A stretch of 64,000 bases of DNA from an uncultured Clostridia bacterium (GTDB lineage Bacteria; Bacillota; Clostridia; UMGS1883): positions 66,089 to 130,088 of the forward strand of contig CANQRB010000006.1 of NCBI GenBank assembly GCA_947626145.1, in the 5' to 3' direction. The position numbers and the translations under genes were made by a program. Positions 1 to 64,000 of the stretch are shown in pieces. Every line of letters starts with the position of its first letter. Within the stretch, counting starts at the first letter, position 1. Under the pieces are notes generated by a model that made no database searches, was not told the origin of the DNA, and saw only the letters and a program-made list of their open reading frames with translations.

Positions 1-737
1 TTGCGGTGGTCGCGGTAGTTGAGGGTGCCCTTCACGGTGACAAGGGGATTGAAGGCCTCGCATTTTATGCCCTTTTTCCGGAGCTTTTTGGCGGACTCCT
101 TAGCGAAGGTGGAAATGCTGCCCAAGTCGTCGTACATGACCCGAACGTCCACGCCCTCGGCGGCCTTGCGCTTCATGATTTTTACCATGGAGTTCCACAT
201 ACGGCCGTTCTCGATAATGAAATACTCCACAAAGATGAAGCGCTCCGCCTTTTTCAGCTCCTCCAGCATTACGGGGAAAAGGTCGTCGCCCAAGGGGTAA
301 TACTCGGCGCTGCGGTTGATGCGCAGGGGGTAGCCCGTCATGTTTTGTACCGTCCGAAAGGTCTGGGCCATGCGCTTATTTTCCACGGAAAGGGCCTCAT
401 ACAGCGGCGTTGTATAGTCGGGCTCCGCCGGAAGCAGTGGCCTCACCTCGTCCAGCCGCTTCTTAAGAGGCTTTGTGGTGCGCTTGTTGCCGAAGAGCAG
501 ATACAGCAGCGCTCCCGGCAGGGGGAAGGTCAGAATTACCAGCAGCCACAGTATTTTGTATGTACCCTCGTCCTGCTTGGTTATGATGTACAAAACGAAG
601 AGCAGAGCCAGCACGCCCAGCACGCCGTTTATCACCACGGCCCAGGGGGCCAGCCACTTGAACAGCACCAGCAGCCATATAAGCTGAAGCAGAACGGCGG
701 GCAGGATAGTCAGCACGCGCCTTAAGATTTTTTCCAT
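1..737 (-). CDS. cls: Cardiolipin synthase, N-terminal part (gene runs off the left edge)
   Basis: Reverse-strand ORF starting at ATG 735-737, preceded by TAAGGAGG, with no stop in the window and so absent from the ORF track. Translation MEKILRRVLTILPAVLLQLIWLLVLFKWLAPWAVVINGVLGVLALLFVLYIITKQDEG...RFIFVEYFIIENG gives two N-terminal TM helices followed by the start of a PLD domain, as in ClsA. The + strand ORF 6..725 is antisense noise. Confidence 0.75.
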   Translation of the reverse strand, partial: MEKILRRVLTILPAVLLQLIWLLVLFKWLAPWAVVINGVLGVLALLFVLYIITKQDEGTYKILWLLVILTFPLPGALLYLLFGNKRTTKPLKKRLDEVRPLLPAEPDYTTPLYEALSVENKRMAQTFRTVQNMTGYPLRINRSAEYYPLGDDLFPVMLEELKKAERFIFVEYFIIENGRMWNSMVKIMKRKAAEGVDVRVMYDDLGSISTFAKESAKKLRKKGIKCEAFNPLVTVKGTLNYRDHR

Positions 738-763
738 AAAAACTCCTCCTTAGAATTTCGAGG

Positions 764-1945
764 TCACGGCCCTACGTAAGTTCCGTCGGCCCATACACCG
801 ATGTCTTCGCTGCCGTCGGGATAATGCATGGTTCCTTGGCCGTTTCTTTGGCCATTTTGCCATTCACCTATGTAATATGCGCCATCAGACCAGTGATATT
901 CGCCTTGACCGTTTGGAAAATCATTTTGCCATTCGCCTTTATAAAGTCTACCATCGGGCCAGTATCGTTCGCCTTGACCGTTTGGTTTGTCATTTTGCCA
1001 TTCGCCTATGTAATATCCGCCATTGGGCCAGTGATATTCGCCTTTACCACTTCTTTCGCCATTTTGAAATTCGCCTTTATAATATGCTCCATCGGGCCAG
1101 TATTGTTCGCCTTGACCGTTTGGCAAGTCATTTTGAAATTCACCTATGTAATATGTACCGTCTGGCCAGTGATATTCGCCTTGACCGTTGGATAAGCCAT
1201 TTTGTAATTCGCCTATATAATAATCTCCATCGGGCCAGTGAAATTCACCGTAACCGTTTCTTTCGCCGTTTTGAAATTCGCCTATGTAATAAGCCCCATC
1301 GTCCCAAAATTCAGCGCCCTGCCTCAGTTTACCGTTATCAAAAATGCCGTATGCTGTTGGAACGCCGGTGGCCTTGTCATAAACAATGCCCTTCATGTAA
1401 AGCTTCGTACCCTCTGATAAAAACATATTGTCTGATAGAAACTTGTAACCGATAAAATAACGGAAATCGTTCCAATCAATAGTCTGATATACATTGGAAG
1501 AGTTGAGGTTCACAACGTTCGAGTCGGCGCTCAACATTAAGCAAAAAACGCTGGCGATAGTTTTCACGGGGACATAGAGGACGTCGGAAATAACGAGCAT
1601 GGGAGAGTCCATATTTTCGTTGACATAGTTCCACGCCACAACATTTGATCCCACGGCCATGCCGAGGTGTACGCCGGGGGCGTCAATGGTGGCGATTTGG
1701 GCCGCGCTGTCATAGCTCACCGTGCAGCCCATTGGCAGGGCGGCACATAAGGCGTAGAGCGGCGCATATATAACTCCGTTGACAGACAGAGGCCGATACT
1801 CAAAATTGATGGGCTGGCCGTCAAGAGAAACCTTGATGGGTTGGCCGCCGACATTGTCAACTATACTGTCAGCCGCCCCGGCGGTAATTGGCACAAGGGA
1901 CAGTGCGAGGGTGAGTGTGACGAGTAACGCGATAAGTTTTTTCAT
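764..1945 (-). CDS. Secreted protein with a copper-amine-oxidase-like N-terminal domain and about 8 MORN repeats
   Basis: Signal peptide MKKLIALLVTLTLALSLVPITAGAA. Repeated YYIGEFQNGxxNGxGEYHWPDG units (MORN, 23 aa) are visible as 69-bp DNA periodicity. Confidence 0.65.
   Translation of the reverse strand: MKKLIALLVTLTLALSLVPITAGAADSIVDNVGGQPIKVSLDGQPINFEYRPLSVNGVIYAPLYALCAALPMGCTVSYDSAAQIATIDAPGVHLGMAVGSNVVAWNYVNENMDSPMLVISDVLYVPVKTIASVFCLMLSADSNVVNLNSSNVYQTIDWNDFRYFIGYKFLSDNMFLSEGTKLYMKGIVYDKATGVPTAYGIFDNGKLRQGAEFWDDGAYYIGEFQNGERNGYGEFHWPDGDYYIGELQNGLSNGQGEYHWPDGTYYIGEFQNDLPNGQGEQYWPDGAYYKGEFQNGERSGKGEYHWPNGGYYIGEWQNDKPNGQGERYWPDGRLYKGEWQNDFPNGQGEYHWSDGAYYIGEWQNGQRNGQGTMHYPDGSEDIGVWADGTYVGP
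790..1333 (-). repeat. Tandem 69-bp coding repeats (MORN units)
   Basis: Periodic cgccttgaccgtttgg / ggccagtgatattcgcc-type units recur in the DNA. They are seen as repeated GEYHWPDG-YYIGE in the translation. Confidence 0.6.
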
Positions 1946-2000
1946 GGTTTTTTCTCCTTTACGTTTAAATTTTTATTGGAAGCGAATAGTGTCGGCCGTA

Positions 2001-2786
2001 TCAGCCGAACATCTCAAAGGCGCCGACCACCTTCAGTATCTGTGTATCCACCTTGTCCCGTCCGTAGGCGTCGAGGAAGCGTTCGCCGTATCTGTCGGAC
2101 TTGAGGTTGTAATTCAAGGACCACAGACCCCAGTAAAGGTCAATGTGGCGGTCACCCACGCCGCCGTTGCCAAGGTCTATGAAGCCGCCAAGGCGCCAGT
2201 CGTTCAGTATGACGTTAGGCAGGCAGAAATCCCCGTGAATGAGCACGTCGGACTTTAGCATTTTGCGCCCCTCGACCACCGTGTGCCAGACCTCCTCGGA
2301 GGAGGTGTTGCCCCGGTTGTGGGGGAACATGGCGTCATAGTATCTGCGGCCCCGATAGCACCTTTCGGCGGCGGCGTAATAGTCCTCCGTCCGGTCGGGC
2401 ACGGGGCAGCCGGCGCAGTCGGTCTCGTGGAGCCGGCGGAGAGTTTCGCCCAAAAGCTGGGCCAGACGTTCCGGCTCGTCCAGATACCCGGCGGCGGTAC
2501 AGTCCTCTCCGGGGGCCCGGGCGGTCACCAGCCAGTCCCTGTGGTCGGAGACGTAGCTCACCACCTCCGGAGCCAGACCCTTGGCGTAGAAATATCGGGT
2601 CAGCCGGGCCTCCTTGCTGAGTTCGCCTCTGGACGAGGTTTTCAGAAAATAGCCCCCGTCCCTGTCTATGTAGACCACCTTGGCGGCCTGAGAACAGCTG
2701 CTGTCGTAGATTTTGGCGTCCTTCACCAGAGGCAGCAGCTCCGACGGAAGGCCGTCGGTGTTGAATGTTATCGGTGTGCGTTCCAT
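2001..2786 (-). CDS. Aminoglycoside phosphotransferase (APH(3')-like) family kinase
   Basis: HGDFCLPNVILNDWRLGGFIDLGNGGVGDRHIDL matches the APH catalytic and Mg-binding motifs. Start chosen at ATG 2784-2786 with AGGAGG 9 nt upstream; the ORF track extends further 5'. Confidence 0.7.
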   Translation of the reverse strand: MERTPITFNTDGLPSELLPLVKDAKIYDSSCSQAAKVVYIDRDGGYFLKTSSRGELSKEARLTRYFYAKGLAPEVVSYVSDHRDWLVTARAPGEDCTAAGYLDEPERLAQLLGETLRRLHETDCAGCPVPDRTEDYYAAAERCYRGRRYYDAMFPHNRGNTSSEEVWHTVVEGRKMLKSDVLIHGDFCLPNVILNDWRLGGFIDLGNGGVGDRHIDLYWGLWSLNYNLKSDRYGERFLDAYGRDKVDTQILKVVGAFEMFG

Positions 2787-2847
2787 TGTTGTTTTCCTCC
2801 TTTTTTTGCTGTCATGCGGGGTGTGTTTCACCGTTAGCGCAATGGGT

Positions 2848-2998
2848 TTGATTTATGATTTCGTTTATCATTGTCAGCATAAATGTTTGATGGCGGACGC
2901 CCAATGGGCGCCCCTACGGAGTTCAAGTCACGCAGCGGGAACAGTCAAGGTAACTGCAATATTCATTCCTCATTCCTCATTCCTAACTCCTAATTCCG
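2848..2998. repeat. Partial copy of the dispersed intergenic element (70-bp module M1 plus heptamer array)
   Basis: gatttatgatttcgtttatcattgtcagcataaatgtttgatggcggacgcccaatgggcgcccctacgg is followed by attcctc attcctc attccta actccta attcc at 2960-2998, abutting the stop of the topoisomerase B gene. Near-identical copies are at about 5588-5660 and 6440-6509. Confidence 0.6.
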
Positions 2999-3000
2999 CC

Positions 3001-5007
3001 TTACGAGACGTCCGTCAAATCAATATATCTGCTGCCGTTTTCTGCGATAAAGTCCTTCCTTCCGGCCAGATTGTCCCCAAGCAGCAGGTCGAACATGGCC
3101 GCCGTGGCCTCGGCCTCCTCGGGCATTATCTGGATAAGGCGGCGGGTCCTGGGGTTCATGGTGGTGCGGCTCATCATCTCGGGCTCGTTCTCGCCCAGGC
3201 CCTTGCTCCGCTGGATGTCCACACCCTTATCCGGCAGCTTGGAAAGAATCTCGGCCTTTTCCTTTTCGTTATAAGCGAAATAGGTTTTGTCCTTATAATT
3301 TATCTCGAACAGGGGCGACTCGGCGATGTAGACCCTGCCCTCCTTTATCAGTGTGGGTATGAGACTGTATATCATGGTTATGACCAGAGTGCGGATGTGA
3401 TAGCCGTCAAAGTCCGCGTCGGTGCATATTATTATCTTGTTCCAGCGCAGATTGCTCAGATCGAAGTCGGCGAACTCCTTGTTGGCTCTGGTCTTGACCT
3501 CGACTCCGCAGCCCAGCACCTTTATAAGGTCGGTGATGATGGGGCTGCCGAAAATTTTGTCATAGTCGGCCTTGAAGCAGTTGAGTATCTTGCCCCTGAT
3601 TGGCATAACCGCCTGAAACGCCGCATCCCGGCCCAGAACCACGCTGCCCTTGGCGCTGTCGCCCTCCACTATGTAGAGCTCGCGCTCGTTCACGTCCTTG
3701 CTGCGGCAGTCCACAAACTTCTTGACCCGATTGGTAACGTCCATGGCGGCGCCCAGCTTCTTCTTCATGTTGGTGCGGGTCTTTTCGGCTGTCTCACGGC
3801 TCCGCTTGTTCAGCAGCACCTGGGCCCCGATGCGCTCGGCCTCGGGGATATTTTCGATGAAATATACCTCCAGACTGTGGCGGATGAAGTCGGTCATGGC
3901 CTCCTGAATGAACTTGTTGGTGATGCTCTTCTTGGTCTGGTTTTCATAGCTGACGGTGGTGGAGAAGCAGTTGGTCACCAGCACAAGGCTGTCGGCCACG
4001 TCGTTCCAGGTTATCTTGCTCTCGTTTTTATTGTATTTGGAATTTTGCTTGAGCCAGGCGTCGATGGCGGAGACAAAGGCGCTCTTGGCGGCCTTTTCCG
4101 GAGCGCCGCCGTGTTCGAGAAAGCTGCTGTTGTGATAGTACTCTATCCGTTGCACCTCGTTGGAAAAGGCGAAGGCGAAGCTTATCTTCACCTTGTACTC
4201 GGGCATATCCGCCCGGTCGCTGCCCTTGCGCTCGCCGCTGTAAAAGGCGGTGGAGTTCAGAGCCTTGTCCCCGATCAGCTCGTTGACGTAATCGACGATG
4301 CCGTTTTCGTATTTGTACTCGAACCTTTTGATGCCCCCGTCCCCGTCGTGGTAGGTGAGCTTAAAGGCGATGCCCTCGTTCACCACGGCCTGACGCTTAA
4401 GGCTGTCCTGAAAGAACTCAAGGGGGATTTCAATGTCGGTAAAGACCTCAAGGTCGGGCTTCCACTTGATAGAGGTGCCGGTGCCCCGATACTTCTTTTC
4501 CTCCTTGAACAGGCCGCCCACGTTCTCGCCCTTCTGGAAAAAGAGCTTGTACTCGTACCCGTCACGGTGGATCACCACGTCCATATACTCCGAGGCGAAC
4601 TGGGTGGCGCAGAGGCCAAGGCCGTTGAGGCCAAGAGAGTAAAGGTAGCTCTCGTCCTCGCCCTTGTCGTACTTGCCGCCGGCGTACATCTCGCAGAACA
4701 CCAGCTCCCAGTTGTAGCGCTGCTCTCTGGCGTTCCATTCCACGGGGCAGCCCCGGCCGTGGTCTATGACCTCGATGGAGTTGTCGGCGTAGCGTATGAC
4801 CTCGATAACGCTGCCGTGGCCCTCCTTGGCCTCGTCAATGGAGTTGCTTATTATTTCAAAAACGCTGTGCTCGCAGCCCTCGAGCCCGTCGCTGCCGAAG
4901 ATAACTCCGGGGCGCTTGCGAACCTTGTCGGGGCCTTTGAGCATGGTTATGCTTTCGTTGCCGTAGGATCTCTTAGCCAAAACCATCTGTCCTTTCAAAA
5001 ACAACAT
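3001..5007 (-). CDS. Type IIA DNA topoisomerase subunit B (ParE/GyrB-like)
   Basis: 668 aa with a GHKL ATPase N-terminus (VFEIISNSIDEA), a TOPRIM region (EGDSAKGS...) and the C-terminal PLxGK motif. Its A-subunit partner is at 61051-63225. Confidence 0.85.
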   Translation of the reverse strand: MLFLKGQMVLAKRSYGNESITMLKGPDKVRKRPGVIFGSDGLEGCEHSVFEIISNSIDEAKEGHGSVIEVIRYADNSIEVIDHGRGCPVEWNAREQRYNWELVFCEMYAGGKYDKGEDESYLYSLGLNGLGLCATQFASEYMDVVIHRDGYEYKLFFQKGENVGGLFKEEKKYRGTGTSIKWKPDLEVFTDIEIPLEFFQDSLKRQAVVNEGIAFKLTYHDGDGGIKRFEYKYENGIVDYVNELIGDKALNSTAFYSGERKGSDRADMPEYKVKISFAFAFSNEVQRIEYYHNSSFLEHGGAPEKAAKSAFVSAIDAWLKQNSKYNKNESKITWNDVADSLVLVTNCFSTTVSYENQTKKSITNKFIQEAMTDFIRHSLEVYFIENIPEAERIGAQVLLNKRSRETAEKTRTNMKKKLGAAMDVTNRVKKFVDCRSKDVNERELYIVEGDSAKGSVVLGRDAAFQAVMPIRGKILNCFKADYDKIFGSPIITDLIKVLGCGVEVKTRANKEFADFDLSNLRWNKIIICTDADFDGYHIRTLVITMIYSLIPTLIKEGRVYIAESPLFEINYKDKTYFAYNEKEKAEILSKLPDKGVDIQRSKGLGENEPEMMSRTTMNPRTRRLIQIMPEEAEATAAMFDLLLGDNLAGRKDFIAENGSRYIDLTDVS

Positions 5008-5099
5008 AAAATATTAATATATATTTTACCATAAATCTGCCGTTATGTCCATACCTATTTTTATTTTTTTGTATGTTTTGTGCGACGGGCAGGACGTTT

Positions 5100-5810
5100 A
5101 AAATTAGGAATGAGGAATAAAGTGCGCATAAATTTTATTTGTCATAGGGAATGTTAGACGGTAGGGCGCGACGACTCGGCGCGCCGCAGTGTTAGCGACA
5201 GTAACAATGACAAGAAATAAGCCTTCTCCTTGAGGAGAAGGTGGCGCGTCAGCGACGGATGAGGTGTAGGACGCGAAAGCGTCCGTTAAAATAAACAGAT
5301 AAAAAATAACGCCGCACGGCGGCTACACCTCATCAGTCGGCCTTCGCCGACAGCTTCCCCTTGAGTAAACGCTGATTAAATAACGCCTACGGCTCAGCAC
5401 GACGCCTGACGGCCAAATTTCCCCGATACTGCGTCAAAAATGCTCGAAATACATCAAGTATTTCTGCGCTTTTTTCCTTGTCTCGTGAAAATTATGTCTC
5501 GCCAATCGCCGCACTGTATTTAATCAGTGTTTACTTGAGGGGAAGCCTTTACATTATTTGTCATTTTTACCATAAGATGGCGCAAAGAGTTTTGATTTAT
5601 AATTTCGTTTATCGTTGTTAACATAAACGTTTGATGGCGGACGCCCGATGGGCGCCCCTACGGTATCAAGGTTACGTTTGCGGTTTCGGCGCGCCGGGGT
5701 CGTCGCGCCCTACCGAATATTTGTCATTCATACTTATTGCATAAATTCACATTCCCATGACAAATAAAACCGCCGCACAACCTATTCCTCATTCCTAATT
5801 CCTAATTTTC
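5100..5810. repeat. About 700-bp non-coding element bounded by roughly 90-bp terminal inverted repeats (MITE-like, mosaic)
   Basis: Left end: aaaattaggaatgaggaataaag...ttttatttgtcatagggaatgt...ggtagggcgcgacgactcggcgcgccg (5101-5195). The right end (5690-5808) is its reverse complement, with heptamer arrays at both tips. The interior carries module M1 (5588-5660), GC palindromes (ccttctccttgaggagaagg, ggacgcgaaagcgtcc) and no ORF over 60 aa. Confidence 0.6.
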
Positions 5811-6194
5811 CACTCCTATCTCATTAAGCGCAAACTCCACAGCGGCATTATATATCACTCCGACAAAAAACGGCACATAAATCTCCGGCCCGACGTCGTT
5901 CCGCAGCATAAGCCAGCTCAGTCCGGCAAGGATCACCGTCCGGGGCAGACTCCGCAGGGACAGGGCCGTCAGAGCGGCGGCCGTCAGCGCCCAGAACATC
6001 GGCACGCTGTCCCCCGCCGCCAGCGTCCCCACTGCGGCCAGCAGTCCGCCCAGCACAACGCCGTACCAGCGGCAGACCGGCGGCCTCGGCAGGGATACGA
6101 ACAGGGCGGCGCAAAAAAACATCAGTCCCTCCCGCCATACGCCCAGAAGGGCGCAGATTCCCAAGCCAAAAAGCACAGCGAAATATTTTTTCAT
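5802..6194 (-). CDS. Hypothetical small membrane protein
   Basis: 130 aa and hydrophobic with 3-4 predicted TM helices. The RBS GGGGGGAG lies upstream of ATG 6192-6194. Its stop codon sits inside the heptamer repeat array. No recognisable family. Confidence 0.4.
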   Translation of the reverse strand: MKKYFAVLFGLGICALLGVWREGLMFFCAALFVSLPRPPVCRWYGVVLGGLLAAVGTLAAGDSVPMFWALTAAALTALSLRSLPRTVILAGLSWLMLRNDVGPEIYVPFFVGVIYNAAVEFALNEIGVEN

Positions 6195-6353
6195 GACGGC
6201 ACTCCCCCCTTGAGTAAACTTCCATATTTCAAGTGTTGCCGCCGCGGGCCGTCAATATTCTTTAAAAATATAGTTTGGTAATTTTCGAAAAATGTTGGGG
6301 CAAAATATTGACAAGACACGGAATGTGTGGTATAATCAGGAAAAGACGGAAGA

Positions 6354-6582
6354 GAATGAGGAATTAGGAGTGAGGAATTAGGAATAAAGCGTGCGTCAGT
6401 TTTGTTTGGCGTTTTTACCTTAAGGCCGTATAGGAAAATCCGATTGATAATTTCGTTTATTATCGCCGCCGTAAACGTTTGATGGCGGACGCCCAATGGG
6501 CGCCCCTACGATACCCTGTATTATAACTACCCCACCAATCACCATTTATTCCTCATTCCTCATTCCTAATCCCTAATTTTCC
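6354..6582. repeat. Small inverted-repeat-bounded intergenic element (heptamer array - M1 module - heptamer array)
   Basis: gaatgag gaattag gagtgag gaattag gaataaag (6354-6389) ... M1 copy (6440-6509) ... ttattcc tcattcc tcattcc taatccc taatttt (6546-6582) in inverted orientation. The element ends 15 nt before the hflX RBS. Confidence 0.6.
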
Positions 6583-6598
6583 CAAAGGAGGCACACCC

Positions 6599-7855
6599 AT
6601 GACCGAAAAAACAATCGAACGCGCCATACTCTGCGGCGTACACCGTGATTTGCCGGACAGAACCGAGGACACCACCGACGAAACCATCGCCGAGCTGCGG
6701 GAGCTGGCAAAGACCGCCGGAGCCGAGGTGGTGGGCGTGATGGTGCAGAATAAGGATCACCCCGAAACCGCCGCTTACTTCGGCGAGGGAAAGCTGGAAG
6801 AATTAAAATCAGCCATAGCCGCTCTGGAGGCCGACCTGCTGATCTTCGACGACGAGCTCACCGGCAGTCAGATAAGGAACATCGAGGACATCACCGGCGT
6901 TCGGGTGATAGACCGCAGCACCCTTATTCTGGACATTTTCGCCTCCCGGGCCCGGTCTAAGGAAGGCAAGATACAGGTGGAGCTGGCCCAGCTCAGGTAC
7001 AACCTGCCCCGGCTGACGGGGCTTGGAACTCAGCTCAGCCGTCTGGGCGGCGGCATCGGCACACGCGGCCCCGGCGAAACAAAGCTGGAAAGCGACCGCC
7101 GCCACATTCACCGGCGTATCGAGGCCCTTGAGGAGCAGCTCGCCGAGGTGGAGCGCCACCGGGAGCTGCTGCGCGGGCGGCGCACCAAGGACGGGGCCGT
7201 CACCGCCGCTCTTGTGGGCTACACCAATGCCGGCAAGAGCACCCTTATGAACAAGCTCACCGGCTCGGACATCTTCGCGGCGGATATGCTCTTCGCAACC
7301 TTGGATCCCACCGTCCGCTCCCTTGAGCTTTCCGACGGGCGGAACGCCGTCATTGTGGACACCGTTGGCTTTATACGCAAGCTGCCCCACCATTTGATAA
7401 AGGCCTTCCGCTCCACCTTGGAGGAGGCCGCCGAGGCGGACGTGCTCATTCACGTTATCGACGCTTCCGATCCGGAAATGCAGACCCACATCGCCGTGGC
7501 CGACGACCTGCTGGAGGAGCTGGGCTGCAAGGCCGCCCGCACCGTGGCCGTGTTCAACAAATGCGACATCGCTCCGCCCCTGTCTCCCCGGCCCAGAGGC
7601 CGGTACACCGACTATGTGTCGGTCAGCGCCGCCACCGGCGAGGGGCTCGACCGGCTCATGGAAATTTTGGAGGACGCCCTCCCCGGCAAAAAGCGGGAGG
7701 TCAGTCTGCTCTTCCCCTACTCCGACAGCGGCGAAGCCGCAAGGCTCTACGACACCGAGGTAATTCTTGAGGAGGAGTACACCGACGCCGGAATAAAAAT
7801 GCGTATCCTCGCAGATGAGGCCGTGTACGCAAGGGTCAAAAAGTGGGAAGCGTAA
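6599..7855 (+). CDS. hflX: GTPase HflX
   Basis: N-terminal HflX domain plus G domain GYTNAGKSTLMN, DTVGF and NKCD motifs. RBS AAAGGAGG. Confidence 0.9.
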   Translation: MTEKTIERAILCGVHRDLPDRTEDTTDETIAELRELAKTAGAEVVGVMVQNKDHPETAAYFGEGKLEELKSAIAALEADLLIFDDELTGSQIRNIEDITGVRVIDRSTLILDIFASRARSKEGKIQVELAQLRYNLPRLTGLGTQLSRLGGGIGTRGPGETKLESDRRHIHRRIEALEEQLAEVERHRELLRGRRTKDGAVTAALVGYTNAGKSTLMNKLTGSDIFAADMLFATLDPTVRSLELSDGRNAVIVDTVGFIRKLPHHLIKAFRSTLEEAAEADVLIHVIDASDPEMQTHIAVADDLLEELGCKAARTVAVFNKCDIAPPLSPRPRGRYTDYVSVSAATGEGLDRLMEILEDALPGKKREVSLLFPYSDSGEAARLYDTEVILEEEYTDAGIKMRILADEAVYARVKKWEA

Positions 7856-7872
7856 ACCTCCGCATTCCTCAC

Positions 7873-7910
7873 AAAAAAATGCCGTCCCTTTATTTCGGGA
7901 CGGCATTTTC
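7873..7910. terminator. Bidirectional rho-independent terminator between hflX and the convergent small gene
   Basis: aaaaaaatgccgtccc-tttatttc-gggacggcattttc: a GC stem with A-run and T-run flanks. Confidence 0.6.
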
Positions 7911-7918
7911 AGTTATTG

Positions 7919-8287
7919 TCAAATATTCGCAAGAGGGCCGAGTATGTCGGTCATTTTATGATAGACCTCCATAAGCTCATTAACCTTGGCCTTAAAAGCG
8001 GGGTCAAGATCGTCCGCCTTGGAAAGGGCGTCAAGGAAGTGCTTCAGCGCGTGAACGTCGGCGGCGCTGTCGGCGGCGTCGGTATGCGTACCCTTGCCGG
8101 TATACTCGCCGTGCTCCTTCACATAGGACTGTTCGGCCTTGTAGATCACGTCGTCCAGCTTACCGGCCTTGTGGAGACGTTCGACCTCCTTTTCGACCTC
8201 CTCCAGCAGGGGATTGAAGTCCTTGCCGGCCTTGGCTGCCTCTCTGAACTTCTTAAAGAAATTCATTACTCCGTCAATGATGCTCAT
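7919..8287 (-). CDS. Hypothetical small helical protein (122 aa), apparently strongly expressed
   Basis: Charged, helical composition. AGGAGG RBS and a perfect consensus promoter upstream. The overlapping + strand ORF 7916..8311 is V/L/G-rich antisense noise. Confidence 0.5.
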   Translation of the reverse strand: MSIIDGVMNFFKKFREAAKAGKDFNPLLEEVEKEVERLHKAGKLDDVIYKAEQSYVKEHGEYTGKGTHTDAADSAADVHALKHFLDALSKADDLDPAFKAKVNELMEVYHKMTDILGPLANI

Positions 8288-8329
8288 TTCGTTTTCCTCC
8301 TTATTTTTTAATTTTTTTTAATTTAATCA

Positions 8330-8360
8330 AATTATAACATTTTTTCGGGACTTTGTCAAT
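8330..8360 (-). promoter_or_regulatory. Consensus sigma-A promoter for the small gene 7919-8287
   Basis: Minus-strand reading gives TTGACA-aagtcccgaaaaaatgt-TATAAT (17-nt spacer), followed by AGGAGG. Confidence 0.5.
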
Positions 8361-8384
8361 ATTTTACGACAAATTTCTCACATT

Positions 8385-9197
8385 TTACCATTCAACGACC
8401 TCGTCCACAATTTTCCGCTGCTCCATGGACGTTTTCCGCAAATACACACGGGTGGTCTCAATGTTGTCATGACCCATCAGGTCGGCCAGAAATGCGATGT
8501 CGTTGCAGCGCTCAAGAAAGCTTTTGGCGAAGCGGTGACGGAAGGAGTGAGGATAGACCACCGCCGGATCGATGTTGTAACGCTCGGCAAACTTTTTCAG
8601 CTGGGCGGATATGCCCCGTGAGGTTATGCGCTGGCCCCGCTGGTTGAGAAAAACAAAGCCGGTGCCGCGCCTCTCCCATTCCAGCCAGGTCAGGGCGTCG
8701 GCCTGAAGGGCCCGGGGCACGTAGATACGCCTGAACTTGCCGCCCTTGGTGTACAGATCAAGATGGCCGGCCCTGACGTTCTCCACCTTAAGCTGGAGGA
8801 GCTCGCTTATTCTGGCTCCGGTGGCCCCAAGAAACCGCACCACGAAGTACCACGAATACTCCTTGTCCTGAATAAGGCAGCTTTTGAGGTAGTCGTAGTC
8901 GGCCTCGCTGATAACGTTTTCCAGAAAGGTACTCTGCTGCTCCTTTACGAAGCTCTGGCGCCATTTTCCCCTGCCGATGAAATCAAGGTAGAGATTTATG
9001 CCGCGGATACGCAGGTTCACGGTCTTGGGCCTGTACCTTGCAATGAGGCTCTGGCGATAGCTCTTGAGGTTTTTCAGACTGAGCTTTTCGTATTCTTCCT
9101 GATACTGGCGGACGGACGCCAGATATGAACGGATCGTGTTTGCCGAAAAACTGGTGCCGTTAAGATGGCACTCGAATTCCTCGATTTTTTCCAACAT
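8385..9197 (-). CDS. Site-specific tyrosine recombinase (XerD/phage-integrase family), standalone
   Basis: Catalytic residues in context: R..HxxR (HSFRHRFAKS) and terminal Y (TTRVYL). N-terminal SAM-like domain. Start at ATG 9195-9197 with AGGAGG upstream. Confidence 0.8.
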   Translation of the reverse strand: MLEKIEEFECHLNGTSFSANTIRSYLASVRQYQEEYEKLSLKNLKSYRQSLIARYRPKTVNLRIRGINLYLDFIGRGKWRQSFVKEQQSTFLENVISEADYDYLKSCLIQDKEYSWYFVVRFLGATGARISELLQLKVENVRAGHLDLYTKGGKFRRIYVPRALQADALTWLEWERRGTGFVFLNQRGQRITSRGISAQLKKFAERYNIDPAVVYPHSFRHRFAKSFLERCNDIAFLADLMGHDNIETTRVYLRKTSMEQRKIVDEVVEW

Positions 9198-9298
9198 TTC
9201 AAAATCCTCCTTATGTATAATCTCAGGCAATGGGGAGCTGAACACTGCGCGGCGCACGGGGTAAACTCCACATTACCCTAAGTAAAGGGAACCGCTCT

Positions 9299-9338
9299 GG
9301 TTCGGTTCCCTTTACTTACGATAGCCCCTCCGCCATTT
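9299..9338. repeat. Perfect 16-bp inverted repeat with 8-nt spacer, no U-tract
   Basis: taagtaaagggaaccg-ctctggtt-cggttccctttactta, lying between the recombinase gene and the spoVFB 3' end. Confidence 0.5.
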
Positions 9339-9417
9339 ACTATATTATACATCTTTACGGCGAAATTTTCAATGAAATAATCCGTCAATTTCAATAAGCC
9401 TGTGCAGGCTTCGCCAG

Positions 9418-10005
9418 TCATACGATGACCGGCTGGAGCTGACGCCCTTCAAGAGCCGCGTCCACGGCGGGCAGCAGCATATCCCACCGTGCCACCATGG
9501 AATTTGGCTTGCTGACAAAGTCGTCCTGAGCGAAGGGGACGAAATATATATTTTTGTAATTCATCAGAAAGCCTATATTTTTGGCGGCGGCCCCAAGAGC
9601 GTCGTTGGTGGACGGGGCCAAAATCACCGGACAGCGGTTGCGGAGGGTGGACTTTGCCGCCATTGTGACGCTGGTGTCGGTGATGCCGTGGGCCAGCTTG
9701 CCCAGGGTATTGCCGGTACACGGGGCGATGAGCAGGGCGTCAAGCAGCCTTTTGGGGCCTATGGGCTCCGCCTGGGCAATGGTTACGATGGCCTTTTTGC
9801 GGCAAATATCCTCTATTTCGGCCACAAAGTCGGCGGCCTTGCCGAAGCGGGTGTCGGTGGAGGCGGAATTGCGGCTGAGTATGGGCACAAGCTCAACGCC
9901 CTGATTGGAGATGTGGCGCATCTCGTCAATGACCTTGCGGAAGGTGCAGAACGACCCCGTCAGGGCGAAGCCCAGCTTTATCTGAGTCAGATCCATCTCA
10001 CTCAC
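9418..10005 (-). CDS. spoVFB: Dipicolinate synthase subunit B (flavoprotein)
   Basis: About 195-aa flavoprotein family (GSFCTFRKVIDEMR...APCTGNTLGKLA). Overlaps spoVFA by 8 nt. Confidence 0.8.
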   Translation of the reverse strand: MSEMDLTQIKLGFALTGSFCTFRKVIDEMRHISNQGVELVPILSRNSASTDTRFGKAADFVAEIEDICRKKAIVTIAQAEPIGPKRLLDALLIAPCTGNTLGKLAHGITDTSVTMAAKSTLRNRCPVILAPSTNDALGAAAKNIGFLMNYKNIYFVPFAQDDFVSKPNSMVARWDMLLPAVDAALEGRQLQPVIV

Positions 10006-10831
10006 CGGCCTCCCTGAAAATATTGTAGACGGTTTCCTTGATTATTTCACCGGCGGTGACGGGGGCCACTTTTCCCGGAAGGCTCAGGGCACGAATGACG
10101 CTGACGCCTATTTCACCGGCGGTCTCGGTGTCAACCCCGCCGCCGCTGCTGGCCAGGTCGATTATGAGGCCGCCCCGCATATTCACCAGCACGGTCTTGT
10201 CTATGACCTTGGCCGGCACGGTGTTGAAGATAACGTCGGCGCAGGCCGCCGCCTCGGGCAGCATGGAGTAGGGCGCGGGGGTCAGGCCGGCGGCCCGTAT
10301 CAGGGCGAAATCCGCGGGCTTGCGGGCAAAAACCGTAGTCCGCGCTCCCATATCCCGCAGGAGCTTGGAAAGGTACTTGCCTATCCTGCCGTAGCCGGTG
10401 ACTATGGCGTTGCAGCCGTGAATGGTGACGGGCAGCTCCTCCATGGCTATCTGAACGGCGCCCTCGGCGGTGGGAATGGCGTTGGCTATCTCGAACTCCT
10501 CCCGGGCCAGATAATCCACGTAGGGTATGCCGTAGACCTCAAGCAGGGTCTTTGCTTTTTCGCCTATCTTGCCGCCCAGCAGCAGCTGGCGGTCGTTCAT
10601 CAGGCGAAAAAGGTCCTTCATAAGTATGGGCCGCAGCAGCTGGGGCGCGCTGACCGTCTCGCCGTCGGTGGATACCGGCAGACCCAGCACCACGATGTCC
10701 GCACCGCTGAGGGCGGTTTTCAGCGCCATATCCTCGGTGTAGCGGCGCACCTCCAGTCCGTCCCTCTGCATGGAGGCGCAGAGCCGGTCGATCCGGGCGT
10801 CGCCGCCTATAACTAAAATTTTACCCGACAT
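9998..10831 (-). CDS. spoVFA: Dipicolinate synthase subunit A
   Basis: Rossmann GxGxxG (TGYGRIGKYL) and dehydrogenase-like fold. Conserved pairing with subunit B. Confidence 0.8.
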   Translation of the reverse strand: MSGKILVIGGDARIDRLCASMQRDGLEVRRYTEDMALKTALSGADIVVLGLPVSTDGETVSAPQLLRPILMKDLFRLMNDRQLLLGGKIGEKAKTLLEVYGIPYVDYLAREEFEIANAIPTAEGAVQIAMEELPVTIHGCNAIVTGYGRIGKYLSKLLRDMGARTTVFARKPADFALIRAAGLTPAPYSMLPEAAACADVIFNTVPAKVIDKTVLVNMRGGLIIDLASSGGGVDTETAGEIGVSVIRALSLPGKVAPVTAGEIIKETVYNIFREAGE

Positions 10832-11061
10832 ATATATTACGGAAACGGGAAGCCCCGTTTCCTCCTCCCTTCATATATTTATCCTCGTTACATACTATGC
10901 CGCCGCAAAAAAATTGCCCACCGGGCAGGGAAAATTATCGACAAATTATTTCAACTTTACAAGTATGTTACAAATTTCGTTATTTTGTTGACATACATCA
11001 CATTTTGTGGTATTTTTACTATGTAAATAATTACATAAATAATATGAAAGGATCTGGTATT

Positions 11062-11691
11062 ATGTACTCAACCATGCAGTCAGTAACGTCACTGATTGTG
11101 ATAGTTGTCTCTTTCGTCTGTCTTTGGGTTCTCTTCCAAAAGGCCGGCGAAAAGGGCTGGAAAGCCATTATCCCCTTCTACAACGCTTATTTGACCTATA
11201 AGCTGTTCTGGAAAAAGTCCATGTTCTGGGTGGCTCTCATCATATCCGTCCTCGTGACCGCTCTTACTATGGGAGTTTACGCTTCTCATTTGGACGACAT
11301 GGTAAACATCACCAACACAGCCGCCAACGAGCTTGGCATCGACGCGGACGCTCTTGACAGAGGCGAGCTGAACATGACCGAGGAGGAGCTCAATCAGGCC
11401 GCTCAGGATTACGCCGACAGAATGGAGTACGAGCTGGACAACGGCATAGACAATTCCCTTGCCAACGCCTTTATCGCCGCGTTTGAGAACATCTCTTCCC
11501 TGGACGTAATTCTCATCGTTTTGATCTTTATCCTCAGCATCGCAATGTTCGTGATAAGCATACTGTCCTGCGTCAATATGTCAAAGTCCTTCGGCCACGG
11601 AGGCGGTTATGCTGTGGGCCTCATTTTCCTGCCCATCATATTCCTGCTCATTCTGGCCTTCGGCAAATCTCAGTACGTTAAACGCAGCTAA
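11062..11691 (+). CDS. Hypothetical integral membrane protein
   Basis: Multiple TM segments with an acidic central loop. Start at ATG 11062 with AAAGGA 9 nt upstream; the longer track ORF lacks an RBS. Confidence 0.5.
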   Translation: MYSTMQSVTSLIVIVVSFVCLWVLFQKAGEKGWKAIIPFYNAYLTYKLFWKKSMFWVALIISVLVTALTMGVYASHLDDMVNITNTAANELGIDADALDRGELNMTEEELNQAAQDYADRMEYELDNGIDNSLANAFIAAFENISSLDVILIVLIFILSIAMFVISILSCVNMSKSFGHGGGYAVGLIFLPIIFLLILAFGKSQYVKRS

Positions 11692-11704
11692 AATCTTGCG
11701 CAAC

Positions 11705-11735
11705 AAAAGGGCTTCCGTGTCGGAAGCCCTTTTAT
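11705..11735. terminator. Bidirectional intrinsic terminator
   Basis: aaaagggcttccg-tgt-cggaagcccttttat. Confidence 0.55.
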
Positions 11736-11744
11736 CATATTCCG

Positions 11745-12230
11745 CTACAAATCGCAGTTTTCCGCGTAATACCAGTTTTTCGCCACCTTATAGCACTGTG
11801 AGATAAAGCTGAGGTGACGCTCGCTGAAGGAGCCGGGATTGCCGCCTTCAGTATAGATAATGCCGGTCATGCCGAGGCTGTAATAAAACACGGTCTTTTC
11901 ACTGTCCACGGTTATCCCCTCAAAGGTCTGGTTGCCGAAGCTTTTAAGCTCGTCCAGCGCGTCTCCGGCGTAAATCGTCTCGCCGTCGAATACGACGGCC
12001 CCGGCGTCAAAGTTCACCTTGAACATCATTTTTGTCCGGCCCCTGTCCTCCAACGCCCTGCGGAGGACGGAGTTTACCTCCTCAAGGGCGGCCTGTTTGG
12101 TCTCAAACATACGAACCACACCGCGGTCGGGCATATGTATCACCGTGGCCAGCAATATCATCAGCACGGCGACGGCGCAGGCGAAACCCACCAGCACCTT
12201 GAACAGAAAGCGTATAATGTGACTTATCAT
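11745..12230 (-). CDS. Hypothetical membrane-anchored protein (third gene of a 3-gene operon)
   Basis: N-terminal TM helix followed by a soluble domain. 4-nt overlap with the upstream gene. Confidence 0.45.
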   Translation of the reverse strand: MISHIIRFLFKVLVGFACAVAVLMILLATVIHMPDRGVVRMFETKQAALEEVNSVLRRALEDRGRTKMMFKVNFDAGAVVFDGETIYAGDALDELKSFGNQTFEGITVDSEKTVFYYSLGMTGIIYTEGGNPGSFSERHLSFISQCYKVAKNWYYAENCDL

Positions 12231-13084
12231 AAATTTTCACTCCCCCACACGTGGGCCAGCAGCTCGGGAACGCCGTCCATAAGTCCAGCGTACTCCGGAA
12301 AATCCCGGCGCAGGCGGCGGACACAGCGGCCGCAGTACTCCGCCCGCACCGCCGGATCGGAGCGCAGATTATTCTTATGGCCCCACACATGAGTCACGTC
12401 GCTCTGTTCACGGAGCCTGTCCAGCCGAAGGAGGGTATGTATCTCCTTTCCCTTTTCGGCGGCGCACATGGACAGGAGCCGCTGCTCGGCAAAGACCATG
12501 GGAACCACCACGCTGCCGTCCTCACGTAAATTTCTCATAAAATCCACACTTCGGCGGACGTAATAATCACGGAACTCCAAATCCTTTATGTACAGAAAGG
12601 CCGTGTTGCAGGGCAGGACGCCCCAGTCCCAATCGGGGAAGGTATAGCCCTCCTTCATGCGGAAATGCTCCCTGCCGGGATAGATGTCCGGCATCAGCTC
12701 CTCCCGATGGGCGGCCACGATGTCAAGGTTCCCCAGCTCCCGACAGTCCCGCCACACTATCATGTCCGTATCTATCATGCATACTGGCTCCGGAACGGAG
12801 TTCAGGGCCCAAAGCTTGCCGCCCGCCCAGAATAAAAACGGGTCAATATCCGCCGGTACGGTATCCAGCGCCTCGGTCACGCCGCCGTCCCACAGGGGCT
12901 CAAGGCCCCGTTCACGAAGATAAGCGGCTCCGGCGCCGTCGGTGACCATGGTGACGCCGCCGCCGTTTTTCCGCCAGACAAGAGCCGACAGCATCATCGT
13001 CAGCAGCTCAAAGTCCTCCATGTAAAAATCCCTGCCGCCACGGACAAAAAACGGCCTCGTCCAGAGGGAATGTATGGCCTTCAT
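12227..13084 (-). CDS. Putative GT-A fold glycosyltransferase (DXD sugar-binding type)
   Basis: N-terminal IHSLWT resembles the IHQIW motif of GT32/toxin-type glycosyltransferases. MIDTDMIVW supplies the DXD. Overlaps both neighbours by 4 nt. Confidence 0.4.
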   Translation of the reverse strand: MKAIHSLWTRPFFVRGGRDFYMEDFELLTMMLSALVWRKNGGGVTMVTDGAGAAYLRERGLEPLWDGGVTEALDTVPADIDPFLFWAGGKLWALNSVPEPVCMIDTDMIVWRDCRELGNLDIVAAHREELMPDIYPGREHFRMKEGYTFPDWDWGVLPCNTAFLYIKDLEFRDYYVRRSVDFMRNLREDGSVVVPMVFAEQRLLSMCAAEKGKEIHTLLRLDRLREQSDVTHVWGHKNNLRSDPAVRAEYCGRCVRRLRRDFPEYAGLMDGVPELLAHVWGSENL

Positions 13085-13548
13085 ATCAGCTCAAGGCCGT
13101 AGCCGAAGGAACCGCCTCCGCTGCCGGAGCCTGAGCCGGAACCCGAACCGCTGCCGGAGCCGCTGCCGCTGGTGGGATTTGCGGGACGGGCGGCAAAAAG
13201 CCTCGCCGCAACGTACTCGTCCTCCTCGCGGGTTATGGCCAAATTCATGGAAAGCCGCGACGCGGGCGGAAATCTGAGCCGGCAGACCTCGCGGCCCTTA
13301 AGGGCGGTCTCGGCCTCCTCCACAAAGGGGGCGTATCTGTCCTCAAAGTACAGCAGACCGACATCGGCCCTGTTATAGCGCTCCCTCATCAGGGCAAGCA
13401 GCTCGCCCAGCCGACCCACGGGCCTGCTCCGCCGTCCGCCGGCGGGGAACGGTACAAAATATCCCTCGGATAACAAATATGTATAGCAACGCTCGTTAAA
13501 AAACATAAGCAACAGTTTCATCTTGACAGTCAGCCCTTCCGTAGGCAT
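13081..13548 (-). CDS. Hypothetical protein with C-terminal (SG)8GGS low-complexity tail
   Basis: 155 aa. The tail TSGSGSGSGSGSGSGSGGGSFGYGLELI is encoded by non-identical codons. No signal peptide. Confidence 0.45.
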   Translation of the reverse strand: MPTEGLTVKMKLLLMFFNERCYTYLLSEGYFVPFPAGGRRSRPVGRLGELLALMRERYNRADVGLLYFEDRYAPFVEEAETALKGREVCRLRFPPASRLSMNLAITREEDEYVAARLFAARPANPTSGSGSGSGSGSGSGSGSGGGSFGYGLELI

Positions 13549-13673
13549 TAGAGAGCCTTTCTCTCTTTATTACATTATATCAACTTTTTCCGTAAAAATC
13601 AATAGAAAAAAAATATTTACAAAACGTTCACAAAAAAATCAAAAAAATGTGCTGCAAATTATAAAAAAGGGCT

Positions 13674-13702
13674 TGCAAAATTCTCAAACTTTGAGTATAA
13701 TA
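13674..13702 (+). promoter_or_regulatory. Sigma-A promoter for ppiB-gap
   Basis: TTGCAA-aattctcaaactttgag-TATAAT (17-nt spacer) in an AT-rich stretch. Confidence 0.55.
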
Positions 13703-13757
13703 TATGTGAAGATAATAAATACCACTTTGACAAAAATTTAACATATATGGATCTGAT

Positions 13758-14249
13758 ATGATGGACAACCCAAAAGTAAGAATAACCATGGACGGGGACC
13801 TGGGCGTGATAGAGCTGGAGCTCCTGCCCGAGGCGGCCCCGATAACGGTGGAGAATTTCACCAAACTGGTGGGCGAGGGCTTTTATGACGGCCTTACCTT
13901 CCACCGCATAATCAGCGGCTTTATGATACAGGGCGGCGACCCGCTGGGCAACGGCACCGGCGGCAGCGCCAACCGCATAAAGGGAGAGTTCAGGCAAAAC
14001 GGCGTGGACAATCCCATTAAACACGAGCGCGGGGTCATTTCCATGGCCCGCAGCATGATGCCTAACTCGGCCTCCAGCCAGTTCTTTATCATGCACGCGG
14101 ACGCTCCCCATCTGGACGGGGCCTATGCCGCCTTCGGCAGGGTGACGTCCGGCATGGACACGGTGGACAAAATCGCCGCGACGAAGGTGGGCTTCGACGG
14201 ACAGACGCCCATTGTGGCCCCCACTATCCTGAAAGCCGAGCTTATTTAA
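13758..14249 (+). CDS. ppiB: Peptidyl-prolyl cis-trans isomerase, cyclophilin type
   Basis: Cyclophilin signature FHRIISGFMIQGGD. 163 aa. Confidence 0.9.
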   Translation: MMDNPKVRITMDGDLGVIELELLPEAAPITVENFTKLVGEGFYDGLTFHRIISGFMIQGGDPLGNGTGGSANRIKGEFRQNGVDNPIKHERGVISMARSMMPNSASSQFFIMHADAPHLDGAYAAFGRVTSGMDTVDKIAATKVGFDGQTPIVAPTILKAELI

Positions 14250-14313
14250 GTTAATAAATTGTTCATTGTAACAATATTTATTAAAATTTAATTCACGAAA
14301 GGAAGTTTTTCCA

Positions 14314-15345
14314 ATGGCAGTAAAAGTTGCAATCAATGGCTTTGGCCGTATCGGCCGTCTGGCTTTCCGTCAGATGTTTAAGGCAGAGGGTTACGAGATC
14401 GTAGCTATCAACGATCTTACGGATCCCAAGATGCTCGCGCATCTTCTCAAGTATGACACCGCACAGGGCGGCTACTGCGGCCGTATCGGCGACAATCTGC
14501 ACACCGTTGAAGCCGGCGAGGATTCCATCACTGTTGACGGCCATAAGATCACCATATACAAAGAGAAGGATGCCGCCAATCTCCCCTGGGGCGAGCTTGG
14601 TGTTGACGTAGTTCTCGAGTGCACCGGTTTCTATTGCTCCAAGGAAAAGAGCCAGGCTCACATCGACGCCGGCGCCAAGAAGGTAGTTATCTCCGCTCCC
14701 GCGGGCAACGACCTTCCCACCATCGTATACGGCGTTAACGAGGGCACCCTGACGGCTGACGATACCATCATCTCCGCCGCCTCCTGCACCACCAACTGCC
14801 TTGCTCCCATGGCTAAGGCTCTTAACGACTACGCTCCCATCCAGAGCGGTATCATGTCCACCATCCACGCTTACACCGGCGACCAGATGATCCTTGACGG
14901 TCCCCACAGAAAGGGCGACCTCCGCCGTGCCCGCGCCGGCGCCGCCAACATCGTGCCCAACAGCACAGGCGCTGCCAAGGCTATCGGCCTTGTTATCCCC
15001 GAGCTCAACGGCAAGCTCATCGGCTCCGCTCAGCGTGTACCCGTACCCACAGGCTCCACCACCATCCTTACCGCTGTTGTATTAGGCACCGACATCACCA
15101 AGGAAGGCATCAACGCCGCCATGAAGGCTGCCGCTTCCGCTTCCTACGGCTACAACGAGGATCCCATCGTTTCCTCCGATGTAATCGGCATGACTTACGG
15201 TTCTCTCTTCGACGCTACTCAGACAATGGTTGCCAAGATATCCAACGACCTCTATGAGGTTCAGGTAGTTTCCTGGTACGACAACGAGAACTCCTACACC
15301 AGCCAGATGGTACGCACTATCAAGTATTTTGCCGAACTCGGCTGA
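14314..15345 (+). CDS. gap: Glyceraldehyde-3-phosphate dehydrogenase, type I
   Basis: [12 protein letters not shown]-binding motif and active-site SCTTNCLAP. Confidence 0.95.
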
Positions 15346-15365
15346 TCTAAAAAATTTAACTGCTG

Positions 15366-15398
15366 AAAGGCTGCCGCCACGCGCGGCAGCCTTTTCAC
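15366..15398 (+). terminator. Intrinsic terminator after gap
   Basis: aaaggctgccgc-cacgc-gcggcagccttttcac. Confidence 0.6.
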
Positions 15399-15517
15399 TT
15401 TACGGCGCGGGCTGAAAAAAAGGCGCAGAAAAAGGTTATCCTCACGGACAACCTTCAAAATACACGTAATGCGGTCGGCCCACACCACGGCTATAATTAT
15501 GTATTCATAATAAAGCC

Positions 15518-16510
15518 TTAAGCTTCCTCGGCCTCCATCTCGTTTCCGGCCCGGCGGGCGGCACGGTTGGCCGCTTTGCGCTCGGACTTTTGTTCCTCAA
15601 TAGACAGGCGCTCGGCGTAAAACTCCTCGGCGGCCGGCGCGCTCTTATAGACGGTCTTTCGCACCGTCCTCTCCTCCCCGTTCTTCACGACGGAATTTTG
15701 CATGAAAAAGCGGCCGTGCTCCCGGCACTCGCCTATTGAGATCATCTTGCCCCGGCCCTGACGGACCCATTTGCTGCGAACCATGGGGGCTCCGCACCTG
15801 GGACAGGGATTGACGGAAAAGGCCTCGGGACACTGGCTGCGGCCGCCGATCACGGTACAGGGGAACTGACGGCGGGATTCCACCTTCAGCTCGCCGAAGG
15901 CTATGACCGATGGCGACATGGACTTGGTGTTTCTGTCATATTCGTCAATGCCCTTTTTAAGATCCAGACAGCGGCAGACCATGGCCGTGTAACCCGCGTC
16001 GTTAAGAGCGTCGTGCTGGGGATGGCCCTCCTCGTCCACAGTCAGATTGAAATATTCCACCGCCGACTTTAACGAGCGCTGGTTCTTGCCCCCGTCGGTC
16101 TGGGCGTTGAAAATGACCTGAAGGTTGTACCACCGGCCTATCCAGCCGCTCTCCAGCCCGTACAGCTTAAGACAGGACTCCAGCATGGGAATGTCGTCGT
16201 AGCCCCAGGTCAGAAAGACCCGCTCCTCGCCGCACCACTCCCGAAAATCCACCACGACCTCGGGGAACCAGGTGCCATGGCGGAGCATTTCCGAGGTTAT
16301 TCCCGTCAGCTTCTTCACATGGCTGTTCAGCTTTTTTATATAGCACGGGCGCACAAGACTTTTGAAGGCGTCAACGAACTCCATTTTTTCGTTGAGCTTG
16401 ATCGCCCCTATCTCGATGATCTCGTTCATCGGCGATTTTTTCTTCTTACCTTCGCTGTCGGTCTTAGGATAGGACTGGTTCCACTCCATGTCCAGAATAA
16501 TGTAATTCAC
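15518..16510 (-). CDS. DEDDh 3'-5' exonuclease (KapD/DnaQ-like) with C-terminal zinc ribbon
   Basis: Exo I motif ILDMEWN, exo III HDALNDAGYTAM, and a CxxC...CPRCG ribbon. GTG start with GAGAGGGA RBS. Confidence 0.7.
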   Translation of the reverse strand: MNYIILDMEWNQSYPKTDSEGKKKKSPMNEIIEIGAIKLNEKMEFVDAFKSLVRPCYIKKLNSHVKKLTGITSEMLRHGTWFPEVVVDFREWCGEERVFLTWGYDDIPMLESCLKLYGLESGWIGRWYNLQVIFNAQTDGGKNQRSLKSAVEYFNLTVDEEGHPQHDALNDAGYTAMVCRCLDLKKGIDEYDRNTKSMSPSVIAFGELKVESRRQFPCTVIGGRSQCPEAFSVNPCPRCGAPMVRSKWVRQGRGKMISIGECREHGRFFMQNSVVKNGEERTVRKTVYKSAPAAEEFYAERLSIEEQKSERKAANRAARRAGNEMEAEEA

Positions 16511-16566
16511 GGGCCTTATCCCTCTCGTAAATTTTTCTTAAATTATATCACATTATCCGCCAAATG

Positions 16567-16968
16567 TCAACTATTGTTTTTTGGCTTTTCTTCGTCATCG
16601 TCCCCGGTAAACATCTCATTTTTTGTTATAATTATCCTTTCGCCGTCGAAGCTGACCCTTGCCGAGGGCGAATCCTTGGTGATGCCAAGCTTTTCCAGCC
16701 AGCGGCGCGGCACCTCCACCCTGCCGCGGAGCAGGGCCGTGCCCTTTTTCAAAAATACCACATCGACCGTCCTTGCCCGGGATCCCACCATTATTTCCAG
16801 AGCCTTTTCCATGTGCTCAGTCGTATATATACGGTTGCCGCCGGCGCTGCGGTAGGCCGGCAAAACCCCGCTCTCATCCAAACGGGTAAGAGTCCTTGTA
16901 GAAATGCCCATGAAATCTGCCAGCTCCTTTGCCGACACACGCGCAACTTTAAAATTATTTTCCCCCAT
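16567..16968 (-). CDS. DNA-binding protein: N-terminal excisionase/MerR-type HTH fused to a C-terminal SpoVT/AbrB swapped-hairpin domain
   Basis: VSAKELADFMGISTRTLTRLDESGVLPAY fits the HTH_17 pattern. GRVEVPRRWLEKLGITKDSPSARVSFDGERIIITK fits the AbrB/MazE pattern. A sigma-A-like promoter TTGATT-17-TATAAT lies upstream on the minus strand at about 17018-17048. Confidence 0.55.
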   Translation of the reverse strand: MGENNFKVARVSAKELADFMGISTRTLTRLDESGVLPAYRSAGGNRIYTTEHMEKALEIMVGSRARTVDVVFLKKGTALLRGRVEVPRRWLEKLGITKDSPSARVSFDGERIIITKNEMFTGDDDEEKPKNNS

Positions 16969-17206
16969 TGTCTATCCCCCTGGTGCTGTACTTAACTGTT
17001 ACCTAACGCGGCTTCGCTTATATTATACAAAAATCTACAAAAAAAATCAATAATGTTTTATACTTTGTCATTTTTCGTTTCATTTTTTTGAACAAAAAAC
17101 GTGAAAATATCCGTTAAAGCAAAATAATTCGGTACTCACTGTTCATACAGATAAGGGCGCGGAATATATCCGCGCCCTTGCGTACAGTATGAATTGTATT
17201 TTTTAG

Positions 17207-20200
17207 TTATTTTCTTGTCACGCTTTCGGCCTTGGTCACGGGAACGGTCTTATCCACCATCCAGACATAAACTCTTATCTCGGAGCCGGAGGCCGCGGGC
17301 GTAAAGTCGATGCTTATATTCTGCGCAGCGGAGTTTACGGAAACCTTTTTGGACTTCACATTCAGAAGCTTTCCGTCCTCATATTCGGCGGCATAAGCGT
17401 CAACCTCGATGTAATCCTGAGCGTTGTTGAGGACGAAGCTTACCGTACCGTCGGCATATACCGCGTCGGTCACGGCCACCTCGACATTGTTATTTATAAC
17501 GCTGACCTCAACCTCGCCGCTCATGGTTATTTTTTCCTCAACGGCGGGATCGGGATGGCTGAAGGTGACGGAAACGGTGATCCTCGCGCTGCCGGCGGCC
17601 ACGGCTCTGACTTCGGCGGTACCGGCCGAGGCTCCGGCGGTGACATCGGCTATATTCACGTCGCCGCTCAGCCAGTCGGCAGTCTCAACAACATACGAGC
17701 CGTCGGCGGGCAACACTGTTATTCCCACGGTATCGCCGACGTTGGCAATAATGCCGGCGGGTTCAAGAGTGAAACCCAGCTGAGCCTTGTAATCCACGGC
17801 AGTGACGGCTCTGGAGGAACCGATGCTTACGTAGATCGTACCGGCCTGTGCGGTCAGGGCGTCGCCGTCAAGCATTATCCTGAACTGACCGGTGGTTCCG
17901 GCGGGAATAACGACGCTCTCGCTGACGGGGTCGGTCATTTCCCTGTCGGAATAGAAGGTGACAGTGTCATACTCCTGAAGGTTCACGCCGTCCACGTCAA
18001 CATAGGCGTAATCCGCCTCGGGAAGGTTGTAGATAACGGCCTTTGCCTCACGGACGTTGGGTGTGAGGCTGACCTTCACGGTTCCGCTGACCGTCTTGTA
18101 GTTGAGGTCGTCGGGAACGAAGGTCCAGCCGTAATCGGTATCGGCCTCGGCAACTATCTGCTCGGGGGCCTGATCTCCCACGCTGTTCCAGGTGAGGGCG
18201 CCGCCCAGAGCGCCGCCGTTCACGTCGGTGAAGCCGTTGGTAAGCACGGACTCGGCCAGGAAGGAGCCCTCCTCCACATCAGAGGCGGTGACCTCGCCGG
18301 CGGGAGCCGCCTGCTCAATTATCATGGTTCCCGTTACGGTGTTGCCGGCCAAAGCCGCCGTCTCGGGTACGCTTACCCGATAGTCATAGCTTCCGGCGTT
18401 CACGGGAGCGTCCTTCGACCAGCCTTCGGCGACTGCGGGCTCGCTGACAACAGCCATGATCATCGCCTCATCCGCCTGAACGTCCACGCTGTGGATCCTG
18501 TACTCGACGGTCACGTCCGCCCTGGCGTCGGTTGCGGCGGTGACGGTCTTGGCCTTGCCGTCATAAACAAGGCTTTCCGGCAGGGTTATGTTCAGAGCGG
18601 CGGGAATCTTGTTGCTGGCCGTTACCGAGGTATATCCGGTAACGGGAGAATTGTAGTTATCCGTGTCGCCGGGAGTGAATATCCACTCGTAGTTATAAGC
18701 GCCCTCACTGAGAACCGTTTCGGGCTGAGCCCATACAAGGGTTCCTTCCACGGCGGCGTGGTTGTTGGGATTTTCAAAGGTACCGGCGAGGGTGTCAACG
18801 GAGGCAAGAGTGTTGCCCGTAAGGCCGTTGCCCGCGCTGACGTTGACCTTGGCGGGAGTGGCCTTTGTTACCGTCACTTCACCGGTCACCGTGCCTATAT
18901 CGTAGTTCGAGCCGGCCAAAGCGGCGGCGGTGACGGCATAGCTGCCGGCGGCGGCGGTTTCGGCCGCGCCCTCGCTGGAAAGTCCGGCCTTGATGTCGGC
19001 CTTGGTCTCACCGGCGACAAGCGGGGTATCCGGGGAAACCTCAAAGTCGCTGTCGGTGAGGGTCAGGGTCTGACCGTACTCCTTTTCGGCGGAGGCGGTC
19101 AAATTAACCGTTCTCCTGTTTATATCGCCTGTGGTATGATGGGTATGGGCGGCCAGAGTGTAGTTGGCGGCGTCCCTGCCGGTGAGAGAATCAGCGGCGA
19201 CGGTCACGGTAACATTCTTGGCCGTACCGGCGGCAGCATTTTCGTAAACCGCTGTCACGGCGGAGGCGGGAATGCTTACCTCATCGCCCTCCACAAGGTT
19301 GCCCACGGCAACGGAGCCTCCGAGCAGGGCCTCCGCCGTGCCGTCATAGGTCTTGGGCGCAACGGCTATGGCGCTGTAATCGGGCTCAACGGCCAGGGGA
19401 AGGATGTTGAGGGTGGTGTACATCAGGCCGGGAGCAAACTCGTCGGTGGCCTCAATATAGGCCCGAACACTGTAAACACCGGCATCGACGGGCTCGTCGG
19501 ATACCCAATCCTCAGTGCCCTCGGGGGCGTATTTTACGGTTATCTCACCGTCTCTGTCGGCGGTGAACTTTATCCGCTTGGGCCGGCCGTCATAGACGAA
19601 CTTCATATCTTCATCGGTGAGCTTATTGAAGTTGGTGGGCGTCTTGTCGGACACGATTATGCTCACGGTATCGCCGGTCACCTTTTCGTAATTGACCTCA
19701 TCGGCGGGAGTGAATACATAAGCGGCCTGATAATTGCCCTTTTCGCTGTATGACCTGTCAGGCTCGGCCCAGGTAAACTCGCCGTCCACATGAGCCTCGG
19801 TATACGGGTTCTTGTAGTGGCCGGATATCTTTGACTGCGACAGGGCAACCTCGGTCCTTATACCTGTGGCGTCAGCCTCGACCTTGACGGGAACCGTCTT
19901 TTCGACAGTAACGCCGGCGGCAGTCTTACCGTCCAGGGTCACGGAGTAGTTGCTGTTGGCGGTGGCGTCAAGGGTATAGGGATATGCCCCGTCCTTTACC
20001 GCCGCGCCGGGAGCAAAGCCCTCGCTGCCAAAGGTTATCTTCAATTCATCGTTGGGAACGTCCTTATCGTTGGCGAAGCTCACATCGGCGGAGGTCTTTG
20101 TCTCGCCGTAGAACTTGGTCATGCCAACGGGGGTGACCGTCACGGGCATGGGATCAATATTGGCGGTCAGGGTAAACGCGGCGGCCTTTGACATTGAGTA

Positions 20201-23200
20201 GTTGCCGCTGCCGTCTCCCGTGAGAGAGTAGGCGGGCACGGTGACATTGACCGTCTTGTTTTGTCCGGCGTTTACGTCGCTGAACAGGGCCGAAATCTTT
20301 TCGCCGTCGATTGAAACGGCATCGCCCTCTGCCTTATTGGTTATGGCTATCTCACCGCTGAGAGAAACGGTATTGGCGCCGTCATAGGTTTTATTTGCGG
20401 CGGCGAGAGTGCCCTTGTCAAGGGTGACCTCAAGGGGATTGATAACAAGCTTGGCCTCGGTGGAATGGCCCAAATAATCGGGATTCGGGGCTATAGTGGC
20501 CCTTACACGGTAGGTACCGGCATTGACGGGAGGCTCATTGGTCCAGTTTTCGGTGCCTTCGGGGGCATATTCAACGGTTATTTCTCCCTCCCGACTGGCC
20601 TCGACGCTGACCGCCTTGGCCTTGCCGTCATAGGTCTGCTCCGGCAGAGAGACGGTGACGGTTGTAGGCGCCCGGTCACTGACGGTTACGGAAGCGGTAC
20701 GGGTCACGGTCATGGTCTTTTCGGCGGAATCGGGATCGGGATGCTTAAACACAGTTTCGACCATAAGGGTCGCCCGACCGGAGTCAAGGCCGGAGACAAC
20801 GGCGCTTTCGCCGCTTCCCTCAACGGAAACACAATCCTCGTCAACTATCCACTTCGAGCTGACTATCTCGTAATCGCTGTCGGATCTGATCAGCTTCACA
20901 TCGGTAGTCTCCTGAGGCTTGACGGTGATCTCGACGGGATCAATGCTGAAGTCCACCTCATTCTTATACTTTACGGTCTCCCACTTTGTGGAGCCCTCGA
21001 TGCGGGCATATACTTCTCCGGCGGAGGCGGCAAGCGCGTCGGGATCGAGAGCTATCCTCACCCTGCCGCTCATATCCCGGGTTATATGTACCTCGCGGCA
21101 TACGGGATCGTCGGGCTCGGCGGCGATCACGCCGCCCTGGTTGTTCACACTGTATTTATAGAAGGCTACAACGTCGCCGACCTTCAGGTTCTCGCCGTCA
21201 ACGTTGACATAGGCGTAGTTGCCGTCGTCGCCGGGAAGGTTGTAAACAACGGTGTCCTTAGGCGCCCGGGTGAGGGTGACGCTGACTCTGGCGGTACCCG
21301 TAACGCTGCGGTAGTTTTCCGACGTGGGCAGGAATACCCAGGTGTAATCCACATCGGGTCTTACGGTTACCTGATTGGGCTGTCTTTCGCCGTAGGGCAT
21401 CCAGCCGAGCTTACCGTCAACGGCAGTTCCGTCCACGCCCGTGAAGGTGCCGCTCAGCAAGGCCATATCCAAGGTCTGGCCGGTCTCGACACCGGCGGCC
21501 GTAACCTCTGCGGCGGCCTTGGGCTCGGCGGGGGAAATGTTAAGCACGGCGGTGGTGGAGTTGGCGGCATAATCACCGTCCGCGGCAACGTCTATCTTAA
21601 CAAGGTAGTTGCCCGCATCCACGGGAGCGTCGGCTGTCCAGCCGGCCGCACCGGCAGGAGCGGAGGCTCCGCCCTCAAATGAAGGCTGCTCCTGTCCCTC
21701 GTCGTGAGGCGCGGCGTCGGTCTTCTGATACTGTACGGTAACGGCTCCGCCTGAGTTTGTCGTTGCGGTAACGACCTTTTGCCTGCCGTCGTATACCCGA
21801 TTTTCGGGGAGCTGTACGGTAATCGACGCGGGCTCCTTGGCCACGCCGGTAACCGTCACGCTGCCCTCACGGGAGGTGTAGTTGTGCTGATCTTCGGGAA
21901 TGAACTCCCACTCGTATACATTGGCGCCCTGCTTTATTTCGGTTTCGGGCTGCTTCCAATGGAGGTCGCCCTTGACCTCGTTCCTGGTGTAGGGGTTCTC
22001 AAAGGTGGCGCTCAGCGTAACGGAGGAAAGGGGCTTGCCCTCCTTGCCGTCGGTGACGGCCACGTTATCCCTTACCAGTCCGGGAGTGGCCTGCTTTACG
22101 ATGACCTTGCCGGCCCCGCCCTGGAAGCCATTTCTCACATAGTTGCTGGTGGGGGCGGTGTCGCCCTTTATTTCGTACTCGCCCACCTCGGCGTCAACGG
22201 CGGCGCCGGCGCTGGTGAGCACCATCTTTACGTCTTCCTTGGTTTCGCCTTCGACAAGGTGGCCCACGGATATATCAAAGTCCTCATGGTCAAAAATTAT
22301 GTATTCGCCATAGAATTTTTCCTTGTCCGGAACGGTAAAGGTCAGGGGCAGAGGAACGATGGTCGCCTCGGCGTGATGAACCATGTCGTGAGGAATGATA
22401 TAGTTTGCCGCCTGAGCGCCCTCGAGGGCGTTCGCCGCATGGAGCGTCAATTCAAGCGTCTGCTTGCCGGCGTTGGGGTGCAGGAATTCGGCGGTCACAT
22501 TGGCCCGCTTTATCCTGACGTCGTCCGCGACGCTCTTGCCGTCCACCGTCCTGTAATACCTGTAATATACCTCAACGGGTGTGAGGGCGATGTTGGCGTT
22601 GGTTCTGCCGTTGTATGCCTTCTGCGAAACGGGGGTGGGGTGCCACAGGAACTGGGTCAATTCCCTCTGACGGATGGTCAGATTGGCCACGCCTGTGCCC
22701 TCGGCATAGCCCCCTTCGCTCCCGATATAGGCTATGACGTCATAGCTGCCGGCGTCGATGGGTTCCTCTGTGCTCCACTCTTCCGTGGAGCTGTGGAGCC
22801 TGTAGCGCACGGTGATCTCACCCTCGCGGTCGGCCTGGAAGCGCACGCCGTGGGGCTTTGCGTCATACATGAGATCCAGTTTTTGTCCGGGAACAACCGT
22901 GACAAGAGTAGGAGTGCCGCTGGAAACGGTCACCGTCACCGCATCCTCAACGGTCTTATAGTTTTGTGTGTCCGTGGGGGTAAATATGTAGGGCTCGACA
23001 AAGGTGCCCTCCGAGCTCATTTTTTTGTCTCCGTCCTTCCACTTGAAGGTTCCGTGAACGGGCTCGTCCGTATATCTGTTGACAAATTTTGCCGTAATTA
23101 CGGACTCGGAGAGCTTCTGGCCCACGGCTATGCCGGAGGTGCTCTCCGACGCAACCATTGGTTCGGACTGGGTGACGGTGACGACGGGCTTGTCGCTTTC

Positions 23201-24481
23201 GTCGATCGTCACGCTGTAGCCCGTCACCTGACCGCTGATTGTATAGGGATAGCTGCCGACCTTGGCGGCGGCCTCGAAGCCGGCGCTGGTGAAGGTCAGG
23301 CCGTTGCGGATGAATGATTCGTCAACGCCTTCGGCAAGTATATTGTACTTTACATCCGAGGAAGTACGGGTCTCGCCGTATTCCTTGGTGATGCTCTCCG
23401 GCTTCACGGTTATGCCCATGGAATTTACGGTGAGCTTTAAGTTAATTTTGCGTATAACGCGGAATGAGTTATAGTAAAACTGCATTACACCGGTATGCAC
23501 ACCCGCGGTAAGACCGGTTTTGGCCACGATTTGGCCATTTACGGTCTCGCCGGGCTCGATGGGGTTCTTATCCAGCTTAAGGCTGCCGACGGCACAGTTG
23601 AAACTGCCGTACATGGTCAGCTTCTGATTGCCGGTGTTCTTAAACTCAATATTGACGGGCTTGACATCCTCCGCCGTATAGCCCATAGTGGCGGCGCCCA
23701 GATCGATGCTGGCGGAAAGGCTTCCGCTGGCGTCGCTGACGAAGATGCTCTCACCCTTGTGCTCGCCGTCGGCGTAGACTATATCGTAGTCATATCTGGG
23801 GAGCTCGCTGACAACGGCGGTCAGCTTCGGTATGCTGCCGTCCTCGCCGAGGGCGGGGACTCTGTTGACGATTTTACCCTCCGCGTCCTTCCAGCCTCTG
23901 ATGCCATTATTGGGATCGTTAGAGACAATCTTGGGGAGACCCAGCATATCAAGGGAGTCGTTCTCGAAGGCATAAATGGGGCTGGCGACCTCGGTCTCGA
24001 AACTGCCGTCCTTCGGATCAATGATCAGCTCAACGGCGGACATCTTCTTTTCCAGGGAATTGGTGGGTTCCTGATCCGCAGCGAGGCTGCCGTCCTCATC
24101 CCTTCGGGGATTGGCGTACCAGTTTACTTTATAGCTGCCGGTCTCGACCGAAGGCATTTCCCAGCAGAAATAGTTGTCTCCGCCGTCTTTTATTCTTGAC
24201 GGGTAGGATTTTTCGCCATTCGGGGCGATCACCTCGATAACTCCGTCGGAGTCATAGGGAAGTCTGCCCCAGGTTCCGACGTTCCAAAAGCTGACCCACA
24301 TAATACTGTCCTGTTTTACGGGGCAGCCTGACGAACTTACAGAGCCATAGGCCTTGTAGTTCAGTGACATGATAGTCACGGCCGACGCCATAAGTTCGGC
24401 GTCCTCGGCCATAGCCATCGCCGGGAATACGGCGCAGATCATGGTCAGTGCCACAAGTGCCGCCAAAATTCGTTTTTTCAT
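17207..24481 (-). CDS. Giant secreted repeat protein (2424 aa) with MBG (YDG) and Big_2 Ig-like domains; putative adhesin
   Basis: Signal peptide MKKRILAALVALTMICAVFPAMAMA. Many KTYDG/VYDG motifs and Ig-like modules. A large internal segment is duplicated. No LPXTG was seen. RBS AAGGAGAA. Confidence 0.8.
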   Translation of the reverse strand: MKKRILAALVALTMICAVFPAMAMAEDAELMASAVTIMSLNYKAYGSVSSSGCPVKQDSIMWVSFWNVGTWGRLPYDSDGVIEVIAPNGEKSYPSRIKDGGDNYFCWEMPSVETGSYKVNWYANPRRDEDGSLAADQEPTNSLEKKMSAVELIIDPKDGSFETEVASPIYAFENDSLDMLGLPKIVSNDPNNGIRGWKDAEGKIVNRVPALGEDGSIPKLTAVVSELPRYDYDIVYADGEHKGESIFVSDASGSLSASIDLGAATMGYTAEDVKPVNIEFKNTGNQKLTMYGSFNCAVGSLKLDKNPIEPGETVNGQIVAKTGLTAGVHTGVMQFYYNSFRVIRKINLKLTVNSMGITVKPESITKEYGETRTSSDVKYNILAEGVDESFIRNGLTFTSAGFEAAAKVGSYPYTISGQVTGYSVTIDESDKPVVTVTQSEPMVASESTSGIAVGQKLSESVITAKFVNRYTDEPVHGTFKWKDGDKKMSSEGTFVEPYIFTPTDTQNYKTVEDAVTVTVSSGTPTLVTVVPGQKLDLMYDAKPHGVRFQADREGEITVRYRLHSSTEEWSTEEPIDAGSYDVIAYIGSEGGYAEGTGVANLTIRQRELTQFLWHPTPVSQKAYNGRTNANIALTPVEVYYRYYRTVDGKSVADDVRIKRANVTAEFLHPNAGKQTLELTLHAANALEGAQAANYIIPHDMVHHAEATIVPLPLTFTVPDKEKFYGEYIIFDHEDFDISVGHLVEGETKEDVKMVLTSAGAAVDAEVGEYEIKGDTAPTSNYVRNGFQGGAGKVIVKQATPGLVRDNVAVTDGKEGKPLSSVTLSATFENPYTRNEVKGDLHWKQPETEIKQGANVYEWEFIPEDQHNYTSREGSVTVTGVAKEPASITVQLPENRVYDGRQKVVTATTNSGGAVTVQYQKTDAAPHDEGQEQPSFEGGASAPAGAAGWTADAPVDAGNYLVKIDVAADGDYAANSTTAVLNISPAEPKAAAEVTAAGVETGQTLDMALLSGTFTGVDGTAVDGKLGWMPYGERQPNQVTVRPDVDYTWVFLPTSENYRSVTGTARVSVTLTRAPKDTVVYNLPGDDGNYAYVNVDGENLKVGDVVAFYKYSVNNQGGVIAAEPDDPVCREVHITRDMSGRVRIALDPDALAASAGEVYARIEGSTKWETVKYKNEVDFSIDPVEITVKPQETTDVKLIRSDSDYEIVSSKWIVDEDCVSVEGSGESAVVSGLDSGRATLMVETVFKHPDPDSAEKTMTVTRTASVTVSDRAPTTVTVSLPEQTYDGKAKAVSVEASREGEITVEYAPEGTENWTNEPPVNAGTYRVRATIAPNPDYLGHSTEAKLVINPLEVTLDKGTLAAANKTYDGANTVSLSGEIAITNKAEGDAVSIDGEKISALFSDVNAGQNKTVNVTVPAYSLTGDGSGNYSMSKAAAFTLTANIDPMPVTVTPVGMTKFYGETKTSADVSFANDKDVPNDELKITFGSEGFAPGAAVKDGAYPYTLDATANSNYSVTLDGKTAAGVTVEKTVPVKVEADATGIRTEVALSQSKISGHYKNPYTEAHVDGEFTWAEPDRSYSEKGNYQAAYVFTPADEVNYEKVTGDTVSIIVSDKTPTNFNKLTDEDMKFVYDGRPKRIKFTADRDGEITVKYAPEGTEDWVSDEPVDAGVYSVRAYIEATDEFAPGLMYTTLNILPLAVEPDYSAIAVAPKTYDGTAEALLGGSVAVGNLVEGDEVSIPASAVTAVYENAAAGTAKNVTVTVAADSLTGRDAANYTLAAHTHHTTGDINRRTVNLTASAEKEYGQTLTLTDSDFEVSPDTPLVAGETKADIKAGLSSEGAAETAAAGSYAVTAAALAGSNYDIGTVTGEVTVTKATPAKVNVSAGNGLTGNTLASVDTLAGTFENPNNHAAVEGTLVWAQPETVLSEGAYNYEWIFTPGDTDNYNSPVTGYTSVTASNKIPAALNITLPESLVYDGKAKTVTAATDARADVTVEYRIHSVDVQADEAMIMAVVSEPAVAEGWSKDAPVNAGSYDYRVSVPETAALAGNTVTGTMIIEQAAPAGEVTASDVEEGSFLAESVLTNGFTDVNGGALGGALTWNSVGDQAPEQIVAEADTDYGWTFVPDDLNYKTVSGTVKVSLTPNVREAKAVIYNLPEADYAYVDVDGVNLQEYDTVTFYSDREMTDPVSESVVIPAGTTGQFRIMLDGDALTAQAGTIYVSIGSSRAVTAVDYKAQLGFTLEPAGIIANVGDTVGITVLPADGSYVVETADWLSGDVNIADVTAGASAGTAEVRAVAAGSARITVSVTFSHPDPAVEEKITMSGEVEVSVINNNVEVAVTDAVYADGTVSFVLNNAQDYIEVDAYAAEYEDGKLLNVKSKKVSVNSAAQNISIDFTPAASGSEIRVYVWMVDKTVPVTKAESVTRK

Positions 24482-24555
24482 GTCAATTCTCCTTACTGTG
24501 TTATTTTTTGGTCACAAACCGGTGCGGCCTGAATTTCAGTTTATGCCGACATAAG

Positions 24556-24585
24556 TATATCATAAAGTCAGCAAATATGCAAGCC
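24556..24585 (-). promoter_or_regulatory. Candidate promoter of the giant protein gene
   Basis: Minus-strand TTGCAT-atttgctgactttatga-TATACT. Confidence 0.4.
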
Positions 24586-24614
24586 ATAAATCGCAATTTA
24601 TGAAAATTTTTTCA

Positions 24615-24652
24615 CGAAAAACGACGGTGCACAACATCGCCGTCGTTTTTCA
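24615..24652. terminator. Bidirectional terminator downstream of rluD
   Basis: gaaaaacgacgg-loop-ccgtcgtttttc with A and T runs on both sides. Confidence 0.5.
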
Positions 24653-24662
24653 ACAAAATATT

Positions 24663-25577
24663 CTATTCACGGTTCACGGCCCGCAGCCGCTCAAGCACCC
24701 GCGCAAAGTCCTGTGGCAGAGGGGCGGAAAAGCTCATCCGCTCACCGGTGGAGGGGTGGATAAAGCCTATCTCTCCGGCGTGGAGAAGCTGGCCCTCCAG
24801 ATTAAAATCCTCGTTTTTTACCCCGTAGGTTTTGTCGCCAACTATTGGGTGGCCGATGTGGCGCATATGGACTCTTATCTGATGGGTGCGGCCGGTGCGG
24901 AGCTTGCAGCGCACAAGGGTGTATTTGCCGAAGCGCTCAACCACCTCAAAGTCCGTCACCGCGTCCCGGCCGTCCGCCGTCACGGCCATTTTTTTACGGT
25001 CGGCGGAGCTTCGGCCGATGGGGGCGTCAACCGTGCCAACCTCCTCCTTTATATTGCCGTGGACAAGGGCGTAATAGGTCCGGCTGAGACTGCGGTCCTT
25101 GAGCTGTTCCGACAGTGAGAGGTGGGCGGCGTTGTTTTTGGCCACGGCCAAAAGGCCCGTGGTGTCCTTGTCTATCCGGTGGACTATGCCGGGCCGCAGC
25201 ACCCCGCCTATGGCGGAAAGGCTGTCGCCGCAGCGGTACATGACGGCGTTCACAAGAGTGCCGTCCTCGTTGCCGGCGGCGGGGTGGACCACCATGCCCC
25301 GGGGCTTGTTGACGATGAGGACGTCGGCGTCCTCGTAGACCACGTCAAGGGGTATGTCCTGGGGAACGGCCTCGGCCTCCCTCACCTCGGGAAGCTCGAT
25401 TTCAACAACGTCGCCGGGCTTCAGCTTTGCCGACGCCTTGGCCGGAGAGCCGTTTATCCTCACAAGTCCGGCGTCAAAGAGCTTTTTCGCATAGCTGCGC
25501 GTCAGATCGGCGTCCTCGCTGACAAATACGTCACTGCGGACAGCCCGTGTCGCCGTCAAAGTCAAAGTCCGCCTCAT
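24663..25577 (-). CDS. rluD: 23S rRNA pseudouridine synthase, RluD subfamily
   Basis: N-terminal S4 domain and the RluA catalytic motif HRIDKDTTGLL. Confidence 0.85.
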   Translation of the reverse strand: MRRTLTLTATRAVRSDVFVSEDADLTRSYAKKLFDAGLVRINGSPAKASAKLKPGDVVEIELPEVREAEAVPQDIPLDVVYEDADVLIVNKPRGMVVHPAAGNEDGTLVNAVMYRCGDSLSAIGGVLRPGIVHRIDKDTTGLLAVAKNNAAHLSLSEQLKDRSLSRTYYALVHGNIKEEVGTVDAPIGRSSADRKKMAVTADGRDAVTDFEVVERFGKYTLVRCKLRTGRTHQIRVHMRHIGHPIVGDKTYGVKNEDFNLEGQLLHAGEIGFIHPSTGERMSFSAPLPQDFARVLERLRAVNRE

Positions 25578-26022
25578 CCTTAACCCCCCTTATCAGCACC
25601 CGAAGGGCCAGCATTACGGCCCCGACGGTTATGGCGCTGTCGGCAATGTTGAACACCGGAAAACGCATGAAGGTCAGCTCGACCATATCCCGAACGTAGC
25701 CCAGAGCCACTCTGTCGATGAGGTTGCCAAGTCCGCCGGCCACTATCAGGGTCAGAGACCAGAGGAGCCACTTGCTGCGGGGCTTGTAACGCACTATATA
25801 AAAAACTATGGCCGCGAACACCAGCACCGACACGGCTATGAGCAGCCACTTGCGCCCCTGAAAGATACCGAAGGCCGCGCCCTCGTTCCGCACGAAGGTT
25901 ATGTCGATGAAATTGGGTATCAGGGTGAAGCCCTCGCCCACGGCGAAGCTTTTCACCGTCAGAATTTTTGTTATCTGGTCGGCGGCGATTATGAGTATCA
26001 GGGGGATAAGATAAAGGAACAT
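25531..26022 (-). CDS. lspA: Lipoprotein signal peptidase II
   Basis: FVRNEGAAFG and NIADSAIT motifs with 4 TM helices. Overlaps the rluD start by 47 nt. Confidence 0.85.
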   Translation of the reverse strand: MFLYLIPLILIIAADQITKILTVKSFAVGEGFTLIPNFIDITFVRNEGAAFGIFQGRKWLLIAVSVLVFAAIVFYIVRYKPRSKWLLWSLTLIVAGGLGNLIDRVALGYVRDMVELTFMRFPVFNIADSAITVGAVMLALRVLIRGVKDEADFDFDGDTGCPQ

Positions 26023-26056
26023 GAAGGATCCCTCCTTTTTTGTACATATATTCGGC

Positions 26057-26083
26057 GAGGAGTTAGGAAGCTCCTAACTCCTC
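26057..26083. other. Perfect 12-bp stem / 3-nt loop hairpin in the ileS-lspA intercistronic region
   Basis: gaggagttagga-agc-tcctaactcctc. No U-tract on the transcribed (minus) strand, so it may be an RNA processing or stability element. Confidence 0.45.
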
Positions 26084-26097
26084 ACTTTTAATTACCG

Positions 26098-28878
26098 TTA
26101 TTTTATTACCTCGGCGCAGCGCTTGCAAAGAGTGGGATGGTCGTGGTCGCAGCCAACGTCGGGAGTTATCATCCAGCAGCGCTCGCACTTCTCGCCCTGA
26201 GCGGGACTTACCTTCACGGTGATGCCTGGCTCGTTCTCGCCCTTGACGCCCTCACCCTCGCCCTCGGTGACAACCGCCTCGGAAACGATGAGCACCGTGG
26301 CAAGGTCGGGTATCTCATTAAGGAATTTATAAGGTTCGCCGGAGGCAAATATCTCCACGCTGGCGTCAAGGGATTTGCCTATCACCTTTTCCTGACGGGC
26401 CAGCTCGAGGGCCTTGCTGACGTCGCTCTTAACGGCGAGGACGCGCTCCCACTTGTCCTCAAGCTCCTTGTCCTCCCACGCGGCCTCAACCTTTGGCATG
26501 GAATTGAAGATGGCACCCTCGGGACGGTCGGCGGAACGGTGGGGCATATAGCTCCATATCTCGTCGGCGGTGAAGCAGAGGATGGGGGCGATGAGCCGCA
26601 CAATAGCGTCCAGAATAGTGAACATACAGGTCTGGGCGGCCCGGCGCTCCTTGCTGTCCTTCCTGGAGGTGTAAAGCCTGTCTTTTATAACGTCAAGATA
26701 GAAGTTGCTCATGTCCACAACGCAGAAGTTGTGGATGGTGTGGTATATCATGTGGAACTCGTAGCTGCGGTAGGCCTCCAGCACCCGTCCCACAATGTCG
26801 TTGAGGCGGGTCAGGCTCCAGCGGTCCATCTCGCACATTTCCTCAAAGGGCACGCAGTCGGTGTCGGGGTTGAAGTCATGGATATTACCCATGATGTAGC
26901 GGGCGGTGTTGCGTATCTTGCGGTAGGCCTCGCTGAGCTGCTTAAGTATCTCCTCGGAGATGCGCATATCGGTCTTGTAGTCGGCGCTTACCACCCACAG
27001 ACGGAGCACGTCGGCGCCGTACTGGTTGATTATCACCTCGGGGCTGGTGCCGTTGCCCTTGCTCTTGCTGAATTTGTCGCCGTTCTGATCGACGATCATG
27101 CCGTGGGTTATTACCATCTTGTATGGGGCCACGCCCTTGGCGGCGATGGAGGTCAGCAGCGACGACTGGAACCAGCCGCGGTACTGGTCGTTGCCCTCGA
27201 GATACAGGTCGGCGGGGAAACGGAGGCTCTTTTTGACCTCCAGCACGCCGCTGTGAGAGCTGCCGCTGTCGAACCACACGTCCATGATGTCCTTTTCCTT
27301 GGTGAACTCGGTGCAGCCGCACTCGCACTTTGTCCCGGCGGGGAGAATGTCCTTGGCGTCGGTCTCGTACCAGGCGTTGCTGCCGCCGTGCTCACGGAAG
27401 AGCTTTGCTGTGGCGGCGATGGTGTCCTCGTTGAGCAGCTCCTTGCCGCAGTCCTTACAGTAGAAGATGGGCAGAGGTACGCCCCAGGTTCTCTGACGGG
27501 AAATGCACCAGTCGCTGCGGTCCATTACCATGCCGGTGATGCGGTCCTCGCCCCACTTGGGCAGCCACTGTACGCCCTTGATGGCCTCCACGGCCTTGTC
27601 CTTGATGGCGTCCACGGAGGCGAACCACTGCTCGGTGGCCCGGAAAACGATGGGCTCGTGGCAGCGCCAGCAGTGGGGGTACTGGTGAATGATGGGCTCG
27701 ACGGCAAAGAGAGCGTTAAGCTCCTTAAGCTTTTCGAGTATTTTGGCGTTGGATTTTTCGTAGTAAAGTCCGGCGAACTCTCCGGCCAGCTCGTTGAGAT
27801 AGCCCTTGTCGTCCACGGGGACGATGATGGGGATGTCCTTATACTTCTGGCAGACTACATAGTCCTCAACGCCGTGGCCGGGAGCGGTGTGTACGCAGCC
27901 GGTACCGGCGTCCAGCGTTACGTGGTCGCCCACGATGACAAGGCTCTCACGGTCGATGAAGGGGTGCTGAACGGTCATATACTCCATTTCGCTGCCCTTG
28001 AATTTGGCGATAGTTTCATACCCGGTTATTTTTCCGGCGGTCATGGCGGAGTCCACCAGCTCCGTGGCTATGACATAAACCTCGCCGTTGGCCCTGACAA
28101 GGCTGTACTCGAAGTCGGGGTTCAGCGAAATGGCCACGTTGCCGGGCAGGGTCCAGGTGGTGGTGGTCCAGATAACGAAATAGATGTTTTCCAAAGGCTC
28201 GCCCACGTTGGCGAACAGGCCCTTGTCGTCCTTAACTCTGAACTTGACGTAGATGGAGTCGGTCTTGTCCTCCTGATACTCTATCTCCGCCTCGGCAAGG
28301 GCGGTCTCGCAGTCGGGGCACCAGTAAATGGGCTTGAGGCCCTTATAGATGTAGCCCTTTTTCGCCATCTCGCCGAAGATCTCGATCTGCTTTGCCTCGA
28401 ACTCGGGGTCGAGAGTGACGTATATGTCGTCCCAGTCGCCCAGCACGCCCAGACGCTGTATCTGCTTTTTCTGATTTTCCACATAGCTCAGGGCGAAGTC
28501 CTTACACACGTTGCGGAACTCCGTGACGTTGGTCTTGTGGCGGTCGATTCCCAGCTTCTTTATGGCCTGACGCTCGATGGGCAGGCCGTGGGTGTCCCAG
28601 CCGTGAATGTAGGGGGCCTTAAAGCCGTCCATATTCTTGAAACGGGTGATTATATCCTTCAGAGTCTTGTTGAGGGTGTGGCCCATGTGCATATCGCCGT
28701 TAGCGTAGGGCGGGCCGTCGTGAAGGATAAAGAGGGGCTTGCCCTCGTTGGCCTCCATCAGCTTGCCGTAGAGGTCCTCGTCCAGCCACTTTTTGAGAGT
28801 TTCGGGCTCCCGCTTTGGCAGACCGGCCCGCATGGGGAATTCGGTCACGGGCAGATTGAGAGTTCCAGAGTAATCCAT
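26098..28878 (-). CDS. ileS: Isoleucine--tRNA ligase
   Basis: HMGH and KMSKS (KFSKS) class I motifs, a CP1 editing domain and C-terminal zinc-binding cysteines. Start at MDYSG with AAAGGAAG RBS. Confidence 0.95.
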   Translation of the reverse strand: MDYSGTLNLPVTEFPMRAGLPKREPETLKKWLDEDLYGKLMEANEGKPLFILHDGPPYANGDMHMGHTLNKTLKDIITRFKNMDGFKAPYIHGWDTHGLPIERQAIKKLGIDRHKTNVTEFRNVCKDFALSYVENQKKQIQRLGVLGDWDDIYVTLDPEFEAKQIEIFGEMAKKGYIYKGLKPIYWCPDCETALAEAEIEYQEDKTDSIYVKFRVKDDKGLFANVGEPLENIYFVIWTTTTWTLPGNVAISLNPDFEYSLVRANGEVYVIATELVDSAMTAGKITGYETIAKFKGSEMEYMTVQHPFIDRESLVIVGDHVTLDAGTGCVHTAPGHGVEDYVVCQKYKDIPIIVPVDDKGYLNELAGEFAGLYYEKSNAKILEKLKELNALFAVEPIIHQYPHCWRCHEPIVFRATEQWFASVDAIKDKAVEAIKGVQWLPKWGEDRITGMVMDRSDWCISRQRTWGVPLPIFYCKDCGKELLNEDTIAATAKLFREHGGSNAWYETDAKDILPAGTKCECGCTEFTKEKDIMDVWFDSGSSHSGVLEVKKSLRFPADLYLEGNDQYRGWFQSSLLTSIAAKGVAPYKMVITHGMIVDQNGDKFSKSKGNGTSPEVIINQYGADVLRLWVVSADYKTDMRISEEILKQLSEAYRKIRNTARYIMGNIHDFNPDTDCVPFEEMCEMDRWSLTRLNDIVGRVLEAYRSYEFHMIYHTIHNFCVVDMSNFYLDVIKDRLYTSRKDSKERRAAQTCMFTILDAIVRLIAPILCFTADEIWSYMPHRSADRPEGAIFNSMPKVEAAWEDKELEDKWERVLAVKSDVSKALELARQEKVIGKSLDASVEIFASGEPYKFLNEIPDLATVLIVSEAVVTEGEGEGVKGENEPGITVKVSPAQGEKCERCWMITPDVGCDHDHPTLCKRCAEVIK

Positions 28879-28896
28879 TTTATATCTTCCTTTCAC

Positions 28897-29667
28897 TTAC
28901 GCATACTTTTTCAGCGTAACAAATATTCTGTCTTTTTTGCTTAGGCCGCCCATTTCCACGGCGGCCTTGCCGAAGCCCCGGACGGTTATCACGTCGCCGC
29001 CGGACACCTTACGGTCAGTCTGCTGTACGAGGGAGCCGTTGACATAGACGCGTCCTGCTTTTATCAGGTCGCAGGCGGCGGACCGGCCCTTGCCGGTCAT
29101 AAGGGCGGTAACGCTGTCCAGCCGTGGAGTGGCCACGGTGCCCCGTATTTCCTTAAATTCCCGGGGGCCAAGGTCAAGGGAGGCGGGGTCGGCGGCCTCG
29201 ATTTGAACCGCGCTGCGGCCCACCTCGCCGAGGGTGTTCATTATATAATCCGCGATGTCGGCGGCGGCGAACACCACCGCCCCCTCGGGGGAAACCACAA
29301 TGTCGCCTATCTTGTGGCGGTCAAGGCCGAGGGCCATGAGGGCGCCCAGATAGTCCCGGTGGGTCAGGGCGTCCAGCCGTTTGCCGCTTATCCTGAGGGC
29401 CGTTATGGGGAAAGTCCCTTCTCCGGCGTTAAAGCCGGGCATTTTACGCTCGGCCTCGGGATAGCCGCCGTACTCCGAGATTTCACAGTCGGGCAGGCAG
29501 CGGCTCCGCTCACGGAAAAGGGTGAGCTCGTCCATGGACAGAAAGTCGCCGAAGGCGGCTCCGTCAAATCTGGCGGCCCTCACCGCTCTGTCGTAGAGCT
29601 TGGCAAAGAGGGTCTTTTCGGGCTCCTCAAGGCCGCTGAGGAACCGGCTCTTGTCGCTTAATCCCAC
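28897..29667 (-). CDS. ylmH: YlmH-like RNA-binding protein with C-terminal S4 domain
   Basis: S4 motif near the C-terminus (DLIKAGRVYVNGSLV). Position between sepF and ileS matches the B. subtilis ylm cluster. Confidence 0.7.
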   Translation of the reverse strand: MGLSDKSRFLSGLEEPEKTLFAKLYDRAVRAARFDGAAFGDFLSMDELTLFRERSRCLPDCEISEYGGYPEAERKMPGFNAGEGTFPITALRISGKRLDALTHRDYLGALMALGLDRHKIGDIVVSPEGAVVFAAADIADYIMNTLGEVGRSAVQIEAADPASLDLGPREFKEIRGTVATPRLDSVTALMTGKGRSAACDLIKAGRVYVNGSLVQQTDRKVSGGDVITVRGFGKAAVEMGGLSKKDRIFVTLKKYA

Positions 29668-30137
29668 GGAAACAGCCTTCCGCTTTCAAGCTCGCTCTTG
29701 ACGGCGGGGGTCACGTCCACGTTGGAGGGAGTGAGCAGGAGAATACCCGTGCTGACCTTTTGAAGGGTGCCCCGGCGGGCATAGGCCGCCCCGCTGATGA
29801 AGTCGATGGTGCGGCGGGCCTGATCCCGTTCCATATCCTCGATATTGATAATAACGGGCTTGTTGTTGTTGAGATTTTCCACCACCTGACGGCAGGACTC
29901 GTCAAAGGCGTTCATCTTGAGCACAACGACCTTGAGCTGGGTCGTGGCCGCAAAGTTGACCACCTTGGGCTGATTGGCCGCGGAGCCGGCTCTGCGGCCG
30001 GAGGGGGCGGGTTGGGTCTTTTTCACCGGAGCGGGAGCGGTCTCCTCATCGGAGAAGCTCACTTCCTCGAAATCGTCCTCATCGGACGCGTCGCCGAAAA
30101 CCATGTCGGCCATACGGTTAAAGAAATTCTTTTTCAT
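29658..30137 (-). CDS. sepF: Cell division protein SepF
   Basis: Conserved C-terminal SepF domain (VVVLKMNAFDESCRQVVENLNNNKPVIINIEDM). Confidence 0.8.
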   Translation of the reverse strand: MKKNFFNRMADMVFGDASDEDDFEEVSFSDEETAPAPVKKTQPAPSGRRAGSAANQPKVVNFAATTQLKVVVLKMNAFDESCRQVVENLNNNKPVIINIEDMERDQARRTIDFISGAAYARRGTLQKVSTGILLLTPSNVDVTPAVKSELESGRLFPWD

Positions 30138-30172
30138 CTCTTTAAGCCCTTCCTTTCGTTCTGTATGTGAAT

Positions 30173-30844
30173 TTAATTGTTTTCTTTAAAAATGGCGCTG
30201 CCTATTCTCACGTGGGTGGCGCCCTCGGCCACGGCAATCTCAAAGTCGCCGCTCATACCCATGGACAGAATGTCCGCGCCGGGCACGCTTTCGAACAGCT
30301 CCCGCGCCCGTCGGAAAACAGGGCGGCAGAGCTCCTTGTCTTCGTAATTCGGGGCCATCGTCATCAGGCCGCGCAGGCGAACCGAGGGATAATCCCTTAA
30401 CTTACTTATTATATAACTAAATTCCTCATTTGTCAAACCAAATTTGCTCTCTTCGCCGGAAATATTCAATTCCAGCAAAATATCCTGCACAATGCCAAGC
30501 TTTTGCGCCTGACGGTCTATCTCCTCCAGCAAGCGGAGGCTGTCCACGGAGTGTATAAGCTCCGCCCGGCCAACGGCGTATCTGACCTTGTTGGTCTGGA
30601 GGTGGCCGATTATGTGCCAGCGGGCCCCGGGCAGCAGGTCAAACTTGGCGTTCATCTCCTGCACCCGGTTTTCCGCCAGAACAGTCAGCCCCAGCTCCAT
30701 GGCCCGGCGTATCTTTTCCGGCTCCACAAACTTGCTGACGGCAACTATTGTTATATCCTCCGGCCGGCGTCCCGCTTTGAGAGCGGCCTCCGCCACCCGG
30801 CGGCGAACCGAGGCTATATTGTTTTCGATGTAATCAAAGGCCAT
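30173..30844 (-). CDS. ylmE: PLP homeostasis protein, YggS/YlmE family
   Basis: Alanine-racemase-like N-terminal TIM barrel with conserved K in AVSKF. 223 aa. Confidence 0.85.
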   Translation of the reverse strand: MAFDYIENNIASVRRRVAEAALKAGRRPEDITIVAVSKFVEPEKIRRAMELGLTVLAENRVQEMNAKFDLLPGARWHIIGHLQTNKVRYAVGRAELIHSVDSLRLLEEIDRQAQKLGIVQDILLELNISGEESKFGLTNEEFSYIISKLRDYPSVRLRGLMTMAPNYEDKELCRPVFRRARELFESVPGADILSMGMSGDFEIAVAEGATHVRIGSAIFKENN

Positions 30845-30877
30845 GACCGTCCTCCATTCTGCCGCTTATTTTCCATG

Positions 30878-32089
30878 CTACCTTACCTCCTCCGGATTGA
30901 TGAGCACCTTGTCGTATTCCTTCAGGGGCACGTAATCCGTGGGTGCGCCGGGAGGAGAATACTTCCGCTCCACAATGTAATATTCGTCGTCCTCGGAGCG
31001 GTAGGGGTTGTTGTTCACGGCCTTGAAGCTCTTCTGCTTGTCCAGAAGGATGTATACGCCCTTCTGCCCGTTCTCGATGCGCAGGGCGGAGGACGGAATC
31101 CTCAGTCCGGTGCGGCGCTCAAGGGTGACCTGATAGTCAACACGGCGCATACCGCTGATGCCCTCCACAAACAAATCGCTGCGTATCACCATGACCCTCT
31201 TGCCGTCCTGGGCCTCGCTGAGGCTGTAAACTGTGCCGTTCACTTCGCCGGTACTGAAGGTGTCTATGTTCACCGTGACGGAGCCGTTCAGTTCCACGTC
31301 GGCGGCCTCCTCCTCGGAGATCACCGCCGTAAGGTACCAGGCAAAATTATCCGAAATTTTGCACACATCAGAGGGATCCTGCTTATAGGTGTCGATTATC
31401 TCGTCGAAGGACTCCACGTCGTCCGGGGTCAGGGAGGCGATCTTTTCGGCGCTGCCGAAGCCTTCGAGCCCGTCCACGGCGCTGCTGTAAACGCCGGAAA
31501 TGGGGGCGTAAACCGCCTTCTGCACTCCGGCGACGGCCTTTTCTATCTCATCGCGCCGAAGGTACAGCTCCTCCAGCAGCAGATCGGTCTGTTCGCTGCT
31601 CTCCAGATTGGAGGTGCGGTTCTTGAGATAGCCTATTTCCCGCTTGAGCTCGGTGGCGGCGGCGAGATCGCCCTCCCTGACCGCCTCCCGCAGGTCCGTG
31701 ACGTCTTTGGTCACGGCGTTGGCTATCCTCACCGTGTCGGACTGATATATGCCGGCAATAGTGGCGCTCTGCTCAATGTCCTCGATGCGCCGGCGCACCT
31801 CATTCAGCTCGGAGATCAGGGCGCTGTCGGGCTCGCCGGTCATTACGGTGCCAACTCTGGCGTCCCGGCTGACCCGTTCGCCCTCGTTGACAAAGGGCTC
31901 AAACACGCCGGGGACGTCGGAGCTGACCACGGTCTCATCCCTGAGAATGTAGCCCTCGCCCCTGATGCTCTTCTGAAATTCGTAATATGTCACGGTCTGG
32001 GTGCTGTAGGGGTTGGCGCAGTGGTGAACGGTGCTTATCACCGCCGCGACCAGCACGACAGCCAGAATGATTTTCAATGCCTTGCGCAA
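30878..32089 (-). CDS. Hypothetical membrane-anchored protein with coiled-coil and beta-rich C-terminus (HlyD/adaptor-like)
   Basis: N-terminal TM helix, central coiled-coil and C-terminal beta domain. Weak family assignment. Confidence 0.35.
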   Translation of the reverse strand: MRKALKIILAVVLVAAVISTVHHCANPYSTQTVTYYEFQKSIRGEGYILRDETVVSSDVPGVFEPFVNEGERVSRDARVGTVMTGEPDSALISELNEVRRRIEDIEQSATIAGIYQSDTVRIANAVTKDVTDLREAVREGDLAAATELKREIGYLKNRTSNLESSEQTDLLLEELYLRRDEIEKAVAGVQKAVYAPISGVYSSAVDGLEGFGSAEKIASLTPDDVESFDEIIDTYKQDPSDVCKISDNFAWYLTAVISEEEAADVELNGSVTVNIDTFSTGEVNGTVYSLSEAQDGKRVMVIRSDLFVEGISGMRRVDYQVTLERRTGLRIPSSALRIENGQKGVYILLDKQKSFKAVNNNPYRSEDDEYYIVERKYSPPGAPTDYVPLKEYDKVLINPEEVR

Positions 32090-32113
32090 AATTCAGTCCC
32101 TCCCGAGAGTTTA

Positions 32114-32350
32114 TCAGTCGTCCACTGCCTCGGAATTAAAGCGAACGGGCACAAAGGGACTGATGGTGGAGATGGCGTGCTTGTATATGAGCTGCTGACG
32201 GCCCTCGCTGTCCACGACCACGGTATAGTTGTCAAAGCCCTTTACCTGGCCTTTTATCTGAAATCCGTTCATAAGGTAAATGATGATGGTGGTTTTGTCG
32301 CGCCGGACGGCGTTAAGGAATACGTCCTGAAGATTTACGGGTGTTTTCAT
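32114..32350 (-). CDS. hfq: RNA chaperone Hfq
   Basis: Sm1/Sm2 motifs ([30 protein letters not shown]). 78 aa. Confidence 0.9.
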
Positions 32351-32362
32351 GTCTGTCTCTCC

Positions 32363-33289
32363 TTATCTGTTTTTGTTGTCTTTTATAATTTCCATGGCCT
32401 GTTCAAGCGGGCCCTCAGGCCCGAGCCAATGTATGCGCGGATTGCGCCGGAACCAGGTGAGCTGGCGCTTGGCGTAGCGGCGGCTGGCCTGCTTTATGGC
32501 GTCAGCCGCCCGGTCGAGAGTGACCCTGCCGTCGATATAGTCCAGCATCTCCTTATAGCCTATGGCCTGCCCCGCCGTGGGGGCCCTGTCCCGAATGGGC
32601 AGCAGCTCACGGCGAACCTCGGCCTCCAGCCCCTTTTCCAGCATTATGTCCACCCGCCGGTCGATGCGGTCATACAAAGCCTGACGCGGATGCTCTATGG
32701 CCAGCCAAAGGGGGGCGTAGGGCGAGGGACGGCGGCTTTTCTCGTTAAGGCTCTCCCTGCTTTCACCTGTGATTTTTATGAGCTCGATGGCCCGTATAAC
32801 GCGCTTCACGTTGTTGGGGTGGACGCGCTCCGCCTCGGCGGCGTCCAGCTCCCGAAGCAGGCCGTGGAGCCGCTCCTTACCCTCTTTTTCCGCAAGCTCC
32901 GTCAGCTCCCGCCGAAGCCCGGGATCTCCCTCCGGAGCGGAAAAGTCGGTATTGTTGATCAAATTGTCGATATAAAGGCCGGTGCCGCCCACAATTATGG
33001 GCAGTTTGCCCCGCCGATGCACATCGGCGACGGCCTCGGCGGCCTCGGCACAGTATCTGGCCACGCTGTAGCTTTCGGTGGGTTCGGCCACGTCCAGCAT
33101 ATGATGGGGCACGCCCCGGCGCTCGGCGGCGTCCGGCTTGGCGGTGCCGATGTCCAGCCGGCGGTAGACCTGCATGGAGTCGGCGCTGATAACCTCGCCG
33201 TTCAGCCGGAGGGCCAGCTCCACGCCCAGCCCCGTCTTTCCGCAGGCGGTGGGGCCACAGATAACTATAACAGGTATTTTATCAATCAT
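32363..33289 (-). CDS. miaA: tRNA dimethylallyltransferase
   Basis: P-loop GPTACGKT. Conserved miaA-hfq adjacency. Confidence 0.9.
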   Translation of the reverse strand: MIDKIPVIVICGPTACGKTGLGVELALRLNGEVISADSMQVYRRLDIGTAKPDAAERRGVPHHMLDVAEPTESYSVARYCAEAAEAVADVHRRGKLPIIVGGTGLYIDNLINNTDFSAPEGDPGLRRELTELAEKEGKERLHGLLRELDAAEAERVHPNNVKRVIRAIELIKITGESRESLNEKSRRPSPYAPLWLAIEHPRQALYDRIDRRVDIMLEKGLEAEVRRELLPIRDRAPTAGQAIGYKEMLDYIDGRVTLDRAADAIKQASRRYAKRQLTWFRRNPRIHWLGPEGPLEQAMEIIKDNKNR

Positions 33290-35196
33290 ACTATCCGTTT
33301 GAACATCTTCTCTATCTGATATTTCGTAATTTTCACTGAAATCGGCCGTCCATGCGGGCAGGTGGATATACCCTCCAGAGCCAGCGCCCTGCCGATGAGG
33401 ATCTCCATTTCATGAGGGCTCAAATCCTTATTCGCCTTTATGGCGGACTTGCAGGCCAGAGTATACACGGCTCTGTCACGGCGCTCCTCCAGCTCTCCCC
33501 TGCCGTCCCCCAGCAGGTCGCCGGCCAGCTCCACGAAAAGGGTATCGCCGTCGCTGCCGGAGCAGTCCGAGGGCACACTGCGGAGCATTACCGCATTGTC
33601 CCCCGCCTCGTCAAAATCAAAGCCCAAACCGTTCAGGAAGTCCCGATTGGCGGTAACTGCCTCGAACTCCTTGGGGCTGAGAGTCAGGCTGACGGGCAGC
33701 ATGAGCAGCTGTGGGGTGACCTTGCCGCCGTTCTTCTTTATGTCCTCATAGCGCACCCGCTCATGGGCGGCGTGCTGGTCGATGAGCAACAGTCCGTCCT
33801 CGCTCTCGGCAAGAATGTAGGTGGAAAAGAGCTGGCCTATGATGCGGATTTCCGGCGGCTCCGGCTCCTCAACGGTTGGGGGCTCGGCGGCCCTTGGGGC
33901 CTCGCCGATCAGCTCCGCTCGGCCTATGACCGGGGCCTTTATCTCGCCGGAGAGGAGCTTTTCACGCTGCTCCTCCCGAAGCTGCTCCACCTTTTTTTCG
34001 GGGAGCAGGGGATTCAGCTCGGTTTTAAGGGTTTTCGAGGTTGTTTCCTGTACGGTCGGCCTTGTCTCCGCCCTTGCCGGGGTAAGAGGGCTGAACTTGC
34101 TCTTCTGCACCTTCAGCTGCTTTGGCAGCTCCGGCGGGGGCGCCAGCTTGAAGGACGCGCCCTCACGTATGAAAGATGCCTGCGCCTCTCTTGCGCCCGA
34201 AACGGCGGCCAGCATATTCTTAACCGCCCAGTAGACCGCCAGATAAACGCTCTGCTCGTCGGCAAACTTTATCTCCGTCTTTGCGGGGTGTACATTCACG
34301 TCGCAGAGGGCGGGATTGATTTCAATATTCAGCACCGCCACGGGGAACCGCCCGCCCATAAGCTCGTTTTTGTAGGCCTCGGCCAGAGCCAGGGCCAGCA
34401 CACGGCTGGCCACCCATCGGCCGTTGACAAAAAAGACCTGCATCGAGCGGTTGGGCCGGGAAAGGTTGTTTTTTCCAGCCAGGCCGGTGACCTCAATTCC
34501 CCCGTTCCTGTATTTCACCGGAGCCATGTTGTTTGAAAAGTCCCTGCCCCACACGGCCCGGACCGTGTCGGTCAGGTTGCCGTTGCCGGGAGTGAAAAAA
34601 ACATCCTTGCCGTCCCGGACGAAGCGGAGCGAAACTCCCGGATGGCTCAGGGCCTGACGCTGGCAGATTTCCGCGGCCAAAGCGCCCTCGGCGCTGTCCT
34701 TTTTCAGGAATTTCATCCTCGCGGGGGTGTTGTAGAACAGATCCTCCACAATGACCGTGGTGCCGTCGGGACAGCCGGCCTCCTCGTTTATTTTCGTTTC
34801 GCCGCCCTCAACCACCATACGGCTGCCCATTTGGGCCGTCGGCGGCTTGGTAATGAGCTCGGTGCGGCTGACGGAGGCGATTGAGCACAGGGCCTCGCCC
34901 CGGAAGCCCAGAGTCGTCACGTGCTCGAGGTCGGCAATATCTTTTATCTTGCTGGTGGCGTGGCGCACAAAGGCGCGCTCCATGTCGTCGCTCAGTATGC
35001 CGCCGCCGTCGTCGGTGACGCGGATATAGGCGACGCCGCCCCGGCGTATCTCCACAACGACGGATTTCGCTCCCGCGTCGATGGAGTTCTCCACCAGCTC
35101 CTTGATGGCGTTGGCGGGCCGCTCCACCACCTCTCCGGCGGCTATCTTCTCGGCCGAGTCACGGCTGAGTATGTTTATCCTGCCCATTTGCGTCAC
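33286..35196 (-). CDS. mutL: DNA mismatch repair protein MutL
   Basis: GHKL ATPase N-terminus (ELVENSIDAGA) and a C-terminal dimerisation/endonuclease domain. Confidence 0.9.
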   Translation of the reverse strand: MTQMGRINILSRDSAEKIAAGEVVERPANAIKELVENSIDAGAKSVVVEIRRGGVAYIRVTDDGGGILSDDMERAFVRHATSKIKDIADLEHVTTLGFRGEALCSIASVSRTELITKPPTAQMGSRMVVEGGETKINEEAGCPDGTTVIVEDLFYNTPARMKFLKKDSAEGALAAEICQRQALSHPGVSLRFVRDGKDVFFTPGNGNLTDTVRAVWGRDFSNNMAPVKYRNGGIEVTGLAGKNNLSRPNRSMQVFFVNGRWVASRVLALALAEAYKNELMGGRFPVAVLNIEINPALCDVNVHPAKTEIKFADEQSVYLAVYWAVKNMLAAVSGAREAQASFIREGASFKLAPPPELPKQLKVQKSKFSPLTPARAETRPTVQETTSKTLKTELNPLLPEKKVEQLREEQREKLLSGEIKAPVIGRAELIGEAPRAAEPPTVEEPEPPEIRIIGQLFSTYILAESEDGLLLIDQHAAHERVRYEDIKKNGGKVTPQLLMLPVSLTLSPKEFEAVTANRDFLNGLGFDFDEAGDNAVMLRSVPSDCSGSDGDTLFVELAGDLLGDGRGELEERRDRAVYTLACKSAIKANKDLSPHEMEILIGRALALEGISTCPHGRPISVKITKYQIEKMFKRIV

Positions 35197-35206
35197 CTCA
35201 TTCCTC

Positions 35207-37795
35207 TTAAACCATTTGCTGGAGCTTATACAGCTCGTTCAAGGCCTCGATCGGCGTCAGCGTGGTAACGTCCATGCCGCGCAGGGCCTTTATGGCGGGG
35301 CTTTCCTCAACGGAGGCAAAGCTGAGCTGAGGCTCCGGCGCCGCTTCGGTATGTGGCGGCTCCCTTCGGCTGACTGTGCCGTCCTCGATGCTCTTAAGCA
35401 CCTCCTTGGCCCGGCGTATAACCGGATTTGGCACGCCGCTGAGCTTGGCCACCTCGATGCCGTAGCTGCCGTCGGCGCCGCCGCGGACTATTTTACGCAA
35501 AAAGGTTATGTCGTCGCCCCGCTTTTTGCAGACCGTATTGTAATTTTTGACCCCCTCGAGCTGCTCCTCCAGAACGGTCAGCTCGTGATAGTGAGTGGCG
35601 AAGAGGGTCTTCATTCCGATTTTTTTCACTATATGCTCTATCACGGCCCAGGCGATGGACAGGCCGTCGTAGGTGCTGGTGCCCCGGCCCACCTCGTCAA
35701 GTATGCAGAGGCTGCTTTTTGTGGCGTTCTTTAAAATATAGCTGACCTCGCTCATCTCCATGGTGAAGGTACTCTGCCCGGCGGCCAGGTCGTCGCTGGC
35801 CCCAATGCGGGTGAATATCTTGTCAACTATTCCCACGCGGCACTTCGACGCGGGCACAAAGCTGCCCATCTGGGCCATCAGCGTAATAACGGCAACCTGC
35901 CGCATATAGGTGGATTTGCCGGCCATGTTGGGGCCGGTTATGATCAGCGCCCGGTTGGGGCCGCAGTCCAGCTCGGTGTCGTTGGGGACGAAAAGCCCGT
36001 TTTTAAGCACCTTTTCCACAACGGGGTGCCGGCCGTCCTTTATGTATATCTCATCGGAAATGTCTACCTCCGGCCGGACATAGCCGTTCCTGACCGCCGT
36101 CTCCGCCAGAGAGTAGATGCAGTCCGCCACGGCGATGGCGCAGGCGGTGCGGTCGATGCGGTTTATCTCCGCCGCGACACGGCCGCGCACCCGTACGAAT
36201 TCCTCGTACTCAAGAGCCTCCAGCCGCTCGGCGGCGCCCAGAACTGCGCTCTCAACCTCCTTCAGCTCGGGGGTGATGAAGCGCTCGCCGTTGACCGTGG
36301 TCTGCTTGCGCACATAGTCGTCGGGCACCTTGTCAAGATTGGAGTTGCTGACTTCGATGTAATATCCGAAAACCTTGTTGTACTTGACCTTGAGATTTTT
36401 AATGCCGGTGCGCTCACGCTCCCGGGCCTCGATGCCTCCCAGGCTGCCCCGGCCGTTTTCCGACGCGCCGCGGAGGCGGTCGATGTCCTCATTGTAGCCG
36501 TCCCTGATGAGACCGCCGTCCCGCAGGGTCACCGGCGGCTCGTCAACGATGGCCCGATCCAGAATGTCGCAGATGTCCTCCATACAGTCAAAGGCGGCCG
36601 CCTGAGTGTTCATTATCACGCTGCGGCAGCCGCAGAGTATCCGGTAAATATTCGGCAGCGCCCTGAAGGACGACCGCAGGGCCACAAGATCCTTGGCGTT
36701 GCACAGGCCCATTGATACCCGGCCCATGAGCCGCTCTATATCCAGCACGCCGCTCATGGCCTCGCCCAGCTCCTCACGGAGGGCGGGGCTCTTCACAAGC
36801 TCCTCAACGCCGCCCAGACGGTTGTTTATGGCGGCAACGCTGATGAGGGGCCGCATTATCCAGCTTTTCAACAGGCGGCTGCCCATGGCGGTACGGGTCC
36901 TGTCCAGCACCCAATAAAGGCTGCCCTTCTTACCCTTGTCCCGCATGGTGGAGACGAGCTCCAGATTGCGGCGGCTGCCGGGATCTATGTCCATGAACTC
37001 GCCGGACGAATAAATTTTTATCTCGCGTATGTGCTCCAGCTCCGACTTCTGTGTTTCGACCAGATATTCCAGCAGGGCCGCCGCCGCGATAAGCAGGGGC
37101 CTTTGTGTTATATCGGCGCCGTTGCTCAAATGCTTTTCCACGGTTTGCCGGGCCTCGGGCCCAACCTCGTCCTCCTCAAAGGAAAAGGTCATCATGCCGT
37201 CGGCGTGATCCCTGACGTATTCCTCAAGCCGCTTATTCTGCCGCCCGGGGCCGCCGAAGGCCGCCTCCACCGGAGAAAACCGGTCAAGCTCGCTGATGAG
37301 CCGCTCGCAGGAAGGGTCGTTTTCGATATATGTTCCCAGCAGCTCGCCGGTGGAAACGTCGGCGAACACCGCTCCGCTGGCCCCGTCCTCCGCAAAGACC
37401 GAGGCCATATAGTTCGTGCCCCGTGAGGCCAGGACATTTTCGTCCACTATTGTGCCGGGAGTGACTATGCGGATTATTTCCCGCCGGACAATACCCTTGG
37501 CCTGCCTGGGATCCTCCATCTGCTCACAGATGGCGACCTTGTAGCCCTTGGCCACCAGCCGGGCGATATAGCCGTCGGCGGCGTGGAAGGGTATGCCGCA
37601 CATGGGCGCCCGCTCCTCAAGGCCGCAGCTCTTGCCCGTGAGCGTGAGCTCCAGCTCACGGCTGGCGGTCTTGGCGTCGTCATAGAACATCTCGTAAAAG
37701 TCGCCCAGACGGAACATAAGGATAGCGTCCTTATGCTCCTCCTTAATATCCAGATACTGCCGCATCATCGGCGTGATTTCGGCCATCGGTATCAC
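35207..37795 (-). CDS. mutS: DNA mismatch repair protein MutS
   Basis: N-terminal mismatch-binding GDFYE motif, Walker A GPNMAGKST, 862 aa. Confidence 0.95.
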   Translation of the reverse strand: MIPMAEITPMMRQYLDIKEEHKDAILMFRLGDFYEMFYDDAKTASRELELTLTGKSCGLEERAPMCGIPFHAADGYIARLVAKGYKVAICEQMEDPRQAKGIVRREIIRIVTPGTIVDENVLASRGTNYMASVFAEDGASGAVFADVSTGELLGTYIENDPSCERLISELDRFSPVEAAFGGPGRQNKRLEEYVRDHADGMMTFSFEEDEVGPEARQTVEKHLSNGADITQRPLLIAAAALLEYLVETQKSELEHIREIKIYSSGEFMDIDPGSRRNLELVSTMRDKGKKGSLYWVLDRTRTAMGSRLLKSWIMRPLISVAAINNRLGGVEELVKSPALREELGEAMSGVLDIERLMGRVSMGLCNAKDLVALRSSFRALPNIYRILCGCRSVIMNTQAAAFDCMEDICDILDRAIVDEPPVTLRDGGLIRDGYNEDIDRLRGASENGRGSLGGIEARERERTGIKNLKVKYNKVFGYYIEVSNSNLDKVPDDYVRKQTTVNGERFITPELKEVESAVLGAAERLEALEYEEFVRVRGRVAAEINRIDRTACAIAVADCIYSLAETAVRNGYVRPEVDISDEIYIKDGRHPVVEKVLKNGLFVPNDTELDCGPNRALIITGPNMAGKSTYMRQVAVITLMAQMGSFVPASKCRVGIVDKIFTRIGASDDLAAGQSTFTMEMSEVSYILKNATKSSLCILDEVGRGTSTYDGLSIAWAVIEHIVKKIGMKTLFATHYHELTVLEEQLEGVKNYNTVCKKRGDDITFLRKIVRGGADGSYGIEVAKLSGVPNPVIRRAKEVLKSIEDGTVSRREPPHTEAAPEPQLSFASVEESPAIKALRGMDVTTLTPIEALNELYKLQQMV

Positions 37796-37833
37796 CCCCT
37801 CAAGCTCTGTTATCCGTTATTTTTACTTCTCTG

Positions 37834-38220
37834 TCAGTGGCATCCGCCGCAGGTGGCGCAGCTGCCGCTGCATCCGCCGGGGAGCTGACCGGTTATATGG
37901 TAGGAAATAATGGTGTTCATCTGGTCGATTATGGCCTGAAAAGCGCTCTGGGCGTTGAGGTACTCCACAATTATGTCGTTGGTGGTGACCTTCTCGTAGG
38001 CCTCCTCCACGGCGGCGCGTATTTCCTCCATGCGCTCCTTGCTGACGTCGCCCTTGTTTATCTCCTCGCCAAGGGTCCGGCGCACGTCGCTGTACTCCTT
38101 GAGGAGCTTCATGGCCTCCTCGTCCTGCTCCTGCCTGGCCTCGGCCAGCTTAAGGGTCTTGTATTCGTTGCTGTTGACGATAGCCTCGCCCAGCTCTCTT
38201 GCTTTGTCAAAAATTTCCAT
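37834..38220 (-). CDS. YmcA/YlbF (RicA-like) family protein with cysteine-rich C-terminal tail
   Basis: Position between miaB and mutS mirrors B. subtilis ymcB-ymcA-(cotE)-mutS. Helical. The tail GGCSGSCATCGGCH may bind a metal or cluster. Confidence 0.55.
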   Translation of the reverse strand: MEIFDKARELGEAIVNSNEYKTLKLAEARQEQDEEAMKLLKEYSDVRRTLGEEINKGDVSKERMEEIRAAVEEAYEKVTTNDIIVEYLNAQSAFQAIIDQMNTIISYHITGQLPGGCSGSCATCGGCH

Positions 38221-38238
38221 CGTAATATCTTCCTTTCG

Positions 38239-39630
38239 TCATATCTGCTCACCGTACAGTATCCACGTCTGAGCCTTCGTTATTTTTACCTTTACCAATT
38301 TATCCTTCAGCGAGCCGTCGCCCCTGAAATTGACTATTTTGTTGGCGTAGTTCCGGCCCGACAGCATATCGGGCTCGTGTTTGCTTTCGCCCTCAACGAG
38401 TATTTCCTGAATTTCGCCCACACAGCGGCTGTTTATTTCGGCGCTTATTTCGTTTTGCACGTCAAGCATTTCCCGGAACCAGGCGGATTTTTCCTCCTCT
38501 GAGGCGGTGCTCTCCATCTTCGCCGCCGGAGTTCCCTCTCTGGGCGAAAAAATGAATGAAAATATGCTGTCGAACCGTATATCCCTCAGCATTTTAAGGG
38601 TCTCCTCAAAGTCGGCCCGCTCCTCGGTGGGGAAGCCCACGATTATGTCCGTGGTCAGTGACAGACCCGGCATCAGCTCTCTGGCCCGGCGGACGATTTC
38701 GCGGTACCTTTCCGCCGTGTAGCGGCGGTTCATATCCTTAAGCACCTTATCGCTGCCCGACTGAAGCGGCAGATGGAGCTGGCGGCAGACCTTGGGGCAC
38801 TCCGCCATAGCCACCAGCAGGCTTTCGGAAATGTCCTTGGGGTGGCTGCTCATAAAGCGTATGCGCTCAATTCCGTCGATCTCGTTTACTTTGCGGAGGA
38901 GTCCGGCAAAGGCGTCGGTCTCGCCCCGGTCGTTGCCGTAGGAGTTCACGTTCTGGCCCAGGAGCATTACCTCTTTTACGCCCCGTTCCGCCAGCTCCCG
39001 AACCTCCGCGACGACGTCCTCCGCCCGGCGGCTCCGTTCCCGTCCGCGGACGTAGGGGACGATGCAGTAGGAGCAAAAGTTGTCGCAGCCGTACATCACC
39101 GACACAAAGGCCTTTGCGCCGCCCTCGTACAGGACGGGCAGCCCTTCGGCGATGGCGCCCTCGCCGCCGATGTCCAGCACTCTTGAACGGTGTTCCAGGG
39201 CCTCGGCCAGCAGCGAAGGAAAGCGGTACAGAGCGTGGGTGCCGAAGATCAGATCTACATGGCGGTATTTTGCCCTGATTTTCTCCGCCACCCGCTCCTG
39301 CTGGGGCATACAGCCGCAGACGCCGATTATCAGCTCCGGCTTACGGGCTTTGAGGTGCTTGAGGGCGCCCAGGTTGCCGAATACACGCTGTTCCGCATTG
39401 TCCCGTACGGCGCAGGTGTTCATCAAAATGAGATCCGCCTCTTCCCTGTCGTCGGTGAGGGCGTAGCCCATCTCGGTCAGCATACCCATGAGCCGCTGGG
39501 AGTCGTTGACATTCTGCTGGCAGCCGTAGGTTTCCACCAGAGCCTTTCTCCCGGGGTTGGAGCTTTTTATCAGCTCCATGACGGCTTTCTGTTCCTGAAT
39601 TTCGCTTTTATCTATTGTTGGCGTCCGCAT
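38239..39630 (-). CDS. miaB: tRNA-i6A37 methylthiotransferase MiaB
   Basis: N-terminal MTTase cysteine cluster, radical-SAM CxxxCxxC (CSYCIVP) and TRAM domain. Confidence 0.9.
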   Translation of the reverse strand: MRTPTIDKSEIQEQKAVMELIKSSNPGRKALVETYGCQQNVNDSQRLMGMLTEMGYALTDDREEADLILMNTCAVRDNAEQRVFGNLGALKHLKARKPELIIGVCGCMPQQERVAEKIRAKYRHVDLIFGTHALYRFPSLLAEALEHRSRVLDIGGEGAIAEGLPVLYEGGAKAFVSVMYGCDNFCSYCIVPYVRGRERSRRAEDVVAEVRELAERGVKEVMLLGQNVNSYGNDRGETDAFAGLLRKVNEIDGIERIRFMSSHPKDISESLLVAMAECPKVCRQLHLPLQSGSDKVLKDMNRRYTAERYREIVRRARELMPGLSLTTDIIVGFPTEERADFEETLKMLRDIRFDSIFSFIFSPREGTPAAKMESTASEEEKSAWFREMLDVQNEISAEINSRCVGEIQEILVEGESKHEPDMLSGRNYANKIVNFRGDGSLKDKLVKVKITKAQTWILYGEQI

Positions 39631-39808
39631 GGGATTTTATGCTCTCTCCTAACTGAGTTTCCGCTGTGCGCAAAAACCACATAGTATCATATTATATTCT
39701 ATAACAAAACGCCGGAAAAGTCAAGAATAATTTGGGAAAAGAGGCCATAAAAAAACCGCCGGACATCCCGCCGGTTATTGAAAGCCAAAATTTTTTTGAA
39801 AAAACTAT

Positions 39809-39837
39809 TGACAACGGGCAACGGCTGTGATATAATA
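39809..39837 (+). promoter_or_regulatory. Consensus sigma-A promoter of tRNA-fMet
   Basis: TTGACA-acgggcaacggctgtga-TATAAT. Confidence 0.6.
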
Positions 39838-39876
39838 CCTATGTTGCCGGTGAAGGGCCGGCAAAAATCTCCATAT

Positions 39877-39954
<78 letters not shown>

Positions 39955-39961
39955 ACAATAA

Positions 39962-39992
39962 AAACAGACGTCTTTGCGGGCGTCTGTTTTTT
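39962..39992 (+). terminator. Intrinsic terminator of the tRNA-fMet transcript
   Basis: aacagacg-tctttgcggg-cgtctgtttttt. Confidence 0.65.
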
Positions 39993-40032
39993 CGTTTATC
40001 GGCAAATCTGAACAAAGACCGTCATTTTGCCC

Positions 40033-40065
40033 CGAGGGCACTTGACATCGGGGCGGGGAAAATGG
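40033..40065 (+). promoter_or_regulatory. Candidate promoter for the DUF2442-like ORF
   Basis: TTGACA-tcggggcggggaaaatgg-TATAAT (18-nt spacer), followed by an approximately 150-nt leader. Confidence 0.45.
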
Positions 40066-40216
40066 TATAATTGTTGTAGATGATTGGAGAGTGATAGTTT
40101 TGCCAACAATGGCTGGGCCGCGTTTCATCAGGAGGAGCTGCTTGAAAACCGGGCTCTCGCGGAAAACAGGCAGGAGCTTTTCGCAATAGAACCTCTGAGA
40201 TAAGGAGAGTTGCCGC

Positions 40217-40567
40217 ATGAAAAAGGATGTAAATTATTACCTCGCCAACGGCTTTGACCGGCCCATGGCGGAATATTTTGCCTCAGGGCGCAAGCGTATC
40301 ACCGCCGTTTCCCCAAACAGCGATTTTACGCTTACGCTGGATTTCGACAACGGTGAGAGGAGAATTTTAGACTGCAAGTCCTTCTTGAAGGCCGGCACAG
40401 TCTTTGAACCCTTTATTCGGTTTGAGAATTTCAAGCGCGTATATCTTGACGACACCCACTGTGTGGCGTGGGACATCGACCCGTCTGTTGACAGCAATGT
40501 TGTCTGGGACAATAAGGTCGATTTATGCCCGGACTGCTGCTATGTTGACAGCGTGCCGGTGGTTTAG
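40217..40567 (+). CDS. Small hypothetical protein (DUF2442-like)
   Basis: 116 aa. Pattern TLTLDFDNGERRILD...VAWDIDPSVDSNVVWDNKVDLCPDCCY resembles DUF2442 (...W.NGAD.cPD.LY). RBS AAGGAGAG. Bracketed by the tRNA-fMet and a copy of its 3' end. Confidence 0.45.
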   Translation: MKKDVNYYLANGFDRPMAEYFASGRKRITAVSPNSDFTLTLDFDNGERRILDCKSFLKAGTVFEPFIRFENFKRVYLDDTHCVAWDIDPSVDSNVVWDNKVDLCPDCCYVDSVPVV

Positions 40568-40641
40568 CGCAGCCGCCTGTGCGGCGCCGCAGCGATACAA
40601 ACCAACATGCTGCCGCATTGCAGCCCACGCAAACCCATATT

Positions 40642-40698
40642 GGTTCAAATCCGCAGCCAACATAAAAAAACAGACGTCTTTGCGGGCGTCTGTTTTTT
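40642..40698 (+). repeat. Duplicated tRNA-fMet 3' fragment (T-loop onward) plus terminator: att-like direct repeat or tRNA remnant
   Basis: ggttcaaatccgcagccaacataaaaaaacagacgtctttgcgggcgtctgttttttg matches 39930-39992 (ggttcaaatcc...aacagacgtctttgcgggcgtctgtttttt). The acceptor-stem portion is diverged. Confidence 0.6.
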
Positions 40699-40739
40699 GT
40701 TATTGCGGATCTCCTGTCCGCGCTTTTTACTGTTTGGGC

Positions 40740-41468
40740 TTATACATCCGCCTCGTCGCTTGCCACGAAGCGTCCGTGACGCTTGCCGCCAAAGCCGCGA
40801 AGGTCACCGCTCTCAATCTTGGCAATTATCTCGTCATATTGCTCCTGTGTCAGCTCGCCGGAGGCAAGCTTCTCATCCAGCTTTGTTTTGGCGTTCTCCG
40901 CCATCTCGGCTTTCTGCTCCTCGGTCAGTTCGGGCCTTTCGCCCATGATGCCGTGACGCTTGCCGCCGAAGCCGCGAAGGTCGCCGCTATCGATCTTGGC
41001 AATTATCTCGTCATACTGCTCCTGTGTCAGCTCGCCGGAGGCAAGCTTCTCGTCAAGAGCCGCCTTGGCGTTCTCCGCCATCTCGGCCTTCTGCTCCTCG
41101 GTCAATTCGGGCTTCTGTATTCTTTCGGCCTTAACGGCTCCCTCGGGGAGCTCGGGCCTTTCGCCCATAATGCCGTGACGCTTGCCGCCGAAGCCGCGAA
41201 GATCGCCGCTCTCGATCCTGGCAATTATCTCATCGTACTGCTCTTGTGTCAGCTCGCCGGAGGCAAGCTTCTCATCCAGCTTTGTTTTGGCGTTCTCCGC
41301 CATCTCGGCTTTCTGCTCCTCGGTCAGTTCGGGCTTCTGTATTCTTTCGGCCTTGACCGCGGCGGGGCTGAGCTTTGTCGCCGGAACGCTGTCGGCGGCA
41401 ATTACGGGTACGGCGGCCAGCATGAGAGCCGACATCGCCGCTGTGAGTTTAATTGAGATCCTGTTCAT
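40740..41468 (-). CDS. Secreted protein with three tandem ~65-aa SHOCT-like repeats
   Basis: Signal peptide. The unit ELTEEQKAEMAENAKxKLDEKLASGELTQEQYDEIIAKIESGDLRGFGGKRHG occurs three times, with about 200-bp DNA period. AGGAGGT RBS. The + strand ORF 40404..41456 is antisense. Confidence 0.55.
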   Translation of the reverse strand: MNRISIKLTAAMSALMLAAVPVIAADSVPATKLSPAAVKAERIQKPELTEEQKAEMAENAKTKLDEKLASGELTQEQYDEIIARIESGDLRGFGGKRHGIMGERPELPEGAVKAERIQKPELTEEQKAEMAENAKAALDEKLASGELTQEQYDEIIAKIDSGDLRGFGGKRHGIMGERPELTEEQKAEMAENAKTKLDEKLASGELTQEQYDEIIAKIESGDLRGFGGKRHGRFVASDEADV

Positions 41469-41575
41469 ATCGATTACCTCCTGAAATATTGATATATCCT
41501 GTCCGGACAGTTATATTTTAAGGCAGTTTTGTTAAAATCATGTTAAAACCGGGTTAAAAGTATGTGATTTTTGCA

Positions 41576-42823
41576 TTAATTAAAATACAACAGCTCGTTG
41601 CCGTTTTTGTCAACCAAAATCAGCTTGTCGCCGACGGCGAGGCAGGCGGCCTCGGTATTGTCCCGGAACGGATAGTCTGCGCCCCAGGGAATGCGGTTGT
41701 ACTTAAGGGGAATAACAAGGTTAAAATCCCGGTCGGCATAGCCGAAGAATCCGGCGGCGCTGCGAAGCATATACCGGCCGCCGAAGCAATAGCTCTCGTC
41801 CAGCCATGTGCCCGCGGGGAGGGGATTCAAGGTGCGGGTAAAATACCGACCGTCGACGGTTAAAAATACCTCGCCGCCGATAACAGACGCGCCGGGATAT
41901 ATCATCCCCACCGTAAGGCTGCCGTCGGTATTGGCCACGCCGTATTTCCCGTCCCGGCCCACAACGGCCAGTCCGCCCCTGAAGGAACTCATAGTGTCAA
42001 AGCTTACGCCGTTGATTTCTCCGCCGATATTGAGACTGTCGGGAGTAAAGCTGTACTGATTTACACGGTGAGCGTCCCTGGCGTCAAAATAGCTTTCGAA
42101 GCGCACGCCCTCCCTGTCGGTCCAGAAAAACTCGCCGTTGCGAAGCACGGTGATTATGCCGTACACGTCCGGCTGGCTGAGCCAGCCCACGTCGTCCACT
42201 ATCGGCGAATCGGCGGTGTTGTTGCGGAAATAATTCACTCTCGGGGTGCCGCTGCGGTAAATGGGAATGGTGTCGGTGTCGCAGCCGTCCACGCTCTCGA
42301 AGGTGAAGCGCTCCTTTATAACGTCCTCGCTGCCGTCCTCAAGCAGCCGATAAACACGGCGGTTGGCGTAAATGGAGGCGTAGCTGTCGGAATAACCGTA
42401 GACCTTTACCGCGCCGGAAAAGGCGTCGTCGGCAATGTCAACAGTGGCCGCCGGCACAATAACGCTCTTAAGGAAGGCGCAGCCGGAAAAGGCTCCGCCG
42501 CCCACGGAAACCACGCCCGAGGGGATCCGCACACAGGTGAGGCTGGCGCAGTCCGCAAGGGCCCTCTCGCCTATCGTTTTAAGGCTGAGGGGCAGACGAA
42601 CCTCCTCCGCCATGGTGCAACCCGCCAAAAGCTCACGGCCCAACGAGGTAACACCCTCCGCCACTTCTATTGACGTGACGGCGCTCCGGTCAAGACCGGT
42701 CATGGGGTCGTCGCCCTCCGTAACGGTCAGCACCCCCTCCGGCGAAAGGCTGTAGGCCAAAACGGGTATAGCGCCGAAAATTATCGCCGCCGCAAGCAAA
42801 AGTCCGCTCATAATTTTTTTCAC
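41576..42823 (-). CDS. Secreted BspA-type leucine-rich-repeat protein with WG-containing repeats
   Basis: Signal peptide. LRR units (IPSGVVSVGGGAFSGCAFLKSVIVP...). C-terminal repeats with GKYGV/GRYM-type WG-like motifs. Confidence 0.55.
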   Translation of the reverse strand: MKKIMSGLLLAAAIIFGAIPVLAYSLSPEGVLTVTEGDDPMTGLDRSAVTSIEVAEGVTSLGRELLAGCTMAEEVRLPLSLKTIGERALADCASLTCVRIPSGVVSVGGGAFSGCAFLKSVIVPAATVDIADDAFSGAVKVYGYSDSYASIYANRRVYRLLEDGSEDVIKERFTFESVDGCDTDTIPIYRSGTPRVNYFRNNTADSPIVDDVGWLSQPDVYGIITVLRNGEFFWTDREGVRFESYFDARDAHRVNQYSFTPDSLNIGGEINGVSFDTMSSFRGGLAVVGRDGKYGVANTDGSLTVGMIYPGASVIGGEVFLTVDGRYFTRTLNPLPAGTWLDESYCFGGRYMLRSAAGFFGYADRDFNLVIPLKYNRIPWGADYPFRDNTEAACLAVGDKLILVDKNGNELLYFN

Positions 42824-42958
42824 AGCTATCCCTCCGATCGATATATTCTGATTATATTTTACAACTTTTTTACCAATATGTCAATTCTCAATCTTTACAA
42901 ATTTGATTTTATGTGCTATAATAAAAACAAATATAGCTCCTTTGGGGAGGTAGATACC

Positions 42959-43687
42959 ATGAAACCCGCGAAAACCGGATACATTCAGATCGACACGGCA
43001 AAAATTTACTTTGAGATATACGGCAAAGGGGAAAGGAACGTTCTCCTCATCCACGGCAACGGCGAAAGCTCGGCCTGCTTCAGCAAGCAGTTCGAGGACT
43101 GGAGCCGGGAATTTACCCTGATAGCCATGGACAGCCGGGGACAGGGGCGTTCCACCTTCGGGCGCAAAAAGCTGACCATAGCTCAGATCGCCGCCGACGG
43201 CTTTGCCCTGCTGGAGGCATTGGGCGTGAAAAAGGCTTCCGTGGTGGGCTTCAGCGACGGGGCCAACGCCGCCATGGCCATGCTCATGAACGACAGGGAC
43301 GGGATAATCGACAGGGCCGTCCTGGCGGGGGGCAACCTTGACCCCCGAGGCGTCAAGGAAATTTATCAGGTGCCCATCGAAATGGGCTTCAAGCTGCTGG
43401 CGCGGAAGGCCCAGCGGGAGTCCGCCGCCCGGCGGAAGCTGGCGGTAATGGCCCTTATGGTGAGGGAGCCCAACGTAAAGCCCGAGGAGCTGAAGGCCAT
43501 CAAGGCGCCCACGCTGGTGCTGGCCGGCAGCCGGGACATGATAAAGGCCTCTCACACCCGCCTCATCGCCGGTTCCATACCCAACTCCACGCTGAAGATT
43601 GTGCAGGGCTGCGACCACTTTGTCTTTGACAAGGCCGCCGACCGGGTCAACGGCGCCGTGCTGGACTTCTTAAAGGGTAATGAATAA
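42959..43687 (+). CDS. Alpha/beta hydrolase fold protein
   Basis: HGNGES oxyanion region and nucleophile elbow GFSDG. GGGGAGG RBS. The track ORF starts earlier. Confidence 0.75.
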   Translation: MKPAKTGYIQIDTAKIYFEIYGKGERNVLLIHGNGESSACFSKQFEDWSREFTLIAMDSRGQGRSTFGRKKLTIAQIAADGFALLEALGVKKASVVGFSDGANAAMAMLMNDRDGIIDRAVLAGGNLDPRGVKEIYQVPIEMGFKLLARKAQRESAARRKLAVMALMVREPNVKPEELKAIKAPTLVLAGSRDMIKASHTRLIAGSIPNSTLKIVQGCDHFVFDKAADRVNGAVLDFLKGNE

Positions 43688-44417
43688 CTACCGGCTGACA
43701 ATAGCCTACGACGGCAGCCGATACAGCGGCTGGCAGCGGCAGGGCAATACGGAGAACACCGTTCAGGGACGGATAGAGGCCGCGCTGACCGAGATACTCG
43801 GGCACAGGATCGAGATAAACGGCAGCGGCAGAACCGACGCCGGCACTCACGCGCTGGCCCAGACGGCCTCTTTCAGGGCTGACACCGGAATCCCGCCGGA
43901 AAAGCTGGCGGAGGAGGTCAACCGCCTGCTCCCCGGCGACATAGCCGTCACCGCCGTTGAGCCTGCGCCGGAACGGTTCCACGCCCGCTTAAGCGTCAAG
44001 GGAAAGACCTATGTTTATCGCCTGTGGACGGCGGCCTATCCCAACGTATTCGAGCGCAAGTACGTGTATCATCTTGGCAAAAAGCCGGACATAGCTAAAA
44101 TGGAAAGAGCCGCGGCCCTTATGTGCCGGACGGCGGACTTCATAGGTTATTCCTCCCTGAAAAAATCGAAGAAATCCACTGTCAGGACGGTTCGCTCCAT
44201 CGAGGTGACGGATCTGGGGCCGGAAGTGCGGCTCTTCTTCAACGGCGACGGCTTTCTCTACAACATGGTGAGGATAATGGCCGGAACGCTGGTCGAGGTT
44301 GGCCTTGGCAAGCGGAGCGTTGAGTCCGTGGCCGTCCCCTTTGAGACCCTTGACCGGGCCGACGCCGGCGAAACCTTGCCCGCTTATGGGCTGACACTGG
44401 TTAGTGTTGAGTATTAA
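43680..44417 (+). CDS. truA: tRNA pseudouridine(38-40) synthase
   Basis: Catalytic motif RTDAGTHALAQ. 8-nt overlap with the upstream gene. Confidence 0.9.
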   Translation: MNNYRLTIAYDGSRYSGWQRQGNTENTVQGRIEAALTEILGHRIEINGSGRTDAGTHALAQTASFRADTGIPPEKLAEEVNRLLPGDIAVTAVEPAPERFHARLSVKGKTYVYRLWTAAYPNVFERKYVYHLGKKPDIAKMERAAALMCRTADFIGYSSLKKSKKSTVRTVRSIEVTDLGPEVRLFFNGDGFLYNMVRIMAGTLVEVGLGKRSVESVAVPFETLDRADAGETLPAYGLTLVSVEY

Positions 44418-44597
44418 TCACTAATAAAAAACTCATAATGTAATCTGGAGGCACGGGGGCTGTCAAAAAAATCGTGCAGAACGGACGAAAATCAGCCCGC
44501 ACAGGCGGCCCCTGCCGCCGAGCAGGCCCTCCCGACGGCGTACACAGGTACGCCGAGGGTGATTTTCGTTCGTAGTTCAAGGGCATAAAATAAAAAG

Positions 44598-44636
44598 AAA
44601 ATCCGCCTTTTTCCCGTAAAAAGGCGGATTTTCTAC
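44598..44636. terminator. Bidirectional terminator between truA and the convergent ArsR-like gene
   Basis: aaatccgccttttt-cccgtaa-aaaggcggatttt. Confidence 0.6.
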
Positions 44637-44744
44637 ATCAATTCATAGTTTTAATTTTATTGCAAAGCCTTTCATAACACAGATTTGGTCTAAATTAAAC
44701 CTTCCCGCCCCTGAACGGTCTGCGCCATTTTTTACAGTCCTGTT

Positions 44745-45827
44745 TTATTCGCCCATTCTTCTCGCCCATTCCGGCCCTCCGGCGTCGCAGCTTTTCTGGG
44801 AATAGGCGCTGAGCTCACCGTACTTTTGCAGCACCCGTATCACGCTGTCGAAGAAGCGGCGGTTGATACTGTAATACACGGCCTTGCCCCGATTGCGGGT
44901 CTTTATCATATTGGCCTTTATCATCAGCGAAAGGTGATAATAGGCGTTGGTGCCGGAGAATTTCAGCTCCTGTTCAACGTCCTTGATTGAAACCTCGCCG
45001 CGGACGAGAATGAGGTTGAGTATGTCAAGGCGGTTTTTCTCGGCTATGGCCGTCCCGAACACGTCCAGAGCGGGGGCCTCGGTCCGCCGGCGCAGGGAGT
45101 CCAGACTGGCGGCGTAATCCTGCCCCAGCAGCAGAAGGCACTGTCCCCCTCCAAGGTCGGAGCAGCGTATGCAGTCCTTGGCGTAGGTGCAAAAGGATAC
45201 GAGAATATTATCATACCGCGACAGATCTATGGGCCAGCCCGCCGACTGTATATCGCGGCTGAAGCTCTCGGGCTCAAAGGAATCTTTAAGCTCCCCGCAG
45301 GTTTTGAGCGTGTAATAATCCGGAGACAGCCCTGCCTTGGCCGTGAGTTCGCCGACAAGAATTTCGAGAGCCCTTTTGGGGTCGATGAGCAGAGAATAGA
45401 GCGCGCTCTTGAGCCGGTAATCGCAGCCGGAGGTGCGGATGGCGGCGTTGATCTTCCGCAGGCCGTCAGGGACAGACGGGTCGGCGCCGGCGCAGCCCAG
45501 CCAGAAATCCAGCACCGCGCCGGTCATGGCGTCCGCGTCGGGGAAAACGTCCTCCGGACGGAAATCCTCCAGCAGCTCCGGCCCGCTCCTGAAGCAGCGG
45601 CGGGTGATAAGGCTTTTCCCGTCGTCATTGAGCAGGAAAAACGGCAGCAGCTCCTCGGGGACGGGAGAAACCTCCTCCCACAGCCTTTCCAAAAATTCCG
45701 TATCCTCCCGCGCCTTGTCCGGTTTTACAAAGTTGGCCAGACAGTGTTCCTTATTGAAATAGAGGATAAAAAGGAAGAAAAGATCATATCTCCGCCCCGG
45801 GGCATCGGCAAACTCTATCCTTTTCAC
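44745..45827 (-). CDS. ArsR-family HTH regulator with large N-terminal domain of unknown function
   Basis: C-terminal winged HTH (NRLDILNLILVRGEVSIKDVEQELKFSGTNAYYHLSLMIKANMI). GTG start with AAGGAGG RBS. 16 nt downstream of the GH105 gene. Confidence 0.55.
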   Translation of the reverse strand: MKRIEFADAPGRRYDLFFLFILYFNKEHCLANFVKPDKAREDTEFLERLWEEVSPVPEELLPFFLLNDDGKSLITRRCFRSGPELLEDFRPEDVFPDADAMTGAVLDFWLGCAGADPSVPDGLRKINAAIRTSGCDYRLKSALYSLLIDPKRALEILVGELTAKAGLSPDYYTLKTCGELKDSFEPESFSRDIQSAGWPIDLSRYDNILVSFCTYAKDCIRCSDLGGGQCLLLLGQDYAASLDSLRRRTEAPALDVFGTAIAEKNRLDILNLILVRGEVSIKDVEQELKFSGTNAYYHLSLMIKANMIKTRNRGKAVYYSINRRFFDSVIRVLQKYGELSAYSQKSCDAGGPEWARRMGE

Positions 45828-45843
45828 GGCCGAAGCCTCCTTT

Positions 45844-47310
45844 TCACTTTATTTTTGAGAGCAGCAGCTCTTTTATTTTTCCGTCCTTTTCGCAGAAGTT
45901 CTTTTCCTTATGGGACAGGAGGACAACGCCGTCCCGAAGGGGAATTGCCTTTTTGCCCAGCTCCCGGACGGGAACGTCTCTGTCCGCGCCCAGGACGGCC
46001 TTTGCCGCGGCGGCGGGTATGTACAACTCGCCGTCCCTGACAAACGGGGCGGGCAGCCTGAGCGGGCCGGCGGCGCAGCAGTAGTAGTTTTCGCTTCCGG
46101 CCCTGATGGCCCATTTGCCCCACATGAAGCGCCGGAGGGCGGCCTCGTTTGCTGGGGTGCCGTTCACGAAGCGGGCGGCCTCACACATGGCAAGGAGGAA
46201 GGCCCCCACGCCGAAGTTGACGGTGCAGTCCCGAGGCGTGGCCTGAGTGGCGTTGGAGCCGATGGGCTGGACATAGCCCACCTTGCCGTCGGGGTGAAGG
46301 GCAACCTTTGACAGATAATTCAGCGCCCTTTCGGCGGCGGGGAGATAGGTCTCCCCGTCCAGTAGGCCGTAGTTCAGGCCCCAGAACAGCCCGTAGGTGA
46401 AAAAGCCGGTGCCGCTGGTCTCGTAGCCCTGGGGATTTTCCTCGCTCAGGGGATAATCCGCCAGCATGGACTGAGTCCAAAAGCCTCTGCCCTCGCCGTC
46501 AACCTTCTGACAGGCGATAACTGCGGGAGCCATTTCCAGATAAGTGCGCTTGAAATAACCGTAATGCTCATAGTCCTCCGGCATCTCGTTAAGCACCTTT
46601 GCAAGGCCCGCAAACACCCAGCCGTCGCCCCGGGCCCAGAAATTCTTCGTGCCGTTTATCTCGCTGCCAACATAACTGCCGTCCCGATAGAACAGGTGGC
46701 GGAACTCGCCGCCCACGGGGGTTGGCATACCGTCCTCGCCGTCATACATGAGCTCCTTCGCAAATTTGAAAAAGCGGTAGAGGGCGTCCAGATATTTTGT
46801 GTCGCCAAAGGTCAGGAACAGCTTTATGTAAACAGGCATCACCATATACAGGGCGTCGGCCCACCACCAATAGCCGTTTTCGCCGGTGGAAAGCTGGTAG
46901 TCGCAGACAAATTTTGCCCTTTCGATTTTTTTCGGATCGGGGTCAAGGGCGTAGAGATCCAGATAGGTCTGGAAGCAGGTCTGCCAGTCGCCGAAGAGGG
47001 CGGCCTTTGAATTCGGATCCTGACTGTAGCCGAAGGTCCACTCCCCGGGGTCGGCCTTGGTGGGATGGCCCCACCATCCGTTGTGCTCGGCCCATTCCTG
47101 GCTGTAGCGCCGGTAGGCCTCGTCCTCAAGGGTGAAATAGGCCTCCATGTTGCCGGTGTGGTAGGCCGCCGTGTCCCAGAACGGCACCGGCACCCCGTTT
47201 GTTTCCTGCGCCGGGCCCACATTGCTCTGCCAATAGCCGTTGGCGCGGCGGATATTTTCAACGATTTCATTATAACTCAGCATGACAAAAATCCTTTCAT
47301 TTTCACGCAT
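45844..47310 (-). CDS. Glycoside hydrolase family 105/88 (unsaturated rhamnogalacturonyl/glucuronyl hydrolase) with C-terminal extension
   Basis: (alpha/alpha)6 hydrolase motifs, including WARGDGW and catalytic Asp context. About 100 extra C-terminal residues. Confidence 0.65.
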   Translation of the reverse strand: MRENERIFVMLSYNEIVENIRRANGYWQSNVGPAQETNGVPVPFWDTAAYHTGNMEAYFTLEDEAYRRYSQEWAEHNGWWGHPTKADPGEWTFGYSQDPNSKAALFGDWQTCFQTYLDLYALDPDPKKIERAKFVCDYQLSTGENGYWWWADALYMVMPVYIKLFLTFGDTKYLDALYRFFKFAKELMYDGEDGMPTPVGGEFRHLFYRDGSYVGSEINGTKNFWARGDGWVFAGLAKVLNEMPEDYEHYGYFKRTYLEMAPAVIACQKVDGEGRGFWTQSMLADYPLSEENPQGYETSGTGFFTYGLFWGLNYGLLDGETYLPAAERALNYLSKVALHPDGKVGYVQPIGSNATQATPRDCTVNFGVGAFLLAMCEAARFVNGTPANEAALRRFMWGKWAIRAGSENYYCCAAGPLRLPAPFVRDGELYIPAAAAKAVLGADRDVPVRELGKKAIPLRDGVVLLSHKEKNFCEKDGKIKELLLSKIK

Positions 47311-47334
47311 ATACTGTTACTGTCTTTATTATAA

Positions 47335-47362
47335 CAGTAACGGGGGCCAAAAGTCAATAAGT
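47335..47362. promoter_or_regulatory. Candidate operator palindrome in the divergent promoter region
   Basis: GTTACTGT-ctttattata-ACAGTAAC: perfect 8-bp inverted repeat with 10-bp spacer, upstream of the GH105/ArsR operon. Confidence 0.3.
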
Positions 47363-47497
47363 CAAGGAGTTTTTTTACAATTTCAATAAAATTATTGATT
47401 TTTTTTTGCAGGTGTGATAGAATTTAACTGTATATGCAAAACCGCAAACATTTTGTCCCGGCTCGCCCGGGGCACGGCGTGAAAACGGAGGAACCGA

Positions 47498-48868
47498 ATG
47501 AAAATAAAATTTTTGATCTGCTCGCTGGCGGCGTTTTTTCTCCTGTGCTCCGCCGCCTCGGCCGACTTTTTACAGATTGCCGACGAGGCGGCCGCCGACG
47601 GCGTGCCCGGCGCGGCGGAAATGCTGGACTATGTCTACGCCAACGGAGCGGCCCAAAATCCAAAATCGGAAATACGCCGCCTGTATATATGGAACTACCT
47701 GCTGGAAATGGAAAAGCAGGAGGCCGAGCTGACCCGCGACATATATTATTCCGCATACACCGACCTGAACAGGAACGGCGAGCTTGACTATCTGGCGGAG
47801 CTGGCCGACGAACAGTCCCGTATATCCGGACAGCTGACGGACGAGCTGAACCGCGGCTACGCCTATCTTTCGCTGGTGGAAAAAAGCGGCCCCTCGGTCA
47901 GGGAAGCCGCCGGGGACGCGGCCAAATCAGTCGCCGCGAAAACGGCGAAAAACGCTTCAAAGGCCGGCAGCGGGGCGACGGTCGTCCTGCTGGCCGCCGT
48001 CTGCGTCCTGCTGGCCGCCGTTACCACGGCGGTAATGATCTGCCTTGGCAGGATAAAGAGGCGCGGCCTCCGCGGGCGGACACTGCGCGACCTGCGCCGC
48101 TGTCTGCTGGGCGGCAGGGGAATAATACTGGCCGCCGGGCTGATTTTGGCCGTGGGCTCGTCCTTCCTGACCCTTCCCTACAGCTTCGAGCAAATTCCGT
48201 CCCTGCCCGAGACCAACGGAGAATGTCTTTACGCCGCCGAGGCGCTGCTGGACTACTGCGACAGGCTGGAGCTGAAGCCCGGCAGCACTGTCGCCGAAAA
48301 GGTGGAAAACGTAAAGCGCTATCAGCTTTCCTCGGCAATGGGCGAAATACTGAACAACAAGGTTGCCATCAACCTTAAAGAGGTAAAAACCCACTATCAA
48401 AGGCTGGCGGAGCATCAGGACTCCGCCCGGCACACCGGCCTTGCAAGGGCGCAGGAAATGCTTAAGGCCGCCGAGGAGGGCTCCGCCCTGTCCTACCTCG
48501 ACCAGATCAAGGCTTATATGGAGCAGGAAATTCAGGCCGGTCTGGCCGGCGTAAAGGCGGATTATTACCACAATCTGGTAGATCTGATGAACGCCGACGT
48601 CCTCGTCACGCCGGGGGCCGAGGCACGGGCACGGGCCTATATAGACGACGCAAAGAAGGTACTCACGGATATACTCACCGTCCCCCCAAGGCCCGAGCTG
48701 CCGCTGCTGGCGGCGCTGGGCGGATACGGCATCGGCATACTGGCGGCCACGGCAGCAGTCCTGCTGACCGGCCTTATCCGCTTCGGCATACGGCGGAGCG
48801 GTCAGGGCAGCCGGACCGACGACCTTGAAGGGGCGGAAACAATGGAAGAAGTAGCATTCCGGGGTTAA
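47498..48868 (+). CDS. Hypothetical membrane protein (signal peptide, two TM segments, helical domains)
   Basis: 456 aa with N-terminal signal sequence and internal and C-terminal TM stretches. Upstream TTGATT-17-TGaTAGAAT promoter and GGAGGAA RBS. Confidence 0.45.
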   Translation: MKIKFLICSLAAFFLLCSAASADFLQIADEAAADGVPGAAEMLDYVYANGAAQNPKSEIRRLYIWNYLLEMEKQEAELTRDIYYSAYTDLNRNGELDYLAELADEQSRISGQLTDELNRGYAYLSLVEKSGPSVREAAGDAAKSVAAKTAKNASKAGSGATVVLLAAVCVLLAAVTTAVMICLGRIKRRGLRGRTLRDLRRCLLGGRGIILAAGLILAVGSSFLTLPYSFEQIPSLPETNGECLYAAEALLDYCDRLELKPGSTVAEKVENVKRYQLSSAMGEILNNKVAINLKEVKTHYQRLAEHQDSARHTGLARAQEMLKAAEEGSALSYLDQIKAYMEQEIQAGLAGVKADYYHNLVDLMNADVLVTPGAEARARAYIDDAKKVLTDILTVPPRPELPLLAALGGYGIGILAATAAVLLTGLIRFGIRRSGQGSRTDDLEGAETMEEVAFRG

Positions 48869-48960
48869 CCCGCAAAAATAATTTAGTACAATTTGACGGT
48901 TGAAATTTTTTCATATTCGTGATACAATCAGCAAAACTGAACATACGGAGGAACTTAAAC

Positions 48961-49230
48961 ATGAAAGCAGTCGTAACAGTCGTAGGCAAGGACCGCACCG
49001 GCATAATCGCCCGGGTAAGCGGCTATCTGTATGAAAACAGCGTGAATATTCTGGACATCAGCCAGACCATCATGCAGGACATCTTCACCATGATAATGCT
49101 GGTGGACTCCGCCGAAAGCGGCCTCGACCTCTCCTCGCTCCAGACCGGTCTGGCCAGGGTGGGCGATGAGCTGGGGGTGTCCGTCTCCATACAGCGGGAG
49201 GAGCTCTTCAACTCCATGCACCGCATTTGA
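48961..49230 (+). CDS. ACT domain protein (UPF0237 family)
   Basis: About 90 aa with ACT fold (VVTVVGKDRTGIIARVS). Conserved partner of the UPF0210 gene. RBS ACGGAGGAA. Confidence 0.75.
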   Translation: MKAVVTVVGKDRTGIIARVSGYLYENSVNILDISQTIMQDIFTMIMLVDSAESGLDLSSLQTGLARVGDELGVSVSIQREELFNSMHRI

Positions 49231-49243
49231 GGGGGTATGACCT

Positions 49244-50602
49244 GTGCTTAACGTAAATCCAGTCGAAATTATTGAGACCCTGAACATGATAAAGGACGAG
49301 CACCTTGACGTCCGCACCATAACAATGGGAATTTCCCTCTTTGACTGCGTCAGCGACGACTGGCACAGGGCCGTGGACAAGGTGTACGACAAAATAACCC
49401 GTCTGGCGGAAAATCTTGTTTCCACCGGCGAACAGATCGAGGCGGAGTTCGGCATACCCATTGTGAACAAGCGCATTTCCGTGACGCCTATTTCCCTCAT
49501 CTGCGCTCCCTGCGGCCACAGTCTGGAGTTCGCCCGCGCCCTTGACCGGGCGGCAAAGACAACGGGGGTCAACTTCCTCGGGGGCTACAGCGCCCTTGTG
49601 GCAAAGGGATATTCCAACGCCGACCGGGAGTTCATCGCCTCGATACCAGAGGCTCTGGCCACCACGGACTTCCTTTGCTCCAGCGTAAACGTGGCCACCA
49701 CCAAGGCCGGCATAAATATGGACGCCGTGGCCCAGATGGGACGGGTGATAAAGGACACCGCCGCCGCCACGGCGGACAGGGGCGGCTTCGGCTGCGCCAA
49801 GCTGGTAGTCTTTGCCAACGCGGTGGAGGACAATCCCTTCATGGCCGGAGCTTTCCACGGCGCGGGCGAGCCGGAGTGCGCCATCAACGTGGGCGTCAGC
49901 GGCCCCGGCGTGGTGAAGTGCGCCCTTGAACGGGTAAAGGGCCGGCCCTTCGGCGTCGTGGCCGAGACCGTGAAAAAAACCGCCTTCAAGATAACCCGCG
50001 TGGGCCAGATGGTAGCCGAGGAGGCCAGCCGCCGGCTGGGCGTGCCCTTCGGCATAGTGGATCTTTCTCTGGCTCCCACCCCCGCCCGGGGGGACAGCGT
50101 GGCCCACATTCTTGAGGAAATGGGACTTGAACAGTGCGGAACCCACGGCACCACCGCCGCCCTCGCCCTGCTGAACGACGCCGTCAAAAAGGGCGGCGTA
50201 ATGGCCAGCAGCTATGTGGGGGGCCTCAGCGGAGCCTTTATTCCCGTCAGCGAGGACGCCGGAATGATAGCCGCCGCCGAAAGCGGCTGCCTGACCCTTG
50301 AAAAGCTGGAGGCCATGACCTGCGTGTGCAGCGTGGGTCTGGACATGATAGCCGTCCCCGGCGACACCTCCGCCGAAACCATAAGCGGCATCATCGCCGA
50401 CGAGATGGCCATCGGCGTGGTCAATACCAAGACCACCGCCGTACGGGTGATACCCGCCGTGGGCAAAAAGGTTGGCGACAGCGTGGAGTTCGGCGGTCTG
50501 CTGGGCACCGCTCCGGTGATGCCGGTCAACGGCGCAAGCTGCGCGGATTTTATCGCCCGGGGCGGACGTATCCCCGCGCCCATACACAGCCTGAAAAACT
50601 GA
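49244..50602 (+). CDS. UPF0210 (DUF711, PFL-like) family protein
   Basis: 452 aa with typical length and composition. Adjacent to the ACT partner. Confidence 0.75.
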
Positions 50603-50770
50603 CATGGACGGTTTGTCATATTGGAATCACAATTCGGCTTACTATCCGCGGCGTCATTCCGTCACACGAACTTGAGAAAAAGCCGCCCGTTTGCTCAAAC
50701 CGGGCGGCCTTCCGCTCAACGTTGACATCAGACATTTTTGAGACAACGCAAAAAAATTTCGGAAAAGCTC

Positions 50771-50799
50771 TTGATTTCCTGACGGCGTTGTGATATAAT
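50771..50799 (+). promoter_or_regulatory. Sigma-A promoter of tRNA-Leu
   Basis: TTGATT-tcctgacggcgttgtga-TATAAT. Confidence 0.6.
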
Positions 50800-50812
50800 A
50801 GCTAAGTAATGT

Positions 50813-50899
50813 GCCGATGTGATGGAATTGGTAGACGTAGTGGACTCAAAATCCACCGGTAGCGATACCGTGCCGGTTCGAGTCCGGCCATCGGCACCA
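50813..50899 (+). tRNA. tRNA-Leu (anticodon CAA)
   Basis: gccgatgtgatggaattggtagacgtagtggactCAAaatccaccggtagcgataccgtgccggttcgagtccggccatcggcacca: long variable arm and encoded CCA. Confidence 0.85.
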
Positions 50900-50902
50900 G
50901 CG

Positions 50903-50941
50903 TCGGAGCAGAGGTTAGCCATGCTCCGGCCTTTCTTTTTG
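50903..50941 (+). terminator. Terminator after tRNA-Leu
   Basis: cggagca-gaggttagccat-gctccgg-cctttcttttt. Confidence 0.5.
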
Positions 50942-50993
50942 TCTGTCACGGTTATTTACCGCGGACAACCCTTCACAAAGGACTGACTTTTGT

Positions 50994-52184
50994 ATGAATA
51001 AAATTTCCAAATCCACCGCCGCCCTTCTCGCAGTCTGCTTTCTGTGCCTGGCCGGCGCCCTCGGACTGGTGTGCTCTCTGATTTTCCGAGGCCCCATAGA
51101 CACGGCCACCGCCCAGGACACCCCCGCTCCGCCGGAAGCGCCCGCAGCGGTAACCATTGAAATAGCGGCGGTCGGCGACAATCTGATGCATATGCCGCTC
51201 ATCAAAAGCGGACGGACGGACACGGGCTACAACTTTGACGGCTTTTATCAAAATATAAAAGCCCGCCTGGCGGACGCGGACATCAGGGCTGTAAATCAGG
51301 AGACCGTGTTCATAAACGACCCCTCGCGGTACAGCGGCTATCCCAGCTTCGGCGGACCGACGGCAGTGGGCGAAAGTCTGGTCAGGGCGGGTTTCAACGT
51401 CATAGAGCAGGCCTCCAACCACTCTTACGACATGGGGCAGGACGGCCTGAGGGACACAATGGAGTTCTGGCACGGCCAGCCGGTGACCCTGCTGGGCGTC
51501 AACGACAGCCCCGAGGCGGCCCTGCGGGTGGACAAGTTCGTCAAGGACGGCTTCACGGTGGCGCTGATGAACTACACCTACGGCCTGAACGGCTACGTTC
51601 TGCCCTCGGGCAGTGAGCATCTGGTTAACGTCCTCAGCGATGAGGCCCGGCCCGCCATCGCGGAGCAGATCGCTCGCGCCAAGGCCGAAAGCGACATGGT
51701 GGTGCTCTTTCCGCACTGGGGCACGGAGTACGACACCGAGCCGGACGAATACCAGCGGGACTGGCTGAAATTCTTTAACGAAAACGGCGTAGACCTGATA
51801 ATCGGCGCCCATCCTCACGTGGTTCAGCCCGTGGAGGACTATGTGGGGGAGACCGGATACAGGACGGTGGTGTTCTATTCCCTCGGCAACTTCATTTCCA
51901 ATCAGGACTCGGTCGTGAAGGAGCTTGGCGGCGTGGCCAGAGCCACCCTTGTCAAGGACAAAAACGGCTGCCGGATCGAAAAATACTCCCTCGAGCCATG
52001 CTTCACCCACGTTTCCGGCGGAAAATACACGGTCTATATGCTGGACGACTACACCGACGAGCTGGCCCGCACCCACTCCAAGTACGGCGGCAGCCTGACG
52101 GTGGAACGGATAAGGAAGACCTTTGACGACATAGTGAACGTGCCGGAGGAGGCTCCGGCCGAAGCACAGGAAGAGGCCGCATAA
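50994..52184 (+). CDS. CapA/PgsA-family metallophosphatase-fold protein (poly-gamma-glutamate capsule biosynthesis-like), secreted or membrane-anchored
   Basis: N-terminal hydrophobic segment. Motifs VGDNLMH, ASNHSYD, HWGTEY and GAHPHVVQ. Confidence 0.7.
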   Translation: MNKISKSTAALLAVCFLCLAGALGLVCSLIFRGPIDTATAQDTPAPPEAPAAVTIEIAAVGDNLMHMPLIKSGRTDTGYNFDGFYQNIKARLADADIRAVNQETVFINDPSRYSGYPSFGGPTAVGESLVRAGFNVIEQASNHSYDMGQDGLRDTMEFWHGQPVTLLGVNDSPEAALRVDKFVKDGFTVALMNYTYGLNGYVLPSGSEHLVNVLSDEARPAIAEQIARAKAESDMVVLFPHWGTEYDTEPDEYQRDWLKFFNENGVDLIIGAHPHVVQPVEDYVGETGYRTVVFYSLGNFISNQDSVVKELGGVARATLVKDKNGCRIEKYSLEPCFTHVSGGKYTVYMLDDYTDELARTHSKYGGSLTVERIRKTFDDIVNVPEEAPAEAQEEAA

Positions 52185-52224
52185 TCGGCGTTTATAGTTA
52201 AAACCATCAATACGCAGGTTTGTC

Positions 52225-52605
52225 GTTGTTAACGTAAACCGTACAGCGGCGCGCCGGGGTCGTCGCGCCCTACCGTGGTATTTGTCATTGTTACTAAGGT
52301 ATGTAAATGCCGCACGGTTAAGGCTTCCCCTGGAGGGGAAGCTGTCGGCGAAGGCCGACTGATGAGGTGTAGCCGCTGTGCGGCGTCAGTGTATACGTTA
52401 TGTTTAATTTTATAACGGATGCTTCGCATCCTACACCTCATCCGGCCCTGCGGGCCACCTTCCCCTCGAGGGGAAGGCTTTTGCATCGTCTGTCGTTGTT
52501 AACATAAACCGTACAGAGGCGCGCCGGGGTCGTCGCGCCCTACCGTGATATTTGTCATTGTTGCTAAAGTATGTAACTGCCGCATATTAAAGGCTTCCCT
52601 TTCAA
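52225..52605. repeat. Intergenic repeat block: two ~100-bp direct repeats sharing modules with the 5100-5810 element, plus perfect GC palindromes
   Basis: gtcgttgttaacRtaaaccgtacagMggcgcgccggggtcgtcgcgccctaccgtgRtatttgtcattgtt occurs at about 52230-52310 and 52490-52570. Palindromes ggcttcccctggaggggaagc, ccttcccctcgaggggaagg and gatgcttcgcatc. Also ggccgactgatgaggtgtagccgc, which is the reverse complement of a segment at about 5330. Confidence 0.6.
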
Positions 52606-52622
52606 TGGGGAAGCCTTTAATA

Positions 52623-53870
52623 CTATAACTTAAATAACTCACGTCTTACGGCGTCAAGGGCGTTGAGCACGGTACGCACTCTCACCCGCTGACGGTCGCC
52701 GGAGAGGTTCAGCTTCACCGTCCGGACGCCCAGCTCGGAGGCCAGGCCCACATACACCAGTCCCACGGGCTTTTCCGGCGTTCCGCCGCCCGGCCCGGCA
52801 ATTCCTGTGACAGCCACGGCGATGTCCGCCCCGCTGACACGTCTGGCTCCGGCGGCCATTTCCGCCGCCGTTTCGGGACTGACGGCCCCGTGAGCCGCAA
52901 GGGTCTCCCGCCGGACGCCCAGAATTTGCTCCTTGGCCTCGTTGGCGTAGGTGATAAAGCCGAAGCCGTAAACCTCGCTGGCGCCGGGCACGGAGGTTAT
53001 GGCCGAGCCTATCATGCCGCCGGTGCAGCTCTCCGCCGTGGCGAGGGTCTTATTTTTTTGCCTTAGCAGCTCCACCACGGTACCGGCCATGGTTGCGCCG
53101 TCGCCCTCGGCGTAAATTTTGTCGCCAAATTCCCGATACATCCGCTCCGCAACGGGAGCCAGCAGCCTTTCGCCCTCTTCGGGACTGTTTGCCATGGCCG
53201 TTATGCGGAAGGTGACCTCGCCCTCCTTGGCGTAGGGGGCCACGGTGGGATTGGTCTGGTTTTTTATCAGGTCGTCGATCTGAAGGGCCGCCGCGCTCTC
53301 TCCTATTCCAAAGACACGCAGCACTCTTGAGTACAGGCCGACGCCGCTGAGCCTGCGGAGAAAGGGCTCCGCCCCGTTCAGAAACATGGGCTCCATCTCC
53401 CTCGGCGGGCCGGGGAGGAGGACGGCGGTCTTTCCGTCCTTTTCAAAGATGCAGCCCGGCGCGGTGCCGTTGTCGTTGGGGAGTATAATTCCGTCGCCCT
53501 CCGCCGGCAGATATGCCTGCTTCAGGTTGTTTTCGGGCATTGACTTATCCCAGCCCCTGATATAGGCCCGCATTTTGTCCACGCTGGGTTGGTGGAGCTT
53601 CAGCTCCGCGCCGAAAAGCTCCGCCACGGTTTCCTTGGTCAGGTCGTCGTCGGTGGGCCCAAGCCCGCCGGTGAACACAACAACGTCGCAGCGGCTTAAC
53701 GCAAGCTCCGCAGCGTCCCGCAGCCGCCGGGGATTGTCCCCAACCACGGTCTGGCGCAGAACGCTTATCCCCAGTCCGGTCAATCTTTCCGCCAGAAATC
53801 GGGCGTTGGTGTTCAACGTCTGCCCCATGAGCAGCTCCGTCCCCACGGCGATTATTTCGGCTGTGAGCAT
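52623..53870 (-). CDS. cinA: Competence/damage-inducible protein CinA (NMN amidohydrolase PncC domain)
   Basis: N-terminal MoCF-binding-like domain (IIAVGTELLMGQ) and a C-terminal CinA domain. Start at the internal ATG with GAGGAG RBS, 4 nt after the thiI stop. Confidence 0.85.
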   Translation of the reverse strand: MLTAEIIAVGTELLMGQTLNTNARFLAERLTGLGISVLRQTVVGDNPRRLRDAAELALSRCDVVVFTGGLGPTDDDLTKETVAELFGAELKLHQPSVDKMRAYIRGWDKSMPENNLKQAYLPAEGDGIILPNDNGTAPGCIFEKDGKTAVLLPGPPREMEPMFLNGAEPFLRRLSGVGLYSRVLRVFGIGESAAALQIDDLIKNQTNPTVAPYAKEGEVTFRITAMANSPEEGERLLAPVAERMYREFGDKIYAEGDGATMAGTVVELLRQKNKTLATAESCTGGMIGSAITSVPGASEVYGFGFITYANEAKEQILGVRRETLAAHGAVSPETAAEMAAGARRVSGADIAVAVTGIAGPGGGTPEKPVGLVYVGLASELGVRTVKLNLSGDRQRVRVRTVLNALDAVRRELFKL

Positions 53871-53874
53871 ATTA

Positions 53875-55059
53875 TCACTCCTCGCTCTCAATAACTTCCC
53901 ACTGAGCTTCCTCAACCGCCTTGTTCACCCAATATTCCATGTCAAGCCTGTTCTGGCTCTCCAAAATTTTCGCCAAAGCGGGCTTGGTGGTGGGATGCTT
54001 TGGCACGAACACCGTGCAGCAGTCCTCATAGGGCAGTATGGAGGTCTCGTAAGTGCCTATCTTTCGGGCAACCGTGACTATCTCGTCCTTGTCCATGCCT
54101 ATCAGGGGCCGGAACACGGGTATGTCCCCGGCGGCCTCGTCGGTGACGGCCAGGGCATGTATGGTCTGGCTGGCCACCTGACCCAGGCTCTCGCCGGTGA
54201 TGAGGGCAAGGCTGCCGCTCTTTTTCGCCAGACGGGCGGCTATCATCATCATCATGCGCCGCATTATGAGGGTCAAATGCTCCTCGGGGCAGTTGTCGCG
54301 AATGGCAAGCTGCTGCTGGGTGAAGGGCACGATGTAAAGGTTGTACCGCCCCACGTAGCCCGCCAGTATTCGGGCCAGCTCCACGACCTTTTCCTTGGCG
54401 CGCTCGCTTGTATACGGGGGGCTGGCAAAGTGGACGGCGCAGAGCTCCACGCCCCGCTTGGCCATCATGTAGCCCGCCACGGGACTGTCGATGCCGCCGC
54501 TGAGCAGCAGGGCCGCCCGGCCGTTGCTGCCGGTGGGCATTCCGCCCGGGCCGCTGACCCGGGCGATGTCGGCGTAGACGTAGGCCTCCCTGTCCCGTAT
54601 CTCCACCCTGACTATTGTGTCGGGCTGAGTGACGTTCACCTTCAAATGGCGGCACCGGCGCAGAACCGCGCCCCCCATCTCACGGCTGATGGCCGGAGAA
54701 TCAAAGGGGAACTGCTTGTCGCTGCGTTTTGCCTCCACCTTGAAGGTGGACACGGTTTCCATCGCCGGAGCCAGATACTCCGGCCCCTCTTTCAATATAA
54801 CGTCCATATCCTTGGGGAAAACTCCGGCCCGGGCGATAAACACAATGCCGAATACCTTTTGCAGCCTTTTTATCATTCCGTCCACGTCAGCGCCCTCGGC
54901 GGGTTCCACATAGGTGATGGCCTGGGACTTGCGGACGCAGCTCCAGCTGTCCTTCGGCAGGGCCTTTTTGATATTGCCGACGAGCAGATCCTCAAAGTGG
55001 CTGCGGTTAAGGCCCTTGAGTATTATTTCTCCATACTTTATGAGAAGTATCTCTTTCAT
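53875..55059 (-). CDS. thiI: tRNA 4-thiouridine synthase ThiI
   Basis: THUMP domain plus PP-loop SGGIDSPVA. Confidence 0.9.
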   Translation of the reverse strand: MKEILLIKYGEIILKGLNRSHFEDLLVGNIKKALPKDSWSCVRKSQAITYVEPAEGADVDGMIKRLQKVFGIVFIARAGVFPKDMDVILKEGPEYLAPAMETVSTFKVEAKRSDKQFPFDSPAISREMGGAVLRRCRHLKVNVTQPDTIVRVEIRDREAYVYADIARVSGPGGMPTGSNGRAALLLSGGIDSPVAGYMMAKRGVELCAVHFASPPYTSERAKEKVVELARILAGYVGRYNLYIVPFTQQQLAIRDNCPEEHLTLIMRRMMMMIAARLAKKSGSLALITGESLGQVASQTIHALAVTDEAAGDIPVFRPLIGMDKDEIVTVARKIGTYETSILPYEDCCTVFVPKHPTTKPALAKILESQNRLDMEYWVNKAVEEAQWEVIESEE

Positions 55060-55062
55060 GGG

Positions 55063-56172
55063 TCAGTTTCTCCCTGTCAATTCCTGTACTATATCCTTCG
55101 CCGCCGCCACGGTCTTGTCGATCTCGTCCTCGGAGGTATAGCGGCTGAGGCTGAAGCGTATGGCGTTGTCCGCCAGCTCCGCCCCCATGGCCTTAAGCAC
55201 ATGGCTGCCAACGCCTCTGGCACAGGCGCTGCCGCTGGAAACATAAATTTTCCGGAGGCTGAAGGCGTTAAGCATTACCTCGCTGCGGATGCCGGGGAAG
55301 GAAATATTGAGCACGTGGGGGGCGCCGTCGCCGCCGTTCTGCACCGTGCCGGGAATGGACATCAGTCCGTCGCGCAGCAGCTCCTTAAGCCGTGTCATTA
55401 TCTCATAATCCTTCGGCTTCATTTCCTCAAGGGCGGAGGTAAAGCCCGCTATGCAGGGCAGGTTTTCGGTGCCGCTGCGCAGTCCTCTCTCCTGACCGCC
55501 GCCCAAAGATGTGGTTTTTACCGTCACGCCGCTTTTGACAAACAGGGCACCGATCCCCCGTGGGCCGTGAATTTTGTGGCCGCTGAAGCTGGCCATGTCC
55601 ACGTCCCACTTTTTCAAGTCAATGGGAATATGACCCAGAGCCTGCACCGCGTCTGTGTGGAGCAGGGCACGGGGGGCTACTCTGTCAAGTATGGGTCTGA
55701 TCTTGTCCACGGGCATAATCGCGCCAGTCTCGTTGTTGACAGCCATGACCGACACAAGGCAGGTTTCGGGAGTGATGGCCTCCCGAATGGCGTCGATGCT
55801 GACGCCGCCGTCCCTTTCGGGTGGCAGAAAGACCACGTCAAAGCCCTGCTCTGCCAGCCGCTTCATGGGCTCCGCGACGGCGGGATGCTCCACGGCGGTG
55901 GTGACTACCCGACGGCCCTTTTTGATATTGGCGCCGCCCAGCACGGCTATGTTGTCGCTCTCGGTGCCGCCGCTGGTGAAATACAGCTCCTTCGGCTCGA
56001 TGCCAAGAGCCTTCGCCGCTCTTTTGCGGCAGGCCTCCAGCTCCTTTTCGGCCTCAAGGCCCAGTCTGTGACGGCTGGAGGGGTTGCCGGGAAATTTTAT
56101 CATGGCGTCCGCCGCCGAACGGATTACCTCCGGAGTCGGAAAGGTGGTCGCACAGTTGTCGAGATAAATCAT
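55063..56172 (-). CDS. Cysteine desulfurase (NifS/IscS class V aminotransferase)
   Basis: PLP lysine context SGHKIHGPRG and active-site Cys loop SSGSAC. Adjacent to thiI. Confidence 0.85.
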   Translation of the reverse strand: MIYLDNCATTFPTPEVIRSAADAMIKFPGNPSSRHRLGLEAEKELEACRKRAAKALGIEPKELYFTSGGTESDNIAVLGGANIKKGRRVVTTAVEHPAVAEPMKRLAEQGFDVVFLPPERDGGVSIDAIREAITPETCLVSVMAVNNETGAIMPVDKIRPILDRVAPRALLHTDAVQALGHIPIDLKKWDVDMASFSGHKIHGPRGIGALFVKSGVTVKTTSLGGGQERGLRSGTENLPCIAGFTSALEEMKPKDYEIMTRLKELLRDGLMSIPGTVQNGGDGAPHVLNISFPGIRSEVMLNAFSLRKIYVSSGSACARGVGSHVLKAMGAELADNAIRFSLSRYTSEDEIDKTVAAAKDIVQELTGRN

Positions 56173-56191
56173 TTTTGTCGCTCCTTTTTTA

Positions 56192-56605
56192 TTAAATTAC
56201 CATGAGCAGTGTCCCCGCTCCGATGAGAACGCAGCCCGCAACGGACTTCCATGTAAGCTGCTCGTGGAGGAAAACGAAGGCCAGCACAAGGGTTATTACC
56301 ACGCTGAGCTTGTCGATGGGCACAACCTTGGAGGCCTCGCCGATTTGAAGGGCCTTGTAGTAGCAGAGCCACGAGGCTCCGGTTGCCAGCCCCGACAGTA
56401 CGAGGAAGATCCAGCTTTTGCGGCTTATCTCCCCCATGCCTCCCTGTGCTCCGGTGATGAACACCATGACCCAGGCCATGACTACCACCACCACCGTCCT
56501 TATGGCCGTGGCAAGGTTGGAGTTGACCCCGTCGATGCCCACCTTGGCCAAAATCGACGTCAGGGCCGCGAATATCGAGGACAGCAGCGCGAATATAAAC
56601 CACAT
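56192..56605 (-). CDS. Small DMT/EamA-family membrane transporter (4 TM)
   Basis: 137 aa, 4 TM helices, EamA-like pattern. GGAGGG RBS. Confidence 0.5.
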   Translation of the reverse strand: MWFIFALLSSIFAALTSILAKVGIDGVNSNLATAIRTVVVVVMAWVMVFITGAQGGMGEISRKSWIFLVLSGLATGASWLCYYKALQIGEASKVVPIDKLSVVITLVLAFVFLHEQLTWKSVAGCVLIGAGTLLMVI

Positions 56606-56622
56606 ATAATTCCCTCCTCAGT

Positions 56623-57027
56623 TTACGTCCACAATGACGTTATGAACATCGGACTTGAATTTTCGGCCTTTTTGAAGCCCCGGGCCTCGTAAAAGCCCAG
56701 CTCGGCGTCATAGGCCACCACCACAATGCGCAGGTATTCCGAGTAGGTCTCTTTGACCTTTTCCACAAGCTCTTTTCCTATGCCCATGCCCTGATACTCC
56801 GGCTGCACAAGGAGATAATGGACATAGGCCGTCATAACGCCGTCGTCCATGGCGCAGATTAGGCCGACCAATTTATCCCCGTCCCAGGCGGAATACACGG
56901 TCTCAAAATTTTTCATGGCCGCCGCCAGCTTATCGGGGAAGCGGCCCGACGACCACTCCACGGACAGGAAAAGCTCCTGTAAGTCAGAGACGGAAAAATC
57001 ATGAGTCGATTTGTAGGTTATGGGCAT
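56623..57027 (-). CDS. GNAT family N-acetyltransferase
   Basis: Acetyl-CoA binding motif QGMGIGKELV. 134 aa. Confidence 0.7.
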   Translation of the reverse strand: MPITYKSTHDFSVSDLQELFLSVEWSSGRFPDKLAAAMKNFETVYSAWDGDKLVGLICAMDDGVMTAYVHYLLVQPEYQGMGIGKELVEKVKETYSEYLRIVVVAYDAELGFYEARGFKKAENSSPMFITSLWT

Positions 57028-57042
57028 AATATAAACCTCCCT

Positions 57043-58827
57043 TTACGCAAGTTCGTACTGGCTCGTACACAGCGCATAGTATCTGCCCTTTTGGGCCATA
57101 AGCTCCTCGTGGGTGCCGCTTTCCACAATTTGGCCGCCGTCGATGAACATAATGTTGTCCGCGCCCCGTATGGTGGACAGCCGGTGGGCTATCACAAAGC
57201 TGGTGCGCCCCTTGAGCAGCCGGGCAAGGCCGGTCTGGAGGGCCTGCTCGGTGCGGGTGTCGATGGAGGCCGTGGCCTCGTCCAGTATGAGAATTTTCGG
57301 GTCGGCGAGGAGCGCCCTCGCAAAGGAGATGAGCTGGCGCTGGCCCACGCTGAGACGGCTGCCCCGCTCGTTAACCTCGGTGTAGTAGCCGTTTTCAAGG
57401 GTCTGGATGAAGTCGTGGGCGCAGACGGTCTTTGCCGCGGCTATGACCTCCTCGTCGGTGGCATCCAGCCGGCCGTAGCGGATGTTGTCCATGACCGTGC
57501 CGCTGAAAATGAAGGTATCCTGAAGCATTACGCCCACCTGCGACCGCAGGGAGTGCAGAGTGTAGCGGGTGATGTTCTCCCCGTCGATGAGAATTTCGCC
57601 TCCCTGTATGTCATAGAACCGGCTCAGGAGGTTGATTATTGTGGTCTTGCCCGCTCCGGTGGGGCCCACGACGGCGATGTTTTTGCCCCGCTCAACGGAA
57701 AAGCTGAGGCCCTTGAGGATGTTCACGCCCTCCTCGTAGGCGAAGGTGACGTCCTTAAAGTCCACGTCGCCCTTTATGGGCGGCATCTCCACCGCTCCGG
57801 GCAGATTCTCCACAGTGGCGGGGGTGTCCATGACCTCAAAAATGCGCTCGAGGTAGGCGGCGGTGTTGATGAGCTGGTTATAGTAGTTGCACAGGGACAG
57901 CACCGGCGTCCAGAACAGGTTTACATAACCCACAAAGGCCACAAGGGTACCGGCGGTTATGCCGCCGCCCCCGAGGAGGTCGGCCCCGCCCACAAGGAAC
58001 ACCACGCAGGTGGTTATGGTGGATATGGTCTCCACCATGGGCCAGTTGCATATGTCGATTATCTTCGCCCGCATAAAGCTGGTGCGGACGTTCTCGCACT
58101 GGGTCTCGAAAATGCGCTGGTTTTCCTTTTCACGGCTGAAGGATTGGGTCACCTTTATGCCGCAGATGCTCTCGTGGATGTAGGCGTTGAGGTTGCTCTG
58201 CTTGGCGCTGTAATCCTGCCACACCCGGCGTTGCTTGTTCTTCATGGCGAAGATTATGCCGCCGAACACAAACACGCCGCAGAGGGTGATAAGGCTGAGC
58301 TTAAGGCTCAGGGTGAACATCAGGCCCATGGTAATAACGACGGTGAAAAGGTCGGTTATCAGGTTGATAAGGCCGCCGGTGAGCAGGTTGTTTATGGAGT
58401 TTACATAATTTATTACCCGCACCAAAATCTTGCCGTGGGGGCGGCTGTCGTAAAAGTCAAAGGGCAGTATCTGCAGGTGCTTGAAAATGTCCCGCCGCAG
58501 GTTGGCCACAAGGCTCTGTCCCACCTTGACGAGGGTCACCATGCGGAATTTCACGATTATGGCGTTGATGAGGTAGATTGCCACCAAAATCCCGCCCAAA
58601 ATCAGTATTCCCTTAAGATCTCCGGCGGGCAGGCGGTTGTCGATGGCCTCGCGGGTTATCATGGGTGCCAGCATATTCAGCAGGCTGGTCACCAGCATGA
58701 GGCCCACGGTGGCGAACATCAGCCACTTAAAGGGAACGAGGTAACGGGCCAGCCGCTTTATGTGGTCGAAGCTGAAGCTGCTTTCCAGCTTTTCGTCCAC
58801 GTCGAATTTATTCCTTGCCATCAGCAA
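57043..58827 (-). CDS. ABC exporter, fused permease/ATPase (half of heterodimer)
   Basis: 6 TM helices, Walker A GPTGAGKTT, signature LSVGQRQ and Walker B ILILDEATAS. Confidence 0.85.
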   Translation of the reverse strand: MLMARNKFDVDEKLESSFSFDHIKRLARYLVPFKWLMFATVGLMLVTSLLNMLAPMITREAIDNRLPAGDLKGILILGGILVAIYLINAIIVKFRMVTLVKVGQSLVANLRRDIFKHLQILPFDFYDSRPHGKILVRVINYVNSINNLLTGGLINLITDLFTVVITMGLMFTLSLKLSLITLCGVFVFGGIIFAMKNKQRRVWQDYSAKQSNLNAYIHESICGIKVTQSFSREKENQRIFETQCENVRTSFMRAKIIDICNWPMVETISTITTCVVFLVGGADLLGGGGITAGTLVAFVGYVNLFWTPVLSLCNYYNQLINTAAYLERIFEVMDTPATVENLPGAVEMPPIKGDVDFKDVTFAYEEGVNILKGLSFSVERGKNIAVVGPTGAGKTTIINLLSRFYDIQGGEILIDGENITRYTLHSLRSQVGVMLQDTFIFSGTVMDNIRYGRLDATDEEVIAAAKTVCAHDFIQTLENGYYTEVNERGSRLSVGQRQLISFARALLADPKILILDEATASIDTRTEQALQTGLARLLKGRTSFVIAHRLSTIRGADNIMFIDGGQIVESGTHEELMAQKGRYYALCTSQYELA

Positions 58828-60584
58828 ACGCCCCCTTTCACGGCTTCGGCTATGGCGGCGTCAAAGTTGCCGTACTGGGTGTCAAAGACCTCTTTGTACC
58901 TTCCGCCCAGAGCCAAAAGCTCCTCGTGGGTGCCCCGCTCGGCTATGCGCCCCTTTTCCATTACCAAAATCTGGTCAGCGTCCTTTACGGCGCTTATCCG
59001 GTGGGCGATTATGAAGGTGGTGCGTCCGGCGGAGAATTTTTTCAGCGTCTGCTGTATGTAATGCTCGGTTTCCATGTCCACACTGCTGGTGGTGTCGTCG
59101 AGAATGAGTATTGACGGATTTTTCAGTATGGCACGGGCAAGGGCTATGCGCTGCTTCTGCCCGCCGCTGAGGCCCACGCCCCGCTCGCCGATTATGGTGT
59201 CGTAGCCCTCGGGCATAGAGCGGATAAAGCCGTCGGCGTCGGCCATCTTCGCCGCCTCCACCACCTGCTCAAAGGGGGCGTCGGGGGCGCCGTAGGCGAT
59301 ATTGCCCTCGATAGTGTCGGAGAACAGGAAAATATCCTGCATGGCTATTGAAATACTCTGGCGCAGCGCCCGCAAATTCAGGTGCCGCACGTCGATGCCG
59401 TCCACAAGCACCTGCCCCTCGGTGGCGTCGTAAAAGCGGCAGATGAGGTTGGTCAGGGTGGACTTGCCGCTGCCGGTCTCGCCGATAATAGCCACGGTCT
59501 GGCCGGGCACGGCGGTAAAGCTGACGTGGTCGAGAACCTGTTCCTCCCCGTAGGAGAAGCTCACGTCCTTAAATTCCACTTTTCCGTCGAAGCTTTCCTT
59601 TTCCACATGGTTCTTTTCGGTGTGGATGCGGGGGCGTTCAAGGGTAAATTCCATTATTTTTTCGCCGCTGGCGATGGCGTTAAGGCTGTCGTTGATGAGC
59701 CAGCCCACGTTGCGCATGGGTGTGTTCAGGGCCCAGCTCATGGAGTTGAAGGTGACGAACTCGCCGGGGGTCATGTGCCCCCTTATTACCATTATTCCGC
59801 CGGCCACCAGCACTACCACGTTAAGGGAGTTGGCCAGAGTGTCAAGGATGGGTATGTAACGCTGGCCGATGCGGTTGGAGGCGATGTTGGCGTCACGGTA
59901 CTCCAGATTGGCCTTGTCGAACTTCTCCAGCTCGTAGTCCTCCCGGGCGAAGGCCCGAACCACACGGTTGCCGGAGATGTTCTCCTGAACGACGGTATTC
60001 AAACCGCTCAGCTTCTGCCTGGCGTTGCGGAAGGCGGGGCCCACGCGCCGGCCCATGGCCACGGCGAAAAAGGCGATGAGGGGCGTCACCGCCAGCAGGC
60101 ACAGGGTCAGCCGCCAGTTGATGAAGCCAAGAATAAACAGGGCCGAAAGGAAAAGGCAGGAGTTTTCAAGTATGCCGTTCAGCACCCAGGCCACGAAGTG
60201 GCGGACGCTGTCGATATCGCCGCTTAGGCGGTTCATGATGTCGCCGGTGCGGTTGTGGTCAAAAAAGTCAAAGTCCAGCTTGTGGAGGGACTTGTACAGG
60301 GCCACCCGTATGTTGTACACCACCTTCTGGCTGGTGCCCTCAAGTATGTAGTGGTCGATGATGCGGAATATGTCCTTTAAAACTATGGACAAAAACATCA
60401 GCACCACCAGAATGAGCAGCCGGTTCCGCATACCGTTGTAGAACACGTCGTCGATTATCCGGCCCGAAAGGTAGGGGCGGATGTTGCTAAGCACCGTGTT
60501 GATCATGGTCAGGCTCAGGGCGAAGATCATCCGGCCCATATAGGGGCGGATATACACGGAAAATAGCCATTTCAGGGTTTTCAT
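58821..60584 (-). CDS. ABC exporter, fused permease/ATPase (partner half)
   Basis: Walker A GETGSGKST, signature LSGGQKQR. 7-nt overlap with its partner. Confidence 0.85.
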   Translation of the reverse strand: MKTLKWLFSVYIRPYMGRMIFALSLTMINTVLSNIRPYLSGRIIDDVFYNGMRNRLLILVVLMFLSIVLKDIFRIIDHYILEGTSQKVVYNIRVALYKSLHKLDFDFFDHNRTGDIMNRLSGDIDSVRHFVAWVLNGILENSCLFLSALFILGFINWRLTLCLLAVTPLIAFFAVAMGRRVGPAFRNARQKLSGLNTVVQENISGNRVVRAFAREDYELEKFDKANLEYRDANIASNRIGQRYIPILDTLANSLNVVVLVAGGIMVIRGHMTPGEFVTFNSMSWALNTPMRNVGWLINDSLNAIASGEKIMEFTLERPRIHTEKNHVEKESFDGKVEFKDVSFSYGEEQVLDHVSFTAVPGQTVAIIGETGSGKSTLTNLICRFYDATEGQVLVDGIDVRHLNLRALRQSISIAMQDIFLFSDTIEGNIAYGAPDAPFEQVVEAAKMADADGFIRSMPEGYDTIIGERGVGLSGGQKQRIALARAILKNPSILILDDTTSSVDMETEHYIQQTLKKFSAGRTTFIIAHRISAVKDADQILVMEKGRIAERGTHEELLALGGRYKEVFDTQYGNFDAAIAEAVKGGVC

Positions 60585-60609
60585 GGGAAAAATCAGATCC
60601 TTTGACGTA

Positions 60610-60643
60610 GAATTAGGAATTAGGAATGAGGAATGAGGAATAC
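60610..60643. repeat. Solitary heptamer array (GGAATKA)x5
   Basis: gaatta ggaatta ggaatga ggaatga ggaatac, between the NTase stop and the ABC exporter start. Confidence 0.55.
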
Positions 60644-60697
60644 CTGACGGCGGTAATCAGCAATTCCCGTGCGCTGTCAAGCCTGTATTTGCTCAAA

Positions 60698-61036
60698 TCA
60701 ACCAATTTTCTTCCCCTCCCTTGCAATATTGCGGTAATAGGGCAGTACATTTTTGTATTCCTCAAATTCGCTGCGGGGTATCACCGTGGGAGAGATTATT
60801 ACGTCGTTTTCCAGTCCCAACTCGGCGGCCATATCCCAGACGGACTTAAGCTTGCGTTGCAGCTCGGCTCGGTCGCCCTCCACAATGGCAGCAATGTCTA
60901 TGTCGGAATTTTCGTCAAAATCCTCTCTGGCATATGAACCGTAGAGAAATATGCAGTCCACGTTTTCGCCGTAAACACTGCGGAAATATCCCGCCACTAT
61001 CCTTGAAAGCTCACGGGCCTTCGGTTCGGGACACAT
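60698..61036 (-). CDS. Minimal nucleotidyltransferase (MNT/Pol-beta superfamily) protein, orphan
   Basis: GSYAREDFDENSDIDI is the GS...DxD NTase motif. 113 aa. AAAGGAGGT RBS. The track ORF is over-extended at its 5' end. Confidence 0.7.
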   Translation of the reverse strand: MCPEPKARELSRIVAGYFRSVYGENVDCIFLYGSYAREDFDENSDIDIAAIVEGDRAELQRKLKSVWDMAAELGLENDVIISPTVIPRSEFEEYKNVLPYYRNIAREGKKIG

Positions 61037-61050
61037 AATATGACCTCCTT

Positions 61051-63225
61051 TTATTCCAGCTTTATCTGTACGGTTCCGCTGTCCTCCTCCTTGAGGAAGT
61101 ATCCGGCGGAGGGAATACTCCTTGACCGGTAGCCGTCGGGGGACTTGAGGCAGTCCTCGGGCAGGGCCATGGTCTTGAGCAGGCTCTTGCGGCGGAGGGT
61201 CATAACCTGTACGCCCTGAGCCGTGCGGCTGGTCTTGGTGAGAATGGCGGCGGTGTTGAACACAAGGCACTTGTCAGCGGTGCTTATGAGGGCGACGTCC
61301 CTGTCCTCGGGGACGTACATGGCTCCTATCAGGTTGCCCTTGCCGTAGGCTCCGGTCAGGCGCCTGCGGTTGGTCTTGGTTGCATAGCCGTTCATGTCTA
61401 TCTTGGCTATTTTGCCGTTGTCAAAGGCGAAGAGCATAAAGCCCTTGTAGTCAAAGGCGGGGGTGGCGTACACTATCCGCTCGCCCTCCTCCATGCCAAT
61501 GATATTCGGCAGATAGTCGCCCATGGCGCTGACGCGGGTATCGCCGATGTCCTTAAGCCGCAGCTTGTAGCAGTTTTGCCGGTCGGAGAAGAACAGCATA
61601 TCCTGTTTGTTGGAGGTCTCGGCGGAGCAGATTATTTCATCCCCCTCCTTGAGCTTGTGGTCGCCGCTGCTCCGGAGGGAAACGAGAGTCACCTTTTTGA
61701 AGTAGTTTTCACGAGTCATGAACACCCGCACCCGATAGTCGTCAGTTTCGTCCTCGTCCTCCTCTATGGGAACGTCCTCCACGGTGATTATCTGGGTCTT
61801 GCGGGGCTTGGCGTACTTTTTTTCGATGTCGGTGAGCTGCTTTATTATCAGCCTGTGTATGAGCTTTTCGCTGCCGGCGGTTTTCCGCAGGTCGGCGATG
61901 TCCTTTGTCAGGGCCTCTATTTCGGCGGTACGCTTTAAAATGTAGTCTTTGTTCAGGTTGCGCAGCTTTATCTCCGCCACGAACTCCGCCTGTATCTTAT
62001 CTATGCCGAAGCCCTCCATCAGATTGGGCACCACCATGGAGTCGTCCTCGGTGTGGCGGACGATGTAAATGGCCTTGTCGATGTCCAGCAGTATCTTTTC
62101 CAGACCCTGCAAAAGGTGGAGGCGGGCCTCTTTGTTCTCCGCGTCGTAGACGCACATCCGGCGCAGACTTTCGGTGCGGAAGTCCACCCACTCGGCCAGT
62201 ATCTCCTTTATGCCCAAAACCTTAGTTTCACCGCCGGTGAGTATGTTGTAGTTACAGCCGAAGCTGTCCTCCAGAGTGGTCTTGTCGTAAAGCTTTTGCA
62301 TCAGCTTTTCCGGATCGGCCCCGCGTTTGAGGTCGATGGTGAGCCGCAGGCCGTTTATATCGGTCTCGTCCCGTACGTCGTTTATCTCCTTGATCTTGCC
62401 GGCCTTCATCAGCTCGGCTATCTTTTCTATTATCACCTCGACGCAGGTGGAGTAGGGTATTTCGGTTATCTCCACGGTGTTGGATTTCTTGTTGTATATA
62501 TATTTGCCACGAACCTTTATGCTGCCGCTGCCGGTCTCATATATCTGATCCAGCGCCGCTTTGTCATAGACGAGATAACCGCCGGTGGAGAAGTCCGGCC
62601 CCAGAATGTATTCCCGCAGGTCGGCCTTTTCGTCCTTGAGATAGGCGATGGTCGCGTCGCAGACCTCTTTTAAATTGTAGGAGGCGATGCGGCTGGCCAT
62701 GCCCACGGCGATGCCCATGTTGGGATTTACAAGAATGTTCGGGAAGGCCGTGGGCAGCAGCACCGGTTCGGTCATGGTGCCGTCGTAGTTGTCGATAAAG
62801 TCCACGGTGTTCTTGTCTATGTCACGGAAAATTTCCTCGCATATGGGGGTCAGCTTTACCTCGGTGTATCGGGGGGCGGCGTAGGCCATGTCCCGGCTGT
62901 ACTGCTTGCCGAAGTTGCCCTTGGAGTCCACAAAGGGGTGGAGCAGGGCCTCGTTGCCCTCGGTGAGGCGAACCATGGTCTCGTATATGGCGGCGTCGCC
63001 GTGAGGGTTGAGCTTCATGGCCTCGCCAACCACGGTGGCGCTCTTGGTGCGCTTGCCCTTCAGCAGGCCGCGCTTGTACATCATGTAAAGCAGCTTGCGG
63101 TGGGAGGGCTTGAAGCCGTCTATCTCCGGAATGGCCCGGGAGAGGATGACGCTCATGGCGTAGGGCATGAAGTTGTTTTCCAGAGTGCGGGTGATGCCCT
63201 CCGGTCTGGCCTTGTGATCCGGCAT
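61051..63225 (-). CDS. Type IIA DNA topoisomerase subunit A (ParC/GyrA-like)
   Basis: Active-site Tyr region (AAMRYTE-like AYAAPRYTE). 724 aa. AGGAGGT RBS. Confidence 0.85.
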   Translation of the reverse strand: MPDHKARPEGITRTLENNFMPYAMSVILSRAIPEIDGFKPSHRKLLYMMYKRGLLKGKRTKSATVVGEAMKLNPHGDAAIYETMVRLTEGNEALLHPFVDSKGNFGKQYSRDMAYAAPRYTEVKLTPICEEIFRDIDKNTVDFIDNYDGTMTEPVLLPTAFPNILVNPNMGIAVGMASRIASYNLKEVCDATIAYLKDEKADLREYILGPDFSTGGYLVYDKAALDQIYETGSGSIKVRGKYIYNKKSNTVEITEIPYSTCVEVIIEKIAELMKAGKIKEINDVRDETDINGLRLTIDLKRGADPEKLMQKLYDKTTLEDSFGCNYNILTGGETKVLGIKEILAEWVDFRTESLRRMCVYDAENKEARLHLLQGLEKILLDIDKAIYIVRHTEDDSMVVPNLMEGFGIDKIQAEFVAEIKLRNLNKDYILKRTAEIEALTKDIADLRKTAGSEKLIHRLIIKQLTDIEKKYAKPRKTQIITVEDVPIEEDEDETDDYRVRVFMTRENYFKKVTLVSLRSSGDHKLKEGDEIICSAETSNKQDMLFFSDRQNCYKLRLKDIGDTRVSAMGDYLPNIIGMEEGERIVYATPAFDYKGFMLFAFDNGKIAKIDMNGYATKTNRRRLTGAYGKGNLIGAMYVPEDRDVALISTADKCLVFNTAAILTKTSRTAQGVQVMTLRRKSLLKTMALPEDCLKSPDGYRSRSIPSAGYFLKEEDSGTVQIKLE

Positions 63226-63306
63226 GGCGATACCTCCTATATCAAAAATCTCTTTAATAATAGCACAGTTTTTACCGTTTGTCCAGTGTTTGAGGAAAAT
63301 TTTTTC

Positions 63307-63334
63307 TTGACATTTTACTTTAGTGTAGTATAAT
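63307..63334 (+). promoter_or_regulatory. Sigma-A promoter for the zinc-ribbon membrane protein gene
   Basis: TTGACA-ttttactttagtgtag-TATAAT. Confidence 0.5.
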
Positions 63335-63371
63335 AATTATGTAAAAAACGAACCCGATCGGAGGGATAAAA

Positions 63372-64000
63372 ATGATATGCAAAAACTGCGGCGGCGTCCT
63401 CGATGAAGGCGCCAAATTCTGCCGTTTCTGCGGCTCTCCCGCCGAAGAAAGGCCCATCCCGCCGGAGGGCGGGGCGCCGCGGCCCGCTTCGGATAAAAAA
63501 ACCGCCGTCAGAAGGGCGCTGTGTTCGGTTTTTGCCGTTCTGACCCTGTTGTCCCTGAACATGAGCTGGCTGAAAATACATATAGAGCTTCCGTCGGTGG
63601 ACGCGCTGTCGGGTATGGCGGCGGACGGCGGCGGGCCGGGCATCGACCTCTCCCTTAGCGTGCTGAAGCTCACCGACCTTATATGCCGCTCCAACGAGCT
63701 TGTGGCCCGGGCCGCCGAAACAATGACCGACGTCTACGGCCCGGCGGGTCAGGGAGTTATTGACGCCCGGGAGCTGAACGGCGCCATGGGGATAGTCGTG
63801 CTGTTCCTCTGCTTCGTTTCCGCCCTTATAGCAATCGCTATTGTCTGTCTGGGCTGCTTTCTCTGTCTTGGGGACCTGCTGCCGAGGGCGTCGGCGGTTC
63901 TGGGGCAGGCCGGCGGAGCCCTGGCCTTTACGGCCTCGGGAATATTCGGCTCCGTGGCCTTCATCGTCGGCAGGGCCGTGGAGGAGGCCGGCGGAGGGTC
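63372..64000 (+). CDS. Zinc-ribbon domain membrane protein (partial, continues beyond the window)
   Basis: ATG 63372 with GGAGGG RBS. N-terminal CxxC...CxxC ribbon (MICKNCGGVLDEGAKFCRFCG), then TM segments. No stop before the window end, so absent from the ORF track. Confidence 0.55.
   Translation, partial: MICKNCGGVLDEGAKFCRFCGSPAEERPIPPEGGAPRPASDKKTAVRRALCSVFAVLTLLSLNMSWLKIHIELPSVDALSGMAADGGGPGIDLSLSVLKLTDLICRSNELVARAAETMTDVYGPAGQGVIDARELNGAMGIVVLFLCFVSALIAIAIVCLGCFLCLGDLLPRASAVLGQAGGALAFTASGIFGSVAFIVGRAVEEAGGG

Follow-up and report, generated by a model that had tools for sequence, protein, structure and literature searches.

GTAG-tagged REPs are composed of an unpaired GTAG and a stem-loop; they form HH, TT and HT dimers as well as BIME-type mosaics (PMC3733652). 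The hosts recorded in the 2013 survey of these repeats are Proteobacteria, Cyanobacteria, Chloroflexi and the PVC group, with no Firmicutes (PMC3733652). Arrays of tandem heptanucleotides are the second kind of repeat that is relevant here. Each Xanthomonas genome has 70-75 convergent pairs of GGGAATC arrays (PMC4692102). According to Mrazek 2007, in the account given by PMC4679880, heptanucleotide repeats are the most abundant class of long SSRs in most genomes, and polymerase slippage is the mechanism proposed.

The window is the whole stretch of DNA that was analysed, i.e. 64,000 nucleotides (64 kb) from an uncultured Clostridia bacterium. The locus under study is the interval 5008-5801, located between a gyrB-like ORF and a 130-aa small membrane-protein ORF (Table 1). 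Its longest ORF has only 47 aa, in agreement with the non-coding spacer that an earlier, sequence-only reading had described between the start of the gyrB-like gene and the small membrane-protein gene. No record was returned by an exact-protein look-up of the gyrB-like ORF, and no plasmid or phage sequence matched 5033-5817 by BLAST. The locus is probably best described as a lineage-specific insertion of ~785 bp (5033-5817) at the junction of the small-membrane-protein/gyrB-like operon, in which small non-coding repeats of at least three independent kinds became nested one after another.

Table 1. Features of the locus and related repeats elsewhere in the window, sorted by position. TIR: terminal inverted repeat proposed by the sequence-only reading.
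Feature	Position	Strand	Remarks
M1 copy (2837-2919) and solitary heptamer array (2963-2997)	2837-2997	-	
gyrB-like ORF	3001-5007	-	Pfam DNA_gyraseB, Toprim, GyrB_C
Remnant of ancestral 3′ end of the small gene	5008-5032	-	TTTATGGTAAAAT = ..YGKI..; now non-coding; protein and junction alignments
AT-rich left flank, outside the left array	5033-5099		Absent at the empty sites of L126 and L128; present in L124 at 85%
Left heptamer array GGAATKA	5102-5120	+	Two full units
37-nt block with TTTTATTTGTCAT, part of the left TIR	5121-5157	+	Absent in L124
M2, GTAG-tagged REP hairpin	5160-5186	+	GTAG 5161-5164; stem GGCGCG/CGCGCC
Hairpin H1, CCTTCTCC-TTGA-GGAGAAGG	5222-5241		Fold z = -4.0; terminator-like on the minus strand
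M3, REPIN-like doublet (two GTAG hairpins, inverted)	5253-5339		GTAG 5266-5269; CTAC 5323-5326
Hairpin H2, left half, GCTTCCCC and loop TTGA	5353-5364		Split by the nested insert
Nested MITE-like insert, 170 bp	5365-5534		Terminal inverted repeats GTAAACRCTGATTAAATA; absent in L124
Hairpin H2, right half, TTGA and GGGGAAGC	5535-5546		
M1, AT hairpin (5606-5629) and GTAG-tagged REP hairpin	5606-5661	-	CTAC 5658-5661
M2 REP, inverted partner of 5160-5186	5687-5715	-	CTAC 5710-5713
Inverted pair TATTTGTCAT ... ATGACAAATA, part of the right TIR	5718-5766		
Right heptamer array TMATTCC	5784-5810	-	3.4 units; holds the small-gene stop TAG
Small membrane-protein ORF, 130 aa	5802-6194	-	No Pfam match
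Second, smaller array-cassette-array unit, hflX 5′UTR	6353-6582	+	Arrays 6353-6385 (+) and 6548-6582 (-); M1 between
Paralogous REP cluster M2-hairpin-M3-hairpin-M2-hairpin	52243-52615		
Solitary heptamer array	60609-60641	+	24 nt 5′ of the start codon of an ABC transporter gene (minus strand)

Relatives were found through their HflX homologues, and their contigs were then fetched. The amino acid identity of HflX to that of the window is 88% for L126 and L127, 90% for L128 and 97% for L124, the closest relative (~93% nucleotide identity). No spacer separates the two genes in L126, L127 and L128, where the small gene, encoding 147 or 144 aa, overlaps the beginning of the gyrB-like gene. The stretch 5033-5817 is an insertion, since L126 and L128 carry the empty site; its limits (approximately 5033-5817, ~785 bp) were obtained from the junction alignments with these two contigs. 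This comparison, which the sequence-only reading had proposed, identifies the interval as inserted, repeat-derived DNA. As the insertion starts at ~5033 and old codons survive at 5008-5032, its left edge lies 68 nt beyond the left array. The small protein of the relatives ends in ..EIYGKIK..FG and that of the window in ..NEI|GVEN* (protein alignment); the new stop TAG of the truncated gene (5802-5804) is located inside the right heptamer array.

An intermediate form is found in L124, which carries a shorter insert that differs from that of the window by module-sized indels (37, ~66, 170 and 19 nt, plus one heptamer unit). Relative to the window, L124 is devoid of 5121-5157, of ~66 nt of M3, of 5365-5534 and of 5572-5590, and its right array has one more heptamer unit. 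At this locus, modules turn over at strain level, independent repeat families are nested in one another, and the insertion occupies an operon junction. The explanation by repeat modules gives no source for the stretch 5033-5099.

Collapsed or chimeric repeats in the assembly would be a trivial explanation of the locus, and contig L001 does end within the nested 170-bp element. However, the independent contig L002, obtained from another sample, covers the whole region with 99.95% identity, so the region is not considered an assembly artefact; moreover, L124 has a recognisably homologous version. An artefact is therefore regarded as having a negligible probability.

The sequence-only reading had proposed a single non-coding element of ~700 bp, bounded by near-perfect inverted ends and MITE-like. 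Inverted ends do exist: heptamer units are inverted at 5100-5118 and 5791-5809, an inverted pair of 47 nt with 79% complementarity lies in the 5008-5801 region, and a 17-nt inverted pair (5159-5175 / 5699-5715) is perfect (17/17). The ends are real but not near-perfect, since the comparison of the left end with the reverse-complemented right end gives a mean column identity of 76%, with a 28-nt indel and divergent linkers. Three heptamer units had been claimed at each end; the left array has only two full GGAAT units. The ends are composed of heptamer units, the TTTTATTTGTCAT block and the GGTAGGGCGCGACGA..CGGCGCGCC hairpin.

A single MITE of ~700 bp, with terminal inverted repeats of ~90 bp and moved as a whole by a DDE transposase, would account for the inverted ends, for the non-coding character of the region and for its absence from two relatives. 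It is nevertheless very improbable. Each of the three blocks of its supposed terminal repeats belongs to a repeat family of its own and occurs independently of the others; M2 is found without arrays (22 metagenome loci) and arrays without M2. One of these blocks (5121-5157) is missing from L124, the closest relative. The edges of the insertion (5033-5817) do not match the terminal repeats, the left one lying 68 nt outside, and no clear target-site duplication was found by comparison with the empty sites of L126 and L128, only an ambiguous microhomology of 2-5 nt. As for the high copy number claimed, the component modules do recur, but separately; BLAST against the 64-kb window and the loci of the relatives found no second copy of the 700-bp whole. 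The region as a whole looks nearly palindromic because palindromic units are nested in each other, and not because it is one element with 90-bp terminal repeats.

The alternative that the same reading had offered, a BIME-like mosaic, fits better: GTAG-tagged REP hairpins make up the modules, and their orientation alternates. REPs are defined by an unpaired GTAG and a GC stem, typically of 6-13 bp, with a short loop (PMC3733652). In M1, in M2 and in each half of M3, an unpaired GTAG adjoins a GC-rich stem-loop of 5-8 bp; the loop of M2 is long (10 nt, with an inner 2-bp pairing), and one half of M3 has a stem of only 5 bp. The sequence GTAGGGSSSS has 12 matches in the window, 3.8 being expected, and 7 of the 12 lie in intergenic repeat modules. 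Inverted dimers and mosaics are represented by the M3 doublet, by the M2(+)/M2(-) pair and by the partner REPs found in metagenomes. The GC-rich palindromes noted in the interior are present and fold. M3 has an outer stem of 11-12 bp and a predicted fold of -26.5 kcal/mol (z = -7.3).

The modules recur at other places. The M1 copy that had been recognised inside the region is confirmed, 5580-5663 matching 2837-2919 with 89% identity; other copies are found at 6402-6513 (77%) and in L126 (8307-8385), where the hairpin is kept with a different stem sequence. The 27-mer consensus of M2 is exact in three of the four copies of the window; the copy at 5160-5186 departs from it by a 1-nt deletion and one mismatch. 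Further M2 hairpins were detected by BLAST at 52243-52295 and 52518-52560, and an M3 paralogue at 52334-52546; a composite of 218 nt (5158-5361) matches 52546-52334 with 79% identity. The motif TATTTGTCAT occurs six times in the window (0.06 expected), every copy being located within repeat clusters.

The exact 27-mer of M2 was also found in 22 metagenome stretches, mostly just 3′ of genes. These belong to other organisms, since their GC content ranges from 0.39 to 0.67 and none has a megablast match to the window. In about half of the 22 loci, M2 is accompanied at a distance of 35-62 nt by an inverted, CTAC-tailed partner, in a REPIN-like arrangement; none of the 22 stretches contains heptamer arrays.

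The search for a cognate transposase, which the sequence-only reading had suggested, found none, whether Y1/RAYT-like or other, in the 64 kb of the window and the loci of the relatives (tblastn with approximate queries; partial Pfam coverage). tblastn with approximate IS200 and YafM query sequences gave no match in ~200 kb of own and related loci, a result of low weight. A tyrosine recombinase (8385-9257) is the sole recombinase seen (Pfam, ten uncertain ORFs). It was considered as a mover of the repeats and discarded, as nothing ties it to them.

The element at 5365-5534 is a MITE-like insert in the TTGA loop of the H2 hairpin. Its terminal inverted repeats are 18 bp long with one mismatch, TTGA is duplicated at 5361-5364 and 5535-5538, and an empty site is identifiable: the unbroken hairpin GCTTCCCC-TTGA-GGGGAAGC (= GCTTCCCCTTGAGGGGAAGC) is found at the orthologous site of L124 and in paralogues at 52324 and 52459. 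The element is single-copy in the window and was found nowhere else in 3.6 Mb of fetched loci. The break of contig L001 inside it is a hint of repetition.

Heptamer arrays form the periphery of the insertion. The pattern GGAATKAGGAAT, with one mismatch allowed, has 18 matches in the window, 0.57 being expected; they define six arrays (Table 1), four of which form the convergent pairs 5102/5784 and 6353/6548. The number of units differs between the window and L124, by exactly one in the right array and by ~5 versus 3.5 in the left array of hflX. The (GGAATKA)n arrays behave as heptamer simple-sequence repeats, which the differences in unit number fit. Among species-representative genomes, at least 120 stretches with 2.7 units of GGAATKA were found, in many phyla. 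In 120 genome loci, pairs of arrays within 700 nt are convergent (+-) in 28 cases and divergent (-+) in 4, and the spacers between convergent arrays are often hairpins. Seven is by far the commonest tandem period in the fetched genome loci (344; periods 6 and 8 have 52 and 55). No paper mentioning GGAATKA arrays was found in the literature.

Several specific roles were considered for the arrays and abandoned. A cross-phylum machinery specific to GGAATKA had been suspected from the number of stretches (at least 120, for a rough chance expectation of ~17). It was dropped when control heptamers of matched composition turned out to be of similar abundance: viral contigs gave 48 stretches for GAGATKA and at least 120 for GTGAAKA, versus 115 for the target. 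The GTGAAKA control arrays have the same convergent bias (27 to 5). Binding of CsrA, of HutP/TRAP-like proteins or of Hfq does not agree with the presence of arrays on both strands and in phyla without those proteins, nor with their spacing. A conserved RNA helix between array arms is unsupported, because the K positions do not co-vary; pairing is not kept unit by unit.

The 5′UTR of hflX carries the second array-cassette-array unit, located between a perfect TTGACA-17-TATAAT promoter (6308-6336) and the RBS/ATG (6599). As RNA, its arrays are predicted to pair into a long stem of ~40 bp near the RBS (-82.5 kcal/mol, z = -5.4). The 5′UTR of hflX is a plain 35 nt without arrays in L128 and contains a different insert of ~200 nt in L126. 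In L124, the arrays enclose not M1 but another cassette, homologous to 5219-5361 of the window. Convergent array pairs could be imagined as portable docking hairpins at whose centre REPIN-type cassettes insert or are swapped, forming a modular system that rewires 5′UTRs and operon junctions in Clostridia, perhaps with an enzyme that is not a classical RAYT and perhaps across phyla. This idea is doubtful. Its example is the hflX 5′UTR, whose arrays hold M1 in the window and the M3 cassette in L124; its extension across phyla was considered because two different purine-rich heptamers share the convergent bias.

Expression signals raise another possibility, namely that the mosaic is kept mainly as a regulatory cassette (a terminator and a new promoter that uncouple the two genes, or structured small RNAs) for which the repeats were raw material. 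The predicted promoter of the gyrB-like gene (minus strand) comprises a -35-like TGGACA (5051-5046) and a -10-like TAAAAT (5028-5023) with an upstream TG; the former comes from the insert and the latter from the old coding remnant. This TGGACA-17-TAAAAT motif is conserved in L124, terminator-like hairpins lie on the transcribed strand (5241-5222 and 5323-5311), the modules fold strongly, as seen for M3, and the stem of the hflX arrays adjoins an RBS. However, the relatives do without the insert, the two closest strains already differ in its content by large indels, and the numbers of promoter and terminator matches show no excess over those of shuffled sequence. No Rfam covariance model gave a match at the gathering threshold (best sub-threshold E = 0.056). 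Maintenance as a regulatory cassette is thus rather unlikely, although less so than the single MITE.

In contig L125, whose HflX protein is the same as that of L124, an HTH_3 gene and a further ORF lie immediately to the left of the right-hand M2 REP and replace the remainder of the mosaic, and a 13-nt match (GACATAACGGCAG) joins the left edge of the window's insertion to a hairpin of L125. Such an arrangement would be expected if the locus were a scar at a hot spot of recombination or integration, the repeats being leftovers or attachment-site debris of a larger mobile element. L125, however, is a low-coverage contig of 4.5 kb that ends before the neighbourhood comes into view. A junction located at a repeat could be a chimeric assembly, and the modules are dispersed repeats and not unique debris. 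This origin is judged improbable.

The nesting of small repeats remains the preferred explanation, and the following mechanism is proposed for it. Three kinds of repeats contribute: the (GGAATKA)n arrays, a convergent pair of which forms the periphery; GTAG REP-type hairpins, with M2 as an inverted pair, M3 as a REPIN-like doublet and M1 as a single copy, which together make a BIME-like mosaic; and the 170-bp MITE-like element, which is nested in a hairpin loop with its terminal inverted repeats and TTGA duplication. A RAYT/IS200-like HUH enzyme, encoded elsewhere and acting in trans, would mobilize the REP-type modules in the form of single-stranded hairpins. The arrays may grow and shrink by replication slippage, and the cassettes between them may be exchanged by recombination or re-insertion. 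As probable consequences, the insertion would have removed ~15 codons from the small gene, put terminator-like hairpins behind it and given the gyrB-like gene a predicted hybrid promoter of its own, the -35 being contributed by the insert and the -10 by the old remnant.

The empty, intermediate and filled forms of the site together give a stepwise view of how nested small repeats remodel an operon. The visible effects are the truncation of a gene, the uncoupling of two genes and a putative hybrid promoter. Repeats of the GTAG REP/BIME type are extended to an uncultured lineage of Clostridia, for which the 2013 survey reported none (PMC3733652). The exact 27-nt REP common to organisms of 39-67% GC raises the question of which enzyme recognises M2. 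Through its heptamer arrays, this genome is connected with the heptamer repeats of Xanthomonas and cyanobacteria, a phenomenon still without explanation.

The modules resemble the GTAG REPs, REPINs and BIMEs of E. coli, Pseudomonas and Stenotrophomonas (PMC3733652, PMC2817692, PMC3116915) by their unpaired GTAG beside a short GC-rich stem-loop. Like these, they are extragenic and multi-copy, belong to several families per genome, lie mostly 3′ of genes, and form inverted dimers and mosaics with other motifs. Unlike in the surveyed GTAG REPs, the host is an uncultured, Oscillospiraceae-like member of the Clostridia, and no RAYT gene was seen in the sequence examined. The REPs are here embedded with heptamer arrays, a ATTTGTCAT motif and a nested MITE-like insert, and the two M2 copies of the inverted pair are ~500 bp apart, instead of 20-100 bp.

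The arrays resemble the GGGAATC repeats of Xanthomonas (PMC4692102), the cyanobacterial STRR and the TAACTGA repeats of Beggiatoaceae (PMC4679880) in being intergenic and made of 3-10 tandem copies of a 7-nt unit. As in those heptamer SSR systems, convergent pairs are frequent, length varies between strains and some arrays are located just 5′ of start codons. They differ from Xanthomonas-type arrays in their unit, GGAAT(T/G)A, which is without G-quadruplex potential, and in that their pairs enclose REP-type cassettes that differ between strains. The sequence-only reading had not recognised a described family. This was half right, as GTAG REPs and convergent heptamer arrays are already described kinds (PMC3733652, PMC4692102).

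Like bacterial MITEs (reviewed in PMC3184786), the 170-bp element has terminal inverted repeats, a short target duplication and no ORF. It differs from them in that no cognate IS and no further copy turned up in the sequence searched. The 700-bp unit does not qualify as a MITE. BOX and RUP of Streptococcus are modular Firmicute repeats, and the whole region is modular like BOX. The region is mobile-derived and belongs to known kinds, i.e. GTAG REP/BIME, convergent heptamer SSR arrays and a small MITE; what is new is the lineage of the host and the way in which these repeats are combined. It is a fairly ordinary yet clear example of the dynamics of bacterial junk DNA.

The stretch that separates the hflX promoter from the ribosome-binding site is a hot spot, as judged by comparison of the window with its closest relative (L124) and with two relatives in which the mosaic insertion site is empty (L126 and L128). 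Its content in each is given in the table. The one recombinase detected in the window is a tyrosine recombinase encoded near hflX. Its gene is present in the window and in L124 and L125 (the latter a 4.5-kb low-coverage relative contig) and absent from L126 and L128. No link was found between this gene and the repeats.

Repeat-associated intervals, coding tandem repeats and neighbouring genes, sorted by type of feature. Positions refer to the sequence named in the second column.
Feature	Sequence	Position	Content or context
hflX promoter-RBS interval	window	6308-6601	arrays and M1 hairpin module
hflX promoter-RBS interval	L124	1100-1415	arrays as in window and M3-type cassette
hflX promoter-RBS interval	L126	5660-6010	unrelated hairpin-rich insert, ~200 nt
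hflX promoter-RBS interval	L128	4190-4340	empty
69-nt tandem repeats, 6.8 copies	window	834-1301	within ORF 764-1945
177-222-nt tandem repeats, 90% identity	window	40774-41354	within ORF 40740-41468
GCCGGA hexamer repeat	window	13123-13171	codes (GS)n tract, C-terminus of ORF 13081-13548
Tyrosine recombinase gene	window	8385-9257	Phage_integrase; near hflX
MNT-type nucleotidyltransferase ORF, then 50-aa ORF	window	60613-61036	Pfam NTP_transf_2/Polbeta (nucleotidyltransferase)

Tandem repeats are also found inside ORFs of the window. The ORF carrying the 69-nt repeats has a GC3 (0.50) far below that of neighbouring genes, and its product contains a Cu_amine_oxidN1 domain together with seven MORN repeats. 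The ORF carrying the 177-222-nt repeats encodes three SHOCT-domain repeats.

The HflX proteins encoded by L125 and L124 are the same. In L125, an HTH_3 gene and another ORF (L125 1-1313) directly adjoin the right-hand M2 REP on its left, at a position occupied in L124 and the window by the remaining mosaic and the gyrB-like gene. Either a larger insertion accounts for this arrangement or the contig is chimeric, joined at the repeat. At its left edge, the window insertion reads CTGCCGTTATGTC (5033-5045), which matches, as an exact reverse complement, a hairpin arm at L125 1230-1242; this hairpin is terminator-like and lies downstream of the HTH gene.

The 27-nt M2 REP GGTAGGGCGCGACGACCCCGGCGCGCC is identical across metagenome contigs (L129-L150) whose GC ranges from 0.39 to 0.67 and among which the window's species is not found. 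Such identity across this GC range points to horizontal spread or to a recognition sequence under very tight constraint.

By eye, the N-terminus of the 50-aa ORF that follows the MNT-type gene is HEPN-start-like; nothing in Pfam supports this ORF. It enters the solitary heptamer array at 60609-60641, terminates inside it and may be a toxin gene truncated there.

Orientation of array pairs was counted in genome loci (L004-L123) and viral loci (L151-L433). Two purine-rich heptamers, GGAATKA and its composition-matched control GTGAAKA, show a strong bias towards pairs with the purine-rich arm on the 5′ side and the pyrimidine-rich arm on the 3′ side (28 to 4 and 23 to 2 in two counts for GGAATKA; 27 to 5 for GTGAAKA). 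The third heptamer, GAGATKA (also a control), forms no pairs among the loci examined. Pairs of GGAATKA or GTGAAKA arrays often enclose a GC hairpin, and such biased pairs around GC hairpins may correspond to a bidirectional-terminator architecture.

Follow-up and report, generated by a model that had tools for sequence, protein, structure and literature searches.

The Correia elements of Neisseria are bacterial MITEs, namely small, non-coding, inverted-repeat-bounded sequences that are found in 5' UTRs and whose transcript hairpins can be cleaved by RNase III; in Listeria, an antibiotic-responsive leader has been reported for hflXr. Arrays of short units have been described in Xanthomonas, in which (GGGANTN)n arrays most often comprise four units, form 70-75 convergent inverted pairs per genome and are located no more than 50 nt from ORF ends, the G-rich strand being the coding one after stop codons and the non-coding one before start codons (Rehm et al. 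2015, PMC4692102). The arrays of Nostoc consist of GGGGA(T/C)T units, and a G-quadruplex explanation was proposed for the Xanthomonas arrays (PMC4692102). According to the summary of Mrazek et al. 2007 given in PMC4679880, heptanucleotides are the most abundant long simple repeats and are over-represented in bacteria, for which polymerase slippage was proposed. In Haemophilus influenzae, a transcribed (ATCTTTC)n array in the 5' UTR of hmw1A forms one arm of a hairpin that is processed by RNase III, and the number of repeats sets the level of expression (PMC12721329). REP sequences have been tabulated by Nunvar et al. 2010 (including GTAGGGTGGGCTTCAGCCCACC and GGTAGCGCCGGGCCATGCCCGGCG), and REP/RAYT systems, in which RAYT is a Y1 transposase, are described mainly in Proteobacteria (PMC2817692).

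In the window (the whole 64-kb stretch of DNA that was analysed, from an Oscillospiraceae-like MAG of a gut Clostridia lineage), an element of ~230 bp was found in front of hflX, in which two arrays of the heptamer AGGAAT(G/T), or AGGAATK, stand in inverted orientation. Between 6340 and 6600 the order is GAAAAGACGGAAGAG on the promoter-proximal side, the left array, 150 nt of cargo, the right array and TTTCCCAAAGGAGGCACACCCATG. A period-7 scan placed the left array at 6353-6389 (GAATGAGGAATTAGGAGTGAGGAATTAGGAATAAAG) and the right array at 6544-6579 (TTTATTCCTCATTCCTCATTCCTAATCCCTAATTT); each inverted arm (6352-6393 and 6540-6581) spans 42 nt, with 83% complementarity between the two, and (AGGAATN)x3 with up to three mismatches was matched 16 times in the window versus 0.01 expected. 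The original prediction, which was made from the sequence of this stretch and proposed inverted heptamer arrays at 6354-6389 and 6546-6582, was therefore correct on the arrays, as it was on the copy of a module named M1 between them. This copy is one of three of 86 nt in the window (2847-2932, 5591-5676, and 6439-6524), and the M1 core GTTTGATGGCGGACGCCCAATGGGCGCCCCTACG has three occurrences (2885, 5629, and 6477) versus none expected. The hairpin GGACGCCC-AAT-GGGCGCCC with one mismatch that had been noticed in M1 could be located at 6487-6505, the mismatch being A.C. The right array had been put about 15 nt before the Shine-Dalgarno sequence (SD), but the measured distance is shorter, since its end at 6578-6582 lies 5-8 nt ahead of GGAGG (6587-6591) and 17-20 nt ahead of the ATG at 6599. 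Similarly, the element was said to sit on the promoter/RBS region of hflX, which needs to be amended: it does not cover the promoter but lies between the promoter (6308-6336) and the SD. It is indeed bounded by inverted repeats; however, the view of it as a second copy of one such element is too simple for a mosaic with solo arrays, array-less modules, and strain-variable cargo.

An assembly artefact can be excluded because three independent assemblies (L001-L003) carry the identical sequence. The hflX gene encodes a GTPase of 418 aa with HflX N-terminal, middle, and GTPase domains, whose homologues put the host among uncultured Oscillospiraceae/Clostridia. Its promoter matches the sigma-70 consensus at 12 of 12 positions, has an extended -10 region and is the sole promoter-like site facing hflX, and the promoter scan found no such site inside the element. 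An ORF of 101 aa on the minus strand (6191-6496, TTG start), which runs across both promoter and left array, was treated as spurious. A possible mini-ORF of 10 codons (GTG CGT CAG TTT TGT TTG GCG TTT TTA CCT TAA, 6391-6423) begins 7 nt past the last AGGA of the left array, its start being buried in the predicted stem; tiny ORFs are also present 3' of the left arrays in L010 (MHQHCLSLE), at 5122 of the window (MRINFICHREC) and at the hflX site of L004, all of which may be chance. The coordinates of the hflX leader and of related features are listed in Table 1.

Table 1. Positions in the window of the components of the hflX leader and of related repeats
Feature	Position	Strand	Remarks
hflX promoter, TTGACA-17-TGgTATAAT	6308..6336	+	Outside the element; predicted TSS near 6343; conserved with and without the element
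Left arm, purine-strand array AATGAGG AATTAGG AGTGAGG AATTAGG AATAAAG and inner boundary GGAATAAAGCGTG	6352..6393	+	Boundary common to L004 and L010
M1 5' extension (TTTGTnnnnTTTTTACCTTAAG...)	6400..6438	+	Homologous by alignment to 5552-5590 and L010
M1 core	6439..6512	+	Hairpin 1, CGTTTA (6454-6459)/TAAACG (6472-6477)
REP-like GC hairpin in M1	6487-6505	+	Followed by CTAC (6506-6509), the GTAG head on the minus strand
Inner-right spacer (...CCACCAATCACCATTT)	6513..6543	+	Homologous across all three occupied alleles
Right arm, pyrimidine-strand array ATTCCTC ATTCCTC ATTCCTA ATCCCTA ATT, then TTT	6540..6582	+	Pairs with the left arm in the predicted RNA fold
hflX SD AAAGGAGG (6584-6591) and coding sequence from ATG 6599	6584..7855	+	CDS 6599-7855
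Long related mosaic	5093..5811	.	Left array 5101-5122, M2 5212-5372, M1 5552-5667, right array 5780-5809
Partial copy	2808..2998	.	M1 (2847-2932) and right array only (2959-2998); 3 nt past the parE-like stop
Array-less mosaic	52190..52640	.	Module A twice, M2 once; between PGA_cap and cinA genes
Solo heptamer array	60607..60643	+	22 nt upstream of the start of an ABC-transporter gene (minus strand); pyrimidine strand is sense

Orthologous loci were recovered for HflX homologues of decreasing identity. Comparison of the hflX upstream regions agreed with the proposal that the element is an insertion, as the same sequence is not present in all relatives: in four relatives whose HflX is 80-90% identical (L007, 90%; L131, 89%; L132, 86%; L133/L134, 80%), the site is empty, with the promoter followed by a leader of 15-45 nt that has no arrays. 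Further occupied sites belong to closer homologues, L004 (97%) and L010 (95%), in which arrays are found at the same position between the same flanks (CAGGAAAGACGAAAGAA ... TTTCCCRAAGGAGG). Unit numbers in the left and right arrays are ~4.5/5 in the window, 3/5 in L004, and 2/2 in L010, and the inner boundaries GGAATAAAnnGTG (left) and CACCnnTCACCnTnTATTCCT (right) are common to the three occupied alleles. Inside these conserved boundaries the cargo of L004 has been swapped, a palindromic unit named M2 being present where the window has M1. Because the window and L010 share M1 of the same loop subtype, M1 is the older cargo at this site. Based on these comparisons, the element is a lineage-specific, fast-evolving insertion. 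In L008 (88%), ~200 nt of unrelated hairpin repeats without heptamers occupy the same position of the hflX leader (2750-3000 of that locus); this leader either is hit by insertions again and again or tolerates them. At 5310-5450, the L008 locus also contains a GTAG palindrome together with a copy of M1.

The conservation of the promoter in both empty and occupied alleles indicates that the element was not its source. Thus, of the two effects that had been suggested for the insertion, the supply of a promoter can be dropped, since the promoter lies upstream and is kept in relatives with the empty site, whereas an altered 5' UTR is well in line with the data, the predicted leader being lengthened ~8-fold (~255 nt versus ~30 nt without the element, if the 6308-6336 promoter is used). 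This leader is predicted to fold with -82.5 kcal/mol (z = -5.1), the arrays forming a closing stem, which was predicted in all three occupied alleles (window, L004, and L010) although these differ in cargo. The predicted duplex is nearly continuous over ~35 bp and extends from 8-10 nt off the predicted 5' end to 5-8 nt before the SD, for which the predicted probability of being unpaired is 0.72, 0.48, and 0.57 in the three alleles. As the arrays close the cargo off and the SD is mostly unpaired in these models, the insertion would be structurally self-contained, in keeping with its having persisted in front of a housekeeping gene. Between the arms, the variable (G/T) positions mismatch, so perfect pairing is not maintained. 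A scan for intrinsic terminators gave only a weak hairpin at 6393-6412 that is not conserved in L010, and did not call the array stem.

A modelled duplex of ~35 bp near the 5' end would be the kind of structure that RNase III cuts. Like the repeat of hmw1A, the arrays form a heptameric tandem repeat between promoter and start codon, vary in unit number between strains and, judging from the predicted promoter and fold, would be part of a long hairpin in the 5' UTR (PMC12721329). Unlike in hmw1A, where the repeat is one arm, both arms consist of arrays here; moreover, hmw1A concerns phase variation of an adhesin with RNase III cleavage demonstrated by experiment, whereas the gene here is the housekeeping hflX and the hairpin is a prediction (PMC12721329). 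By analogy, RNase III processing and an effect of unit number may also occur at hflX.

The cargo resembles known repeats of another type. M1 reads cGTAG-GGGCGCCC-ATT-GGGCGTCC on the minus strand, an example of a GTAG-headed palindrome being cGTAGGGGCGCCCATTGGGCGTCC (6487-6509, minus strand), and eight intergenic GC-rich hairpins with a GTAG head, falling into three sequence classes, were found in the window. In six copies of M1 the hairpin was predicted in every case, with compensatory stems GGGCGC/GCGCCC, GAGCGC/GCGCTC, and GGGCGG/CCGCCC. The cargo thus shows a GT(A/G)G head, an imperfect palindrome of ~20-35 nt that is kept as structure, and inverted doublets or mosaics. These features are shared with REP, BIME, and REPIN sequences, in which an imperfect GC-rich palindrome of ~20 nt immediately follows the GTAG head, several sequence classes occur per genome, all of them extragenic, and inverted doublets (here the M2 unit) and mosaics with linker motifs are formed (PMC2817692). 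REPs number tens to hundreds of copies per genome, and the cognate RAYT gene is usually REP-flanked. The association with heptamer arrays, which are not part of the REP definition, is a difference, and no RAYT or other transposase was detected among the window proteins scanned with Pfam, which covered part of the 64 kb. By its form, the cargo may be classed as REP-like. AGGAATK arrays were also found beside GTAG palindromes in other Clostridiales MAGs (L017, L121, L029, and L023), and searches of viral contigs with the M1 core gave no match. Heptanucleotide array hairpins and REP/BIME-like mosaics are already known kinds of sequence; what is new is the lineage.

In the window, M1 (three copies), heptamer arrays (six), module A (GGTAGGGCGCGAC...GGCGCGCC; four), and M2 (two) are all intergenic and occur together or apart. 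Five of the largest gaps between genes contain recurrences of M1, module A, and M2. The six arrays returned by the period-7 scan (2959-2998, 5101-5122, 5780-5809, 6353-6389, 6544-6579, and 60607-60643, in addition to one chance match) have 2-5 units each. M2 is a palindromic unit of ~160 nt that consists of a P hairpin, two inverted GATGAGGTGTAG-hairpin units, and a P' hairpin; its three full copies include 5212-5372 and 52318-52486 of the window and the hflX site of L004. M1 is in sense orientation at hflX and antisense to the flanking genes at its other two sites, which disfavours an orientation-specific RNA function of the cargo. The long mosaic at 5093-5811 contains the GTAG-REP module A at 5160-5190 and an inverted copy at 5687-5715, and lies at the 3' end of a gene for a 130-aa membrane protein, upstream of a parE-like gene. 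The array-less mosaic fills the 450 nt that separate PGA_cap from cinA, two convergent genes, with one M2 palindrome and two direct copies of a 112-nt unit that contains module A. The solo array separates the ABC-transporter gene from a low-GC3 nucleotidyltransferase gene (60701-61030, minus strand; Polbeta/NTP_transf_2), which looks inserted between the genes for topoisomerase IV subunit A and for the transporter.

The small membrane-protein gene (5802-6194) and the parE-like gene (3001-5007) are both on the minus strand. In relatives of up to 90% identity the membrane protein has 135-150 aa with the C-terminus ...EIYGKIKN...FG, and its gene overlaps or directly adjoins the parE-like gene in L007, L008, L131, and L133. 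The window protein of 130 aa ends in ...NEIGVEN, its stop codon TAG (5802-5804) being within a heptamer array, and a remnant of the old C-terminus (QIYGKIYINIL) is seen at ~5010-5045, beside a promoter-like site for the parE-like gene (5051-5023). Because L010 has a short version (~95 nt) of this insertion, sequence comparison suggests that the mosaic grew by nested insertions. Over no more than a few percent of protein divergence, such nests of repeats reshape leaders and operon junctions of housekeeping genes: that of hflX has grown as a leader from ~30 to ~255 nt, and the neighbouring membrane-protein gene has lost its C-terminus and been uncoupled from the parE-like gene.

As in Xanthomonas, the unit has 7 nt with a GGAAT core (AGGAATK here, GGGAATC there), and the arrays are intergenic, most often of four units, frequently in convergent pairs, and variable in unit number between relatives. 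They differ in that the host is a Clostridia MAG, no unit has a G-tract of three or more (GG only), and paired arrays enclose REP-like cargo of 150-650 nt. Both pairs of the window (6354-6389/6546-6582 and 5101-5122/5780-5809) are convergent; 2959-2998 and 5780-5809 adjoin stop codons or overlap them, the purine strand being sense, and 6546-6582 and 60607-60643 precede start codons with the pyrimidine strand as sense. An exact search with AGGAATKAGGAATKAGGAAT gave at least 120 stretches in species-representative genomes, the matches listed spanning Bacteroidota, Clostridia, Acidobacteriota, Chloroflexota, Cyanobacteria, Planctomycetota, Verrucomicrobiota, CPR, and others, and 104 stretches in viral contigs, in which the controls AGAGTAK and AAGGATK (a permuted heptamer) gave 18 and at least 120 stretches, respectively. 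One viral contig of 100 kb has ~10 AGGAATK arrays between consecutive genes.

The loci surveyed (L011-L130 from genomes, L135-L238 and L257-L376 from viral contigs) are a non-random set of matches with crude longest-ORF gene calls. Among the matches listed, convergent pairs exceeded divergent ones by 18:1, 17:1, and 18:1 in three survey sets, and the modal array length was four units in both genomes and viral contigs. AGGAATK arrays within 60 nt after a stop codon, and clear of it, had the purine strand as sense in a ratio of 44:14 in genomes and 27:8 in viral contigs (among the matches listed and by crude ORF calls); under the same limits, no strand bias was seen before start codons. AAGGATK arrays among the matches listed had the same pair polarity but no strand bias at stop codons. 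Simple array hairpins with loops of 9-15 nt were observed in other phyla. Since AAGGATK is at least as common, AGGAATK appears to be one of several favoured GGA-containing heptamers rather than a unique mobile signature. The idea that its spread across phyla reflects a single mobile element was weakened by this control, and the cargo is unshared outside close relatives. The exact heptamer strings were found in the literature only as a chance primer match.

The G-quadruplex reading was rejected, as no unit contains GGG; because AGGAATK has no G-tract, G-quadruplexes cannot explain the preference for four units. That the array rules hold for units unable to form such structures removes the only mechanism proposed so far and points to a testable cause at the level of the transcript or of slippage. 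These findings also suggest that the heptanucleotide arrays of Xanthomonas and Nostoc are members of a widespread class that obeys strict rules of polarity and position, and not lineage oddities. A bolder version, to which we would give only a small chance, is that AGGAAT(G/T) and the Xanthomonas GGGAATC arrays form one pan-bacterial, phage-borne intergenic class that acts on the transcript and follows fixed rules (the purine arm always 5' of the pyrimidine arm, a mode of about four units, and the purine strand as sense right after stops), in place of neutral microsatellites or G-quadruplexes. The arrays may then handle ribosomes through their SD-like/anti-SD-like sequences or, processed by RNase III, serve as insulators by which intercistronic DNA is looped out, and the hflX hairpin with its REP cargo would be a natural case in which a ribosome-rescue GTPase is tuned via unit number.

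Several explanations of the hflX element have to be weighed. It is probably an insertion of mosaic repeats into the hflX leader that is transcribed and acts, if at all, post-transcriptionally. Alternatively, it might be a true MITE, i.e., a non-autonomous transposon that has the arrays as its terminal inverted repeats and is moved whole by a transposase encoded elsewhere. Like MITEs such as the Correia elements, it is small, non-coding, inverted-repeat-bounded (42-nt arms, 83%; ~230 bp in all), and located in a 5' UTR; in addition, it has several copies in the window, varies in presence between relatives, and has outer ends that are alike between copies (GAAAAT/TTAGGAAT ... ATTCCTAATTTTC), and the strict polarity of array pairs would be expected of directional transposase sites. 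On the other hand, no target-site duplication or direct repeat was seen at the ends of the four array-bounded sites, where divergence of the empty sites prevents the insertion junctions from being fixed and a possible 17-nt similarity at the ends of the 5093-5811 element is ambiguous. Unlike in MITEs such as the Correia elements, there is no fixed terminal length, the cargo is variable, and no related IS was identified. Solo arrays and array-less modules exist, close strains have different cargo at one and the same site, and unit numbers differ between ends and strains. Moreover, arrays are present in many phyla and in phage contigs without shared cargo, for which no single transposase family can account, and there was no transposase among the neighbouring genes scanned. 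A MITE origin is therefore considered unlikely. In L017 and L143, the members of some array pairs are far apart, and what they enclose looks like ordinary genes with arrays in the spacers.

It is somewhat less likely still that the arrays themselves are an RNA-level signal, such as ribosome-handling or insulating sites bracketing intercistronic spacers, with the hflX copy as a working instance and the REP cargo as a later passenger in the loop. Strict polarity, the four-unit mode, and the purine-sense bias right after stops in two collections (among the matches listed) would be accounted for, as would the simple array hairpins with 9-15 nt loops in other phyla and the window arrays that adjoin stops (2959-2998 and 5780-5809) or precede an SD or start by 5-22 nt (6546-6582 and 60607-60643). 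However, the equally common AAGGATK arrays lack the stop-codon bias, no bias exists upstream of starts, and the survey relies on crude longest-ORF calls and non-random matches. The least probable explanation, and a very improbable one, is a dedicated cis-regulatory leader of hflX, either a transcription attenuator, with UUUU after a long stem, or a switch that senses ribosomes, comparable to the leader of Listeria hflXr. The location exactly between promoter and SD, the stem followed by 4-5 U, an SD-like left arm and anti-SD-like right arm, the possible mini-ORF after the left array (GTG 6391 to TAA 6423), and the structured leader of L008 are compatible with such a role, but the element is absent from relatives of up to 90% identity, its central cargo is swapped in L004, the same modules are found at unrelated loci in both orientations relative to transcription, and the stem has an A/U-rich base that the terminator scan did not call. 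Rfam gave no relevant family (at gathering thresholds, only two tRNAs in the window; with a permissive E-value over 5000-6700, a best E of 0.056 with 20.9 bits versus a gathering score of 37), and in a metagenome scan none of 80 more distant hflX loci had period-7 arrays (best HflX match 69% identical, no extra alleles of this leader).

The mosaic insertion is lineage-specific and consists of two components. A convergent pair of AGGAAT(G/T) arrays, whose units would be gained and lost via replication slippage, is combined with REP-like cargo (a GTAG head followed by a GC-rich palindrome) that may have spread in a REP/RAYT-like or recombinational manner and been swapped between copies via the shared arrays. 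The short hflX leader would thereby have acquired repetitive DNA that is transcribed from the upstream hflX promoter, and in the transcript the arrays would pair into the ~35 bp stem, leaving the cargo in a closed domain and both SD and start codon accessible, and this would account for the tolerance of the insertion. If hflX is affected, the effect would most likely be post-transcriptional, with the long duplex near the 5' end as an RNase III substrate or stability determinant whose strength is set by unit number. The element is most likely a tolerated selfish insertion with a slippage-prone stem that is possibly an RNase III target. Some observations weigh against this reading: a stem that has to close across 150 nt may be slow to form in vivo, the hairpin leader of L008 could mean that a structured leader is selected and not merely tolerated, the TSS is a consensus prediction, the arms do not maintain perfect pairing, and no target-site duplication is defined.

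Other repeats were noticed in the window. A lower-GC gene on the minus strand (764-1945) encodes a secreted protein of 393 aa with seven tandem repeats of 23 aa (YIGEFQNGxxNGQGEYHWPDGxYY; 69-bp repeats at the DNA level), which look like MORN repeats. A minus-strand ORF of 2424 aa (17207-24481) contains internal repeated DNA segments (families D4, D6, D8, and D17). In addition, at 39877-40700, a small DUF2442 gene (40217-40567) lies between two identical terminator-like hairpins of 33 nt (AAAAACAGACGTCTTTGCGGGCGTCTGTTTTTT; 39960 and 40666), and a tRNA gene (39877-39951) immediately precedes this segment, which may be a small inserted cassette.

Follow-up and report, generated by a model that had tools for sequence, protein, structure and literature searches.

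The 438 bases between the stop codons of two convergent genes, at positions 52185–52622 of the window (the whole 64,000-nucleotide stretch of DNA analysed here), very probably form a mosaic of dispersed, REP-type repeats. The fuller account that we favour, with moderate confidence, is of a BIME-like mosaic drawn from a modular REP family of uncultured Oscillospiraceae, which would be mobilised by a RAYT and whose hairpins would double as 3′-end elements. Mobilisation by a RAYT, taken on its own, we rate as an even call. Read along the strand presented, the gap holds a REP-A unit, a linker, the palindrome P1, two REP-C units facing each other across a spacer, the palindrome P2, a second REP-A unit, a second linker and the palindrome P3 (A<, linker, P1, C>, spacer, C<, P2, A<, linker, P3; Table 1). 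An 85-aa open reading frame without a Pfam match also lies inside the mosaic.

Table 1. Positions of the gap's units, its flanking genes and a related composite, in window coordinates
Feature	Position	Strand	Description
Related composite	5100–5810		Heptamer array, REP-A (+), P, REP-C pair, P with nested insert, REP-B (−), REP-A (−), heptamer array
PGA_cap (CapA-like) gene	50994–52184	+	PF09587, E = 4.7e-60; 3′ end borders the mosaic
Direct repeat copy 1	52218–52329	+	A module, 24-nt linker and left arm of P palindrome
First box of copy 1, TTGTCGTTGTTAAC	52220–52233		Flanks the REP-A hairpin
REP-A unit 1	52248–52275	−	GTAG tag and hairpin; fold recovered in whole-region folds
Second box of copy 1, TATTTGTCATTGTTAC	52279–52294		Flanks the REP-A hairpin
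Linker TAAGGTATGTAAATGCCGCACGGT	52296–52319	+	Shared only with the second copy, 52566–52589
C composite	52320–52480		161 nt, palindromic; alpha arm, AT-rich spacer, beta arm
Palindrome P1, GGCTTCCCC-TGGA-GGGGAAGC	52322–52342		8-bp stem, 4-nt loop; full string GGCTTCCCCTGGAGGGGAAGC
Alpha-arm hairpin GTCGGC-GAAG-GCCGAC	52344–52359		Consensus pairs 28–33/38–43 covary between arm types
REP-C unit 1	52361–52385	+	GATGAGGTGTAG, then hairpin CCGC-TGT-GCGG
AT-rich spacer	52386–52417		Between the REP-C units; length and sequence vary among copies
REP-C unit 2, inverted	52418–52442	−	Hairpin GATGC-TTC-GCATC, then CTACACCTCATC; minus strand is GATGAGGTGTAG and hairpin
Beta-arm hairpin GGCCC-TGC-GGGCC	52444–52456		
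Palindrome P2, CCTTCCCCTCGAGGGGAAGG	52458–52477		Perfect 20-mer, then CTTTTGC; terminator-like for the + strand gene
Direct repeat copy 2	52488–52599	+	A module, linker and left arm of P3
REP-A unit 2	52518–52545	−	Sequence and orientation as in unit 1
Palindrome P3, TATTAAAGGCTTCCC-tttcaatg-GGGAAGCCTTTAATA	52585–52622		15-bp arms, 8-nt loop
cinA	52623–53915	−	MoCF_biosynth, CinA_KH and CinA domains; 3′ end borders the mosaic
cinA stop codon	52623–52625	−	Adjoins P3

A separate metagenome contig (L001; 2.6 kb, coverage 3.4x) matches the gap locus base for base, which argues against mis-assembly. The gene order capA–cinA is not kept in relatives: capA has other neighbours in each of the relatives compared, so that the mosaic lies at a synteny breakpoint, and the differing order in relatives makes an empty-site comparison at this gap impossible.

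Two direct repeats of 112 nt each, 90% identical and 270 nt apart from start to start, contain the REP-A units, much as an earlier note on this DNA had described in pointing to two direct repeats of ~100 bp. That note had also called the duplication tandem; given the few copies at the 270-nt period, the repeats are spaced rather than head-to-tail, and Tandem Repeats Finder reported nothing for the gap because it holds only 1.4 copies of that period. The 28-nt core is free of the 11 mismatches that separate the copies, all of which lie among the 84 positions of the flanks (P = 0.035 if placed at random), and across 12 aligned A modules this core is 99% conserved versus 65% for the flanks. Either constraint or homogenisation acts on the core. 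Between the two copies the flanks have diverged by ~13%, which indicates that the repeats do not stem from a recent duplication.

The core itself, the 28-mer GGCGCGCCGGGGTCGTCGCGCCCTACCG, has three exact copies in the window (5688, 52248 and 52518), where none is expected from 100 shuffles, and a fourth copy with a 1-nt deletion lies on the other strand at 5159–5185. The copy at 5688 bears out the claim that the gap shares a module with the right end of the 5100–5810 element, and TATTTGTCATT follows each copy in the gap, as had been observed. On the minus strand the unit reads cgGTAG followed by GGCGCG-a-CG-acCC-CG-g-CGCGCC, a hairpin with a 6-bp stem, a 1 × 1 mismatch, 2 more base pairs and a 4-nt loop; GTAG and this hairpin together occur at 52273(−), 52543(−), 5161(+) and 5713(−). 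The tag lies immediately 5′ of the stem in all four REP-A and all three REP-B units, as well as in the REP-C units, and is invariant among 18 REP-A variants. GTAG-REPs are defined by GTAG (or GTGG) 0–2 nt 5′ of a palindrome, with published stems of 5–13 bp and loops of 2–20 nt. The conserved cores being GTAG-tagged hairpins, the family is of REP type.

The REP-A hairpin is maintained by compensatory change. Among 18 distinct REP-A-like sequences, taken from dispersed loci and from the RAYT-like genes described below and unambiguous in their alignment, all 8 pairs are kept (138 of 138 cells pair) and five of the eight have changed on both sides. A perfect 6-bp outer stem was a selection criterion for this set and biases the count; the inner two pairs were unselected, and they are among the five. 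Stem variants include GGCGCG/CGCGCC, GGAGCG/CGCTCC, GGCGGG/CCCGCC and GGGCCG/CGGCCC, with the inner pairs CG:CG replaced by CT:AG in one lineage, and neither shuffles nor slid registers came near the observed pairing.

Between the REP-A units lies the C composite. Its alpha arm is made up of P1, a hairpin, GATGAGGTGTAG and a further hairpin; the beta arm repeats this plan in reverse complement, except that its second hairpin differs and P2 takes the place of P1. In the sister genome, copies of the composite always have one alpha and one beta arm; in the consensus fold the central stem is invariant and the small local hairpins covary. REP-C units, consisting of GAGGTGTAG and a short hairpin, occur at 5266(+), 52369(+) and 52434(−), the two in the gap forming an inverted pair across the AT-rich spacer, and a further family with GTAG and a hairpin, REP-B (GTAGgggCGCCCattGGGCGtcc), is found at 2917, 5661 and 6509. 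The composite also contains CUGAUGAG; a hammerhead was rejected, as the GAAA core is missing and no hammerhead model matched.

The three P palindromes of the gap are all of the GGCTTCCCC..GGGGAAGCC type. Two had been reported earlier as perfect, which holds for CCTTCCCCTCGAGGGGAAGG over its 20 nt and fails for GGCTTCCCCTGGAGGGGAAGC, which has the non-palindromic 4-nt centre TGGA; the third, P3, was absent from that list and abuts the cinA stop codon. The observation that GGCCGACTGATGAGGTGTAGCCGC (52353–52376) is the reverse complement of a segment near 5330 is exact for the 24-mer at 5319–5342, and the likeness extends well beyond it, with 5158–5361 matching the reverse complement of 52334–52546 at 79.5% over 215 nt.

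As the earlier note had proposed checking, the palindromes were assessed for secondary structure: the whole gap folds far more stably than shuffled sequences, with z between −7.7 and −9.7 whether folded as DNA or as RNA of either strand. Such strong predicted folding, together with the covarying local hairpins and a position between convergent gene ends where P3 abuts the cinA stop codon and P2 runs into CTTTTGC, might mean that the hairpins are host RNA elements (terminators, 3′-UTR stabilisers or a small RNA) selected at gene ends, with likeness across loci arising from convergent or gene-conversion-driven reuse instead of transposition. We think this quite improbable as the whole explanation. 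The folding is equal on both strands and both orientations occur, as would be the case for DNA-level palindromes; the same units are also found in a 5′ UTR and between tandem genes; their content turns over quickly at orthologous sites; and an identical sequence lies inside a transposase-family gene. Nor does the gap correspond to an Rfam family: the whole window yielded only two tRNAs at gathering threshold, and 52100–52700 yielded nothing meaningful even at E ≤ 10. A host RNA role can nevertheless coexist with a mosaic of mobile REP-type units. Readings as an integron attC site, a CRISPR or a ribozyme were dropped, there being no defining motif or partner gene.

The family extends far beyond the window. 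When one genome per species was scanned for the 28-mer, with the loop free to vary in length, the pattern turned up at 22 loci in 11 species-representative genomes; nine of these assemblies are labelled Oscillospiraceae, Clostridia or Colidextribacter, one Verrucomicrobia and one 'uncultured bacterium'. A sister species (MAG Lapin-021__bin62) alone has at least 15 REP-A copies on 11 contigs, and its syntenic blocks share 83–94% nucleotide identity with the window, or 87–93% by a narrower figure; the 64-kb window has 4 copies, and 10 of the 11 species have only 1–3 matches each to the strict pattern. When the gap was compared with these loci by BLAST, the REP-A core (52247–52275) was present everywhere, the extended A module (52220–52295, 76 nt) had many copies in the sister genome, and the whole C composite was matched at four loci (L007, L013, L015 and L023) with 72–79% identity. 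Beyond these genomes, 4 metagenome contigs carry the composite's alpha arm. In other species, REP-A forms REPIN-like inverted doublets 20–70 nt apart (L010, L014, L016, L018 and L019). Viral contigs scanned for REP-A gave no match, and hence no sign of a phage origin. Several of the contigs examined stop at, or close to, one of these repeats or a gene beside it.

The earlier note had held that modules confined to the window would speak for a local segmental duplication; their sharing with 22 loci in 11 species representatives instead makes them a dispersed family. It is therefore scarcely credible that the gap is purely a local segmental duplication or an artefact of assembly and belongs to no dispersed family, and for the family as a whole such a reading is already refuted. 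One component is local: the 24-nt linkers (52296–52319 and 52566–52589) have no match at any other locus in the BLAST of the gap against the fetched loci, and a 28-nt pattern of box and linker (52279–52306) gave no match in metagenome contigs. The low coverage of the matching metagenome contig (3.4x) also leans towards an artefact. Set against these are the modules at 22 genome loci and in 4 metagenome contigs, the exact reproduction of the locus by a separate contig, and the 13% divergence between the flanks of the two copies.

The earlier claim that the family is modular, with combinations that differ from locus to locus, is borne out by the many orders in which the units occur, which vary even at orthologous sites. 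With H for an array of heptamers, these include H> A> H<; H> P C> C< P H<; H> P C> C< P A< H<; H> A> P C> P H<; and H> B< H<. Upstream of the gene at 6599, the arrays are kept at the orthologous site in the sister species, and what lies between them is a REP-B module in the window versus a C composite in the sister species. The gap, as had been stated, has no heptamer array, even with 2 mismatches allowed anywhere in 52185–52622. It is the only multi-module cluster among the sequences examined that lacks such an array at either end.

These arrays bring in another candidate. The gap may be a decayed, end-less copy of a larger miniature element whose true ends are the inverted heptamer arrays, (GGAATGA/GGAATTA)n, and whose mover is some other transposase or recombinase, with REP-A, P and REP-C as mere internal passengers. 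Inverted heptamer arrays do indeed enclose most clusters in the window and in the sister genome; the gap (52320–52545) shares its order P, C>, C<, P, A< with the array-bounded cluster at L013 5954–6345; and of 12 aligned A modules, 9 have a heptamer array 20–110 nt past REP-A, the two gap copies being among the three without one and having a P palindrome there instead. On the other hand, 10 other species have REP-A with no heptamer arrays, and the differing cargo between conserved arrays at the orthologous site implies that modules and arrays are separable. Conservation of the REP core also far exceeds that of the remaining unit, and neither a target-site duplication nor an array-bounded coding element was found. 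We consider this origin unlikely.

A further observation concerns where the modules break. In the 5100–5810 composite, the loop of a P palindrome is interrupted at 5363–5537 by a 175-nt insert which, with its terminal inverted repeats and duplicated TTGAG, is a MITE by definition; this insert has no further copies in the sequences examined, and is absent from the orthologous L023 site, where the palindrome is intact. Homology between the gap's two direct repeats likewise ends inside P loops. Palindrome loops thus look like preferred points of breakage and insertion, a property that has been reported for REPs in work cited in PMC3733652.

What might mobilise the REP units is suggested by a gene in the sister species. 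The protein encoded by ORF L002 2312–2854(−), 166–180 aa in length, has the motifs HUH (NHVHIL) and Y...NP (YIDKNP). It aligns with the NCBIfam profile REP_Tyr_transpos NF047646 at E = 4e-17 (62 bits, below the cut-off of 80) and with Pfam Y1_Tnp at 20 bits (below the cut-off of 23), and a profile of its family recovers E. coli TnpAREP (4ER8) at E = 5e-10. By motifs and homology, the predicted protein can be assigned to the RAYT/TnpAREP group.

Within its reading frame, this gene holds two inverted copies of REP-A, as 26–28-mers with GTAG outward, 183 nt apart and enclosing the HUH-coding segment; their translations are TVGRDDPGAPE and NYGAPRSSRPTV (VGRDDPGAP and GAPRSSRPT). The protein family is large (1830 clusters at E ≤ 1e-10), and all 40 aligned members keep unchanged the residues V-G and P-T, for which GTAGG and CCTAC code. 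At the DNA level the internal inverted pair is also seen in L024, L025, L026, L036 and L037; it is present in six genes at different loci, whose proteins are 49–70% identical to the first and whose stems have changed on both arms. The pair covaries within genes in a set of 40 homologues: judged at the protein level, the two segments within one protein are compatible with 23–26 of 26 complementary bases, versus ~20–22 for segments taken across proteins. In a 70%-identical orthologue, from the sample series of the contig that matches the window, the first internal REP is identical to the REP-A of the gap.

No RAYT gene was found in the 64-kb window by tblastn, in which only 9-residue, REP-encoded peptides match; as the flanks are unmatched, the intergenic REP-A units are ruled out as relics of RAYT pseudogenes. 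Its occurrence in two related genomes suggests that a RAYT is present in this genome too. Of the 22 REP-A loci, one is the RAYT gene itself. Extra REP copies near the RAYT-like gene were found in one of four other genomes (L025), the others having none within 14–20 kb, so the internal pair alone does not predict dispersal, and dispersal is specific to lineages. Counting against the account that we favour are the missing gene in the window, the score below cut-off, the few copies in 10 of 11 species and the direct orientation of the gap's REP-A pair where a REPIN would have an inverted doublet, and also that REP-A in this genus usually lies inside a larger, array-ended unit that is possibly mobilised otherwise.

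For the RAYT-mobilised mosaic that we favour, the following route can be envisaged. A RAYT-type Y1/HUH enzyme would recognise GTAG and its hairpin on single-stranded DNA during replication, cut and rejoin it, and so spread or homogenise REP units, and the enzyme's own gene would carry two inverted copies of its substrate, REP-A. TnpAREP is known to require GTAG and a folded hairpin on single-stranded DNA (PMC8266576; PDB 4ER8, PMC3479197), and GTAG REPs form clusters, are found mostly between convergent or unidirectional genes and are RAYT-linked (PMC3733652). Clusters would then grow by insertion and by unequal exchange at palindrome loops, and the present layout of the gap may reflect an old event that duplicated 'A module + linker + palindrome arm' across the composite.

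Since two convergent genes end at the mosaic, its hairpins should be transcribed. A strict terminator scan marked P2 as terminator-like and left P3, with its weak T tracts, unmarked. From their sequence and position, P3 probably serves cinA, and P2 the capA-like gene, as a terminator or 3′-end protector, and P3 probably terminates transcription in both directions. Both functions have been proposed for REPs between convergent genes (PMC3733652). The sequences show the anatomy, the dispersal, the covarying hairpins and the identity with the repeats inside the RAYT-like genes; mobilisation by a RAYT, the route of duplication and the terminator role are inferred.

A more tentative extension, to which we give somewhat less than an even chance, is that a Clostridia-centred RAYT-like branch, comprising the 1830 clusters, keeps its cognate REP pair in-frame and that the gap's REP-A units are the offspring of such an 'inside-out REPtron'. 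If true, this would be the first REP/BIME system described in Gram-positive gut anaerobes, and the enzyme could act on its own gene or be regulated through it. The literature that we searched contained no description of a REP pair inside a RAYT reading frame. Group 1 RAYTs have been noted in Clostridia, in an analysis confined to flanking 16-mers (Bertels 2017).

These results matter in several ways. To our knowledge, almost all that has been learnt about REPs, REPINs and BIMEs comes from Proteobacteria; the gap points to the same REP logic in uncultured gut Oscillospiraceae, with hairpins tagged by GTAG, mosaics where genes end and a partner from the RAYT family. A RAYT-like gene with an internal REP pair offers a concrete enzyme and substrate for testing. 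We know of no substrate for RAYT groups without flanking repeats (Group 1), and the in-frame pair suggests that a Group 1 substrate might be sought inside the gene. For the annotation of metagenome-assembled genomes, such repeats break assemblies and may be read as short spurious open reading frames, and the differing content of such gaps between sister species marks them as rearrangement hotspots.

Compared with known systems, the family resembles elements derived from IS200/IS605 and MITEs in being small, non-coding and hairpin-rich, presumably with single-strand DNA intermediates, and in the nested insertion, with target duplication, in a nearby palindrome loop. It differs from IS200/IS605 elements in that no subterminal pair of left-end and right-end hairpins flanks tnpA/tnpB and no IS200-type TnpA was seen; as for the hallmarks of a MITE, the gap has neither terminal inverted repeats nor a target-site duplication of its own.

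The likeness to E. coli BIMEs, drawn in the earlier note, is closer than the note's author could have known, with some refinements. The gap shares with them a mosaic of palindromic units and linkers at gene 3′ ends, in combinations specific to each locus, and its conserved, REP-type cores are GTAG-tagged hairpins identical in sequence to the inverted pair in the RAYT-like gene. It departs from strict BIMEs in that REP-A units are direct and do not alternate: there is no regular alternation of REPs here, and units and linkers are unrelated in sequence to those of E. coli. In its workings the gap resembles a BIME, yet it falls outside the E. coli family, its A units not alternating and its linker being unique to the locus.

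With GTAG REPs and REPINs (Nunvar 2010; Bertels & Rainey 2011; Di Nocera 2013, PMC3733652) the family shares the GTAG tag and G+C-rich hairpin, within published size ranges, as well as dispersed and seemingly mostly intergenic copies, frequent clusters, inverted doublets, stem covariation and, at the level of sequence, a link to a RAYT-family gene. It differs from them in its host, a Gram-positive anaerobe (Oscillospiraceae), Firmicutes and Clostridia being unmentioned in the GTAG-REP survey (PMC3733652), and in that the REP-A units here are direct and, in this genus, the unit is embedded in a 76-nt module with TGTCAT-type boxes. With respect to the layout of a REPIN, the REP-A pair of the gap is direct and 270 nt apart, and the REP-C pair (52361–52385 and 52418–52442) is inverted with a short spacer.

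Finally, like the REPtrons of RAYT/TnpAREP (Ton-Hoang 2012; Messing 2012, PDB 4ER8; Corneloup 2021, PMC8266576), the system includes a Y1/HUH homologue of TnpAREP and an inverted REP pair. In REPtrons, the REPs flank the gene, whereas here the pair is in-frame, 168–183 nt apart, and encodes two protein loops. As REP clusters go, the locus is unremarkable; what is unexpected is the host group and the in-frame REP pair of the RAYT gene.

The repeat mosaic that fills the gap between the convergent capA-like (PGA_cap) gene and cinA (52185-52622) is located at a synteny breakpoint, as the block of tRNA and capA genes before it (50813-52184) has different neighbours in each of the relatives compared (loci L028-L031). 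What comes after the block is an inverted DUF711 gene in the 91%-identical L028 and, in the other relatives, a gene with a Cu_amine_oxidN1 domain or a cation-efflux gene.

Most of the composite repeats end in inverted heptamer arrays of 2-8 units (GGAATGA, GGAATTA and variants), some arrays stand solo, and the gene that ends at 5802 takes its stop codon from one of them. These arrays were observed only in the window (table) and in the sister species, whose metagenome-assembled genome (MAG), Lapin-021__bin62, carries them at nine loci. At the orthologous site before the gene at 6599 (6353-6580 in the window, 6559-6806 in sister locus L023), the flanking arrays are kept in both species and the content between them differs: the window has a REP-B module, a GTAG-tagged hairpin unit, whereas L023 has a composite of the 161-nt palindromic type holding an inverted REP-C pair. 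A perfect promoter (TTGACA-17-TATAAT, ~6309-6337) stands immediately upstream of the window element, so the gene at 6599 probably carries this element in its 5′ UTR.

An insert of 175 nt is nested at 5363-5537; its ends are the inverted repeats TAAACGCTGATTAAATA / TATTTAATCAGTGTTTA, and TTGAG is duplicated. The insert occupies the loop of a palindrome, GCTTCCCC..GGGGAAGC, that is intact and free of the insert at the orthologous L023 site. No further copies of the insert were found in the window or in the other sequences compared.

Other repeats were seen alongside these. One is a dispersed repeat of ~200 nt (44440-44640; L021 4405-4600; L028 2540-2830, reverse) that has no relation to the REP modules. 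It ends in a strong palindrome resembling a terminator, AAAATCCGCCTTTTT..AAAAAGGCGGATTTT, and matches no Rfam family at the gathering threshold. Self-comparison of the window also yielded internal tandem repeats within 791-1321, a ~180-nt repeat at 40774-41360, close to the tRNA gene at 39877, and two pairs of diverged paralogous segments (17911-22282 and 57049-59579; ~59-62% identity). Numerous additional families combining GTAGGG with a perfect hairpin, such as GTAGGGGCGGCCCCATGTGGCCGCCC and GTAGGGGAGGGGCCTGCCCCTCCC, occur in other Oscillospiraceae loci (L009, L014, L016, L020, L024 and others), often as inverted doublets adjoining the hairpin unit REP-A. An exact REP-A copy lies within coding-like DNA at L004 7647-7674, in a MAG labelled as belonging to a different phylum (Verrucomicrobia UBA3841); the MAG may have been wrongly binned or labelled, the REP may be intragenic, or the sequence may have been transferred horizontally.

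Heptamer arrays of the window, RAYT-like genes with an internal hairpin pair, and an adjacent leader
Feature	Sequence	Position	Strand	Basis
Heptamer array	Window	2965-2997		
Heptamer array	Window	5100-5118		
Heptamer array	Window	5784-5809		
Heptamer array	Window	6353-6385		
Heptamer array	Window	6548-6573		
Heptamer array	Window	60609-60641		
RAYT-like gene	L002	2312-2854	-	
RAYT-like gene	L024	10001-10501		
RAYT-like gene	L025	10001-10522		
RAYT-like gene	L026	10001-10501		
RAYT-like gene	L036	157-657		
RAYT-like gene	L037	3401-3907		
T-box leader	L002	2852-3093	-	Rfam RF00230, 109 bits

The RAYT-like gene of sister locus L002, encoding a Y1/HUH protein, has the T-box leader upstream and, downstream, a gene whose product resembles 2-isopropylmalate synthase at its start; its transcription is probably under T-box control. 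Its 70%-identical orthologue on L036 has leader-like sequence upstream and the same downstream gene; in another lineage (L037/L038) the neighbours are genes with SMC and SRP54 (FtsY-like) domains. Within the reading frame of the RAYT-like genes in the table, an inverted pair of GTAG hairpins, spaced 168-183 nt apart, flanks the HUH-coding part on both sides. The pair encodes peptides of the VGRDDPGAP and GAPRSSRPT types, which covary as reverse complements. The hairpins are internal to genes of a large protein family (1830 database clusters at E <= 1e-10) akin to the REP-associated tyrosine transposase, TnpAREP.
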